From assembly GCA_026026165.1 (NCBI GenBank), contig JAPEUD010000020.1:124001-188000 (forward strand): a stretch of DNA of 64,000 nt, given 5' to 3'. The first letter of the stretch is position 1. Every line of letters begins with the position of its first letter. This document shows, in pieces, positions 1 through 64,000 of this stretch. The stretch comes from Sarea resinae (lineage: Eukaryota). Position numbers and translations under genes: made by a program. The notes under the pieces were generated by a model. The model was not told the origin of the DNA, ran no database searches, and saw only the letters and a program-made list of their open reading frames with translations.

Positions 1-1257
1 GGATACAGAATCGGACAGGAACGGTGTTTACCACTCTTTAGGTAGATACTCACTCTCGAAATTTCCCTTCACAGGCTGATGAGTCAAAGGCATATTGGAG
101 AACCTCTCATCGCAAACGGCTATTGCAGACAAGATTGGACAAGATACATCTATCATGCCATGGCTGTTGAGCCGAATGCAAAAGCGAGAATCCCCAGTGG
201 GACAAAATAAACAATATGCCGCCGAAGTCCTCGCCATACTACTTCAAACATCTCTCCTCAACCGAAAGCGCCTCGTCGAGCTTGATGGCTTGGATGCTCT
301 GCTGCAGCTCGTGAGTGGGTATCGTAAGAGGGACCCGGCAAAGGGGACAGAGGAAGAGGAATTTGTGGAAAATGTATTTGATTGTCTCACATGCGTAGTG
401 GACGAACCAGAAGGCAAAACAAAATTCATTGAAGCTGAAGGTGTCGAGCTCTGTCTCATAATGCTCCGGGAGGGCAAGATGAGCAAACCCCGGGCGCTGC
501 GAGTACTTGACCATACATTGGGAGGTCAATATGGAGGTGATGCCTGCGACAAACTAGTGGAGGCGGCAGGTCTGAAGACTGTTTTTGGAATGTTCATGAA
601 AAAGGTGATTTTGCTGTTTCAAACGTCTCAGACAATCTTAAGGGTCGCTGACTTGGGCAACACAGCATGACAATCAATCCACCGAGCACCTTCTCGGGAT
701 CTTCTCGTCTCTGCTGAGACTTTTACCGGGGAACTCAGCTGGCAGGATACGGACACTGGCGAAATTCGTGGAGAAAGAATATGAGAAAATAACAAAGTTG
801 ATCAAGATACGAAGGGATTATGCCACAAGACTGGCAGCTGTGGATCAAGTAATCGCGCGGGAAAGAGCCAGCCTCAGTGCTGAGGACCAAGAAGACATGG
901 CAGATGAATGGTTCTCTAGGAGGTTAGATGCCGGACTTTTCTGCTTACAGGTTTGCTTATTCGCCGTTCTCCCCTCGATGCTTACTGATCCTTTTCAGAC
1001 GATTGATGTAATCCTGGCATGGCTTGTAGCGGAGGACGATGGGGCCAGAACACGCATCATAGCGCTCTTGGCCGAGCGGGATGAATCACTTGCGGAAGTC
1101 AAAAGAACATTGCAAGGTAGGCCACTCAATCATGCCTGAGGGTGAATTTCATCGACTCACTTCGTTTCTAGAACAACTCGAGAGCATCACGGGTGAAGGC
1201 GAAGGTGACGAGCAGTTGGTCAAGGACATGTTGAGCACTTTGATTAGCTTCTTATGA
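1..1257 (+). CDS. CTNNBL1: Beta-catenin-like protein 1 (spliceosome-associated), 5'-truncated by the window, multi-exon
   Basis: ORFs contain NKQYAAEVLAILLQ, EEEEFVENVFDCL, FIEAEGVELC and RRLDAGLFCLQ. GT-AG introns at about 42-74, 605-665, 951-998 and 1117-1171. Stop TGA at 1255-1257. Confidence 0.88.
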
Positions 1258-1839
1258 GACGGAATGAAGGCTTTCTCTGAAGAAAAGAGCTGTAAGATTA
1301 GAAGACAATTTCAAGTGCTTAGGAAGCTTCCTATGCCTGCCTATGCTGTAAAACACCAACTGAATCGACTACTCCCTTTATTGTATCTTTAATCACCAGT
1401 GAATTCTGCGTATATGGTCTCCCTCGTGTGCGTCAACGGTCGTGCACGTCGCTCTATACCTTACCGTACAGGGCGTGCACCTTTGACCGGCTGAGTCACG
1501 TGTTGAGACGTTGCTGGGGGCTAGAACTCACAGCTCGGCTTTCAAAGAACTCGCGCCTCAGTTGCCTCATTCATCACTGCGCCCAAAATCACCGACCCAT
1601 CTACCCTCACCTCAACCTCCATCACTTGCTGCTTGCTTGGAGCGGAAGCACGCAGTCTCTTGATCAAAAGCGCTCATCCACCGTTGTGCGCTGTATGTGA
1701 ACGGAGACGGAGACAACTTGAAGTCTTGTGAGGCTTCCTTCATCTCTCTCCTGCGCGCGCCACCCTCACTGGCCATTGCCACCGACTTCTCCCACCTTCG
1801 TTGAGCGCTTCGACTGCAGCCTTGGATAATCGGGACAAG

Positions 1840-4800
1840 ATGGATAGCTATGCTGAGCCTTATGAGGATGGATACTACGGTGAGGAAGAGGACGATGGGG
1901 TCACGGCTGAGGACTGCTGGACGGTCATCTCGTCGTTCTTTGAATCCAAAGGTCTTGTCTCGCAACAGCTTGACTCCTTTGACGAGTTTGTTACCACTAC
2001 GATGCAAGAACTCATCGAGGAGAATTCTCAGCTCACGCTCGACCAAAACGCCCCACAGTCGGATGATGACCGGGACCCCATCGCCTTACGACGGTATGAG
2101 ATCAAATTTGGGACCATGCTTCTCTCCAGACCGGCCATGACCGAAGGTGATGGGAGTACCAGTGTGATGTTGCCACAAGAAGCACGGCTTCGAAATCTGA
2201 CATATTCGAGTCCGCTGTACCTCGAGATGACGAAGAAGGTGATGGTTGCTCGAGAGAGGCAAGCAATTGAGCCAGCCGAGGGTGAAAACCCCGATCTCGA
2301 GGCCGAGGGCGAACGACAAGGGCCGACATACCTGGAGTGGGAAAACGAAGACGGTGATGACGACCAAGAGCCTACCAAGGTCTTCGTGGGCAAGCTCCCC
2401 GTGATGCTCAAGTCCAAGTATTGTATTCTCAGAAAGATGAGCGAGCAAGAGCTGTACGCCTTGAACGAATGTCCCTACGACCAGGGAGGATACTTCATCA
2501 TCAACGGAAGTGAAAAGGTTCTTATCGCCCAGGAGAGAAGCGCTGCAAACATCGTGCAGGTGTTCAAGAAGACAGGTTCCCCGACACCGTTCGTGGCAGA
2601 GATCCGAAGTGCAGTGGAGAAAGGTTCACGCCTCATTTCCAGCATGCAGATCAAGCTCTTCTCCAAGGGTGAGGGGAATAAGGGTGGCTTTGGGCAGACC
2701 ATCAAGTCAACGCTGCCATACATCAAGTCTGATATTCCCATCGCTATCGTGTTTCGGGCTCTAGGGGTTGTGTCTGACGAGGATATCCTGAATCACATCT
2801 GCTACGATCGCAACGATACACAGATGCTGGAGATGCTTAAACCGTGTATCGAAGAGGCCTTCGTTATCCAAGATCGGGAAGTGGCGCTTGACTTCATTGG
2901 CAAGCGTGGCAATTCGCAAGGTATCACTCGCGACAAGCGTGTCCGATATGCCCGAGATATTATGCAAAAGGAATTACTGCCTCATATTTCGCAGAAGGAG
3001 GGCAGCGAGACAAGAAAGGCTTTCTTCTTGGGATATATGATCCACCGGATGCTCCAATGTGCTCTGGGCCGCCGAGAAGTGGATGATCGGGATCATTTCG
3101 GAAAGAAGCGTCTTGATCTGGCCGGACCCCTACTTGCGAATCTCTTCCGCATGCTCTTCAACAAACTTACGAAAGATGTCTACAAGTACCTTCAAAAGTG
3201 TGTCGAGAATAACAGAGAATTCAATTTGACCCTAGGCGTCAAGTCGACAACCATTACGAATGGCTTGAAATATTCTCTGGCTACAGGTAATTGGGGTGAC
3301 CAGAAGAAGGCGGCTTCTGCAAAGGCCGGTGTCTCCCAAGTGCTCAATCGGTACACGTTTTCATCAACGCTTTCACATCTTCGGCGGACGAATACACCTA
3401 TCGGTCGTGATGGTAAAATAGCGAAGCCGAGACAATTGCACAACACGCATTGGGGTCTAGTCTGTCCAGCAGAGACACCGGAGGGACAGGCTTGTGGTCT
3501 TGTGAAGAATCTTGCGCTGATGTGCTATATCACTGTCGGTACACCCAGCGATCCAATTGTCGACTTCATGATTTCAAGAGAGATGGAAATTCTTGAGGAA
3601 TATGAGCCCCAGAGGTCGCCCAATGCTACCAAGGTTTTTGTCAACGGTGTCTGGGTGGGTATTCACCAAAATCCCGCTGAGCTTGTGAGGACAGTTCAGG
3701 AATTGCGAAGATCGCATATGATTTCACACGAAGTCAGTTTGATCCGTGACATCCGTGATCGAGAATTCAAGATCTTTTCGGACGCTGGCAGAGTCTGTCG
3801 CCCGTTGTTCGTCGTTGATAATGACCCTAAGAGCCCGAACCGAGGCAATCTGGTCCTTAACAAGTCCCACATTGCGCGCCTCGAAGAGGACAAGGAACTC
3901 GACTCGTCTCTTGAACCGGAAGAGCGGGAAGAGAAGATCTTTGGCTGGAAAGGGTTGGTTGATAGTGGTGTGGTCGAGTATGTCGACGCAGAGGAAGAGG
4001 AGACCGCGATGATAGTCATGACGCCAGAGGACCTGGAGATATCCAGGCAACTCCAGGCCGGTTATACCATTCCGGAAGATAACTCTGACCCCAACAAGCG
4101 GGTGAAGGCTCCGATCAATCCTACTGCACACACTTGGACACATTGCGAGATTCATCCTAGTATGATACTGGGTATCTGCGCCAGTATCATTCCTTTCCCT
4201 GACCACAACCAGGTTCGTATGCCTTATACTTGAAATATTATCAATACTGACAAGTCTTCTAGTCTCCTCGAAACACCTACCAGTCTGCTATGGGCAAACA
4301 AGCAATGGGTGTCTTCCTCACTAATTACGATCAGCGCATGGATACCATGGCGAACATTCTCTACTACCCTCAAAAGCCGTTGGCGACGACTCGGTCCATG
4401 GAATTTTTGAAGTTCCGCGAGCTTCCTGCCGGCCAGAATGCGATCGTGGCAATCGCCTGTTACTCCGGATATAATCAAGAAGATTCCGTCATCATGAATC
4501 AAAGCAGCATCGATCGAGGTCTGTTCCGAAGTCTCTTTTACCGGGCGTATACGGATCAGGAAAAGCGTGTTGGTATGTCTGTGGTAGAGCAATTTGAGAA
4601 GCCTTTCCGCAGCGATACGCTCAAACTCAAGCACGGGACTTACGACAAGCTGGACGACGATGGTATTGTGGCCCCCGGTGTTCGTGTTTCCGGCGAGGAT
4701 ATTATTATCGGAAAGACTGCTCCTATCGCTCCTGATGCCGAGGAGCTGGGCCAGCGCACGAAACTACACATCAAACGCGACGTTTCAACTCCACTCCGTA

Positions 4801-5715
4801 CCACCGAGAACGGCATCGTCGATCAGGTGCTTCTCACGACAAATGCAGAGGGTCTGAGGTTCGTCAAGGTCAGAATGCGGACGACCAAGATTCCTCAGAT
4901 TGGCGACAAGTTTGCTTCTCGTCATGGTCAGAAAGGTACCATTGGTATTACTTACCGCCAGGAAGATATGCCCTTCACCAGCGAAGGTGTCGTCCCTGAC
5001 ATCATCATTAACCCCCACGCCATCCCGTCCCGTATGACAATCGCTCATTTGATCGAATGCCAACTGAGCAAAGTATCATCTCTGCGTGGTTTTGAAGGCG
5101 ATGCCACCCCCTTCACAGACGTCACTGTGGACTCCGTTTCCAAACTCCTCCGCGAGCATGGTTACCAATCCCGCGGCTTCGAAGTCATGTACAACGGGCA
5201 CACAGGACGTAAGCTCCGTGCGCAAGTCTTCCTAGGCCCAACGTACTACCAGCGTCTACGACATATGGTCGACGATAAGATCCATGCTCGTGCTCGCGGC
5301 CCTGTTCAGATCCTCACAAGGCAGCCCGTGGAAGGTCGTGCGAGAGACGGTGGTCTGCGTTTTGGAGAGATGGAACGTGATTGTATGATTTCGCACGGTG
5401 CCAGCGCCTTTTTGAAGGAGCGACTCTTTGAGGTCTCGGATGCCTTCCGAGTCCACATCTGTGATATTTGTGGGCTCATGACCCCAATTGCGTGAGTCCT
5501 TCCTTTCCCTGAGAAAGTTATTATTTGCTAATCTCTTGTGCCAAATCAATAGAAATCTGAAGAAGAACTCCTTTGAATGTCGGCCCTGCAAGAACAAGAC
5601 CAAGATCTCGCAGGTTCACATCCCCTACGCGGCGAAGCTGCTTTTCCAAGAATTGGCTGCCATGAACATCGCCACACGCATGTACACTAAGCGGTCTGGG
5701 ATCACGGTCCGTTGA
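1840..5715 (+). CDS. RPB2: DNA-directed RNA polymerase II second largest subunit
   Basis: Hallmark motifs [41 protein letters not shown] and [11 protein letters not shown]. Introns at 4213-4262 and 5492-5552. Confidence 0.99.
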
Positions 5716-6646
5716 TTTATGATGATGATGGTGAGTGCGAAACAGTAGCAGCACTACAGGCCGCCTGTTCTGTAAATTTCCGGAGCTAGCAGAAGAGGGT
5801 GGATGGCGCAGGAATAGGAACAATCCTCTGATTCTTGTTCTTTTCTCTCTCCCTCCCTCCCTCACTCCCTCCCTCCGTCTCTCACAACTTTCTGCCTCCT
5901 TTTTCAAGTGTGTCTCTATCTTAAAATGCACTTTTCCATCTTTCGTCCTCCACTAGTCGGTTCAATTTAGCTTTTGTGCATGTCACATCCAGCATTTCCA
6001 GGCGTTTACTTTTCCTCCCTGTCATATTTCCTATCTCATATTTCCCCCCGAATCATTTCATTATTGCATTCAAAACCAGATTCAGAGAGAGACAGAGACC
6101 AACCACATCACATCACACCACACCATACCATCTATCTCCCTCCCATCATACCCTCTGATCTCCCCTTTTCTTTTCCCCTTAATTTTTTCTTCATTGTTTC
6201 CAAAAGGCCGGGTTGGCAGGTGCTGCGGGCTGGATGGATGGACGGAGGGCGCGTGCTCTTTTTACTCTTTTATTTTTCTTTTCGATTTCGGGTTCCGGGA
6301 TGCTGAGGGGATGGGAGTGGGGGTGCGGGTAGGTAGGGTGGGGCTCCAGATTGATATAGAGGAATGAGTGAATGGATGGATAGATGGAGAATGTACTTAT
6401 GAAATCCGAACCTGAACCTGAACCTGAACCCGGATTCATCCACCCCCTTCCCCCCAAATTAACCTCACTGTCTCGTTCGCTCCTCACTCGCTCATTGACT
6501 CTCTGGCTTTCTCGCCTTCTGGCTTTCCTGCGACCGCCACCACCACCACCACCGTCGCGACGTCGGGGCCCCGGTCCGCCGTCCTGTCCGCAGACTACTC
6601 AATCTCTGCCCGTCACCGCCAATCAATCAACGCCCTTCCCCTCCCT

Positions 6647-6742
6647 CCTCCCTTTCGCTGCCCTTTTGCCGGGAGGACGGGGAGATGGGGAACCCTCCCT
6701 TTCGCTGCCCTTTTGCCGGGAGGACGGGGAGATGGGGAACCC
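6647..6742. repeat. Perfect 47-bp tandem duplication, followed by a G17 run (6755-6771)
   Basis: cctccctttcgctgcccttttgccgggaggacggggagatggggaac occurs twice with period 47. Confidence 0.9.
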
Positions 6743-6865
6743 CGAGGGATAAAAGGGGGGGGGGGGGGGGGTGATGAGGAATCAGAGATGAAGAGACAGA
6801 TGAGAACGAGAACGAGAATAAGAATGAGATTAAGAACAGGCGGAAACGGTATGTAATAATTTACT

Positions 6866-6919
<54 letters not shown>
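6866..6919. repeat. (CA)n(GA)n compound microsatellite
   Basis: Read directly from the sequence. Confidence 0.95.
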
Positions 6920-6922
<3 letters not shown>

Positions 6923-7815
6923 GGCGGGAAAAGTGCTGAGATAGTTTGGATTTTTCTATTTTATCCATCAAAATGATTCGGTTTTCGATGTTTCGATTTT
7001 CATTTTTTCGATTTTCGTGTTCATCTCATAATACAAAAAGACAAGGCATGAACTGTACGTAGCTTGAAACATGGGATTTCGGACATGATACTGATACAGG
7101 TGAAGACACATACGCACGCACACACCCGCACCCGTTCATCCGCTTCTCTCAATCGCATCTCGCATCTCGTAGCTGTCTCTGCTCTCATGCGTTTGTATGG
7201 AGTATGGCGGGAGGCACAGAGATTGGAAAGGAAAAGGAGGGGTGATGTTCGGCTTCCGGTGTTGGGAGTAGTTCCTGCCTTTGATTCACGCACGCGGCCT
7301 TCTATCTATCCACGCCGTCCAACGATCCACCCGACTATCCCGTACACCCCTTCCGCCGCCATTCCTGTTCTCTCCTGTACACTTCACCGACTGAGCGGAT
7401 CCTGGCTCATGCCGCTCATGTCTGCATCCCCTTCACTCACGGCCGATGGATGTCGCTATATCCCACATACATCGATCGAAAAACACGGAACAAATGAAAT
7501 TAAAAAAAAGAGAAGAGAAGAAAGGGAACGATTCCCCGTATGCCTGGCATCGCTCCCCCTCACCTCTCCCTGCTGAGGAAGTCCTCGCTTGGGCATTTTT
7601 TTGGATATGGTGTCCTGGATTTGAAGGGTTGGTCGAGGCGTAGCTTAGCGGTTGGTTGAATAGGTAGGTAGGTAGGTGACTAGATAGATGGATAGATGGG
7701 TGGGAAGAGAGGGTCCAATCCAGTCCATGGCATCCACATTCTCGAAACGGAAAGAGAAGAGACAGCGAGACGCGAGAGAGGGAAGGAGAGAGCGGCAAAG
7801 CAACCAAGAAGCCAA

Positions 7816-8151
7816 TTAGACCCTAAAAGCAAGATCAGTAAGCCACACCAGCGATTCACAAATGCTTCCTTCATGTTTCATCCCTCTTCACCATCCAGCC
7901 CCATCCTCATCCCTATTCCCCCACAGGCACAGAAAGGAAAAGACAGAAACTCACGGCGGAAGCAAGACCTCGCTCCAACTACTGCCCAGGAAGGCAACGG
8001 CACCAACAAACATGCCGAGCGCAGTGACAACGGTGCGATTATCCGGCGACGTGACCTCGTTCCAGACGGTCTTTAGGGCGCCCGGTTGGCTGCCGCCTCT
8101 GCGGCCTGACGACGCCGGCTGTACGACCACGCGTTGCGTCTTTGGTGGCAT
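7816..8151 (-). CDS. TOM6: Mitochondrial import receptor subunit Tom6
   Basis: 67-aa protein with WNEVTSPDNRTVVTALGMFVGAVAFLGSSWSEVLLPP, resembling fungal Tom6. GTGAGT donor at 7954 and CTGAT...TTTAG acceptor at 7823 give a terminal P-V-stop. Confidence 0.8.
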
Positions 8152-8308
8152 CTTTATTTCGTGGGCGGTTAGGGTGGATGAGACGGTTGTGGCGGAATTG
8201 AAGTTGTAGGAGGCTTGGTGGCAGTGGTGGTCGAGGAGCTTGACGATGAATGGTAGATGGATGGATGGTAGCTGCAGATGATGCTGTTCGCAAATTATTG
8301 TTGCACTA

Positions 8309-8329
8309 TTACCTCAGCAGGCTCAGACC
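8309..8329 (+). repeat. Left terminal inverted repeat
   Basis: 20/21 identity to the reverse complement of 16108-16128. Confidence 0.92.
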
Positions 8330-8412
8330 ATAGATCACGTGGACCCGGATTAACATCCGGCCCGTTCGGATGAATGACTAATCATTCCCAAAAGGGAAAT
8401 CCACGAGATTAT

Positions 8413-8450
8413 GGTCTGAGGCAGATTTACCAACTTTGTATGGACTGAGC
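8413..8450 (+). repeat. Left subterminal inverted repeat (pairs with 16003-16041)
   Basis: ggtctgaggcagatttaccaactttgtatggactgagc versus the right-end reverse complement ggtctgaggcacttttgaccgactttgtatgggctgagc. Confidence 0.88.
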
Positions 8451-8825
8451 GCGAGTTATCAACGCGTTGCGGATATTCAACTCAGCATATCTCTGCAATC
8501 ATATCCGCAAGCATCTTCAAAACCTAATCACCTATGAAGAATATATAAGGCTATGTAATGGTCTGTTTTACATCTTATAAGGATCATTGGTTTAGGATAT
8601 CTTATGCCTCAAAGTCAAAAACGCGTTAGTAGGAGCGAGCGGCTTCAATTCTAGCGGATATGCTAATTCGTGACTGCTACAGCAATATCCGCTATATACC
8701 TGCAGCGAATGATTTCTGATACACTCTAGGTCAATTATAAGCGCCTGTGAGAGCTGTTTTTATCTGTGCCACACCTGCACAACCACCTTGCTATCGACTA
8801 TATCTGCTGTTGTTGCTTAGGTTAG

Positions 8826-11237
8826 ATGCCGCTAAAGAAACACACCTGCAGAGGGTTATATAACTGCAAGGTAGATGAAGAGATAGAGCAACAACGGCGC
8901 GATAGAATAGCCTATAATAGACTGTCAACAGACAAAGAGCGTTAAATATAGAAGCTGCAAGATAACATTTAACAGCTCTATAATGCAGACAAGGAGGAAC
9001 AACAAGAGGCTATTAACGCTATTATCCGCGCGATATATCTATATAGCAGACAGCTAGGGCAGCTGACAGCACTCTGCTAGTTGCTATATACTAAGCAAGA
9101 CTTATTCCTTGTCGCTAAGACCTTGTTTAGAAAGAGCATGATAATGCAGTCGCTCCTGTGCCTAGTCTGCAGGGCTATAGTTCTTGTTATCCTTCTGTTA
9201 AATAAGATCGGCAAAGAGCAGACCGCGCAGATAAGAGGACTCACTAGTATAAAGCCTGTTTATATAACAGGAGATAATAACAACTATCTGCTGCTTAAGG
9301 CTGTCTGCACAGGCGAATATACCTATATCCTAATGTCGCTAGAACTAGCTGTCAGCCTAAAATTAGAGCGGATATAGAAGGATGTTAGACTGCAGGCGCG
9401 GATATCGCTAGTAGTCTTAGATAAGGTGTATCTAGTGTCGAATTAGTCCTCCTTCTGCCGTTCTTATGCTAGTCTTAGCATACTGCGCGGATTACTTAGA
9501 ACTAAGCCCTGGTTCGCCTGCACTGCAACGCTAGATAATAATACGTTCGCAGATGTACGCTGACTTACAGGCTTTAAAGAAGATGTTAAGGTCGTCTGCA
9601 CTTCTATTAATTGTCTAGAACTAGCAATCGTCTGAGAATATATACGCAGAGGCGATAAGCGATCGTTCAATTGCCTCTACTTTATTATTAAAGGCTGCAG
9701 CGCTAGTATCAGGGATACTCTATCGTCTGCTGCAGATGTAACGTCTAGGACTAGCGGACTAGACGCTATAGCATCAGCTGCGCTTAGTCTAGACTGTTTA
9801 GCATCAGGTCAATATGCTAGTCAGTATTACTAGAATGATCGTCTAACTCTGCAGCGGATAATAAAGACAGTTGTCTTTATAAACAGCAAGCGATTGCTAA
9901 AGGAAGCTTGTGACAAGGTGCGCAGATAGTTGCAAGAGCGCGGATATCTAGCGCGGCTAGCAATGCAGACTATTAGAGTATACTATGCTACGCTTGCAAC
10001 GAACAACAAGGAGCAGATATAGCATGAATTTTCAGAACAACTGTCTAGGATCTAGGTATTGTTCTGCTCTGATGCAGTTGCACAAGGAGCAGATATCGCG
10101 GATATTAAGCGTGTTATCCACTTTAGTCTGTTCTGCGACCGCCTTGCGAGCCTAGTCTAGCAACGTTTTAGTCGTGCAGCACGCGGCAGCAGTCAGAAGG
10201 GTGAGGCAATACTGCTTGTTAATGACTAGTGTAAGGGTCTAAAGGTGCAGACAAACCTTAGGGGTATTAGCAAGACTGACAGTCAGCAGCGGATCAGGGC
10301 TACTGCAGCGCAGACACTTGTTTCCTTATCCTAGTCAAGTCAGCTAAGTTAAGAATACAATTGCAGAGATAGTGAGGATTCTGACAATATGAGTAATGTC
10401 TCTGTCTCTGCCTTAATCGCACTGCTAGACGAAGCAGACAGTCAACTACAGACTATGCGAGAATTGACTCTAGGAGGATCGCGTGTAGCCCTACCCGCCG
10501 AATTAAGGCCTTGTCCTGCGGATTTAAGGCCTAGAAGCGTGTATAAACAGAGAGCAGACCTTCTACGTCCGCTATATGACTTTGCGAACAAGGAAAAGGC
10601 TTGCCTGCAGCGGATATTCCTGCGGACCTTTAACAAAGACTTAGCAGATAATAGCACTAAAGAGCCTGTTCCTAGCAGACGCTGCTGTTCGAACTGCAAT
10701 CTAGAACTTCAGCTGTCTAAAAGGCCTGACTTCAGACTATTTAGCAGTGATATGCTGCGGTCAAAGAACAACAAGCACTTAATCAGCCGGATTAAGCAAT
10801 AGATATTAGACTAGGCGCGGACGAAATACAGCGATATGATTTGGATCCTAGTCCTAGGATGTGTGATTTTGTCTGATGTTGTTCAGCAGATATGCAATCA
10901 GAAGCATAGTATCTACAACGCAGAAACGCTGCTTCGCTATGCAGAATAGGATAGAGGAGACTTTAACAAGGCTAATCTAGACTTATTAGCGGCGTTTATC
11001 TGCGCGGATAGTTAGGTTCCGCGTTCATATAGGGATGCACTGATTATAGCTAATTCTCCTTTGTTACTAACGCCACTAGAGTCAAATTAACTGTCTGACC
11101 AGCCGCTAACAGCCACTAATTATCGCTGTAAATCGATGACTATTAACAAGTTAGCGTCAGACAAGGCACTAAAGAGACGGCGGCTATTAGCTCCTATTAA
11201 TATAAATAGAAATATCTGCAGCGAACAAAGGAAGTAA
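8826..11237 (+). pseudogene. RecQ-like superfamily II helicase of the transposon, many RIP stops
   Basis: One reading frame carries motif I AKTLFRKS (from AKTSFGKS), motif II DKVYLVSN* (from DEVHLVSNW), motif III PWFACTATL, motif V CSDAVAQGADIADIKRVIH, motif VI QRFSRAAR and a Zn-binding ACLQ...RCCSNC. Confidence 0.87.
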
Positions 11238-11312
11238 ACAAAGGCAGACTAAATAGCAGTGAATATCTACAGCGAACAAAGAAGGTAAACAAAGGCAGAC
11301 TAAATGACAGTG
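11211..11312. repeat. 51-bp tandem repeat, two copies, inside the transposon
   Basis: aatatctRcagcgaacaaagRaRgtaaacaaaggcagactaaatRRcagtg twice; 5 mismatches, all G/A. Confidence 0.9.
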
Positions 11313-11542
11313 AATGTGAAGCTATTCGCTTGTATAGCTGCATTAGTTAGCAGCACACCTTCGCATTCGACCTCTTTGTTCGTCTTATAACCCACCTGAC
11401 TATAACATCCTTATCAACATCCTTATCAACATTATCAGCATTATCATTATCAACATCATCAGCATTATTATTATCAACATCATCACTACCCTTATTGACA
11501 GCCTATTAGCAGCGATTATATCAGCGTTAAACAGCTACTAAG

Positions 11543-12883
11543 ATGCCGCCTAGTGAAGCAGACAATAATGAATTGAACTAGTACGTTAAGGCTGTGATTA
11601 AGGAGAGGGCTAGAGCACTAGGACCCTTGTAGGCTATAGCCTAAGGTTATTATCTGAGACAACAACTGATGTGATAACAGCAGAGAGATAGTTAAGACAA
11701 ATAAGACAGTAAGAGTAGCAGCGAATGTTAGCGGACTACTGTCATTACTTCTAGTATGTTGATCCGCCCTATAAATGACTTAGTCAGCCGCAGCTGACAA
11801 GACAGCCGCATTTCAGCCGCTAAGAGATAGAGGCAGCAGAAGAGGTGGCCGCCTACAATAAGAACCCGCGTTCAGATGATCTGGCAAGCGTTAAGAATAT
11901 AGCCGCTCCTCCTAGTGATACTGTACTGTCTATGCCGCGTAGCCTGCTATCTCTGCTGTCTGATAAACTATCTTCGCCGCGGTCACCAATGTCTCTGCAG
12001 TCTCTGCCGCCTTAGACGCTGTCTCTGCCGCCCTAGACACTCTCTCTGCTAGCTCAGCTAGCTCAACTAGCTCAGACACTCTCTCTAGATAGTCCGCCAC
12101 TAAGCCAGTCCACTTTTCAGGATAGTACGTGGGACGTCTGCTGTCTGATTCAGCCTGACTAGCTAGCCCCTGATCTAGCCGTGTGGGATAGCCTTTTAGA
12201 GACTCGCTAAAAGGCATATGCTCACGCTGATCTCATCGTGAATGATCTGTACTAGGGCGTTTCACTCACTAGGAAATGCGAAAGGTGCGTTGATAAGGGC
12301 ATTCTGTGTATAATCTATTAGAGTAGGCTGAAAAGGCAGATAGTAAAGCTAGAGGACAACTGTGCAGGGTGCTGTGTGGCGGGCAAACCGTGCCGCTATA
12401 ATGCAGACGCAGACGATAATAACAAAGACAATGATGCGTAGCCTGTAAGCAGATCAGCAGTGCAGATATCAAACATCACTAACCCTGTATCAAGAGCAAC
12501 CTCCTCTGCAGCAGGTGACACGTCGATTAGCTAAACAAGCAAATAATAATTAAGACAATAGTCTACTGCAAAAGAAGGTATAACAGATCTATCTGCACTT
12601 ATTAGGCATGAGCTGACGTAGTATATAGAGCCGCAAGAAGGACAGTCAAAAGCCTGTTAAGGAGAGCGATGTCACTAAGCAAGCACTTGTACAGCCTACT
12701 GCAACGCCTTCGACAAATATCTGCACTAGCAGCGAATCAATCATGCTATCCGCACTAGGACAGGGTGCTATAGAACGGCAGGTTGCAGACCTAGGCGCGG
12801 AAGTGACCCACCTTAGGGCAGAAGTGGCGCAGGTATCTAGAAACATCCTTAAGATATTGGCTATTGTCTGCTGTAGAGCCTAG
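11543..12883 (+). pseudogene. Third transposon gene: Pro/Ser-rich region, Zn2Cys6-like Cys motif and C-terminal coiled coil (RIP-degraded, probably spliced)
   Basis: 12271-12399 reads RKCERCVDKGILC-x17-CAGCCVAGKPCRY. The C-terminus reads IERQVADLGAEVTHLRAEVAQVSRNILKILAIV. Intron-like GT...GCTGAC...AG segments lie near 11755-11806 and 12578-12628. Confidence 0.6.
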
Positions 12884-12945
12884 TAGTTAGCTTAGTAGTT
12901 AGTTCATTAGCGTGTCAGTGCTGTCACGCGTTTTCTAGTATTAAA

Positions 12946-15879
12946 TCAAGTCTTTTGCCTGCGAACATAATATTATAGAGTGATGATATTAGAACATTAC
13001 ACTATAGAATATCCGCTGTGCCCTAGCCGCACACGCTACATATCCTGCGCCTAACAAGATGTCAATATGACTGTATATTGATAGCAGATATACAAGTAAA
13101 TGCTTATGTCTAAGCCTACTAAGGCTTGCACTGTATCCTCCTTAATATCTCTAACAACTTAGTCGCCTAGTTCTATATATCTGCTGTTAAACGAAGGTAA
13201 TCCTCTGCGCGCTAATTGATTAACGCCTAACTGCAGTAGACTAGGTGCAACATGCGCGGATAAGCGATCTTAGCGGCAGATGATTGAATCTTAAGCGATC
13301 AGATCAGCGAGACTTTTGATATCTTCTGCAGCAGACCTGTCTAGATAAGATGCGTTAATCTGCTCGCCGAACGAGAATTCGAACTGAGCCTGCAGCAGAG
13401 CAAGATAGCTGCTCATTAACACTGACTATTTGAACAGCGCTGTTACATCGAATGTTGAGTTGCCTTTCGTCTGCAAAAGGGTCTTTAGCTCAAGGTTTAG
13501 GAGTTCGTTCAATCGATCGACCTTGAAGAAGGCGTCTGATCTAGTATAGTTGCTGACAAGACTGTTTGCAAGGATCGCCTGCTGCAGATATCGATCACAG
13601 ACAGGAGTAGATATTAGCTGCTAAAGACAAATCATTTCTCGCGAGTAGTTGTGCGATAAACTCCCACTGAAATATAGACAGCTACAAGCAATAACGCGGC
13701 AGAGCAACCTAATATCCGCGCGTTTAATAGCATGCCTTAACGTTATATATGTCTCGACGTAGTGTAAGAAGCAGACATGATTAGAATACTCTAAATCATG
13801 CGGCAAACGCTGTTTATAAGAGCTTCGCTTTTGATTGGGCGCTGAAGAAGCTATATCCGCTAGGTCCTTGCTTGTTTCGTACTAGGCTAGTTCCTAATAG
13901 GCGGTAGTGGAAAAGACTCTTTAGCGGATATCCTCTACCTGTCAAAGAAAATCCGCGGGACTTAGTCAGCAGATATATTCAGCTATCTAACCTTTATGCC
14001 TGTTCTTAAATCTAGCAGGCAAATCCGATATGAATAGAGCAACGATCTGCGCCTGAAAGCTATGCCAGACTAGTTCTTGCTAGTAGTAGAATAGCGCTTT
14101 ATCCGCGGGTATATTCCGACGGCTAAGGAAGTTGATATGCGAATAGAGGGTTAAGTATTGCTAGATATTACTCTCTCTGCTATAATGTGACCTAACAATC
14201 AATGCTAAAAGGTTCATCTGCAAGTAGAAGAGACTAGGCACTAGTAATGCCTAGGCGAGGCGATTGTAGGCATCCGCCGCCTCTACCTGCTTAATTTGGT
14301 AAGAGCAGATAAGGCTTGCTGTTTTCTAATCTCTGAATATTAAGACCAACTGTTTCTCAAAGTTGACTGTATCTTAGCTGAGCTGGCGGACAAATATGTT
14401 GTCAAGCACATTATATGTGCCTGAAATAGAACCCTTACTCTTAGTGATCAGTCCTAGTGTGAGATGCTCTGTCTGCAAGGGCAGAAGAACATCAACGCAT
14501 AGCATCTGCAGGAATTAAACACTATCCGCTGCGAATATAGCCTCTGTCTGTTCTAGAAACGCTGCGCAGATAGAACTAGCAATAAGGTGAGTCGATATCT
14601 CAGTCTGTGTCTTGTCTATGAAATTCCTGTCTGCCTTAAGCAGATCTATTACCTCTATACAGATATCTAGATAGTACATGTCTTAAGTGAGTGGTCTGTT
14701 TAGCAAGCATTGTCTGCGCAGTAGCTTTCTAGTCGTGTATAAACGAAAATCTCTGGTATTACCTACAGTCTAGTGTCGCACCCTTTGTTGCCACTCAAAG
14801 TTATTGTAGACCACTGTGAAATCCCACGTCTGCGCCGCGGAGGAGATATTTGCCTTGTTTTAGTTAGCTGGGTCCGCTGAATAGAAGGCGTTAATATCAC
14901 GTTCCTTGCTCTGCTCTAATATCTGCAGCTTCTGCATATCAATTGTGCGATATCTGTCCACAAGTCTAAGGCTATGCAGCACGCTTAACGCTTAGCAGGT
15001 CAGCCCTGTATCCTTTAAATATAGTCCTAACAGGCGCGCGAAACAGTTTATAGAAGTCCTTGAACAGCTAAGGCTTAGTATTAACGTAGTCATAACTATT
15101 CGGCCTTTATCTGCTAGGGTTCTCTGCTAATACACAGTGCTAGACCGTTTTGCCTCTGCTGCACTGCGGATAAGACGTGTAAGCATAGGCGCTGTCTGCT
15201 TAATAGTGTCTGCAGTGCTAGAGATATTAAGCTCCTTAAAACCTAGGTCCTTATTGTATCGCCTAAACAACAGACATTCGCCCTGCAGCCTGTCTAGCTC
15301 ATTGCAGACAAGAGTAATAGCGCTGTTAACAACTGCAGCTTAGCCTTTGTCTGCACTAATCAGAAGTGTACGAAGACCCTTATAACTAAGGATAAGGTTA
15401 AGAAGGTCTTCTCTTCTCTTTATCTGCCGCTGCTTGTTACATTCCACAGTGCTCTCTAGCTAGAGTTGTATAAAGCAGATAGGCGTTATCTGCTATTCCT
15501 GCAGTTGCCTTAGGATGCCTTAGACCTTTTCCTCTAGGCTTAAACGCTTAGTTGTATCAGGAGATAAAGTAGAAGGAGAAGATAACAGTGGCGGATCAGA
15601 TATCTCAGGCGATAAACGCGAATATAATAGTAGATATGCAGGCGAATCAGATAACTTAGGCGTTAAAAGCGAATCTAAAGACAATAATAGCGAATCAGGC
15701 ACCTTAAGCAGTGATAGCAGATGTATTAATAACAGTGGTGATAGTGGCGAATCGAGATTAGGCTATGACTGCAGTGCAGATAGTAGAGTTTGCAGTCTCT
15801 AAGGTGTATCTGCAGCAGATAAAGCCTCTGTCCTGCAGCGCTTCCTGCTAGTTCTAGAAAAAGGAGCGGATGCTGACAT
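12946..15879 (-). pseudogene. Academ-type (DUF6589-like) transposase, RIP-degraded; 3' end approximate
   Basis: Minus-strand motifs FTVVYNNFEW (from YDN), LVLIFRD*KT (from GDQKT), LVPSLFYLQMN (from PGLFHLQMN) and LRHAIKRADI...YFSGSLSHNYSRE. Confidence 0.82.
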
Positions 15880-16002
15880 TCTAATCAAATATAGAGCAGA
15901 TCTAGACCTTTCTTTTCAGCCTCTTTTCATTGCAGACAGCGTTGTGGTTGCAGATATCTTATGGTTTAAAGTTAATAATAATCGCCTCCATACAAATGAC
16001 CC

Positions 16003-16128
16003 GCTCAGCCCATACAAAGTCGGTCAAAAGTGCCTCAGACCTCTGGCTGGTCAATTGCCTAGTTAGGCAATAGTGGTCCGTGCTTAGCGGACCACGTGAC
16101 CGAGCGAGGTCTGAGCATGCTGAGGTAA
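16003..16128 (-). repeat. Right subterminal inverted repeat (16003-16041) and right TIR (16108-16128)
   Basis: Reverse-complement matches to 8413-8450 and 8309-8329. Confidence 0.9.
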
Positions 16129-16701
16129 GTTGCACTATTAATGTAAGTGTAGTACGGTTGCGCGTAGGCTCGGCGTCTGTGGCTCCAGCTAGCTGCCGAC
16201 TACGGGGTGCGAGCGACGGTGGTCTGGCAGTCAAAGGGGCGTCAGGTCACGTGGCAGGTGTGGCTGGTGGTGTTACGATGAGTAGATGATTTTCAAGGGG
16301 CTACGGGACTAGCAACGGAACACAGAGTAGAAAGCCATGTCAATAGAAAGCCAAAGTGGATTGTTTTATCATTGCAGCCATGGTGCTAACACTTCAGTTT
16401 TGGCATAGGTTGGGAAGAGAGGGGTAGGAGCAGATATTTCGCACTGCAATTGCCTTCGCGGTTAGCGGCCAGGATATTAATCGAAACTCAAAAAGGCTGG
16501 AAAGAAGTTAAGCAATACAGAAGAGCCTCAGTTCCCAAATACATGCCCAATACGCCACTATAGCAATTGCCTTTGTGATCAGCGTGCTAAACGCCAGTAA
16601 TACGCCATCGTCCATTTTCCTTGCACTGATAGGACTAGAAGTGACACTAAGATTCGGTCTTCTAGCTGTCCTGTTCGAGTCTTCTCCAAGAGCATATGTC
16701 A

Positions 16702-18385
16702 TCATGGTGACAGAGGCACTTTCTCGCCATTGGCACCGGCCGGATCAACAGGAGGATTATAGTCTCTTCTTGGACCATCAAGCGGGCCGATATCATCGGC
16801 CATGGCATCCTCGTAGCTTGGCGGAGCATCTTCAAAGGGAGCCGAGGCCTGTTGGCCATTTGCTGAGTAAGGCGGCATGGCATTGCTGGAAAAGGGCGGC
16901 GGTTTAGGCGTGAGTCCAGTAGGAGAAGAGACGGCCGGGCTTGCGGATATGGCGGAGAGTAGGGCTTTATTGGGAGCGATGCCGGAGAAAACTTGGACAG
17001 GGAGCCGGAGAGGTATTACTGCTAGTTGAGGCTATGACGAGAGATATGTTAGTGAAATTGTGCGAGCTTGGGAATTAAGAAGGCGTTCGCACATTTGTGG
17101 TACCACCAGAACTAAACACAAATCCCGCTCGAACTTCTAACTCGTAAGAGCGAGATATATTGCAGGTGTCAAAGGTTGGAGCAACGGTGTTTGGTAGAGG
17201 CGTTTTATTCCACAAATTGTCATCAATAAGGGTCTCGCTTCCAACCGCGTCATCCGGCTTGCCAACCGGAATCATAAGATTGCTCAAGCTACAAATGACC
17301 CAGCTGGCGGATTCGGTCCGCATTAAGTCGTGCGCGCGGATTGTAGTGTGATGAATTAACTCGATCTGCAGCGTTCGCAGATAGAGACTATCGGGAGAGG
17401 CGGACAGTTTATGTACTAAGATTCGCAACGGCAGTGGCTCGTTGCACGTTATTATGGAAGGATGAGGCAAGCGTGCATCTGCGCTAAAGCGAGGAGGTTC
17501 TGAAGTCGAGACGACTGTTGGAGGAGGTTTCCCCTTCAACGCATCGAATAGTCCCTTTTTCTTGGAATTTGCGGGTAGGGCCGATGTGAACTGGTGCTGA
17601 CGCCGGGCGTATGTTTCTTCTTTGCTTGGTGCAGGTCGAGGCGGCTCGATGGGAAAAAACTTGAATGGCACGATCTGATATCTCCAGCGTCAGTGAGGAT
17701 ACCAAACTATGGGTCCAAAGGGCTTACATCGCGGTAGTTCTCTTTGTAGAATTGCGGCCGCACCACCGTTACCTTAACGTAATATCGTATAAGCGCTTCG
17801 CCGGGAAAGCCGCTGAGAGACGGTGGTAGTGTTTTCTTGACATGTCTGTTCCCCTCTCTGCCCGTCTCCAGGACTCCAGCAAAGGTAAGTTTCGATCCCA
17901 GTAGATTCGCTGCGTGGCAGTCATTGTTGAAGGGGATCTGCTATACCCGACAGGTTAAGTATGCGCCTATAAACGGTGAGGATTAAGTGAGGACCAACGG
18001 ACCTTGAAGCGGAATGGATATTCATAGCGTCCAGGTGGTAGCGTGAAGCTTGCGTTGCTCGAAGCCTGCTTTTTTATTTCTGGCGTAGGGAAGACATTTT
18101 CGACTTTGTAGAGAAGCTGTGGAAATGATTAATTTAGATACTTGGGTCCTCCAACAACGAAGAAGCTACCTTGTGGGTTTCAAACTCCGTCTTTTTCCTG
18201 TCCGGCCGCTCGTTGAATCCATTGCGGGGGCCGGCTAGCCGCGTCGTGCTTTCGCCTTCAAGCTTGACCTGTATGCACTGGATGTTCGCATCGTTGACAA
18301 GGATCAGGACAACAGTGCCGGAGATGGTGTCGAGATTGGTGAAGATATTATGCGGCGACGGATTCAGCTGCACATGCACAGACAT
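16702..18385 (-). CDS. Alpha-arrestin (arrestin N-domain protein with PY motif)
   Basis: N-terminus FTNLDTISGTVVL...IQVKLEGESTT, then LPPGRYEYPFRFK and PTFDTCNISRSYELEV. C-terminus EDAPPSYEDA. Four GT-AG introns. Confidence 0.85.
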
Positions 18386-19100
18386 GGTGTGGAGTGTAGC
18401 ATCTGTTCCGACGGTGGCTCGTCGAAGCTAGGTATGGTGGGGAGGTAGGTATTTCGCTCTCGGCATCAACAAAACCTCCAAAGAATATGACCATGAATCA
18501 TGGCGACTTGTTAGCCACCAGCAAGACTGAAAGGGGATCCGATTACGAGTACAGCTTTCGCTTTTGGGCTGCGGCTGCGGCTGCGGCAAGAAGAACGAAA
18601 GCCGCTCTTGAGTCTAACGTTATCGTTCTCTGTGCCACATTGCGTCGGCTACTTCGAAGTGCACGAAATACAGTACTATGAGTACGATCATTTATCTTGC
18701 ATCCCGCATACACCCCATTGACGTCAACGTCAATGCGTGCCCCACAATGGATCCAGACACATTGGCTTCACGCTTTATTTCCAATCTTCGTTTTAATTGA
18801 AAGACGGAGGGTTCTTCTTGGAGTGAAGCATCTTCTCAGATGCGCTTCGAGCGCTATGAAGCTCAAAGGAAACATCAACGAGATCAAAATGCATACGTAT
18901 TACTAAGCCGAGTCATGCTGCACAGCCACAGGTCAACGCAATCAGCGGTGCGTCCGTCAGACCACGCGGCCAGGGGCTCATGCATCTATATGCATCAATA
19001 TGCATCGATTTCCATCAATGAACTACATCGTATCCTTTCCTCGTCGACTAGGTCTGCAGCAAGACTATGAGAGATGGTACCAATGAATTTCCCTACAGGC

Positions 19101-20578
19101 CTACAATCCTTCTTTGGCAAGCATATCTAGCAAATTAGAATTTGTCAGTTTCGATCCTCTTGGTAGGGATGTTTTCCGATTCAGACCATACCTGTGATGT
19201 CCAGATAGAATGCAATGGCGTTGAAACTAGATCCGGTCAGGCCAAAATCCGCAAAATCAAGGAGGTGCATTTGGAGTCATACGTCCGTTTAGTCCCAATC
19301 AGCTCCCAAAAATACCACTTTAGACGATTTGTCCAATTGATCAGATCAAGATGCGTAACACCGATCAGGGTTCCTTTATAGCCGTTCTCTCCGCCCCAGC
19401 GGCTGCTGGCTACGCTGACCAAACCATCATTAGGCCCCTCCTCTTGCTGCACGATTCCCCACGATGCTCGAAAGGCCGATAGGATAGATGGTTTTGCCAT
19501 TGCACCGTATGAGAAGTAGCTGTGAAACAGGTCAGCTCATACTAAGACTGGGGCGTTGACTATTTACCGGACATCCTTTGCATCGGGAGTTTTAGGGTTG
19601 AACTCCTCTCGCATGTACTTTCGAGTCAGTTGACTGAATGCACCCGTCTCCATCCCCAGAGCCTCGAGAACTTGATAAACCCGCGGGAGTTGCTTTGCTG
19701 AAAGATGGTCAACTCAAATGGACTTGATCCAAAAAGGTGGCTTTATGTACTTCCTATCTGTTCGAAAACGTAGTCTGCGAATGCTGAGCCTATATCACGT
19801 CAGAAATTCATTCTCTGGTCTGCGAAGTACATTCTCACCTCGGTGGGGGGATGCAATAGTCGTCAAGGACAGAACTCGAACATTTGGCGGCTTCAATTGA
19901 GAGATCATATATCTCGAGTCAAGTCCTCTAGAGCCAAGACATCAGCTCAGGCCGGGAAAAGACAAAATCGGTTATTACCCCTGTGAGAAGTGAGCATATA
20001 TCCAAGCAGTAGGCCTCTCACTCGCATACCATACTATGTCTACTCAATATTAGCCAGAAGTGTCTCGCGCGTGGGGGCGAGGCAGCTCACGCAATAATAT
20101 TAACTTGCTTTCCACTCGCCTTCTTTGCAATATCTTTCCCGAGCTTTTCAGCCCTTTCCTCGATTGATCCCGAAGCCGGCACTGAAGCAGTGATAACCTC
20201 AATTCCTTTAGCAGCCAACGCCTCTGTGATTCCTCGCCAATACTGCACCCCTGGTAAGAGTGGGCCCGCCAGTCGAAGTTCATCGAATCCTAAGAGTCCA
20301 TGGGCAAGCACAATGGGATTTTTGGGAGTTTCTGTATTGACATTAGCAAGGAGATAGCTTCTAAATTGACGTGACTCACGATAGCTGTCCCGAATCACAG
20401 CATATTCATCTTCTATCGCTCTGCCGATATCTCGCGCTCGCGGGTCGGAATGAGGCTTGTCGGGTTCGTCCTTCGCATTCTTAGACTGGCAGTGGAATTG
20501 ATGACACTGGATCACGGTCCTGTAAACGGAACACGCTCTCGGCACTCTCGTATAAGTGCGAGAGGACAGAATTATCAT
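19101..20578 (-). CDS. Triacylglycerol lipase, TGL2-like alpha/beta hydrolase, probable mitochondrial presequence
   Basis: PIVLAHGLLGF, spliced AHSMGGLDSR nucleophile elbow, TIASPHRGS, NDGLVSVASSRWG and THLDLINW. Many short introns. Confidence 0.88.
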
Positions 20579-20969
20579 CGTTTCATTGCACAAGAGAAGT
20601 TGCGAATTGAGTGTAATTTGTTTGCCTCTCACGGAGTATTTGATTTGGCGAATGTCGCGTCCATCTACTCCGGAGTATGACGTAGTGACAGGGTAAACAG
20701 CAGAGACAAAACGGCCTCGGAGCCAAGATAAATTCATCAGATATGAATGGTACGCTGCAGATCTATAAAGAGGAAGCCTTCGATGGTGAGTTGACGATCT
20801 TCATATTACAGTAATTGGTGAGCTACAGAACCCAGATCTACCAAGGCAAAAGATTGACATTGCCAGAACTTCTGCGGCCAATAGCACGACAATCACATTA
20901 TTTTGGTATTCAAGCTCGATATTGGAAGCAAATTTAGAACATGGAAGTATTGTTCGTGATATATCAGAT

Positions 20970-21606
20970 TTATGACGGAGCAGCGACCCTGTCGGGGACC
21001 TCTGGATGAACGTCCACGACTGCCTTCAACAAGTCCTCAACAACCTTATCTCCAACCTTGCCCCCAGACTCCTTGATGCCCTTCATCTTCTCCTCAGCAT
21101 CTTTACTGGCATCATCCTCGGCCTTTTTGTTGCCGCTCGTGTGCTTGAATGTAGTCAGTAAAGGCCAGATGAAGAGGGTAGCAAGTGAGGTGCGAGAAGG
21201 CTGCTACAGTACCTCTGTCTCAAACTTCTTGTACTCTTCTTCCTTCTCTTTTCTGTATTCTTCGACCTCCGTCTGTGCCTCTGTTCGAGCGTCCTTGACA
21301 CGCTTCGTCCGGTCTAGGTAACGTTAGGAGTTGCTATTATGGCTTTTGAACAGCCACTCATACATGCTCTTGCTATGCAACAGTCAGCTATGGCACTCAT
21401 GACGAACGTCGGCCTACCTACCCTGTTGAACTATTTTCTGCGCCTCTCTCTCAGCCTAGAGGGTCTCAGCATCAACACTTCCTCATCCTTGTCGGGGTTA
21501 TATGCTCACATCGAGGAGCGTTTGGATTCCGGCCGAATTTTGGGCAGACTAGCCATCGCGCTCATATTAGAAAACTCCGACGATGACTAGGCTAGACACT
21601 CACCAT
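20970..21606 (-). CDS. VMA10: V-type proton ATPase subunit G
   Basis: Six exons splice to M|SAQNSAGIQTLLD|AEREAQKIVQQ|ARAY|RTKRVKDARTEAQ...|HTSGNKKAE...VPDRVAAPS*. Confidence 0.93.
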
Positions 21607-21845
21607 ATTTGCAGCTATTCGCGGTCGATCAGATCCGCGTTGTCAAGGAAGCTTTGAGGGAGATGGTCGGCATAGGGTTCCCCATAGTCCAGGCACCTGC
21701 TTGGCCGTTTTCTTCATTGGTGGTGCGCTACGCCCACCCTAATATGTACGGCATCAACCTACTTTGAAGCTGTCATCCATTAACATGGAATGTTTGTGGC
21801 ATTTCGATCTCTCATATCATATACTGCTATCCATTTCGTTTCAAT

Positions 21846-22160
21846 ATGTCTAAGGCAGCGAAAATGACGCTGCTGGGTACGTCTGTCTTTGCTACTCTCC
21901 TCGTGGTCGGGGTTCATTACTCGCAAACCATAGAGAAAGCGGTAAGCAGCACCGTGAAGGCATTACAAGCCGTTCTTTTCATTGCGTTGCTGATCGGATG
22001 ACGATAGGCAATGCATGCCGGTGTCATACGAGACATGGAGCAGCAACGGATAAAGAAGGAGCGCCAAGCGGACTTTGACTTGCAGCGAGCATTGGAACAA
22101 GAATACCGAAAAGTTCAGACAGTATCAGATTCGGGTGGTAGCGATGTCCAGAGGCCATAA
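21846..22160 (+). CDS. PET117: Cytochrome c oxidase assembly protein Pet117
   Basis: MSKAAKMTLLGTSVFATLLVVGVHYSQTIEKA|AMHAGVIRDMEQQRIKKERQADFDLQRALE. Intron 21942-22007. Confidence 0.9.
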
Positions 22161-23489
22161 TTGTCTCGTGAAGCTCCTTCAGTCTTTCTTGGGGCGGGTA
22201 TCTATAGGACTGTGTGGACATGATCAGGGCGGCTAGCTGTGCTCTATTGAGCATCGCCAGATCAAGACCGCTCTCCGACCATTGATGTCTGGACGCCTGT
22301 GCTGCAGCACGCGGCTTGCAAGGCCTTGTGTCCTCCGTCGGCCTCCCCTCAAGCGACCCTTCGGACGGCTTTCCGAAATCGTATCCTCCTTCTGCTCCCT
22401 GTTGATCAGCTCTCGCCATTCTATACGATCCTGATTACTTCCAAGCTGATCATGACTTCAACTATTCCTTACGCAATCGGCGGCTGACATCGCCATCAAT
22501 ACCTCTTCCGAGATAGAAATGTCTCCATCATGTCAATTCGGCCCTTCGCACATCGCCAGGCTGGAAATCTTCTTTTCGTTTACATTTTTCGGAGTAGGAA
22601 TCTGGATGGTCAAAAGTCGTCGAAGGTCTCTATCCGGCCTCCGTCACATGGGCGGGCTCTGAGACTCTCTAGGCTCAATAGTCGCTGTACATAGTTTTTG
22701 AGGGAGAAAGGCGGGAGGGAGAGAGATGATGCTGCATATGCCCTCGGTGCAGCATAATCGGAAGTTCAGCCGCGTTTGGGCAGCTTCGTGGTGTACAGTA
22801 AGAAGCGTGTGCAGCAGATAGGCTGTACATGTAGTGCAGTAGCGGATAGCGTGCTGGCTCTTTGTACTCTAGCTGTACTATTAAATACCTACCTCAGAGG
22901 ATCGCATGCGCCTCTGCCGTTGGAGTCACCGTGATCGACGGACGACTATTCTGTGAACTTGTCGAGCTCAACCCCACTCGACGTCTGAGGATTGCCCTTT
23001 CGGGCTCTCGTGGTCGGTCACCTCGTGTGTTGGCACATTCTTTGCCGTGTTGATGTTGCGGTGGTTGGACCAATAGGAAGCCCGAGAACCTCAGCGGGAC
23101 GCCGTCAGAGACCCTCGGCCATCGTGACTACTACTACCGGCCCGACGCGCTTCACGCCTCATCTCATCTCGTCTCGTCTGCCTGTCTTCCCCATCGAGAA
23201 ATGCTGGTCGATGATCCCCAGACACCCGAGCCAGCGCCCCTCCACTTGACCTACTGAAGTACTGATCCGTGCCCGAGCTATTCATCACGACGCAGTTTTC
23301 ATGTGCTGGTCACTTGGCATCTGGGATCCTTCATCCCGACGACTCTTCCATCGTTGACTCTTTCGAGGAGGAGGCAGAGGCAGAGGCAGAGGCTGTTTCG
23401 AGCACTTCAGAGGCATCCCGAACGTCTGTCTGTCCTCTCCGGTCTCCTCATAGTGCCATCAGCTTCTGTGACGATGAGAAGTTCTCGAA

Positions 23490-26171
23490 ATGGAATCCTC
23501 AGAGCAAGACCCAGAACATGTTTCGCCGCAGCATTCCTTGATGCTGTCTCCTTCGGCTTCCAGCGCGGCCCTTGAATCAGTGCTTGAGCACTCCACGCAC
23601 AGCATTCCGAGAACAAGCTCTCCAGCTCTGCATTGCTGTTGCGGGAAATTAGACTGTGCATTCCTCAGACACAACACCGCCGCTTTAGAGGGTCTGGAGA
23701 AAGACGTCCAGACGGCTGCTCAACTCGGTCAGGTACGTTCCCATTCCGGGTGCAAGGCGCATAGTCGAGCCTCGTCGGAATCATCCTTGTTTACCCTTCC
23801 ACGAAATTACTGTTTTCGTTTCTTTCTCTACCATGGGCCCTGTCTCAAACTCTGGAGGCTCTTCTTGGGCCATGCGCGCTGTTTGGACATGTCGCTGACT
23901 TGGCCGTTGCAGGCACTGCTTGTGCGCCATGAAGCCTACATGGTGGATGCGGAGCAGGAGAGGCAAAGAATGGCCGCCGACATCGAGAAGTTGGAATCCG
24001 AGAAACGCGCTCTGGAAGCAGAAAATGCGCGCAACATCGAGGAAAATAGAGGCTTGCTCAATCAGCTCGAAGAGCTCAACAATACCGTTGCAGAGTCCGA
24101 TACACACATCAACGCGCTTTCGGAAACCCTCCAGGCCACTCAGCAAGAAGTTCGGAGACTCACAGTCCTAGCTGCTCAAGCTGAGCACCTGGAGGCGCAA
24201 CTTTCTTCCTTGGAACAAGAACAGGCGACGCTACAACGGACACTTGTGACAACGGAAGAGGAGGAAAGATCTGCAGTGCAACGCTGGAAGAATGCTGAGC
24301 GTACACTGGTGTCTCTGCAGGAGCAAATCGAGCGAATCGAAAAGGAGGCCAGGGAAGAGCGTGAGAGGCACGTGGAAATCGTGGGCCGCATGGAGAGAAG
24401 AAGGGCCGTGGAGAAGGAGCTAGATTGTGCAGCAGGCAGGCTGAAGAGTGCTGCTGCTGTCACCACGCTGGGCCGGGATAAGTCTGGGAGCAACGTGGTC
24501 TCGCATTTCGTAAAGGACATTTTGCAAGATAATGCAAATCTACAGCTTGGAATCGTTGAGCTGAGAGAATTGCTCATGAGCTCGACAGAAGAGGTCGAGC
24601 AGCTGCGGGAGCAATTGATGCTACACCAGCCGGTGATGCCTCGGGATGACGATGGCAACACTCCTTCTACCCTTGGTAAGGAACTAGCCTCGGAGGAAGC
24701 AAGAACGGTGTCACAAGAATTGCATTTCCACCATCATTATCACGCAGCGCCTAAAGCAGCAGAGACACCTCTAAAAGCCAAAGGCCAGCAGCACAGAAGG
24801 CCCAAGGCGAAGCGTCATGCTATCTCAAGTGGGCTCTTTACACCGCCTTCGGGGACGCAGACGCCATCGACCCCAAGCTCTCATTACAGAAGGCCGACCC
24901 CACCATCTACAGCCGCTGCAATACTCTCACAAACGTCGGTATCGATACCTGACTCCACCCCTCCTGCTTCCAACAACAGATGGTCGGTGCAGTCAAATCA
25001 GACTCGCTCCTCCGCGGCCTTGTCATCTGTACCAAGTTCTCCGCAGTCGGCCTACCGCACCTCTTCCATCTTTGACCGTGCATTCAATGACAATAGTCTG
25101 GATTCCTCTCGCCCGACCAGTCCCGAGAGTAATGGTCCCGATTCTCCAGTGTTTCTCCCTCGACACAGAAAACTTGGATCCGACGCTTCCTCGAGATCCT
25201 TTTCCACCCCTGCAGCTTTTCAGCTCAAAAGTGCAAGCGCAACCGTTGGAGCGGTGACCACGGCACTCGATCCCACAGCTGAAGAGTCGGATGGTGACGT
25301 TGAGAAAACGTCGGACTTGAATGCGGAAATGGCGGAAGAAACAGACCCTAGCACCAACACCGCCACCGCCGTCCCCTCACCTGCATCCCCAACATTGGAA
25401 ACCTACGACGAACCTCATGACCTCTACAGCCGCCCGACCACTCTCCGCCGCAGTGCATCTCATGAGTCCCTCCTCTCAATCTCAGGGATGGATATCCACA
25501 CTCTCCAGTCTCGCCCGTCACAGCTCCTCACCCCTCACCCACGAGGATTCCACCCCACCAATCCGTTGAATATCTCATCTTCGGGAGCTCTCGCATCAAA
25601 TCAGCCAGTCCTGAGCGCCATGACGGCCACAGCTGCACACCAGACCCGCAGTCGCTACGACAGTAGTACTTATAATCGCTCGCTGCTGTCCGGCCTCAGC
25701 GGTAACGGCCAAGCTCAGGCTGGCAACAGGAACGGCAATGGGGTTGAAGGGAGGAATGGTGCCACCAGCAAGGGGACGTTGGGACGTAAAGTGAGCGGCT
25801 GGTTCTGGGGCAGGGACGCCGCCACGAATGCTTCTGCAAACACGAGCAGCAACACTGCCGCGCCATCATCCTCGGCATCCTCGACTCACTCGACAGCCTC
25901 GTCATCCTCGGCCAAGTCCGACCCAAGCTCCAAAGAAGGGCCCTCTGTCACTGCTCTCCCAACGGTGGCCGAGCGCGCTCCCGGCGTGAACCAATTTGGC
26001 CCGGTTCGAGGCCTAAGGCGGGCTGCTACCGTAGCGAAGATGCGAGACAAAGCAGCACCACCACCAGCGAGTGACTCCACGGGAGGACGAGAGCGGAAAG
26101 TGATGCTCGAGGAAGGAGACGTGGATGTGGGATTACTGAGGGAGACTCTGGCGGAGGGAGCGTTGGGATGA
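23490..26171 (+). CDS. Uncharacterised long coiled-coil protein with N-terminal CCCG..DC motif and Ser/Thr-rich tail
   Basis: 893-codon ORF with an in-frame intron at 23733-23912. About 250 aa of heptad-rich E/Q/R/L sequence is followed by a low-complexity region. Confidence 0.85.
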   Translation: MESSEQDPEHVSPQHSLMLSPSASSAALESVLEHSTHSIPRTSSPALHCCCGKLDCAFLRHNTAALEGLEKDVQTAAQLGQVRSHSGCKAHSRASSESSLFTLPRNYCFRFFLYHGPCLKLWRLFLGHARCLDMSLTWPLQALLVRHEAYMVDAEQERQRMAADIEKLESEKRALEAENARNIEENRGLLNQLEELNNTVAESDTHINALSETLQATQQEVRRLTVLAAQAEHLEAQLSSLEQEQATLQRTLVTTEEEERSAVQRWKNAERTLVSLQEQIERIEKEAREERERHVEIVGRMERRRAVEKELDCAAGRLKSAAAVTTLGRDKSGSNVVSHFVKDILQDNANLQLGIVELRELLMSSTEEVEQLREQLMLHQPVMPRDDDGNTPSTLGKELASEEARTVSQELHFHHHYHAAPKAAETPLKAKGQQHRRPKAKRHAISSGLFTPPSGTQTPSTPSSHYRRPTPPSTAAAILSQTSVSIPDSTPPASNNRWSVQSNQTRSSAALSSVPSSPQSAYRTSSIFDRAFNDNSLDSSRPTSPESNGPDSPVFLPRHRKLGSDASSRSFSTPAAFQLKSASATVGAVTTALDPTAEESDGDVEKTSDLNAEMAEETDPSTNTATAVPSPASPTLETYDEPHDLYSRPTTLRRSASHESLLSISGMDIHTLQSRPSQLLTPHPRGFHPTNPLNISSSGALASNQPVLSAMTATAAHQTRSRYDSSTYNRSLLSGLSGNGQAQAGNRNGNGVEGRNGATSKGTLGRKVSGWFWGRDAATNASANTSSNTAAPSSSASSTHSTASSSSAKSDPSSKEGPSVTALPTVAERAPGVNQFGPVRGLRRAATVAKMRDKAAPPPASDSTGGRERKVMLEEGDVDVGLLRETLAEGALG

Positions 26172-28937
26172 GCGTCAATCATTTACACTTTCCTTTATTT
26201 TTCCATCTCTCTCTTAAGTTGGCGGTATTTTTTTTTCTCGTCGGTCCTGGTGTAGCGCATCGTGGGATTTTTGAACTTTTCTAGAATATACCCCTCATAG
26301 CGTCTGCCAAATTACACCTGAGTTGGTCATCTCGGGCATTGGTAGGAAGTTGCTTCCATAATGAATCTATCCGATCGGGTTATCCCACGTCGAGTCACGG
26401 TGTTCATGTGCCTTGGATTCAGGATTCAGGATAATCTCTCTACGTGCATACATACCAATCAATCACACCCAAGGCAGGAGCTTCATTCTCCAATTGATTC
26501 GAAGCAATACATCCCAATGCTTCTGATACCCATCCATTATCAGAAACCGACGGACCAGGCAAGCAAAGCTTTTCATCGTGAAATGGATACTCTCTTTGTA
26601 CCTAGGAACATGAATGACAGAGAGAAGACAAGACAATGGAAGACAGGCCGGAGCTTCATTCCATCCATGATTGGAAGCGGACTCCCGACCTCCTCGATAG
26701 GTGGGTGCTCTTTGAGTTGAGACGTTCGATTGATGATGGTAAATGTCTCGAATTTGCTTTGTTTTGTATTGGCTTTCGGTTGCCTCAGACGAGAACCTAA
26801 GGTACAGGTACCTACCTTGATGATTTCACACTTGTATTGTCGAACGTCTCAGGTTTGGGGCACAGCACAGAGAGAGAGAGAGGCGGCCGGGTTTGGATGC
26901 CCGTACGCGGGCGCCCCTAACGTACAGCGTACCTAGGTAAGGTAGGTAGGTACCTTGGGTGATGATAGTGGTTCGGCTTCTCCTGATCGCGTCCGCACAA
27001 TAGACTCTACTATGTATTACTCCGTGCCTATCCAGTCCCCTCTCATGGTCGTGTCTTCTCCTCTCCTCTCCTCTCCTCTCCTCCCACCCCCAAGCCAACA
27101 AAGCATGGGGAATCTGAATCTCGTGGTCAGGTAAGGCACATCAACAATCAGGGGCCAGTCATCTGGTCATGCTCACCGCTCCTTAAGAAGGTAAATGTCC
27201 TGCCACTATTCGTACTCCGGCGTACCTCTCGCGACGATCTCCAAGTCCCGAGCTAGAGGACATGGATCTGGGTCTGCCCGTCTATCTCTCTTAAGGTACC
27301 TTACCGAGGATGGATATCATGATGTGTCTCAGGATAGAGAGAGAGAGTAAGGTAAGGTAGATAGCAAGAGATTTTTGGTACTCTACAGAGTAGCTGCTGC
27401 CTTACTAAGCGCCATGCTGGATTCGATTCGTCGGGCAAGTCCCCTTGAGCGCGTGGTAGGATATCACCACTTTTCCTTCTTTTCTTCTGCGGCTTCCTTG
27501 GTCGAGCGGTCTGGGAGTTGCGGTGATCACGGGGGTAGGAATGTCTGATGGGTAGGTACCTACCTACTAGTACTTCGTGACCCTACCTTACCTTACCTTA
27601 CCTTGCCTTACCTTACCTAAGCCAAATATGCATCCAAAGCCCATACGTACTACGTCGTCGTCAGTGACGTACCGAGTATCTGTACCGATGGAACCCAATG
27701 AATCTTGATGCGTGGTGGGGCAACAATGGGGAACCCGCCCCGACCACCTCAGGTTCTAGACTGACAGATCTGGCCGAGGTACTATGTATGTAGCGAGAAG
27801 AGATTGAGACGAGGAGATAGCACACCAGAGAGCGAGGGATTGGTAAGAATCGGACAATGGATGCGGACAACTCTCATCATTGGCCTCCGCGACAGATCTC
27901 GAGTGCCGCTGACTGATGAGAAAGATGGAGAGAGAGAGAGGGTGGACAGGGGCGAGCATCCAGGATCCATTGGATTTCTCCGCATCTGCAGCAGAAAGTC
28001 GGAAAGCTTGCCGCCACGGTCGCGCCAAGATGCAGCAAGACAGCGGATGGAGGCGGCCGATGCGGCCGTTGTCCGATGCCTCGATCGACAGTGGCTGTCC
28101 TAGGAAGGGGGGCAGCGGGCGGAACAGGTACAAGGGCGGGACTGACGGCAAGAGATCCGTGGACGTTCTGTTCCGCAGGCTAGAAAAAAAGATAGTTGCA
28201 TTGCACTACGCAGTACGAATACAGGGCTTCCACCCCTCCACCCCTCCACCCCTCCTCTCTTCCTCCCCTCGCTACTATGAGTACGGAGTATGTATTCGTA
28301 CTTCAGTAGGTACCTCCTACTCATGCCCACCGCCCAATCAATCATGCACCGGACATGACCTCACCAGTCAGTCTGTCCAGGTCTCGAGGGCCATCTCGTG
28401 CAGGCTGGAGGTCGAGAGACGCTGCTATCTGCTACTATCACTCACTATCACCCACTATGCCGTGGGGAGGTGGCCAAGTCTGCACTACTACGTAGTACTT
28501 CAGTAGGTGCGTGCTGGTCTTGGGCCATCCCATCCATCCCATCCATGGATCGATCTTGTCACTCTCCACCGTGTGCTGGCTGGTCTCAGAGCGACTGGGA
28601 CCCTTTTATTAATTGCACGGGAGATAGGAGACAGCCCCGTCCCGAATCACAAATCTCTTCGATCGGACTTAAGCTTTCCCTCGACTGAAAACCCTGAGAT
28701 TCACGAACTTTCTAGTCTCGCATCTGCCAACCCGCCCAGATGATAGTGGCCGTAGACACACGTCGCCGTAGAGCTTGTAGACCCACATCAGGCGATATAT
28801 AAGAGCTGCTTGCCCAGACCACATTCAAGGCGTTCCGACTTCCACCTCCTCATTCTTTCCATCTTCTCCTACCGTCTCATTGATCATTCCTCTGCCAACT
28901 CTGACAACCCCACGACCCCTCCCTAACCACAGTCACC

Positions 28938-30129
28938 ATGTCTACCGATTACAAGTTCCAGGGCTGGATGGGCCTCGACGAGACGGCCGCAGCTGGCAAC
29001 CTCAAGTACCAGTCTTACGAGCCCAAGACGTGGGACGAGCATGATGTCGACATCAAGATCTCCCACTGCGGCATCTGCGGTTCCGACATCCACACTCTCC
29101 GCAGCGGATGGGTAGGGTGACCTCCAATTGCGCTTCGCTGAACCTTCTTCTGACTTCTGTCCTCCAGGGGCGCACCAACTACCCGTGCGTTGTTGGTCAT
29201 GAAATCGTCGGTGAGGCGGTCAAGGTCGGCAGCAAGGTCGAGAAGGGAATCAAGTATGCAGAATCCAATCCCCAGTGTCGGAACATGTCTAACCTCTCTG
29301 TAGGGTCGGCGACCGCGTCGGTGTCGGTGCCCAGGCCAGCTCTTGCATGAAGCCTGACTGCGAGGGATGTGCCAGCGGCTTCGAGAACCACTGTGACAAG
29401 ATGGTGGGAACCTACAACGGCGTCTACCCCGACGGCAGCAAGTCATATGGTGGATACGGTGACTACACTCGGGTCCCCAGCCGCTTCGTCTTCAAGATCC
29501 CCGAGAAGTTGAAGAGCGAGGATGCCGCCCCCATGCTGTGCGGTGGTATCACCGTCTTCTCTCCCCTCAAGCAGAACGGCTGCGGTCCCGGCAAGAAGGT
29601 CGGCATTGTCGGTATTGGAGGTCTCGGTCACTTCGGTCTTCTCTTCGCCAAGGCTCTAGGGGCTGACAAGGTCGTCGCCATCTCGCGGACTTCCGGCAAG
29701 AAGGCCGATGCTGAGAAGATGGGCGTTGATGACTTCATTGCCACCGACGAGGAACCCGACTGGGCCACCAAGTACGGCTCGTCTCTCGATCTCATCGTCT
29801 CGACCGTCTCTTCTCCCAACATGCCCCTCCAGGGCTATCTCTCCCTGCTCCGCCACCACGGTCAGTTCATCCAGGTCGGTGCCCCCGAGGACAACTTCCC
29901 CGCTTTCAGCGCGTTCGCTTTGATTGCCAAGGGTGTCAAGATGGGCGGATCCATCGTCGGCTCTCCCGCCGAGATCGAGTACATGCTCAACCTCGCTGCC
30001 GAGAAGGGCATCAAGCCATGGGTTGTCCCGCGCCCTCTCGATGACGCCAACAAGGCCGTCGTCGACATGGAGAACGGCAAGGCTCGGTACAGATACGTTC
30101 TGGTCAACGAGAAGCATGTCAAGGCCTAA
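28938..30129 (+). CDS. NADP-dependent zinc alcohol dehydrogenase (ADH6/7, cinnamyl-ADH-like)
   Basis: CGICGSDIH, GHEIVG, APMLCGGITVFSPL and GIGGLGHFG. Two introns near 29112-29167 and 29254-29302. Confidence 0.93.
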
Positions 30130-30606
30130 ACCGGATCTGGATCCGCATGGCAGAAGGGAAGGCGTCGAGTTAATGAGGGATAACGTCGTGATGTGACATA
30201 GATTTTGGTAGACATGATCAAAAAAATAAAAGTTCAATTCTCGGAATTCGTCACTCTATGAAGCCAATTTGATAGTGCACATGGCCTGAGTGGTTAACTC
30301 AGTAAGGCTCACATGGAATTTCGCTGCTCTTTGAGTCTGCTGTGTAATTCTGCTCCTCGATCTGCTTTCTCGATCATACCGATCATAGATGTGCTGGCAG
30401 GGGGGTAACGCGACCTCGGCTGCACTATCATATGCGATCTTGGCATTGTTTACTTCTGTACTCCCCCCGAACCCCCCCCAGTCGAATAAAAACAACACCA
30501 AAAACTGCCATCGATACCAACGCATTTGGGCCACGGCTCACACACGCCAAAAGGAGCAAGGACGTATTACACCCAATCCAGCCCGCCGTGGGTGCCAACA
30601 TCTGCA

Positions 30607-32719
30607 ATGGACAAAGAGAGTCTCAAAACCGCTTCCCTCTACATCAACAACCTCCTGCTTTCGCGCGGCCTGCTGCGCAATGGCCAACCGATCGAGTTCG
30701 CGAGACCGCACAAGGCCGAAGGCGGCACCGAGGCGTCGATGGCCAAGATCATCAATCTGGTGCATGACCTGATACTGCGACGAGATGTGAGACTTCCCCA
30801 CACCGAGAAGAATGATGATCGAGCGAGTGAGCAAGTGAGTGAGTGAGTGAGTGATTGCTGATTATGGATGGATGCGGGGAGTACAGCGCGAAGCGGAACA
30901 GCGCGAGACCATGGCCATGACGATCCGGACGCTCAAGAGCGAGGAGACGAGGTGGAATCTGGGCAAAGTACGTACGACGATCCATGTCGCAGAATCGTTG
31001 TGTTGTGTGCTGGTGCGCGCCATCTGGCCCCGTTGTGCAGGTTTGCTTATTTGATCCCCACACAGAGCCAACTCGAGACGCGCAATGCCGACCTGGTTCG
31101 TCAGCTGTCGATCGCGCAGGGCCGAGAGCGCGCGTCCAAGACGGCGTTGCGCTCCGCCGAGGCGTCGGCGAGATCCCTCAGGGAGGAGATGGTCAGGCTC
31201 AAGGCCACGCTGCAGCAAGTCAGGACGCAGTGCGCGAATGATATCCGCAAGAGGGACGTGCAGATTCAGAGGCTGAAGAGCCATTTGACGACGCAGCAAC
31301 GGGGTACGGGACGGGGCATGTTGAATTCGACGATCACGATTGTGCCTACGATGGGGGGTCCGGTGAAGGAGAGGGAGAGGGAGGAGAGGGATGGGAATGT
31401 GGAGAGCCCGGATTATAGTCTCAGGCAGGAGACGACGGAGTTCTTGACGGATCTGAGCCAGAGTCTGAGCGATGAGAATGATAATCTTATTGGGCTGGTG
31501 AGGAGTACACTGGCTACCTTGAGGGAGGTGCAGGGCCTGCCTGCCTCCTCGAGTGCGGTCGCTTCGAATACTAATGAGAACGGAGAGATTGGCGGAGAAG
31601 TATACGATGGACTCCCTGCGCCTGCGGATGGGATGGGCTTGCTGTGCAGCAGCGTTCCGACCTCCTACGAGACGCTTGCCACGGAAATGGATGATGTTCT
31701 CTCGCAGCTTTCTATCATTCTAACGAACCCCTCATTTGTACCCATCGAGGAGGTTGAGGTTAGGGAGGAAGAGATTATCCGACTAAGGGAAGGATGGGTG
31801 CAGATGGAAGAAAGATGGAAGGATGCCGTCGGCATGATAGATGGCTGGCGCAAAAAAATGATGAAAGGATCTACGATCCAAGTCGATGAGTTGAGGATGA
31901 GTCTGGGGGTAGGCCTCGGTCTTGGTGCGGGTCGCACCAGCAATAGCCAGGAAGGGCTTCAAGAGGAGGAAGAGGAGGATAGCAAGGATGGAGAAAACGA
32001 GGATAGTGCAGAGGTTGAGGCTGAAGAGCCTGTCGATCATGTCGATTCCACCAATGGAGATCTAGACGACCATGAACGCCAAAAGCAAACCGAAGCTGGA
32101 GCTGGCTACACCGATTCTATTTCAATTGGGGAAGAAGAAGAGGAAGAGGAAGAGCCTCTAGGAGTTGGTCTCCAGCCCGACGGCTCTGTTCTTGGTGAAC
32201 TCAACCCCAATGCCCGACCTCTCGCCCCGCAAACTCGAAAAGTGTCCTTCCAAGAAGTGTCACCTCAGTCGAGAAGCTTCGCAGAGGAAATTGATGCAGA
32301 CGAACTCGATCTTGTAGAACCTCAGGATCTGGACTCGGAGATTTCTGCGCCGCAGCCGTTGAGGTTAAAGCTGGAAAAGAAAGCCTCTAGAGGAGCTGGG
32401 TCGAGGATTCCTCGACAGGTAAGAGCATTTTATATAACCATATACACTTCCAGACGCTGAAGCTGAATTTTGATCACAGACGTCATCAAGACAGAATTCC
32501 TCCCCGGCGGCGACGATGACTATCCAGCAGAAACTCGATACAGCAAAAGCAGAAGCAGAGGCGGCTGAGGTTGCTCGGAAAAGAAAGGCAGGGATGGAGA
32601 GATCGAGACCGAAATCAACTACAACAAAGAAACCTAGTAGTAGCAGAGCGAGGGCAAGCAGGAGACGGAGTACGCTCAGTCCAGAGGAGTTGGAAAGTCT
32701 CATGGGGAGCGGGTCATAG
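30607..32719 (+). CDS. Afadin/alpha-actinin-binding (ADIP/Msd1/SSX2IP family; TinA-like NIMA-interacting) coiled-coil protein
   Basis: SLYINNLLLSRGLL, KIINLVHDLILRRD, QCANDIRKRDVQIQRLK and NPSFVPIEEVEVREEEI. Three introns. Confidence 0.8.
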
Positions 32720-33251
32720 TCCCCGCTGACATCTTCTCTTGGCGTATTGGAAGCGTTTTGGGGACTCTGATCATGGCAATAATCTGTCTTCGTAGTTTTC
32801 GTGATTTGACACAAAGTCATTATAGAAGCCTCTCTGAATTATTGTGTTGGATCGATTACCGGGTGTGCAACATGATTCACCTGCGCCGGTCGAGCTGCTT
32901 TGTTGTTCGCTGTGATGGCGGTCGTCCTTCGCCTCGGCAACTTCCAGCTCCAGCGCAAATCGCGTTGCTCTAGAGTAAATTGTATCGTCGCGACAGAGAG
33001 AGAGAGCCATCACCAATTCACCACTTACTTGCTCGTTATTACACCAATTCTACACATCGATCACTTCTACCTGCTCTGCTCTTCTTGACGCATGTACGCT
33101 GCGCTTAAGAGAAGAGGAGTACAGGCAGCTCTTCTTTGATGGAGAGTTGAAACCTTCGCAGAGAGAGTTCCCCAAGTTCACATCCATCAACAAACCAAGC
33201 TACCCGCACCTGGAGTTGAATCATCCGTGGCCAACCTCGCATCATCCCAAA

Positions 33252-36200
33252 ATGGCTGGCTTCACCGTCCCTCTGTCATCTAGCCCTCCCTCGACTCCAA
33301 ACTCTCAAGCTCGAAACCATGAGAACGTCAGCCCTTTCCCGAGCATGGCTTCAAATCCTTCGACAACACCTGCTGGCCCTCCTCCCTCGTCGGCAAACTC
33401 GTTCACTCCAGCGGGCCCTCCGCCTTCGTCGGTCTTTGGAAGCTCTCAGCTGGGGACTGGCAAGAACCTGTTCGCCAAGCCTTCATTTGGCTCGTCGGTC
33501 TTGGGCGACCGCGGCCAAGGCAATACACCACAAAGCCTCTTTCAGTCGACCCGGACCAAGAACGGCACACCTGCAAATCTGACCGGGCGTCGAGGGTTCC
33601 ACGTCCCCAGTAGCAGTCCACCGCAATTAGAGACTGGCAGCGAAGGCGACGACGAGGATGATTACATGGACGAGGACGAGGAAGAAATGGACGAGTCGGA
33701 AGACCAAACCGTCGGCTCTGCAGACGAAATGGTGTCAGAGAGTGAAGGCAATTACACTTCGGCCACGCAGCAGTTCAATGGCACTGGCGGTTGGGAAGCA
33801 TATTTGCAGAGTGGTTCGCCTGTTTCAACTCGCGGAGCCAAACGATCGCGAGCGGGTGAGACCATCAGTGAGACTGGGCGCACCAGACGTCTAGCCCCGT
33901 TCGAACCTGGAAAGGAATCGCCCATCCCAGCTATTGCGAAGGATCTTGCCTTGAGCATGGCGCCGGCGCAGGTAGTTGAGCCAGATGACCTCATCCTAGG
34001 AACTGAGGAGTTAGTTGGGCAACTCTATGTTGAGTCTAGCGTACTCGACAGCGCTGCTCTTCAGACGGTGCCGAACGAGCTGAACAAGACCTGGCAGCGT
34101 GTTGTTGATACGGAGGAGACCGGACGAAGGCAGGAATATGTCTTCCAGGTTGGTCCTGGGGAGGACGCTTCGCCTCTAGCCAAAGCCGCCTATCTAAGCA
34201 ACATCCTTCTACAACTACATCATCCTGCTCCAATCAATGCATTTGGCCCGCCATCAAACCGTCGGCTCCCCGAGCAACCATCTTTCCTTAATTCATACCG
34301 TCCCCAACCTCCCAGCCGGACAGTTCCAATACCAAAAGTTCTCTTCGACTGGCTCAACACGCATCACGATCCATACCCGGGCGCTGTGATTGAGCTGCAA
34401 TCGTTCGCGCCCAATCCGACAGCTCACGTCAACTTTTGGGATATATTGTTCTCAGCGACAGTGAGAGGCAAGCTCCCGGAAATCATCAAACTACTCAAGG
34501 AAGCGGACTTTAAGCATGCACGCACTGCTTTGAGCGACAAATCAGATCAATCTGGATACCACGGTCTACAGCTGGGAAATATTCAGAGGGTAGTCAATCG
34601 TGCCATTCAAGTCTTGGAGCAATGCCCCGCTGTACAGGACGGTGATTGGGATGTTAGGGGGAATGATTGGGCAATTTGGGGGCGAAGGGTCGACCAGGCT
34701 TCCAATGATCTGGCGATCTTTGCAGAGGGTGAGAATCAGGACGAGCCCGAGGAACAACCTTTTGCCGCGGAGAATTTCGGTTTGAGCGTTCAAAGCCACA
34801 GTGCTTCCCTTAGCCGGGCAGCTCGAAGAGCCGAAAGCAGAGTCCCTTGGACGATCTATCAAAACCTCAAAGCCATGTATGGTATCATATCGGGGGGCGC
34901 TACGGAGATTGTCTCCTTTGCTCAGGACTGGGTCGAGGCCGCGGTCGCACTTACAGCGTGGTGGAGTGGTGATGATGATGATGAGGTTTCAGCGGGAAGT
35001 CTTATGATTAGTCGGCGTTCTCTCAGCCGCTCGCAGACACAAACTCCTCGGTCGGTCGACGTCAACCCTATCGAAGCTTACTTGCAGCGACTTGCTCGCT
35101 CTTTTCGGCGGGTCACTGATCAGACTGGCGAAGAGGCTTTTCAGATTGACTCGCTGAACCCGGTCGAGGTTGGGTTGGCTTGTGTGTTTGAGGGAAACGT
35201 TGAGGGCGTGATTGGCCTCTTGCGTGGCTGGTCGCTCGTAATTACCGCAGCGGTAGTCGAAGTGGCGAGCAGCGGATCGTGGCTCACGTCCCGCCGCGGA
35301 GGCAATATGATGGAGGGATTCGACGCGAGCGACCTGATGGTCCTGAGCTTCGGCCAAGAGAAGAATGGGACGGACCGAGATGAGATATTAGTGCAGTACG
35401 CTCAGGGGCTGTTCACGCGCCATCATTTGAAGAAAGAGGCACATTCGAGATTCGTGCGCGAGGGATGGGAAATCGCCATCCAGGTCCTTGGGCGGCTCGA
35501 GGATGCACAGTTGGCAAACAAGAAACTTGCAGAGCTCTTGAGCCAGCTTGAGCTTGACTCGGCCGAACGGGTGGACAAACTCCTGGCTCTCTGTTCCGAC
35601 CTCGGTATGGACAGCGAAGGCCGCAAGATCGCAGAGGTAAGCTTTTCTCTGGTGGTGATGGGTGGCATAATTGAACTAATGCAAAAGAGCAGAAATATGC
35701 CGACTCCTTGGCCGAAAGCACGTACAACTATGGCGGTGCTCTCTTCTACTACGCGCGCGCTCACGCCCGCCGCAAACTCAAGGACGTCCTGGATCTTCTT
35801 GTTTCTTTCTGCCTCGTGCAATCGGCCGCCTATCCGGCTCAATCCTCGCTCGACCAAGACCTGCGCCGTCTCGTGCTCTCGCCCAAACAAGCGCTCACGG
35901 ACCTAGCGCAGACGGACGTCGAGGCCGCGCGGCTCTTGCAGACGTACTTGAGCGGCTATGCTACCCTGAGGAAATTCTACGACCTCAGGGACCACGAGGT
36001 CAATCTGGGCCGTGGCGAGAAGGCTAAGATGAGGTCTGGAGAGAGGCAGAGAGAGGCGTTGAAGGCTCTGGTGGCTGTGATCGCGAGCGCGGAGGATAAC
36101 ATCCACGGCGGGTTGTACGACGAGAGTCGCGATGCGGTCGTGCAGGTGGACGGTCTCTTGGCTCTGCTGGGCGAAGCTCTCGTCTTCATAAATCGTACGT

Positions 36201-36928
36201 CTTCTCCGCCCTTCTTTCTCTTTTTTAACCTTGGATCTCGCTATAGGGCATCACTAACACGAATTAACACTACAGAACCCAAGCCCCTCCTTCAGCCCGC
36301 GCAACTCCACACCTTGCTCTCGGCAATCGAATCCCTCTCCTCGCCATCACTATCCCCACGCCTCGTCTCGCAATGCCACGACTTCCTCGCCGCCACGCTC
36401 GCCGCCTCGCGCTCTTCCTCTGATTCATCCCAATCACCTCCACCCTCGCCCCGCGCCTTGATGCGCAAATCGCTGTCCTCGCTCACCAAGGCCTCGACGT
36501 CCGGCACCGCCGCCGCCGCTGGCTTCTCATGGAGCATGCTGGGCAGCGCCGACCTGTCCGCGTCCGCCGCATCCATGTCGTCTAGCCGTGCTGCAAATCG
36601 GGGTGCTGACGGTGCCACGGGCGAGGGCTCCGGTATCCTCGTCATGCCTCAGAACGGCACTCGTACCAGCAGCGGCGGCAACGGCGACAGTGGTGGTGGA
36701 GACGGTGAAATCAAACGCGCCTGGGACTGGCGCCGCGCCTTCCCCGACTCCGTTGACCCGTCTGCCCTTTCCTACTCTCGTGACGCCGATCCCGCGTCCG
36801 CGGCGGCGGCGCGGACGGCGCGTGCGGCGTACGACGTCGTGCGCGTCTTGCGTCTGGGCCTGTCGAGGGAGTTGGCGCGATTGTGGTCTGGGGCTGGGGC
36901 TAGGGCTGGAGCTGGGGTGAGGACGTGA
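33252..36928 (+). CDS. NUP85: Nucleoporin Nup85-like protein
   Basis: Disordered S/P-rich N-terminus, then NFWDILFSATVRG, QDWVEAAVALTAWW, EGWEIAIQVLGRL and YGGALFYYARAH. Introns at about 35637-35692 and 36195-36275. Confidence 0.75.
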
Positions 36929-36939
36929 CGTTTTCACTC

Positions 36940-37315
36940 GTGTGTGTGTGTGTGTGTGTCTGGATTGGGATTTGTGGGTTCGTGGGTTCGTGGATTTGTG
37001 GATTTGTGGATTTGGTTTGTTTGTTTAGCTATGGTAGGGTGGTGGTGGGGCTGTGAGTAAGATACGTCAGGGTAGGGTAGCTAGCTCGTTTCCGTGTGTA
37101 TAAGAAAAGGGGGAAAGGCAGGGTTTGCGGGAGCGGTGTCGGTCTGTTTTGTCTTGTCTTGTCTTTTCTCTCATTTGTTTTTCCCCTTTGTGTCTTTTCC
37201 ATCTTTCGGTCGGGCGTTCTCTTCTCTTCTCTTCTATTCTATTCTATTCTCTTCTATCTTACCTGTTCTACTTGTTCCTACTGACTGGTCCCTACCCGTC
37301 CTACTACCCTATAGG

Positions 37316-37350
<35 letters not shown>

Positions 37351-38020
37351 CGAAGGGAAAGAGAGTAAAATGGATCGGGTGTCGGAGATACAATCCAATT
37401 CAAATAGTGTTTACGCTTTCCCCCCCCCGCTTCCTCCGGTTCCCCACCGGGATCCTTGGTCATGATGGTGGTTTTGCACGTTGAGTCTGATTCTGATTTT
37501 GACCTTGGCATTGACATTGATTTTGATTTCGACTTTGATTTTGATCTCGATTCCGACTTTGAATTTGCATTTGCATTTGCACGCATGTTGACATTGATCA
37601 AGGCTTCTTATTTGGGTCGTGGTAATTGGGTGGATGGATGGATGGATGGATGGATGGATATCACTCCCTGTGACTCTCTGTGGTTCGGAAATGCGAAAGA
37701 TTTTACTATTTATACATCTATGTATGGGGGGCGCTCAGGTTGGGGACAACGAACGGGGTGGGGTGGGGTGGGATAGCTACAGATTTACAGATGATAGGTG
37801 ATAGGTGATGGATGACGGATGACGGATGAGGGACTGGACTGGACTGGAGATCTATGTGCGATTGTGTTTGTGGTTGTGATTGTGATTGTGATCGTCGCTG
37901 TTGATGGGATTTGCCATTTGTTATTTGTTATTTGTTATTTGTCATTGCTTTTGTCATTGTCTTTGTCATTGTCATTGTCATCTGAATTTTAATTGAATTT
38001 GAATTTGAATTGGTCATATG
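36940..38020. repeat. Microsatellite-rich convergent intergenic region: (TG)n, (GA)n, (GGAT)n, (GGACT)n, (TTTGTTA)n
   Basis: Read directly from the sequence. Confidence 0.85.
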
Positions 38021-38106
38021 TTATTTTTAAAGTGGTGGTTTGTCATTTGTGATTGGATTGGTGGTTTCTTGATTGTTATTGTGATTTGTTATCGGTGAAC
38101 GTATTG

Positions 38107-39133
38107 TTATTGAAGGTTTGCAAAGAGGCCGCCGTCGACGAGGAGTTGGGCGCCAGTCTGTTTCGGGGCCGAATGGAGAGGTGAGCGTTAGGACGGGCGC
38201 TGGTCTAGATATAGAGAGGTATAGGTGGAGGTTGATGCGGAGATGGAGATGAAAAGGGAGAGGGAGATGAAGAGAGCGAGGAAAACTAGACGGATGGACT
38301 GACCACATATCGAGACAGATCGCTGGCCAGAAAGACGGCCGGGCCCGCCAGATCATCCGGATCGCCCGTGCGGCCCAACGGGATCCGCGTCTCCATATCA
38401 CGCCTCTTGTCGTCGTCGTCCAGGTCCGCCGCGTTCAGGCGCGTCTTGATCGTGCCCGGCAGCAGCGCGTTGCAGCGGATCTGGTGCCGCCCCAGCGAGA
38501 TGGCGCACGACTGCATCAGGCTGAGGATGCCCGCCTTGGTCGGCGTGTAGTGCGTCTGCAGCCCGCCGCCGACGAGGGCCGAGATGGATGAGATGCCGAT
38601 GATGGAGCCGCCCGTGCCTTGCGAGGCCATTTGCCGTGCCGCGGCCTGCGTGGCGTAGAAGGCGCCGTCGAGATTGGTGCGCACGGTGCGGGAGTAGAGG
38701 TCTTGGTCGAGCCTGTGATTGTCGTGGTGTTCAGCCAAAAGCTCGCAGATTTCTTTTTTAGATTTTTTTTTTCTTTTGGCAGCAATGGCTGGAGGAGAAA
38801 AGCTCACGAGAGGAATTCGGCAAACTGGCAAACACCCGCATTACTGACAAAGATGTCCACCTTTCCGAATTGCTGCACCGCGCGGGCTATCAGTTCCTTG
38901 CCCGTTTCCGGCTGAGAAATGTCCCCCGCCACGCCGATGAGACGCGTGCGACACCACTCGTGATCTTTGATCTCTTCGTGTAAGGATTTGACGGCTTTTC
39001 GGGAGCTCTCGTCGTCCAGGTGGCTGATGGTGACATTGGCTCCTTGCGCGATGAACTCGGCCGCAATCGCACGGCCAATACCAGTAGCACCGCCTGTGAT
39101 CACGGCCGACTTTTCGGCCAGCAGAGCAGTCAT
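38107..39133 (-). CDS. lraA: L-rhamnose 1-dehydrogenase (SDR family)
   Basis: ITGGATGIGRAIA, VSNAGVCQFAEFL, SSISALVGGGLQTHYTPTKAG, RCNALLPGTI and TGAQLLVDGGLFANLQ*. These match fungal LRA1/RHA1. Two introns. Confidence 0.85.
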
Positions 39134-41070
39134 TTGAGTCATTTTGAATCGAGATTTAAACTTTTGAACAGATTGAAAAGTCGTGATGAGAGAGAATCAG
39201 CAGTAGGAAGTGGTTTTGCACGACTTGAGCACTTTGTCTTGAGATCATAAGATGAACATGGAGAAAAATATTGGCACATGGCCTATTACCACCAGGGCCA
39301 ATTACCACCAAAGCCTATTGCCACCAAGGACATCCCGAATACACTGAAGTTTGTCGCACAGCATAGCAAGTTGAGATAAAAATTTCCGAGCGCCACGATG
39401 TTTTCACTGTGGTGTAACTAGCATTTAGTCTGTAACGACAAAGCGCAAAAGGACCGATGCTTCGGGACGCAATTTCCGGACGCAGTGAAAAAAGTCAACT
39501 GTGTTGACAAAGGCGGTGTCGCACGACGAGGCACCGAGCCGAAACTTACCCCGCGGCCCCACGCTGAGTTCTCAAGGGGCGCCATTTCATGCGAAATTAA
39601 CGTCAGCAGGTGCCGTATGCTGGAGTGGAGTGCATAAGTTGATTGTCTGATCCGAAAATCGTCTTTTGTTATCGTATGCATGACCGGGTAGCCATACGGG
39701 TAACGTTATTTGCAAGAGCAACGGCAGCGCCGCGCGGAAAGAAAAACAACCTCGTCATCAGACGCTGCGTTCCTCCACATTATTCCTTCTGGCTTCTCTT
39801 GAGCAGGCTGCTGATTGGAAGCGGACTTGCAAAAGGTATGCCTCCTTGCTTGAGTGGCAGCTTGATGATCAGGCGGCTTGTGGATGTGCTCTCACGGGAA
39901 AAGGCTCTTCGACAGATTTAAACCCAAGGACCAGTAGGGGAGAAGCCCCGTCCAAAGCATGGTGAATAAGGTTGGTGTCTGGAGCGCAGGCATGAGCAAA
40001 GGCCATCCGTAACTCCGCCATCTCAACGACCAACATGGCGCTGGGCGAGAGCACCTTCAAGCCTGAGCAGCGGGACAGCTTCCAGCAGCCACAATGTAAA
40101 TGCTCGTCTGTGTCCTGATGGTTGCCAGACGAGGTATTTGAGTCGCTTGCGTCGGTCGACATCATCTGCAGTCAGGCATTCTTCTGAGAACGGTCCAACT
40201 CACGTCAGGGTGGAATGGTCACGAGCCTGAGGTTTGCATTGAGACCTTCGTGATGCCATCATCGAAAGATAAGGGCGGGTCTCACGCCGCATGTATGCTT
40301 GAGGCAATGAGAGCAGAGGACATCGATGGCCCTGCTCCTTCTCGAGGCCGAACCCTCGTCCATTGTTTGCCGTCGATTTGCTTTCGACTGAGGCATACCC
40401 TTTATAAGGTGGATAGTGAGAACGCTCGGTCCTTCTTGGCCAGCGTCAGTGATGCCTTCATCCGAAAGAGGACGGCGTTGAGAGTGAAGAGAAGGAATGC
40501 AGAGCAGAACGAGAGCGATGACAGATGATATAGAGATGGCTTCGGGCGTCTGCTATCTCTGGTGTTGTAGCTTCGTATCGTATCCGATCGTATCGTGGTA
40601 TCCAGAGGCGAGACCCCATGACGAGCCTGATTAGCCAGTCAAGAGAGATGAGTGCCAGTGTGTCGCCTCCATCTGGATGGAATTATGATAGATCACTCTC
40701 TCTCTCGGGGGCCGTGGTCGTGCCAGTTGTCATCCATCTGTGCATCTCGCGATGCGTTGATGCCAGTGGGGAATGGTAGAACGACGACTCTAACCTCCAT
40801 GATGTTAGCATCCGTCCATCAGAGTGGAGTCGCCCTTTGATCTCCTCTGATCTGGTCGGATCTGACAGTAGGAGAGCGAGAGCCCCACCCCCACTACGCA
40901 GAGTACGCCATCCTCGACTGTAGAGTACGACGAGTACTACGAGGACCCTCATCTCCCTCTGCTTTCATTCCTCCGACTCGCCGAGCTTCGGTTCAACGTT
41001 CTCCTCCATCCCCGAGAGCGACACGAGAATCGAGAGTCGCACAAGGGATACTTCGTCCTCTCCCCGCGCC

Positions 41071-43873
41071 ATGGACCGTAATGGCCAACCTGCCGCCAAC
41101 GCATCCCTCGTCCACTCCCCTCAGCTCGGGCGGCATTCGAGCCAATTGAGCGCTGACCGTGCCGGCAAGACCGAGCCGACAGAGAGCCCTCAGGGCAGTT
41201 GGAGCGGGGATGAGAGCGGCGCAGAGGGCTACCAGGACGACTCCCGCAAGAGGAGGCGTCCCATGTCCGTGTCGTGAGTGCAGACCTCTGGCCCGACCCT
41301 GCACGAAGTCGCCGTTCACGTTGCTGATTCTATATAGCTGCGAGTTGTGCAAACAGAGAAAAGTACGTCTGCAATGCGTCTGAGAGCCTGGCCGTCCACT
41401 AACCGCCCTCGAGGTGAAATGCGATCGCGGCCAGCCTTCCTGCGGCTGGTGCTCCCGCAACCGTCAGTCGATCCCTCCGATTCACTGCATGATGGATCTG
41501 CCATCCTAATCACATGTGCGCACAGATCAGAGATGCGAATACAAGGAACGGAAGAAGCCAGGCTTACGGGCGGGCTACGGGCGAGAGCTGGAACAACGAC
41601 TTGGTACTGGCGCACCTTCTTCTCTTCTTACCAGCGTGATGGTATTCTGATCCTTCCTCTAGATCGCCTAGAAGAAGTCCTCCAGCGGCATGATCGCATC
41701 CTCGACGGGCAATGGGCCAACAATGGGGCGCAGAACAGCCAGTCTGCACCGAAACTAGAATCGCCCGCCTTCTCATCCCCGCCCATCCATTCTGCCCACG
41801 TCCCAAGGGCGGAAGCCGCTCTGTTTTTGCAGAAGCCGTCAGCATTTTCCGGCAGCCAAACTCATTCTTCGGGTCTGTCAGACTACAAAGGGTCGATTGA
41901 ACCACCGCCAACTACGCTACCCACATCGAACGGTTTCCACCAGCCGACGGCAGCTGATTCTCTTCGCCGTCAAGCTCTACCGGGCGGATTTCAGACCCCG
42001 CAGACCTTCTACTCGCATGGCAATCCGGGATTAGAGTCTCCCAGCATGACTTCTCAGAACGGTCCTCCGCCGTTCCGCTCTCAGAGCCAAGGCCTCCCTC
42101 CGTATGACATTCTTTGGGCCTTGGCGGACCTATATTTCAAACACATCAATACCTGGTGTCCTATTCTACACCGAAAGTCAAGTCTGGAGACCCTGTTCAA
42201 TAATACGCTGGAGGCTGACGAGATACTTCTGCACGCTATCGTGGCAACTACACTTCGGTTTTCCACGGACCCACAATTGGATGAGGCTTCTCGGAAACGA
42301 TACCATGATCATTCGAAGCAGAGGGTCTTACTGTATGGTATGGAGAATTCTTCGGTCAAGGCTCTCCAAGCCCTTGTCATTCTAGCTTTGGACTTCATCG
42401 GAACGTCCAACGGTCCGCCGGGATGGAATCTTCTAGCTTTGATCACTCGTTCAGCAGTGCAACTGGGGCTAGCGGTGGAAACCACATCTTCCCTGGTATC
42501 GCCTGATGTCGCATCTATCTACACGCTCAGGGCTATGGTCCTCCCAGATCCACGAAGCTGGATTGAAGATGAAAGTCGACGAAGGCTATTCTGGATGATC
42601 TACTTGCTGGACCGATATACAACCATATCGACTGCTTTTGAGTTTGCTCTTGATGAGAAAGAAATCGATCGGAAGCTGCCATGCCGAGAAGATCTCTTCG
42701 CACGAAACCAGTCTTTGGAGACGCGATGGTTTCGGACTGCAAAACGAACGGATTACAGTCTCAACAAGCCTGAAAATCTCGGTGCCTTTGCGTACTACAT
42801 TGAAATACTTGGAATCCTCTCTTCGATTCATCAGTTTCTCAAAAAGCCCGTGGATATTTGTGCTCACTCGGACGTTGGGAGATGGAAGTCAGAGTACAGA
42901 AAGCTCGACAGTGTGCTGGAAAATTGGAAAAATGGACTTCCATGTGAATACTCTGATGTTTCTCGACTCAATCCTTCGAGCACCACTAAGGTCAACTGTG
43001 GATGGGTGATGCTGCATGCCACATATCATACGTAAGTCTGTTCCGTTTGTAGCACATCTTCTCATCAGATTTGCTCGCCATGAGCGGGATTCTTGCGCGC
43101 AAGGGACTTTTCATGCGGCTGAAAGTCCTAGGCTAGTTGTGGTATTGATGTGTATCTGACACCCTTGCAGGACAGTCATTCGGCTTCATTCGTCAGCAGC
43201 ATATCCCACCACAGTATCGTCAATTTTCAGGCCCTCTGTGAGCGCAAGTCAGAGATGTCGCAATGCCGTCCGAGCACTTGGCTCCCTTGGTCAGTATGTA
43301 GTCGACGACCGCATGCTCAAGAACCTCGGGCCTCCGTTCGCCTTCACGTTGTGGGTCGCGGCTCGGGTCCTGCTCGTGCATGGCTCAACGATCGAGCAGC
43401 AAGTCAGCCCAGAGATCCATTTCTTCGTGGACACTCTTCGTGAAATGGGAAAATACTGGGCCGTAGCGGAGCGGTACACGACCATCCTCCAACGGGTTCT
43501 CGACGAATACCGCGATTCGCAACGAGCGGCGAACGCGGATGGGACGCACGAAACGCCCGACAGCGTCCAGATCCTCGCCGACATGCGGCGCTGTGCGTAC
43601 GACTTGGATTTCCTGATCTCTAGGCAGCCCGAGTATCGGTCGTCCAACCTCGCACCCGCCCTTCCAGCTCACATGCCGGCCCAGAATGAATACGAGCAGT
43701 TGGAATGCTTCGGTTTCTTCAACCAGCCGAACGCGTCGGTGCCGTTGGATGGGTCGGCGAATCAGCACATCAACGGTAATGCCGGCGTCGACAATCTGCA
43801 GATGCCTATCGTCACTACGGGCAATTACTTCACGGCCAATTTCCCCTACGATGCCAATACCGATTGGCTCTAA
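41071..43873 (+). CDS. Zn(II)2Cys6 transcription factor with fungal-specific TF domain (candidate RhaR/TRC1-type rhamnose regulator)
   Basis: Spliced CELCKQRKVKCDRGQPSCGWCSRNHQRC, then ESRRRLFWMIYLLDR. Transcribed divergently from lraA. Confidence 0.88.
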
Positions 43874-46800
43874 GCCAACTACTCTATATGAGCTGGGCAA
43901 CAACAACTTACTTTGGTATCCCCTTCAACAACTCTCTTCCGCCGGCGAGCGGATGAGACATCAACGACAGCCTTTTTTACTTGAATAAAGCAACATCTGA
44001 ACATTTCCGGTTTCTTCACATTTCGGGGGTGAGCGAGGATCGAGTATTTCGCATCAATCAAGCAAGCAAGCCGGGTAGGGTTCGGTGGGCACCTTTGACT
44101 AAATCCTTGTCTTTATCACCACCAACTATCTCGGGGGATTGCATATATTAGCTGTTATATATGGTCGGGGCTCGTTGATAGTTTCCTTTTGGTTTTTCTT
44201 TCCGTTTGCGACTTCCGCTATAGATCCGGTATACCCCACCCCTTTTTGTAAGCCACCAATGGAGACATGGCATCGTCTCGGTAGCATTTCTATGGTATCT
44301 TGTTAGTAGTCTTCGGGGCTGCTGTCGAATGGAATGAACAGGAATTGGCTGAACTTGACTGTCAAGCGGACTGAACTGAATTGGACTGTACGAGGTGTTA
44401 CGGATGGAATGGAATGGAAAAGAGGGTAGCTGTTTGATCCTGTAGGTGAGTGAGGTAGGCAGGTGTAAGTCCTAGGCAGTGGAGGTTACTCCGGTGTTAG
44501 GTGTCAGCACCGACGAGCTCCAGAGCAGAGCAGAGCAGAGCAGCGCGGCGCTGCGCTGGAGAGCACAGCCGCAGCTCGGTAGAGGTTGGTGGGCACTACT
44601 AAAGTATTCTCACCTAAGGTAGATTAGTAGTAGTAGGTAGCCCTGGGTCCTGCAGGTAGCCCCTTGGTACCTAGGGTCTACCTTAGGCACCATCAGCCAT
44701 CAGCCCTGATCCACCAGCCACTGTCGAGAGTCTGCACAGGAATCACCGTGGACTTAATCGATGATGGCGGTCAACGTCGTTGACACCAATGGACGGGCTG
44801 TCGCTAGAGCCTCAACGAGGACGTGCGCCAGCCACTCCATCCTCCCATGCTGTCGAAAAGGAATCATGGACCCTGAGATGGTGGTGGTGTAGAGTTGAGT
44901 AGTGCTGCTGCTGGACACCCACCGCCCGAACCACCGGACTCTAGGCGGTGAGGAAAGAAACCTCGGACCCCCCTTCGCCCTGAGAATGGCCACCTACCTC
45001 GCTAGCTAAGGCACGAAGTACCTAGCAGGTGGGGTGGTGGGGAAGGGAGGAGGCAGGGCAGTGTCGTGACTCCCGTCCCAGGGTCTTCTTTCTCTCGGGG
45101 CAGACCGAGGAGTGCTCGGGGGCCCCGTTCGAGACCCTACATAGTAGAGGGGAAAGCTTTGCGGACGTTAGACGGACGTTAGACGGATTTTGGATTCGTC
45201 GAGGGAATAGTATCGGCGTTAGTAGGTACTAAGGTAATAATACTGTCAGGTACGGTGTAGCCTCGAGTACCTAAGGTAAGGTAGGTAGGTAGGTAGGTAG
45301 GTAGGTACCTTACTTTAGAGCGGCAGATGGCACTGTTGTGGTCGCTGTGGTTGTGGCTACGTCGCCTTATACTATACTTAGAGTGGCCCGAGATGAGTTA
45401 CAGTAGTAGGTTACCTAGGAGGGTCCGGTGATGCTGGATACGATGATAGCATCGGATATGATATCAGATACGACGGTCAACTGCTTCGGTAGCTACTGTA
45501 GGTACGTAGGTGATGACGGTGGTATGAGTAAGGTTTAAGAATAGCTGAGGACAATTAGGGCGAATAGCTACCTATGCTTGGAGGGCGGGCGGTTGAGATG
45601 ACCGAGGACGATTGGCAAAGTGAGGCTTCCTCTGCTCCAGCTACAGGACTTTCACGAGAAAGTTGGCAACATTGAATGGATTATCATGAGGAGCTGGCTG
45701 CTAATAAAAGTACCGTCTACGGTAGGACACCCCTCGGTATGAGGTTGATGCGCCATTATTGTCCCCGACTTCATCTGTTTTGGAGAGTCAGCAAGGTAGT
45801 ACGTCGGCCGTTGTAATGTCCCACGTTTCAATGGCATGGACGACGTTTCGTCAGGGTCAGGGAGATGATCTCGGGTGCGGGTGCGGGTGCGGATGCGTAT
45901 TGTCGTACCCATGCGTGGGTGACTACCAATTACAGTGCATTCGTCATTCCAGAGCATGGAGATATCATTGTAGGTCTCGAGACAACATTATTCATGACAC
46001 TGTAGATATGGTAGATGAAAGAGTATCAGACTATTTCTACACGGTCGCAATGAGCAATTACAAATCACGGCGGTCAAACAGAGTTGAGAGGCCGATTTGT
46101 CAACCCTTCAGGCGTCCAACGTAATTCTCGTTCAATGTTGTTGCTGTTGCTATTGCGGTTGCGGTTGCTGCTGTCGTTTCAGTCGCACAGAAATGTGATC
46201 ACGACGGGAATCTCGAAAAGATGAATCACAGATCATCGTTGACGGTTCGTATTCGTCATCCAGTCCAGACATGCCTGCTCGCCGCGCGCTCACACAGCTC
46301 GTGGTGCTTTCAAATACGACCTGTTCAGGTGAGATGGATGGAGAATAATCGAATAATCAGATCCTCTCGATCGATCGCACCAGGTAGGTAGATAGATGCC
46401 TTGGGGACCTGGGTAAGAGTGGTGGTGTTGGAGATGAGTAGATGCGATTTACCCTTTCTGTGCGGCTCGTCGTCATCTTCGATGATCGTGATTGTATCAT
46501 AATGACTCGGCATTCAGGGCATCAGGAACCTGTGGCTCACGCCCTACTCCCTTGGGTACTCCTTGCGACTTGGGGCTCAAGGCTGGTCGTGCTGCGCCCC
46601 TCCCCAGTGGGCTCCCCTGGCCCCTCGGCCCTCTGGACTGCCCCTGCGCTCGTCAAAGGCGGCAGTCGAGACTAAAGCGGTATTCCCTCACTCTATCGGG
46701 CTCATCTCCTAACATCCCCCCCCCCACCACCGCCTTTGACCGAATCTTACGGAGTCGAGCTTACTACTATGATGACTAGCAGCTCCTAATGCGATTCCGA

Positions 46801-47813
46801 GCCCCCAATAATAGTCACGTTTCCTCCCATCCTTAGGCATCCTCTGCGACCGACCCGCGCGAACAGAGTAAGTACGACTAACCACGACCTCCGCTACCAT
46901 GACTACCGCTGCACGCTTGTCACCCTTGCATATCCGCAAGGCTCAGCCCGAGCAGCGGATGTTCTGCCGTTTTGATGATTCAGATCCGCGCCCTTGGCTC
47001 GAGCTGAGCTCGTCAATCGCACCACGGTAGCCTGGGACCACATCGTAGACCCCCCTGGTCCCTTTCATCATCATTCGCGCTCCCATTCTGCCTCATGCAC
47101 GATACCCGCAGGCTTGATCGACCGTTGAAAATCCGAAGCCGCGGTTCTAAACACATGGGATGATGTTTTGGCCCAAACGAGCCGCCTAACCAGAAGAGCG
47201 ACACCGTGTTGGCGTGCTGGGTGGTGCCTGATCTGCTCGATACGAAAGCTGAGGCTCGTTCGGCGACCGCGCGCGACTGAGGTTGAGAGCACTCATCTAA
47301 GCTGAGCTTGGGGCCTGGGGCCTGGGGCCCGGCCCCAGCAGACGACGACTCACATGGCTGGCCGATGCAGTCATACGTGCTCCTTTACCAACTCTCCTAC
47401 TAATCAACTAGACTTTCAAGGGAGTCTGTCTGCCTTTTGCTCTCTCTCCGAATTTGCCCATGTCTATTCTAATGCGAGCTTGCTGACCTCCGTCGTGCGT
47501 CTATCTTATCGGTGCCTAGATGCCTTGTAGGGCATACAACAATCTACGGCCGTTCCCTTCCGATTTTTCCAGGTTGCTGTCTGAGGTGAGGTGTCTCTCT
47601 CAATATATTTAATCATAGCTACGCCGCCTGATTTCAGAACTAAGTTTCGAGTTTCCCATTCTTCTTCTCATTCTCGTTTCACTTCCTCACGTCCAGTCTA
47701 GCCTAAACGGTTTAATTCCTTGTTCCATCGAGACATTCTTGCTCTCGAATTTCTAGTGTCGATTCATCCTCACATCGAGTCTCATCACTGTCAGTCTATA
47801 AGCATCGCCCAGC

Positions 47814-48062
47814 ATGTGTTATCAACTAGTCGAGCGTTACTCGGTCTGTCGGTGCCTCTACTACCGCCACGCCGTCGACCCCTGCCCCGCAGCCCATCAA
47901 CGCGGTCACTACGTTCAGGAGAAGACGGTACTGGTGGGGTTTGCCTGCTCTGACCACTCGTCACGGCGACGAGAGAATCCGTCTAGCGCCAGCCGCGGAG
48001 GCCAATCGGACTCTGGCTATTCAAGTGGAGCCTATCAGTACATGTCATCTCGCGGCTATTGA
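47814..48062 (+). CDS. Small Cys/His-rich hypothetical protein (82 aa)
   Basis: MCYQLVERYSVCRCLYYRHAVDPC...GHYVQEKTVLVGFACSDHS resembles a conserved small Pezizomycotina family from memory. The leader is pyrimidine-rich with an upstream TATA-like site (about 47604). Confidence 0.7.
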   Translation: MCYQLVERYSVCRCLYYRHAVDPCPAAHQRGHYVQEKTVLVGFACSDHSSRRRENPSSASRGGQSDSGYSSGAYQYMSSRGY

Positions 48063-50171
48063 CCGCCTTCATCTCACGAGGATGGATCTTCCCCGTCGCT
48101 TGACAGTGACGCTTCACGAGACCAGCACCATCGTCATCTATCTTATCAATCCGTCATTTTTCTCGGTCTTAGTGCCTACGCCGCGCTCCTCGAAAACACC
48201 CAACCGCATCCCCATCTACGTGCCGAGCATGTATCCACATCCTCGCGCATGACTGAAGCGCAGCGCACTTCTACACGTGCCGTCGACCTGATTTTAGATG
48301 CAGCGCATCGACTGGTCCTCCATTCCTCCCCTCTACATCACGAACGCAAACATGTCGGGCGTCTCAACAGGACTGAGACCAAGACCACGAAGTCATGACA
48401 AGTCTAGTCATCTCAGGCAGGACCGAGACAGGACCAGGGCGGTCATGGACCTCTATGCAAGACGTGAATGAAAATGAAAATGAGGAGACATCGAGAATGG
48501 GTACGAGCATAACGGCAACTAGGAGCACGAATGGATGAATGAATGAATGGGTGGACGATGATGAACCATCTGCTGTTCCAACCCTTTTTCGCGCTCTGCT
48601 CAACGCATTTGTTTATCTGTTGGAGCCGCTGTTGCAGGCAACAGGAATACAAGAGATTCCATCCTGTTTCGTACGACAGCAGAGTTTGGCCTGCATGGCC
48701 AGGCATCGAGATATTTTTCCGTTTTGTTGTTATACTGCGAGCGTTCTAGCGATGGGCACGGGCACGGGCATGGGCATGGGCATGCGGGACATGAGCATGG
48801 GATACGGGATACGGGCACAGGGGAAAAAAAGACGGGTTTTCTTACATTTTATATTCTTCCGGCGCTTGATTGCGTCCCTATGGATGATTCGATCTGTTCC
48901 GGGTCCGAGACCGAACTGACTGGTTGGCTATCCTGCTTTTGCTCTGTTTCCTTTGTCTTCATTTTTCTTTTCTTGCGGTTGGTTCACTCGGGCTGATTGT
49001 CTCGCGGGTTTTCTTCAGCGTTGTGAGATTCGCAAGGGTTCATGAGGCAAGCGAGCTTTTCTATCTGTTCATGTTATCTGATGTACCTGCCTGTCTGCTA
49101 TCCGCCGTGTTTCTCCCTTTTTCTCTTTCTCTTGGGCTCTCGGGTTTCTTATCTTCCCCTGGCGGGACTTATTATCTACTCTTATTTCCACGCTGGTTGG
49201 CGTCCTCTTGACTAGAATTGAGTGACTTGATGACCTGATGACTTGACCTGACTTGACTTGGCTCGGTCCCTGGCCCTAGACCTTTTACTCTCTCATCTAC
49301 ATCGGTTGATTTGATTGTAGCATACTCGTAGACCATGGTATGTATGCTATTATAGATACGCATGCGCCCATGTGACCGCTTATGTTAGTTGGAAAGAATA
49401 TACATTGCCAGCTTTCTTCCTTGTAGCTTTGAGCATTCACATAAGACATGCTCAGATCGGATGCACGCTATCCGTACACAGTAGTGTGATGTGCGGTGGT
49501 GGGGAAGTGGTGGGGATTTGATATTGCTGGTGTTGTCTTACCATTGCTTGGTACTCTGATCACTTCACACTAGGCACGGCGGGGCAATCCAAGGGTTCCC
49601 GCGTCCCCGCCATCTCGCGTGTCTCGGTGGTGTTTGCCCGAGCGAGGGGTCGCGCGTGCGACGGATGATGCAATCAAGAGTCAACAGAATCGCTCTAGTC
49701 GTAATTCGTCGCGCATAAAGGGTCATTATTGTATCATCACCATCCATCGGGTGCGTCCACGCCCACGTTTACGGCCACGTCTACGCCTACGTCTACGCCT
49801 ACGTCTACTCTGACAGTCTGACGGGGGGTTCTTTCTCCGTATCTGCTCTTTGGACCAGCGCATTAGATAATCCTGCCCTGCCCTCCCCTCCCCTTCCCCG
49901 CCCCCGCCGTGGCCCCGCCATGGGCAGTCCGTTGGTAGCCAGTGGAGTAGCCCCTCCCTGCTTTTTGAGAAATCTCTTATCTGCACATCGGGTGCTCTTC
50001 TTCTTCTCTTGATCATCATGAGTACCCCTTTGCTTTTCATCCCATAGCTTCCCTTGGCTTGTTGTCGTTGTCGTTATCGTTGTCATTATCTTTATTCTGC
50101 TCGGACAGGAGCCCTCTACTGCATGCACTCCTGGGACAGAGTACGATTAGATACGATACGAACGATACAAG

Positions 50172-51667
50172 ATGCCGACGCCTCCACCGCCGGGCATCTA
50201 CGTGCCTGTGCCGACGTTCTTCCAACGACCTTCAAGCTCCAACGCCGCCCCCAATTCCAACCTCGACTCTACCAACAACAACAGCAACGCCCCCAAAACC
50301 TCCACGGCAACGCTCCCCCTAGACCTCGCCACGCAACGCCGACACGCGGTGCACCTCGCGCGCTGCGGCATCCGCGGTCTCGTCCTCCTGGGATCCACGG
50401 GCGAGGCGATCCACCTCAGCAGCGCAGAGCGGATCGCCGTGGTGGGCGCGGTGCGGGCCGCGCTCGACGACGCCGGTTTCCCGGACTATCCGCTGCTGGC
50501 GGGCACGGCGACGCAGAACGTGGCCGAGACGGTGCAGCAGCTGGCCGAGGCGCGCACGGCGGGCCGCGTGCAGTGGGGGCTGGTGCTCGTGCCGGGCTTT
50601 TTCGCGCCGCATGTTAGTGCGGAGGCGGTCGAGGCTTGGTTTACGGAGGTCGCTGATAGGAGTCCCGTGCCTATTCTGATGTGGGTTTGTTTTTTGGGTT
50701 TTTTTCTTCTCTCGTCTTTTGTGGATGGGCTTTTGTTTCTGTTTTCTGTCTCGTCTCCGTGTCTCTCTCTCTCTATCCATCCATGCATCCACCTCACAGC
50801 ACAACTTACCACTGCACCCCACTGCACCCCAATCCGCCCACGCCCACCCTCAGCTCTTCTTCCCCTTACTTACTTACCACCCACAGATACCACTACCCGC
50901 TCGTAAGCAACAACATCGCCCTCGGCCCCTCCACCTACCAGCACCTCTCCACGCACGCCAACATCGTCGGCGCCAAGCTCTCGCACTCGACGCTGTCCCA
51001 CCACACGCTGCTCTCCGCATCACCACACCCCTCGCTCGCCCCCGCCGTCTTCGCCACTTTCACAGGCCTGGGCCAGATGCTGGTCGGCGTGCTAGCCATG
51101 GGCGGCGCGGGCGCCATCGACGGCCTCGCGGGCGTGTTTCCCAGGGCTTATGTAAGGTTGTTCGAGCTGTATGTGGCGTGGGAGCGGTCGCAGTCGCAGT
51201 CGCCGGCACCTTCATCACCATCACCATCACCATCACCATCACCATCAAACACCCCACATATCCACCCCCTCCACACCATCCGCACCCTGCAGTACCACAT
51301 CGCCCGCGCCGAAGAGCTCGTGCTGAAATGGGGCACCGTCGGCACCAAAGAGGCCATGGCGCGCATCGCGGGGTTCGGGACCTCGGCCGCGGCGCGCGCG
51401 CCCTTGGCGGCGGGGTTCCCTGGCGGTGGTGGGGAGGCCGAGTGGGATTTCTGGGCGGCGGAGTTGGAGGGGTTGAGGGGGGTGGAGGAGGGGTTGGCTG
51501 GGGAGGAGAATAGAGAGAAGGAGGACAAGAAGGAGGAGAAGGGGGAGGAGAAGGGGGAGGTGGGGGAGAAAAGAGAGGAGAAGATAGAACAGGTAGAGGG
51601 GAAGATAGAGGAGGGGAATAGAGAGCAAGGGACAGAGGTAGAGGTGGTAGTAGAGGGAGTGCTTTAG
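50172..51667 (+). CDS. DHDPS/NAL-family aldolase, LRA4-like (2-keto-3-deoxy-L-rhamnonate aldolase)
   Basis: GIYVPVPTFF, GLVLLGSTGE, YHYPLVSNNI, NIVGAKLSH, TGLGQML and IARAEELVLKWG. Intron at about 50682-50887. Confidence 0.82.
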
Positions 51668-52690
51668 TGCTTTAGCAAACACTATAAGAAAGACATAGAG
51701 AGAGATATATATACAAGAGCGAGAGAGACACACACACGCACACACGCACACGCACACACGCACGCACGTAGCTAGAGAAAGATAGAAAGAAAGAGAGAGA
51801 GAAAGAATAGTTAAATACAACTCAAACACTAAAGAAAAAGAATAACAACCTATTAGCTAAAAGCTAAATCTCCTTACTCTTTCTTACCTTCTCTTAGTTT
51901 ACTCTACCTACTTACTCTACCTACCTTACTCTACCTTTCTTAGACTACCTAGAAAGAAAAACCCCTCTTATCTAGAGAATAGAAGAGAGTAGAGTAGAGT
52001 AGAGTAGAGTAGATTAAGTAGAGTAGTAAAGGATAGTACAGAGCAAAAGTAAAGAAGAGAAGAAGAGTAAAAGAGTATAGTCGAGTGTAAGAGAAGAAGA
52101 ATCGATATTAAGTAGAGTAGAAGAGAAGAGTAGAGTAGAATAGAGTAGAGTAGAGAAAGTCTAGAAGATAGAGGTAATTAGTAGAGAAGAATCTAGTAAA
52201 AGAGAAGTTAGAGAGAGAAAGACATAGTAGAGTAGAAAAGAGTAGATAATAAAGTAGAGTAGAGTAAAGAAAAGAAGAGTAGAATTATAGAGTAGATTAG
52301 ACTAGACTAGACTAGACTAGAGTAAGAGAGTAGAATAGAGTAGAATAGAGTAAAAAGAGTAGTTGTTTAGAGTAGACTAGACTAGAGAGTAATATATATA
52401 GAGAAGACTAAAAAATAGTAGAATATAATAAAGAATAGTAGAGTAGTAAAGAATAGTAGAAGAGAAAGATAGAGTAGAAGAGAAGAGTAAAGAAAAGTAT
52501 CTATTAAAAGCCTACACTCACACTTACACTTATACTTCTATCTATCTCTACCTCTAACTCTACCTCTATCTCTAACTATATTTATCTATCTTCTTTTTCT
52601 TCTTTTTCTTTACTTCTTCTTTACCTCTTCTTTAATTATTCTCTACCTCTTCTATTTTAGTTCACTTCTTCTACTTTAGTACACTCCTAC
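51668..52690. repeat. AT-rich, TpA-rich low-complexity tract with (TAGAG)n and (CTAGA)n, RIP-like
   Basis: Abrupt drop in GC, very few TG, abundant TAG. Confidence 0.75.
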
Positions 52691-53468
52691 ACAGCAGCAA
52701 TTCACAAAAAATCTAAGCCAACGACTGCATTGATTAACTGATCGATCGAGCTAGGACAGTAGTCTAGTCGGACCAAATCTAATACATCATCTACTAAGAC
52801 ACACACGACGCCACCAGATTAGACCATCATGCGGTATGTCGGTCTGCCTCGCTAGATAGGTGAAAATATGGTCGTAGGAGCTCTCGCTCGATCGATCGAT
52901 CGGAGGCGAGTCGATGGCCTCTATCAGTCTCTGCTCTCCTCTCGCTGCTTCACCTGCCCCTCTTCTTCTTCTTCTTCTTCTTCTTCTTCTTCTTCTTCTC
53001 TCTTCCTTCTGCCTTCTCCTCTCCTCTCGTCTGGTCTCCTCCCCAGACCTCCTCATCCTCTCGTCTTCTTCCACCAAAAAAAATGTCGCAGGGCGCAAAA
53101 GAACCGACGAAGCCCGAGGGCGTTCGGCGTCGGCACTCCTGGAACGGACCTTGTCATTGTCGTTGCGGTTTGCAGATGCGAAGCTTGCAAGGAGCATAGG
53201 ATGTGCAAAAAGCTCGAGCAGACTGTTTTGCGTGCGAGTCAAATCGAATCGAATCGGATATCGGGATCGTTGCAAATGAAGAAAAATATGCAAGGGAAGA
53301 AAAAAAAGTGTTGGTTTCAACAAAAACGAATGTATCGTGACGGGACGTGACGTTCGTAGCGTGGCGTAGCCTACAGGACGTCCATGCATGGCTGCGTAGC
53401 TTCTATTCCGGAAAACCTCGAAAATAATTAAAAAGTGGCATGAAAACCGTATGTTGCACGAAAAAAAT

Positions 53469-54297
53469 CTATCGGCGGACGTGAACGACCTGGCGGCGGG
53501 GAGAGCTGGTCTCGTATTCGTAGTCGTCATCCGAACAGCACGAGTCGCTGTCGAGGTACCCGCAGCGAGCACCGCCGCAGTCGAGCTTGACACGGTCACC
53601 CTTGCGCGTGATGCCCCAGCGGTTGCAGATGCACTCTGGCGCGTCGCTGCCGTCGCTGATGGACGTGACCGAGGAGCTGGAGCTGCGGGATGAGCCCGAC
53701 GTTAGAGAGCTGGCCGGGCTGCTTGACAAGTACGAGTCGTCCGAGTCGCTCAGCGCGGACGAGGCGAAGCGCGACGTCAGCTCTTCGACGGTCTGGCCCG
53801 AGGTCGGGTAGCCGGTGATTTTGCGCGTGGCGTTGGGCTTGACGGGGCGGGGATGCTGGATACGGCTGGGCGACAGGGCGCGGCCCTTGGGGATGTCGAC
53901 AGAGTTGGTCTTGCTGGAGCGCTTGCTGGTCGTGGTGGCCGCCGCGGACTTGCCGGCTGGGATGTCGACGATGTTCAGATTGCGGCCGGTGGTTTGCTCA
54001 GTGGTGTAAGGCTTGGCGGGGTCGTGCGAGACGTGGTAGCCGTCGAGCACGTACTGTCTGATGTCAGAAAAAGGGGCGGCGGACCCTGAGAGGAATCACA
54101 CATACGTAATACCAGTAACGCTGGCCCTGCTTGAGAGTGGTGCTGGGGAATCTAAAGGTGCCCTTCCATGCGCCACCCTTGGAGGTATCCTTGGAGAGCG
54201 GCAATTGCCCGTTGTAGTTGTCCCATGATCCGAGAAGATGGACGGTCTTGACGTTGGTCGAGGTGCGGAGGTTGAAGGAGAGTTGAATAGCAGCCAT
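53469..54297 (-). CDS. esdC: EsdC early sexual development protein (AMPK-type glycogen-binding domain)
   Basis: MAAIQLSFNLRTSTNVKTVHLLGSWDNY...RYWYY|YVLDGYHVSHDPA and C-terminal CICNRWGITRKGDRVKLDCGG. Intron 54054-54105. Confidence 0.85.
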
Positions 54298-55941
54298 TAT
54301 TGAAGATGTTCGTTTGTTGAAATAATTATTAATTCGGATGATTGAATATGCAGGGTAATAATCTTCACCAGGAAGTTTATTATTTAAAAAACAAAAAGCG
54401 ATATCGATTGATTTGATCGAGTTGAAGATGAGCAAGAGAGCTAAGTCGACCAGCGACAGAAAATTAATTAATGAAGAAGGAAGTTTGGGGGAAAGAGCAC
54501 AGCTCTTGGGGTGAAGAAAGGTGAAAATAAAAAGGACGAAATAGCTCTGTAAATTGAGTTGAGGCTTGCTGAGGAGAGAAAAGAGAGGAAGAGAGCGGCG
54601 AGGCTGCTCTTAAGAAGGCGTTTCAAGAGGGGCCCATCCGTTGGCTGGCGGCCTGGCCGGTTGTGCATCGCGACATGATCATGACCAGGACCATGACCTT
54701 GGCCATTTCCAGCTCTTGGATTGGACGTACGACGTGAGATGGGATGTCTGCCGTAGCCGGCCAGTCAAGAGGGCAGAAGCGAGTCTCTATTTCGAGATGG
54801 GCGCGTATGCACGGGGAGGGCAAATGGTTGGTGTTGAGGCCCGGACTTGGGCACTCGACGCCCCGGATGGCGTGCAGGAAACATTCAAGGCGAGAAGCCA
54901 ATGATGTCGCCCGATTCACGATGCAGGAAGACGATCATCGTCGACCACTGAAGAAAGCGGTATCGTTGAGCAGCGGAGGGGAGGGGAGGGGAGGGGGCGT
55001 GGAGTGGAGTGGAGTGGAGTGGACATGTGCGAGCAGTGCTCCGAGTGATCAGAGTGGGCGGCTGCATGAGACCCTGGTTGCTGCTTGCTTCTTGGTGTTG
55101 CTATCGGCACTGAGATTGACTGGCCTGGGCGCTTAGAGGGAGAGACAAAGACCGTCAAGAAGATACTTCATCGGGGTAATCAACGCCGGCCATGGACGTG
55201 TACCCCGACCCTGCCACCAGGTACCATCCTCCATCCCATTCCCCCATTCTTCTTCCCCATCCTGCTCTCTCTCTCTCTCTCCCTCTTATCCTCCGCCTTT
55301 ATCCTCTTCTTTCCCCACCCTCGTGCGTCTGTCTGTCTGGATGACCGCCGCTCGCCTCTTCGACTTGCACGAGCCGAGTACGTAACTTCGTACTTTTGCC
55401 CTCGTACAGAAGAGTCGCGCACACAGTCTTACGCTTTGGGCACCGTCCGCCTGTCATCTGCTATCGACAACGTTGCATGGGTGATGGCTGAGGACGGGCA
55501 GGAATTGGCGATGTCGTTGTCTTCGTCGTCGTCGTCGTCGTCGTCGATCTGATCCACCCGGTGTCTCCGCTCGCTGTGCCCGGTAAGAGAGCGAACCTTG
55601 AAATGCAGGCCGATCACACGCACACCCACATCCACACACATGCGCGAAAAATACCCTTCCTTCCCTGTAGTACAGGGCTACAGCCTTGCTATCTCGTTCG
55701 CAGTCATATTGGACCCTCACTTCATTGTAACATGCTGGTTGATATGACTATCTTCAAGCTCTGCCCGCCCATTGTCCGGCAGGGAATCATTGACCTCGAC
55801 CTTTTGGACCAAAGAAAAACAGCTAACATGAAAAGCTCCGACTATTCGCCGTCATGAGGAAACATACACTATCGCCGTAAAGGAAAAAGGGACTTCGTGA
55901 ACATCGCTATCGTAAATAGACCCCTGCCCCGGTAGCCCAGT

Positions 55942-57809
55942 TCAAATCTTGATCTCGGCGGGCACGTTGATGTCGAGCACGTCGACACCCTTCTGCAATT
56001 CGCTCTTGGTCGGCATCTTCAATCTCCTCATCAGCTCGGCGCACTTCGTCATGACTGGATCCATCTGCATGCTGGCCACGGCCACCACCGTCTCGCCGAG
56101 GCAGTAGTAAGCCGCGAATTTGCCTTCGTTGGGCTCACCCTTCAAGACCAAGTCATCCCATCCATTGGTCGTGTTACCACAGTATCGAAGCTGCGCGCCG
56201 AGTGCAGACCAAAAGATCGGGATGAATTGCTTCGGCTTGACGCAGGGATTCATGATGGTTTTGGCCACGCTGCGGCCGGCATTCTGGGCCACATTCCAAT
56301 GTTCAATGCGCGTGTATTTACCATTGCCACCCGGCCCATGGTAAGGGTATGTAGCGATATCACCAATGGCAAAGACATCTTGAGGTCCCTCGACAGCAAA
56401 CTCTTCATCCGTCCTCACCGAGCCGTCCTTTTCGAGTTGGATCTCCTTGGCATCTCGAAGGAACTCCGTGGCCGGGGAAACGCCAACGCCGACAATGACG
56501 AGATCGGCCTCGAGCACAGTACCATCCTTGAGTTGAACGGATCCAACCTTGCTCGGATCCTTGGCCGATGGCACTGCCTTTTCAACATCGGCTCCCAGCT
56601 TGAATTTGACGCCATTCTTTTCGACGAGTGACTTGAAGATGTTGCCGACTTTCGGTCCCATGACAGCCTCAAGCGGTGCCTGTTCCTTTCCGACGCAAGT
56701 GACATCGTTCTTCAGGTTTGCCAGGCAATTCGAAACCTCCATGCCGATGAATGAGCTGCCAATGACGACGATCTTCTTGCCGTTGTCACCGACAGCAGAG
56801 ACGATTGCTTTGGTATCGGTCAGGGTTCGGAGGAGAAAGACGTTCTTGAGATCTTTGAAGCCTGGTAGAGGCAATTGCTTCGGAGTGCCACCTGATGCCA
56901 GGATAAGCTTGGTGTATTGGTACTGCTTGCCCGACTCGCCCGTGACTGTCTTGCCGCCAAAGTCAACCTTTGTCACTCGATCGGTGATTCTATCGATATC
57001 GGCGTCGGAGTAGAAGTCGGCTGAGTGCCAGGCGGCTTTCGAGACATCTGCCAGAAGCGCCTTTGACAGCTTTGTGCGGTCGATCGGAGGGTAGTCTTCT
57101 TGCGAGATGACTGTGATGTGGCCCTTGTAACCTCCTCCGCGTAGACCGTGCAGAGCTCCGATAGTTCCACTGCCACTATTGGGAAATCCCGTGGTTAGCT
57201 GGATAAACATGAATATATCGCTGGGGTGTAGCGTACCCTCCAATGATCACCACCTTCTCACTTCCCTCAGCAAGACAACTGAAATTTGTTTCCCTCCTGC
57301 CATTGATGATTTCCTCCTCATCTCCTCTGATATAGACAGCACCATCCCGTTCGTAAACCTCGAACTTGGCCAAAGGGTCAAGGGCTGGTGCATCTTCGAC
57401 GTCCCCGGTTGCGACGGAGAAGCAAGCTATCAAGGTCAGCGGCGTTCAAGAGGGTGCAGATATTTTGTTGCTTACCTCCATGCCAAGGGCACGTCAGTCT
57501 GCCTTCTCCCGTCACGACACCTTTCATCAATGGGGCTCCATAGTGGGTGCAGTTGGGACTCGTAGCGTGGACCTTGTCGGCGTATTTGACGATCAAGACC
57601 TTGCCATCCTCGACACCTTCGACGTCGGCCTCACGCTTCTCGAAGTTTTTGAGGTCGAGCTTTGAGATCCCCTTGAGCTTGAACTCTCGGGCTTGAGCCA
57701 TGATTCGTGAGAACGAAGAGAAGTGGGTGCTTCGCAATTGGCGTCTGATTGATGGGCGTCCGAGTGGTAGGGTGGAGGTGTAGATGGACAAGAGTCGATA
57801 TGAGAGCAT
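55942..57809 (-). CDS. Rieske 2Fe-2S plus FAD pyridine-nucleotide oxidoreductase (AIF-like, AIFM3-type)
   Basis: CTHYGAPL...CPWHGACF Rieske motif, VVIIGGGSG, VVIGSSFIGME, FAIGDIA and RIEHWNVAQ. Two introns; alternative start at 57701. Confidence 0.92.
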
Positions 57810-59737
57810 CAACTTGGTAGGGCCCAACGTCGTAGAGGGACAGCTATCTTTTGGAGGAATTGAGTAACAAAAAAAAGGGTATCAAGATAGGAAGCAGTCA
57901 GGAAATAGTCCTAGTGTCTGATTGAGGTGCAGTAGGGGCTTCTTTTTGAGATGGACGGATACCTTAGGTCGTAGAAGTAGTAGTGGTAGTGAATGGTAGT
58001 GGTGTGGAGTAAGGTATGGATGGGAGTTTACGAGTAGAAGCGTAATCGCTAGCATGCAGTTACGTCGAGATTATCATCGAGTCCATCGATTTCTGTGTTA
58101 CAATTCTCTTCAGAGTAGTATCTGTACTGCACGGTACTCGATTCATTCATTTCTACTCTGCTCCTCCCCATTCCCTTGCCTAACAGTACTGTGTACGGAG
58201 TAGTGATGAATTCCTGGCTTGCGGCTGGGCTTTCCAAGGTTGTTGGACAAGAGAGCGAATCAACGTCATGTTGTCATGACTGCCATGTCAGTGGAGGTAT
58301 TTGCTTCGTACTGTACCTCGAGTGCACAGGCAAATGTATGGATCGAAGCCCTTCGTCGGCTCCCCGTCGACTACGGACGGAGTACTGCCTGAACGGATGG
58401 ATACCGCAGAGTACGATGAGTACTACGACGGTACTACTCCGGAGTACTCGAGTACTGAGTATCGATAGAGACCTTCGAAAAGTAAGTCCGACTTTCCAAT
58501 CACATCTCGTCCATTAGACAGCTCCACCCGCAACCCCACGGCACCCGAAATTGCTGGAGAGCCGACGAGCAGATAGTGTGCCCTAATGCACCTGAGAAGC
58601 GTTAGGCACGCCGCTGGAGAGATCGTCTCGCAGGGGGACAGCGAAGTAAACAGCGAGCTTCCCTTAGCATCACGGGCGATCTTGGACCGGATCCGTTACA
58701 CGTGTACGAAGTACTCGGTCGTGGTCCTGGTCGTCGCCAGAGAGCAATCCCATACTGGGTACTGCGTAGTCTCCGTACGCCGTGCTGAGCATCCACTGCG
58801 CCGTAACTCGCCTGGGCAAGGCACGGCTGGTAGGTCCACCCACTAAGAGCCCCTAGCCCGTCCCTTGGACGGATTCTGCAAACGTAAGACAGCCGGATGC
58901 ACATAAGAAATGCTGACTTAATCGCTGGTCCCTCTGTTCCTCCCCGTTGCCCTCGGATCTGTCATTGCCAATCGACGATCTCGCATCCGGGCGGGTGCGG
59001 AAATGGTAATGATAGCATGCAAAGTGCCGGCTATCTCCCTCAACCTCATCCTCTGCTAGCTACAATGACCATGGCTCGCTCGCGGGATTGGTCATCGTCG
59101 CCTGCCTCCCGCAGAGTTCCATTGTGCGCGACGAAGTTCTGGACTCGACGGTCGCGAACCTCGGAAGAAAACCCCTGCTGTCGTGGCTGCACCCCGGACC
59201 ATTGCTCTCTGCGTGCTTCAGAAATTGCTCCTCACCGCCGCGGGATCTCGGCCTTGGGCAGATCTTGAGATTGTTGGCGCGGGAAAATGCTAATCCAGGT
59301 CAAGCGCAAGGAGAGACTGCATGTTCCTTTTCCGCTAATAGTCCTATCGGATTAAAAGCTAAGGGAGACAGCGCAGGCGCCGCAGACAGCGCTCGTTGTG
59401 GAGTTTGAATTTGATCGCTCCGGGATAGGAAGGCCCGGAACAGGCTGCGATGAAGAGCTATTGAGGATTGCAAGAGATTTCAGAGAGCAGAGCCAATCGC
59501 CGCACTGCGGCTAATACATTGGAGTCAAGAAGAAGAGATCAAGTACGAAACGCTTGGCAAAGTGTCCGCTGTATCCAGATCGCTTCAAGCTGAAGACGCT
59601 GTGTATATATGCTCAGTCGACGATGGTGAGGCCGAAAAAGCATTGCCTGGGTGAATTAGATCAATTTCTCTAGCTTCCAATGCAATTTGTAATAGAAATG
59701 TTCGACACTTCAATATCCACAGGAAAGCGACGTGTCC

Positions 59738-60786
59738 TCATAACAACATCCATGCCAGGAGTGCAGTGATAGTCCAACTCCACGACGCTGTCTCTAGCAT
59801 CCTCATCCGAGCATCACTACTCTTGACCTCATCGTCGACAACCTTGCAAACCGTCTTATGGCTGGGCCCACCCGCAACATTGCATGCGCTATTAAATCCT
59901 TTATCAGTACCATCTTCACTGTCCGTAGTATTATAGAAGATTTGAATGCTCTGCACATTCATGGTGACATTTTTCAAACTCGGAGTGCCTGACCATTGGC
60001 TGCCATCGGCCCACAGGTTCATCTGGACGCTTCCTCCGACTCGTGGTATGTTGACAGTTGTATTATGCAAAGCTCTCGAGTTTTCGAAGAAGGTAATGCT
60101 GTTCTTGCTCCAGTCAAAACGATGCTCTTGGAGCTCAGTCCATGGCAACATCAGTGTTTCGGCCGTGGAGGCGCCTGGGATGGGGTTGTCTCGAGAATCG
60201 ACGGACGGATGTGTTGTGTAATGTATGGTCGTGTCGTTGGCTTCCTTCGTTAGCACCTCGATATCGATCTCGTTATCGTTATCCTGGATACCCATCGCAT
60301 TAGCAACTTCGTTTCGGGACAATTTTCTCTCGAGTTGTTACTGACGTGATACCAGAAGAAACCTCCCACACTCCCTCTATCTTCCGAGACATTAAAAACG
60401 GCCCTGAAGCTTCCATGCAGGAAGTCATCTCTCTTGCTCACGATCGCCGCGATGCTGACGCTGCGATTCGCCTCTCGATCTGCTACAGAATAAGCCCCTT
60501 GTCGCATTACAAGAACCCCATCTTGAATGAAAACATTGGACTCGCTGTAGGTCCTTGGAAACGGGTCCGATTGCGTGGCATTGGAGGACCAGGACTGGAC
60601 TGTCCAATCTGTAGAGAAATTGGCAGATCTGCTATTCAGCGCAGTAGCATCTGTGTAGTTGGTGAAATTACTCGTGAGGAGATAAGTATAATAAGCGTCT
60701 GTGTCTTGAAGTCGATAGCCACATTCACAGCGAGCATAGACAATGCTGGCTCCAGTGATAGCAGCTAGTAAGAGGGTCGAAAGCAT
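59738..60786 (-). CDS. Secreted glycoside hydrolase family 16, possibly GPI-anchored
   Basis: Signal peptide MLSTLLLAAITGASIVYA, CECGY, spliced GGFFWYH|DNDNEIDIE catalytic motif and a hydrophobic C-terminus. Intron 60284-60345. Confidence 0.85.
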
Positions 60787-61623
60787 TATGGTACAGCAGG
60801 TTATCTCAGGCTTCTCTGGTCAAGGGCAATTAGACATAGTAAAGAAGAGCACCATGGAACATCATTCACTCATATCGGTCTTGATATAAGCAGGGTCATT
60901 CGCAGTGGTAACCCAGAGACCTAGCTGTCGTCGTGTCGGCCAGTCCTACACGCATGCAGCAAACACATCACGAGGTACTAGAAACTGGAAGGTAAGGAGC
61001 CATTGCAGGCGGAAATGCATAGAACAGTTGATAAATGTCTTCATCGAATGAGATCGAGAAACAAAGACATTGGCGACAGACTAGAGGGAACATCTGCAGA
61101 TGGAGTAAATATTGGCAAATCGGATTGGTATATTCACAGATCGGATCAGTAACAGATGAGATGCGTCAATTGATGCACAGGCATGGATGCATATTCCCAT
61201 CGACCAAGCCCATATACGACAGAACTCAAGCATCGACGTCGTTTGTCGACAGCCGCTCTCTGCTTATTATTGGAAATACAGAAGGTCTTGCGTCGAAGCT
61301 AAAGCGACCAAAAGTGAGACTTGAACGATGAGGATACAGATCTCAGGTGACTCGTGGGAGGCTTGCTCGTTGTGATTTGTTAAAGGGTGCCGTGTTCGTG
61401 TCTGGGGACACTTTGTGACGCGATATCTCGTATACTTGCAGCATCCAAAAATAGCAACTATGTCGATGAACCGCCATCACCACATTATTGACAACCAGAC
61501 CTTTTTTCTATATTCCTCCGATTCTTTCAATGCTTATCTTTGACTAAGATGTTTGGCTCAATCAACCTATCTCCAAACCGACGTCCACGTTCCTTCACGT
61601 CCCCCCTGACTCCTAGCACTATC

Positions 61624-62430
61624 CTACTGCTCGGCTTTCGCATACAGGAAGTCGGTCCGCATTGTGAACTTGGTGCCACTTTTCACCTCATCTCCTGAAT
61701 GCAGCAAGAAGTTGTGTTGGAAGATCAGGATCCTGCCAGCCTTTGGCGCTACATCTAGGCGCTCTTTCATGTTTAGCGAGTGGAAAGTCGTTGACCCACC
61801 TTCGAGCTTGCCTTCCGCTGCTTCCATGCTCGAGTCGTTCAAATACAAATGCAACGTAATGTACGCCTTTTCTGCAGTCCCGGAGAGTGTATACGATCCG
61901 TCGCAATGAGCTGGTCCTTATCAGCATCAACTATCAAGCCTTCAAGGTCTCGTTCATCCCGCACCACTGAAGTATTGGCCTGGGCCATATCTCAGAAACC
62001 TCATGCGCTCGTTCAATCTCGATAACTTCCAGACCTCGCCCCTCATAGCAGCTCTATTTCCGGTGAGCTTGGGCCATTTGTCCAAGGCCTGAAGCTCAGG
62101 AATCCAGCCCGTAACCCTTGCCAATAAGCGCTCAGCCAGCTCAGGACAATCCCACATGATTCTTCCGCAATTGCGAGACTCCAAAGCTAACTCTTGCCTT
62201 CCTCCACCATGGTTGATCGTAGCTGGTTCCCACATTCCGTCGTTGTGGGCTTCTGCCGCAGCGACTAGTGTTCTGCATTCTTCCTCCGACAAGACACCGT
62301 CGAGGACAGTAGCGTATAGATCTTTGTATTCAGAGAGAGGGGTATCATTGAAGTCAATCCGAGATGCAGATATCGTGGGACCCGGCCGGGTCAAGAAATC
62401 GAGGGGCAGAGACGAAGCTTCTTCAGTCAT
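61624..62430 (-). CDS. 2OG-Fe(II) oxygenase (prolyl-4-hydroxylase-like)
   Basis: LNERMRFLRYGPGQYFS|AHCDG (HxD), TLHLYLN, GGSTTF and LHSGDEV...KFTMRTD. Intron 61911-61964. Confidence 0.88.
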
Positions 62431-63401
62431 GATTTGAAGATTTGGAATATTTAGCGGACAGTAAATCGAACGCAATCAAAGACAACGATGAAATAAAAAC
62501 ATATGTCCTGTGAGAAAGGCACGGAGTAGCACGAGAGCTCTGGAAGAAGAAACAGCTGTTGCCTAGAGGCTAAGGGAATCGAACGAACACCAGCAAGGTT
62601 CGCTCTGCATGGTTCTGCTTCCTCCACCCCTGACAACATTGCTGGAGATGGGCCAAAGAGTGAGCGCTTTCTTGATCGGCGAAACTCGACATACTACTCA
62701 TTGATTTTGTCAGTGACTGTCATCGAGAACATTCAATGTAAAGATGCAAAACGTGGACGTGAATGCATGATTTAGACGCGTTCAGGGGAAATTAGACTTG
62801 CCAGGCGATCGTCGCCTCTCCTTCACTGTGATTGGTGGACAAGACCGACATTGAACCACGACCACAACCACCACCGTGCGCAATTTCGACAATCGATTCA
62901 TGCGCTGCCTCTCTCCAGATCATGTCATCTTGCGCTCTTGCCCTCATCGCCGAGATTGAGAGCGTCCGTTGAGGTTTCTCGGCTTTGATTCTCACGACGA
63001 CTCTCACGACGATTCCTCCCTGGCTGCTCGAGAGCCGACGATTGTTGACTCCTGTCTGGTCTCCTGCTTGCTCCCAGCCCTGCTCTTGTCAAGCTGAATC
63101 GACAAACGCTCCTCACGATCGTCACGGACAACAATCTCAACGCTGTTTCCTGAACAGGATTTCACTCATTCACTGCATCTGACACGCCTGTCGACTTCCA
63201 ATTGTGAAGCATTCGTTACCGTCCAAGTGACTGCAACCGTGGTTGTACCCGACAATACTCGACAATCTACCACCCGTGGCCGACAACCTGAAACCTCGTC
63301 CGATTCTCTCTCTTCAGCCCAGTTCTAATCCGTTCATCACAACTTACGAAATCCCAAATCAGCATCGCTTAAGACGGGCCTTGCCTGTCAGAATCTCAGT
63401 G

Positions 63402-64000
63402 ATGGCTACACCGACACCAATACCCGATTACAATCGCAATCGGCTTCCCACTCTCTTCGAAGTCTTGAGCCGGAGGACTCTGGCACCTGTCGACCTCTTC
63501 TCATTCTACATTTACATGCGAGACCAGCAGCGATCTGTTGACTATCTTGATTTCTGGTATGTCAATCAACTCTGCCTCAGCTCGCCTGTCCGAACCAGAG
63601 CTGATCTAGTGACAAAGGCTCGATGTGTCCCAACACATGTCCCTCTGCAGGCACTATGTGCGCGAACTCCGTCGTTCGGTTCTAGTCGAGACACCCGAAC
63701 TCGAGAAGGCCGGTAGCAAACGATCCTCTGCGATCCTTGACAACTTTGGCGACATGAACGAAATGGCTGGCCCGTCAATGCATCCTCAGTCATCAGAGGA
63801 GGAAAAGAGCCGAGATCAGCGACTGTCCGCATTCTTACGGTCTGATAATGGTCCTAACGGTCATTCTCCTCAGAGCAGTGTCGGATCACAGCATCCAGAC
63901 AACGAGTATGGCGAGCGCCCTCCGAGGCCTAGCTTCATGAGCACACCTGATCGCCGCACGGACTCCAATTCACCCGCCCATACTGTCGCCAGAGCAGACA
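63402..64000 (+). CDS. RAX1: RGS-domain bud-site/polarity protein Rax1-like, 3'-truncated by the window
   Basis: RNRLPTLFEVLSRRTLAPVDLFSFYIYMRDQQRSVDYLDFW|LDVSQHMSLCRHYVRELRRSVL. Confidence 0.85.

What the first reader, a model, noticed from the sequence alone, without database searches (positions are those of the whole stretch)
11543..12883. Third gene in the AcademH element encodes a Zn2Cys6-like finger and a coiled coil
Seen: between the helicase and transposase, a RIP-damaged plus-strand gene has a Pro/Ser/Gln-rich segment in frame with C-x2-C-x6-C-x17-C-x2-C-x6-C (CERCVDKGILC...CAGCCVAGKPC, 12277-12393). After a probable intron comes a heptad tail (IERQVADLGAEVTHLRAEVAQV). Established: Zn2Cys6 clusters are fungal DNA-binding domains; the extra finger known from some AcademH elements is a PHD type. 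Inference: this is a three-gene fungal AcademH variant with its own DNA-binding regulator, targeting factor or anti-silencing factor. It may be undescribed.
Basis: partly seen in the sequence, partly recalled or inferred. Interest (0 to 1): 0.75.

Follow-up and report, generated by a model that had tools for sequence, protein, structure and literature searches.

The report
Fungal transposon's third, zinc-cluster gene
A fungal jumping gene that is known to carry a cutting enzyme and a DNA-unwinding enzyme here also carries a real, spliced third gene, now broken by mutation in every copy, for an unusual six-cysteine protein that probably bound DNA and helped the element move or stay active.

Summary
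Window 8309-16128 is an AcademH-type element: 9-bp target duplication, RecQ-like helicase, DUF6589 transposase. Between the enzymes lies a five-exon gene (11543-12883) with the six-cysteine motif and a C-terminal heptad tail. It is not a one-off fragment: 13 of 14 transposase loci in this genome have it beside them, across three subfamilies, and the fourteenth is a deletion derivative. Intron positions, cysteines and a roughly 97-residue domain are conserved under purifying selection (p 0.002 or lower, transversions only). Every copy is RIP-damaged; I found no intact copy and no expression data. The domain is Zn2Cys6-like but atypical: just under the Pfam cut-off, with a long linker, an added N-terminal helical part, and without the Gal4 CGG-reading lysine. 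It is therefore not a standard Gal4-type factor. Most likely it was a nuclear, DNA-binding accessory protein acting on its own element; that role is inferred, not shown. Related proteins exist in other fungi, but their genomic context was unavailable. I found no paper describing such a gene in AcademH, but the defining paper was not held. Side finding: both element ends fold into conserved T-shaped structures.

The parts
8300..8308 (+). Left 9-bp target-site duplication
   Evidence: Same 9 bases flank the right end; perfect 9-bp duplications at 13 of 13 copies with both ends in one locus
8309..8329 (+). Left terminal inverted repeat, 21 bp, one mismatch to the right one
8320..8422 (+). Left subterminal fold-back: outer stem closing two hairpins (three-way junction)
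   Evidence: z -8.13, 0 of 200 shuffles fold as well; 6 of 37 pairs changed on both sides among 5 left ends
8907..11207 (+). RIP-broken RecQ-like (SF2) helicase gene; matched span, true ends not fixed
   Evidence: tblastn to copy L041, 52% over 776 columns; L041 pieces hit DEAD, Helicase_C and RecQ_Zn_bind
11543..11628 (+). Third gene, predicted exon 1 (short conserved N-terminal block)
   Evidence: Phase-2 intron after codon 28, 28 and 29 in subfamilies A, B1, B2
11684..11708 (+). Third gene, predicted micro-exon 2
   Evidence: GT-AG introns with branch-like motifs on both sides
11806..12444 (+). Third gene, predicted exon 3: low-complexity region, then the conserved domain
12115..12405 (+). 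Conserved domain of about 97 residues: helical N-terminal extension plus six-cysteine cluster
   Evidence: 54-64% identical between subfamilies without gaps, under purifying selection; model pLDDT 71.9
12277..12393 (+). Six-cysteine motif C-x2-C-x6-C-x17-C-x2-C-x6-C with one TAG in the linker
   Evidence: 71 of 72 cysteine positions kept in 12 copies
12494..12577 (+). Third gene, predicted exon 4; with the start of exon 5 it gives a basic, NLS-like patch
   Evidence: Phase-0 introns on both sides in all three subfamilies; the acceptor reads CAA in this copy and ends in AG in four of the other five
12629..12883 (+). Third gene, predicted exon 5, ending in the heptad (coiled-coil-like) tail from 12770
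   Evidence: Stop-free 84 codons; 9 invariant columns across three subfamilies; heptad counts
13096..15552 (-). RIP-broken DUF6589 (Academ-type) transposase gene; matched span, true ends not fixed
   Evidence: tblastn to L041, 57% over 825 columns; DUF6589 160 bits at 13366-14622
16031..16117 (-). Right subterminal fold-back (three-way junction)
   Evidence: z -6.85, 0 of 200 shuffles; no both-side changes among 6 right ends, which are 90% identical
16108..16128 (-). Right terminal inverted repeat
16129..16137 (+). Right 9-bp target-site duplication

Best explanation
The stretch is a RIP-killed copy of a true third gene of a fungal AcademH lineage, arranged helicase, third gene, then transposase on the opposite strand. 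Before RIP it made a spliced protein of roughly 360-470 residues: a short N-terminal block, a variable low-complexity region, an extended Zn2Cys6-like domain, a basic patch and a C-terminal heptad tail. Shown: the gene is part of the element and was under purifying selection (about 0.95). Inferred: it binds two zinc ions, enters the nucleus, oligomerises through the tail and binds DNA, but not by the Gal4 CGG code (about 0.7). Inferred, weakest: its target is the element itself, the subterminal regions or the gene promoters, where it serves transposition as an accessory factor, by switching on the element's genes or by helping to assemble transposase and helicase on the ends.
For: 13 of 14 DUF6589 loci have the domain beside them; the exception lacks a 2.9-kb internal piece that also removes the 3' part of the helicase. 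Transversions at four-fold sites 12/29, 16/28 and 15/29 against 12/97, 14/97 and 10/97 at second positions, p 0.002 to 7e-6, and the contrast is absent in the two shifted frames. Three introns keep position and phase in all three subfamilies, and the three models are frameshift-free. Best Pfam hit of the least mutated copy is Zn_clus, and 8 of 11 aligned members hit it at E up to 1. Basic patch and heptad tail occur in all three subfamilies. Several outside relatives pair the domain with C2H2-like segments. A precedent for six-cysteine-type accessory genes in a fungal DNA transposon is REP9 (PMC8232023, passages).
Against: No intact copy: the least mutated has 4 stops in 474 codons, the window copy 10 in 362, and one codon in the domain is a stop in 12 of 12 copies. 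The splice models are predictions from sequence. No significant structure match: no Foldseek row at E 0.001, best Z 3.5 (rmsd 5.1, 51 aligned); with the better model 12 of 19 listed Foldseek rows were Zn2Cys6 and only 2 VIA rows reached Z 2, one unrelated. The lysine four residues after Cys2, present in 22 of 27 canonical clusters of this genome, is present in 1 of 24 units of this family. The tail lies 80-130 residues from the cluster, unlike Gal4 (recalled). Nothing here shows a target site. Two-gene AcademH elements are the described norm (PMC10045372 passage names only the helicase as extra enzyme), so the gene cannot be essential for the whole lineage.
Confidence: 0.55

Rival explanations
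1. The protein is an anti-silencing factor: it binds its own subfamily's sequence and keeps it free of methylation or heterochromatin, in the manner of plant VANC proteins (recalled).
For: The gene diverges faster than its neighbours: outside the domain it finds no blastn match between subfamilies, and four-fold transversions in the domain exceed those of helicase plus transposase in two of three pairs (p 4e-5, 0.005, 0.21). This fits an arms race or module exchange. TET/JBP-carrying fungal DNA transposons show that counter-silencing cargo exists (PMC12730594, search listing).
Against: No catalytic or chromatin-reader domain was found. All copies were hit by RIP regardless. The site counts are small (28-29 four-fold sites a pair).
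Confidence: 0.2
2. The protein acts on host genes, for example damping reproduction or the sexual cycle in which RIP occurs, so that the element benefits indirectly.
For: REP9-1, a DUF3716 gene inside a fungal DNA transposon, lowers pycnidia number when expressed (PMC8232023, abstract and passages). A host DUF3716 protein is needed for ascogenous hyphae (PMC10776026, passages). Host-like proteins with this domain exist in other ascomycetes.
Against: The domain is not DUF3716 by score: none of the three element sequences hits it and the profile comparison with this genome's two DUF3716 loci gave E 0.24. There are no phenotype data.
Confidence: 0.1
3. The zinc domain binds protein, not DNA: it is an adaptor or inhibitor of the transposase or helicase.
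For: The Gal4 recognition residues are absent from both halves; the conserved extension is rich in aromatic residues.
Against: Conserved Arg and Lys occur in the extension and after Cys5 (19 of 24 units). Relatives carry the domain with C2H2-like segments and without any transposase domain.
Confidence: 0.1
4. It is a captured host gene riding along without benefit to the element.
For: Related domains occur in apparently ordinary fungal proteins, and two decayed pieces lie outside recognisable elements in this genome.
Against: Purifying selection acted while subfamilies diverged to near saturation at silent sites. No intact host copy was found in this genome; all 15 matches carry stops.
Confidence: 0.05

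Closest known systems
AcademH lineage of the Academ superfamily (Kojima 2020, Mob DNA 11:15; not held, seen only as citations and as summarised in passages of PMC10045372 and PMC10799480)
   Same: Terminal inverted repeats, 9-bp target duplication, a helicase gene, an Academ-type transposase (the link of DUF6589 to Academ is recalled, from no call), fungal host.
   Different: A separate, spliced third gene for a six-cysteine protein. As I recall, the PHD finger of some animal AcademH elements is part of the transposase and not a separate gene. I could not check whether the paper or Repbase lists third frames or folded ends.
Gal4-type Zn(II)2Cys6 binuclear cluster (Pfam PF00172 Zn_clus)
   Same: Six cysteines spaced 2-6-n-2-6; weak but consistent sequence and fold likeness; a heptad segment in the same protein.
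   Different: Linker of 13-17 residues against 5-9; Gly instead of Lys in the first loop; an invariant Tyr three residues after Cys3; an added N-terminal helical part; cluster in mid-protein. The first half resembles Gal4's second half.
REP9-1 and REP9-2 (DUF3716, PF12511) of the IS3EU-like REP9 element of Zymoseptoria tritici (PMC8232023, abstract and passages)
   Same: Accessory genes of unknown function inside a fungal cut-and-paste element of about 8 kb; DUF3716 shows a similar layout before the first cysteine pair, and 6 of 8 outside relatives hit it weakly.
   Different: Different transposon superfamily, 6-bp duplication, no helicase reported; the element's own domain does not score as DUF3716.
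brtn, the extra antisense gene of Boty-like Gypsy elements of Botrytis cinerea (existence seen in passages of PMC8365987)
   Same: An extra conserved gene in a fungal mobile element; unchecked notes of this scan describe its relatives as six-cysteine plus coiled-coil proteins.
   Different: A retrotransposon; smaller protein; I did not compare sequences.
DNA-binding partner proteins of PIF/Harbinger (Myb/SANT) and CACTA (TnpA) elements (recalled)
   Same: A second, non-catalytic element gene that binds element DNA and serves the transposase: the working model for this gene.
   Different: Unrelated fold; binding and requirement are proven there and only inferred here.

Membership tests
AcademH | 9- or 10-bp target-site duplication (PMC10045372 passage) | tested here: met
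   9 bp, perfect, at 13 of 13 copies with both ends in one locus; 8 of 9 bases at the copy split over L043 and L044
AcademH | Encodes a helicase | tested here: met
   DEAD E 6.5e-5, Helicase_C E 4e-6 (over cut-off), RecQ_Zn_bind E 1e-4 in L041; window matches it
AcademH | Terminal inverted repeats | tested here: met
   21 bp with one mismatch in the window copy
AcademH | Transposase of the Academ clade | tested here: inconclusive
   DUF6589 over cut-off and candidate acidic motifs; no Academ reference sequences were available for a tree, and the DUF6589-Academ link is recalled
Gal4-type Zn2Cys6 (PF00172) | Six cysteines spaced C-x2-C-x6-C-x5-16-C-x2-C-x6-8-C (range recalled) | tested here: inconclusive
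   Six cysteines kept, but the linker is 17 against 5-9 in 27 canonical clusters of this genome
Gal4-type Zn2Cys6 (PF00172) | Pfam score over the curated cut-off of 21 bits | tested here: not met
   20.2 bits for L041, 10.9 for the window copy; element loci are not among the 61 genome matches; 2 of 8 outside relatives pass as whole proteins
Gal4-type Zn2Cys6 (PF00172) | Basic recognition loop after Cys2 with the CGG-reading lysine | tested here: not met
   Lys at Cys2+4 in 22 of 27 canonical clusters against 1 of 24 units here, Gly in 17
Gal4-type Zn2Cys6 (PF00172) | Binuclear-cluster fold | tested here: inconclusive
   Top rows are Zn2Cys6 structures but weak: Gal4 Z 3.1, rmsd 2.0, 35 aligned; no Foldseek row at E 0.001
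Gal4-type Zn2Cys6 (PF00172) | Binds two zinc ions and DNA | not testable with these tools
   Needs biochemistry
DUF3716 (PF12511) | Pfam score over the cut-off of 22 bits | tested here: not met
   No hit for the three element sequences; element loci absent from the genome search; hhalign E 0.24 against a two-sequence profile
PHD finger | Cys4-His-Cys3 ligand pattern (recalled) | tested here: not met
   Invariant ligands are six cysteines with no conserved His among them; no PHD hit in Pfam

The most novel reading that the evidence does not exclude
A fungal AcademH lineage is a three-component machine: transposase, RecQ-like helicase and a dedicated DNA-binding protein from an unnamed family of extended, possibly half-swapped (circularly permuted) Zn2Cys6 domains. 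The third protein recognises the T-shaped fold-back ends, or the duplex palindromes that encode them, and loads helicase and transposase there, which would imply a single-stranded or cruciform step in Academ transposition. The same kind of zinc cluster would then have been recruited separately by several unrelated fungal mobile elements.
Probability: 0.2. Interest if true: 0.8.

Novelty: new variant of a known kind. Interest (0 to 1): 0.55.

Why it matters
How Academ elements transpose, and why one lineage needs a helicase, is open. A conserved third gene and folded ends give two concrete handles: a protein whose binding sites can be mapped and a DNA structure that can be mutated. The domain also defines a small unnamed fungal family that Pfam misses. 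Extra six-cysteine genes now turn up in several unrelated fungal mobile elements, which suggests a shared need, such as self-activation or escape from silencing, that has not been studied. The weight is limited: all copies here are dead, function is inferred, and linkage outside this genome rests on unchecked notes.

Tried and rejected
Intact relatives with context: a metagenome scan with the transposase gave 1 weak locus of 2,170 bp among 57 pattern matches, too short to test linkage. Sequencing runs: 1 DNA holder among 3 listed, possibly the source sample, and no RNA holder listed; laying it on 11000-13400 showed only transitions and no gaps or joints, not independent support. Dimer of the C-terminal tail: no verdict, score 0.04. 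Sequence search of solved structures: 6 matches at E up to 10, none significant, 5 of them Zn2Cys6 proteins, the top row unrelated. A search for short relatives returned only a known one, 1 of 112 candidates. Clean circular permutation: the swapped order scored higher in 20 of 24 units, against 0 of 24 canonical controls, but the second half scored above zero against the canonical first half in only 2 of 24, so I keep it as a lead only. DUF3716 and PHD membership rejected. The idea that the segment is the helicase's tail was set aside: the helicase frame ends near 11237 and a separate start with a conserved first exon follows. The two orphan pieces are not in recognisable elements or repeats: no helicase, transposase, terminal repeat or tail within about 5 kb each side. 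Literature: searches found no description of a third zinc-cluster gene or of folded ends in Academ elements; the defining paper is not held and I opened no supplements. A language-model atlas look-up of the domain is missing, so look-alike clusters there remain unknown.

Full report
VERDICT. The third gene is real, belongs to the element and was under selection. Its domain is Zn2Cys6-like but not a canonical Gal4 cluster. Its role is inferred, not shown.

THE ELEMENT. Window 8309-16128 (7,820 bp) is bounded by 21-bp inverted repeats and a 9-bp duplication. A DNA search of the genome found six copies of the middle region at 92-100% identity (subfamily A). Further elements match helicase and transposase at about 65-74% but give no match in the middle; they sort into B1 (L039, L040, L042) and B2 (L038, L041, L043, L045, L046). 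All 13 copies with both ends in one locus have perfect 9-bp duplications. Among the six A copies 1040 of 1043 variable columns are transitions, the mark of RIP. The least mutated copy, L041, gives Pfam hits to DEAD, Helicase_C and RecQ_Zn_bind for one gene and DUF6589 for the gene on the other strand. A passage of PMC10045372 states that AcademH encodes a helicase and makes 9- or 10-bp duplications. That DUF6589 is the Academ transposase is recalled. An automatic gene model matching pieces of L041's middle gene (P0003) is labelled by its source as a Sarea resinae protein, so the host is probably that ascomycete or a close relative; that model skips the cysteine cluster.

THE OBSERVATION. The six-cysteine motif is at 12277-12393 as reported, with a TAG in the linker. 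The heptad tail starts at 12770. Of 300 simulated sequences of the element's length and composition, 2 held any such spacing.

IS IT A GENE OF THE ELEMENT? A search with the L041 domain gave 15 matches in the genome; a DUF6589 search gave 14. Thirteen pair up. The fourteenth transposase (L046) lacks about 2.9 kb that held the 3' part of the helicase and the cluster. The matches on contigs C11 and C118 score identically and may be one insertion held twice. Two decayed pieces lie outside recognisable elements. In 12 copies aligned without gaps (L045 left out as a duplicate of L043), 71 of 72 cysteine positions are kept. Over 97 codons the subfamilies are 52/90, 50/93 and 58/91 identical. Counting only transversions, which RIP does not make, four-fold sites differ at 12/29, 16/28 and 15/29 and second positions at 12/97, 14/97 and 10/97 (Fisher p 0.002, 1.4e-5, 6.7e-6); the shifted frames do not show this contrast. 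Splice models give 362 codons in five exons for the window, 469 in five for B1 (start not fixed) and 474 in six for B2, each frameshift-free, with 10, 16 and 4 internal stops. I chose the donor after the cluster in B1 and B2 by hand to keep frame, after a first choice for B2 failed. The first intron (phase 2, after codon 28-29), the intron after the cluster (phase 0) and the last intron (phase 0, 51-52 nt) recur in all three; the second intron differs in phase between A and B. All have branch-like motifs 13-23 nt before the acceptor. Conserved blocks are a short N-terminal stretch, the domain, a basic patch and the tail (9-10 of 12 a/d positions hydrophobic). Against this: no copy is intact, one codon in the domain is a stop in 12 of 12 copies (TAA in A, mostly TAG in B, so probably hit separately), and no transcript was available.

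WHAT THE DOMAIN IS. The L041 domain scores 20.2 bits on Zn_clus, cut-off 21. A search of 1.84 billion representatives gave 9 hits at E 0.001: P0003 and eight proteins at 30-38% identity. A profile search gave 13 among 4,993 candidates, the named ones from Delitschia, Trematosphaeria, Lophiostoma, Lophiotrema and Amniculicola. Many carry two units and C2H2-like segments; one (P0004) has two units and a C-terminal heptad run like the element protein. None came with genomic context. The family shares Ile, Gly, six Cys and a Tyr, so the unit includes about 45 residues before the first cysteine. AlphaFold2 models reached pLDDT 62.2 and 71.9, with two helices before the cluster. To compare with canonical clusters I took 30 of this genome's 61 Zn_clus loci; 27 held the whole motif in one exon and 3 were dropped. 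Their linker is 5-9 residues and Lys follows Cys2 by four positions in 22 of 27. In the 24 units of this family the linker is 13-17, that position is Gly in 17 and Lys in 1, and Arg follows Cys5 in 19. The first half looks like Gal4's second half: Pfam and PDB alignments run crosswise, and it scores above zero against the canonical second half in 16 of 24 units and against the first half in 1 of 24. The second half fits the canonical first half in only 2 of 24, so a circular permutation is possible but unproven. DUF3716 is a weak neighbour only.

HOW IT MOST LIKELY WORKS. Shown: an element gene, spliced by prediction, selected for protein function. Inferred from fold, basic patch and tail: a nuclear, zinc-binding, oligomeric DNA-binding protein that does not use the Gal4 CGG code. 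Inferred from its fixed place in the element: it acts on the element itself, as an activator of its genes or as a partner that organises the ends, in the way Harbinger and CACTA second proteins do (recalled). I put this at 0.55. Anti-silencing (0.2) gains from the gene's faster divergence: four-fold transversions exceed those of the two enzymes (0.13-0.32) in two of three pairs, on few sites. Action on host development (0.1) has the REP9-1 precedent. A protein adaptor (0.1) fits the missing recognition residues. A passenger fragment (0.05) is nearly excluded.

SIDE FINDING: THE ENDS. Eight of eight ends folded, from A, B1, B2 and a 965-bp non-autonomous copy, form a stem closing two hairpins, z -5.4 to -9.0, with 0 of 200 shuffles as stable. 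Among five left ends 91% of cells pair and 6 of 37 pairs change on both sides (4 of 500 shuffles reach this); the changes come mostly from one subfamily, and the structure was derived from these sequences, so this is suggestive only. The six right ends are too alike to show covariation. A helicase-bearing element with branched fold-back ends suggests a single-stranded or cruciform step; whether the third protein binds these ends is untested.

COMPARISON AND NOVELTY. The element meets the testable AcademH criteria. The third gene is not a PHD finger, not DUF3716 and not a canonical Zn2Cys6 factor by the tests run. Eight literature searches found no account of it, but Kojima 2020 was not held, Repbase was not available, and no supplements were opened. 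Papers seen: abstract and passages of PMC8232023; passages of PMC10799480, PMC5751038, PMC10776026, PMC10045372, PMC12210899, PMC8365987, PMC10294476 and PMC9004415; listing and one reference-list passage of PMC12730594. Unchecked notes of this scan report small cysteine-rich third genes in Academ-type elements of other genomes, folded ends in a mushroom element, and zinc-cluster genes in Gypsy elements. They agree with my reading but are leads, not support, and my domain had no look-alike among them. I rate this a new variant of a known kind, interest 0.55.

Noticed in passing
window 8320-8422 and 16031-16117; same ends in L039, L041, L047: Both ends of the element fold into a stem closing two hairpins (T shape), kept across subfamilies with some compensating changes at the left end.
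   Followed up: partly
ends of A (window), B1 (L039), B2 (L041): The subfamilies look mosaic: the left end of B1 is nearly that of A, while its right end is nearly that of B2, which suggests recombination between subfamilies.
   Followed up: no
window 12115-12405 against helicase and transposase: Silent transversion divergence in the third gene is higher than in the two enzyme genes in two of three comparisons; the middle gene may be an older or exchanged module.
   Followed up: partly
L047:1138-2102: A 965-bp non-autonomous copy with both folded ends and a 9-bp duplication; its left end has a different second hairpin.
   Followed up: partly
L097:4829-5059 and L098:4773-4934: Two decayed pieces of the third-gene domain with no helicase, transposase or terminal repeat nearby; origin unexplained.
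   Followed up: partly
L043, L044, L100 (contig C118) and L045 (contig C11): One B2 copy has about 11 kb of other DNA inside its helicase gene; the C11 copy scores identically and may be the same insertion assembled twice.
   Followed up: no
L013: This A copy is about 330 bp longer, with the break near element position 650.
   Followed up: no
window 11211-11312 and 11407-11502: A 51-bp direct repeat at the helicase's 3' end and an ATC/AAC-rich repeat run just upstream of the third gene's start.
   Followed up: no
window 8426-8451 and 16002-16027: A second, internal inverted-repeat pair of 26 nt (88%) just inside the folded ends.
   Followed up: no
proteins P0005, P0009, P0010, P0014-P0022: An unnamed family of fungal proteins carrying one or two of these extended six-cysteine units with C2H2-like segments; Pfam scores almost all below cut-off.
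   Followed up: partly
window 1732-5495 and 51800-52600: An RNA polymerase II second-largest-subunit gene (label recalled from the sequence) lies upstream; a very AT-rich block of degenerate pentamer repeats lies at about 52 kb.
   Followed up: no
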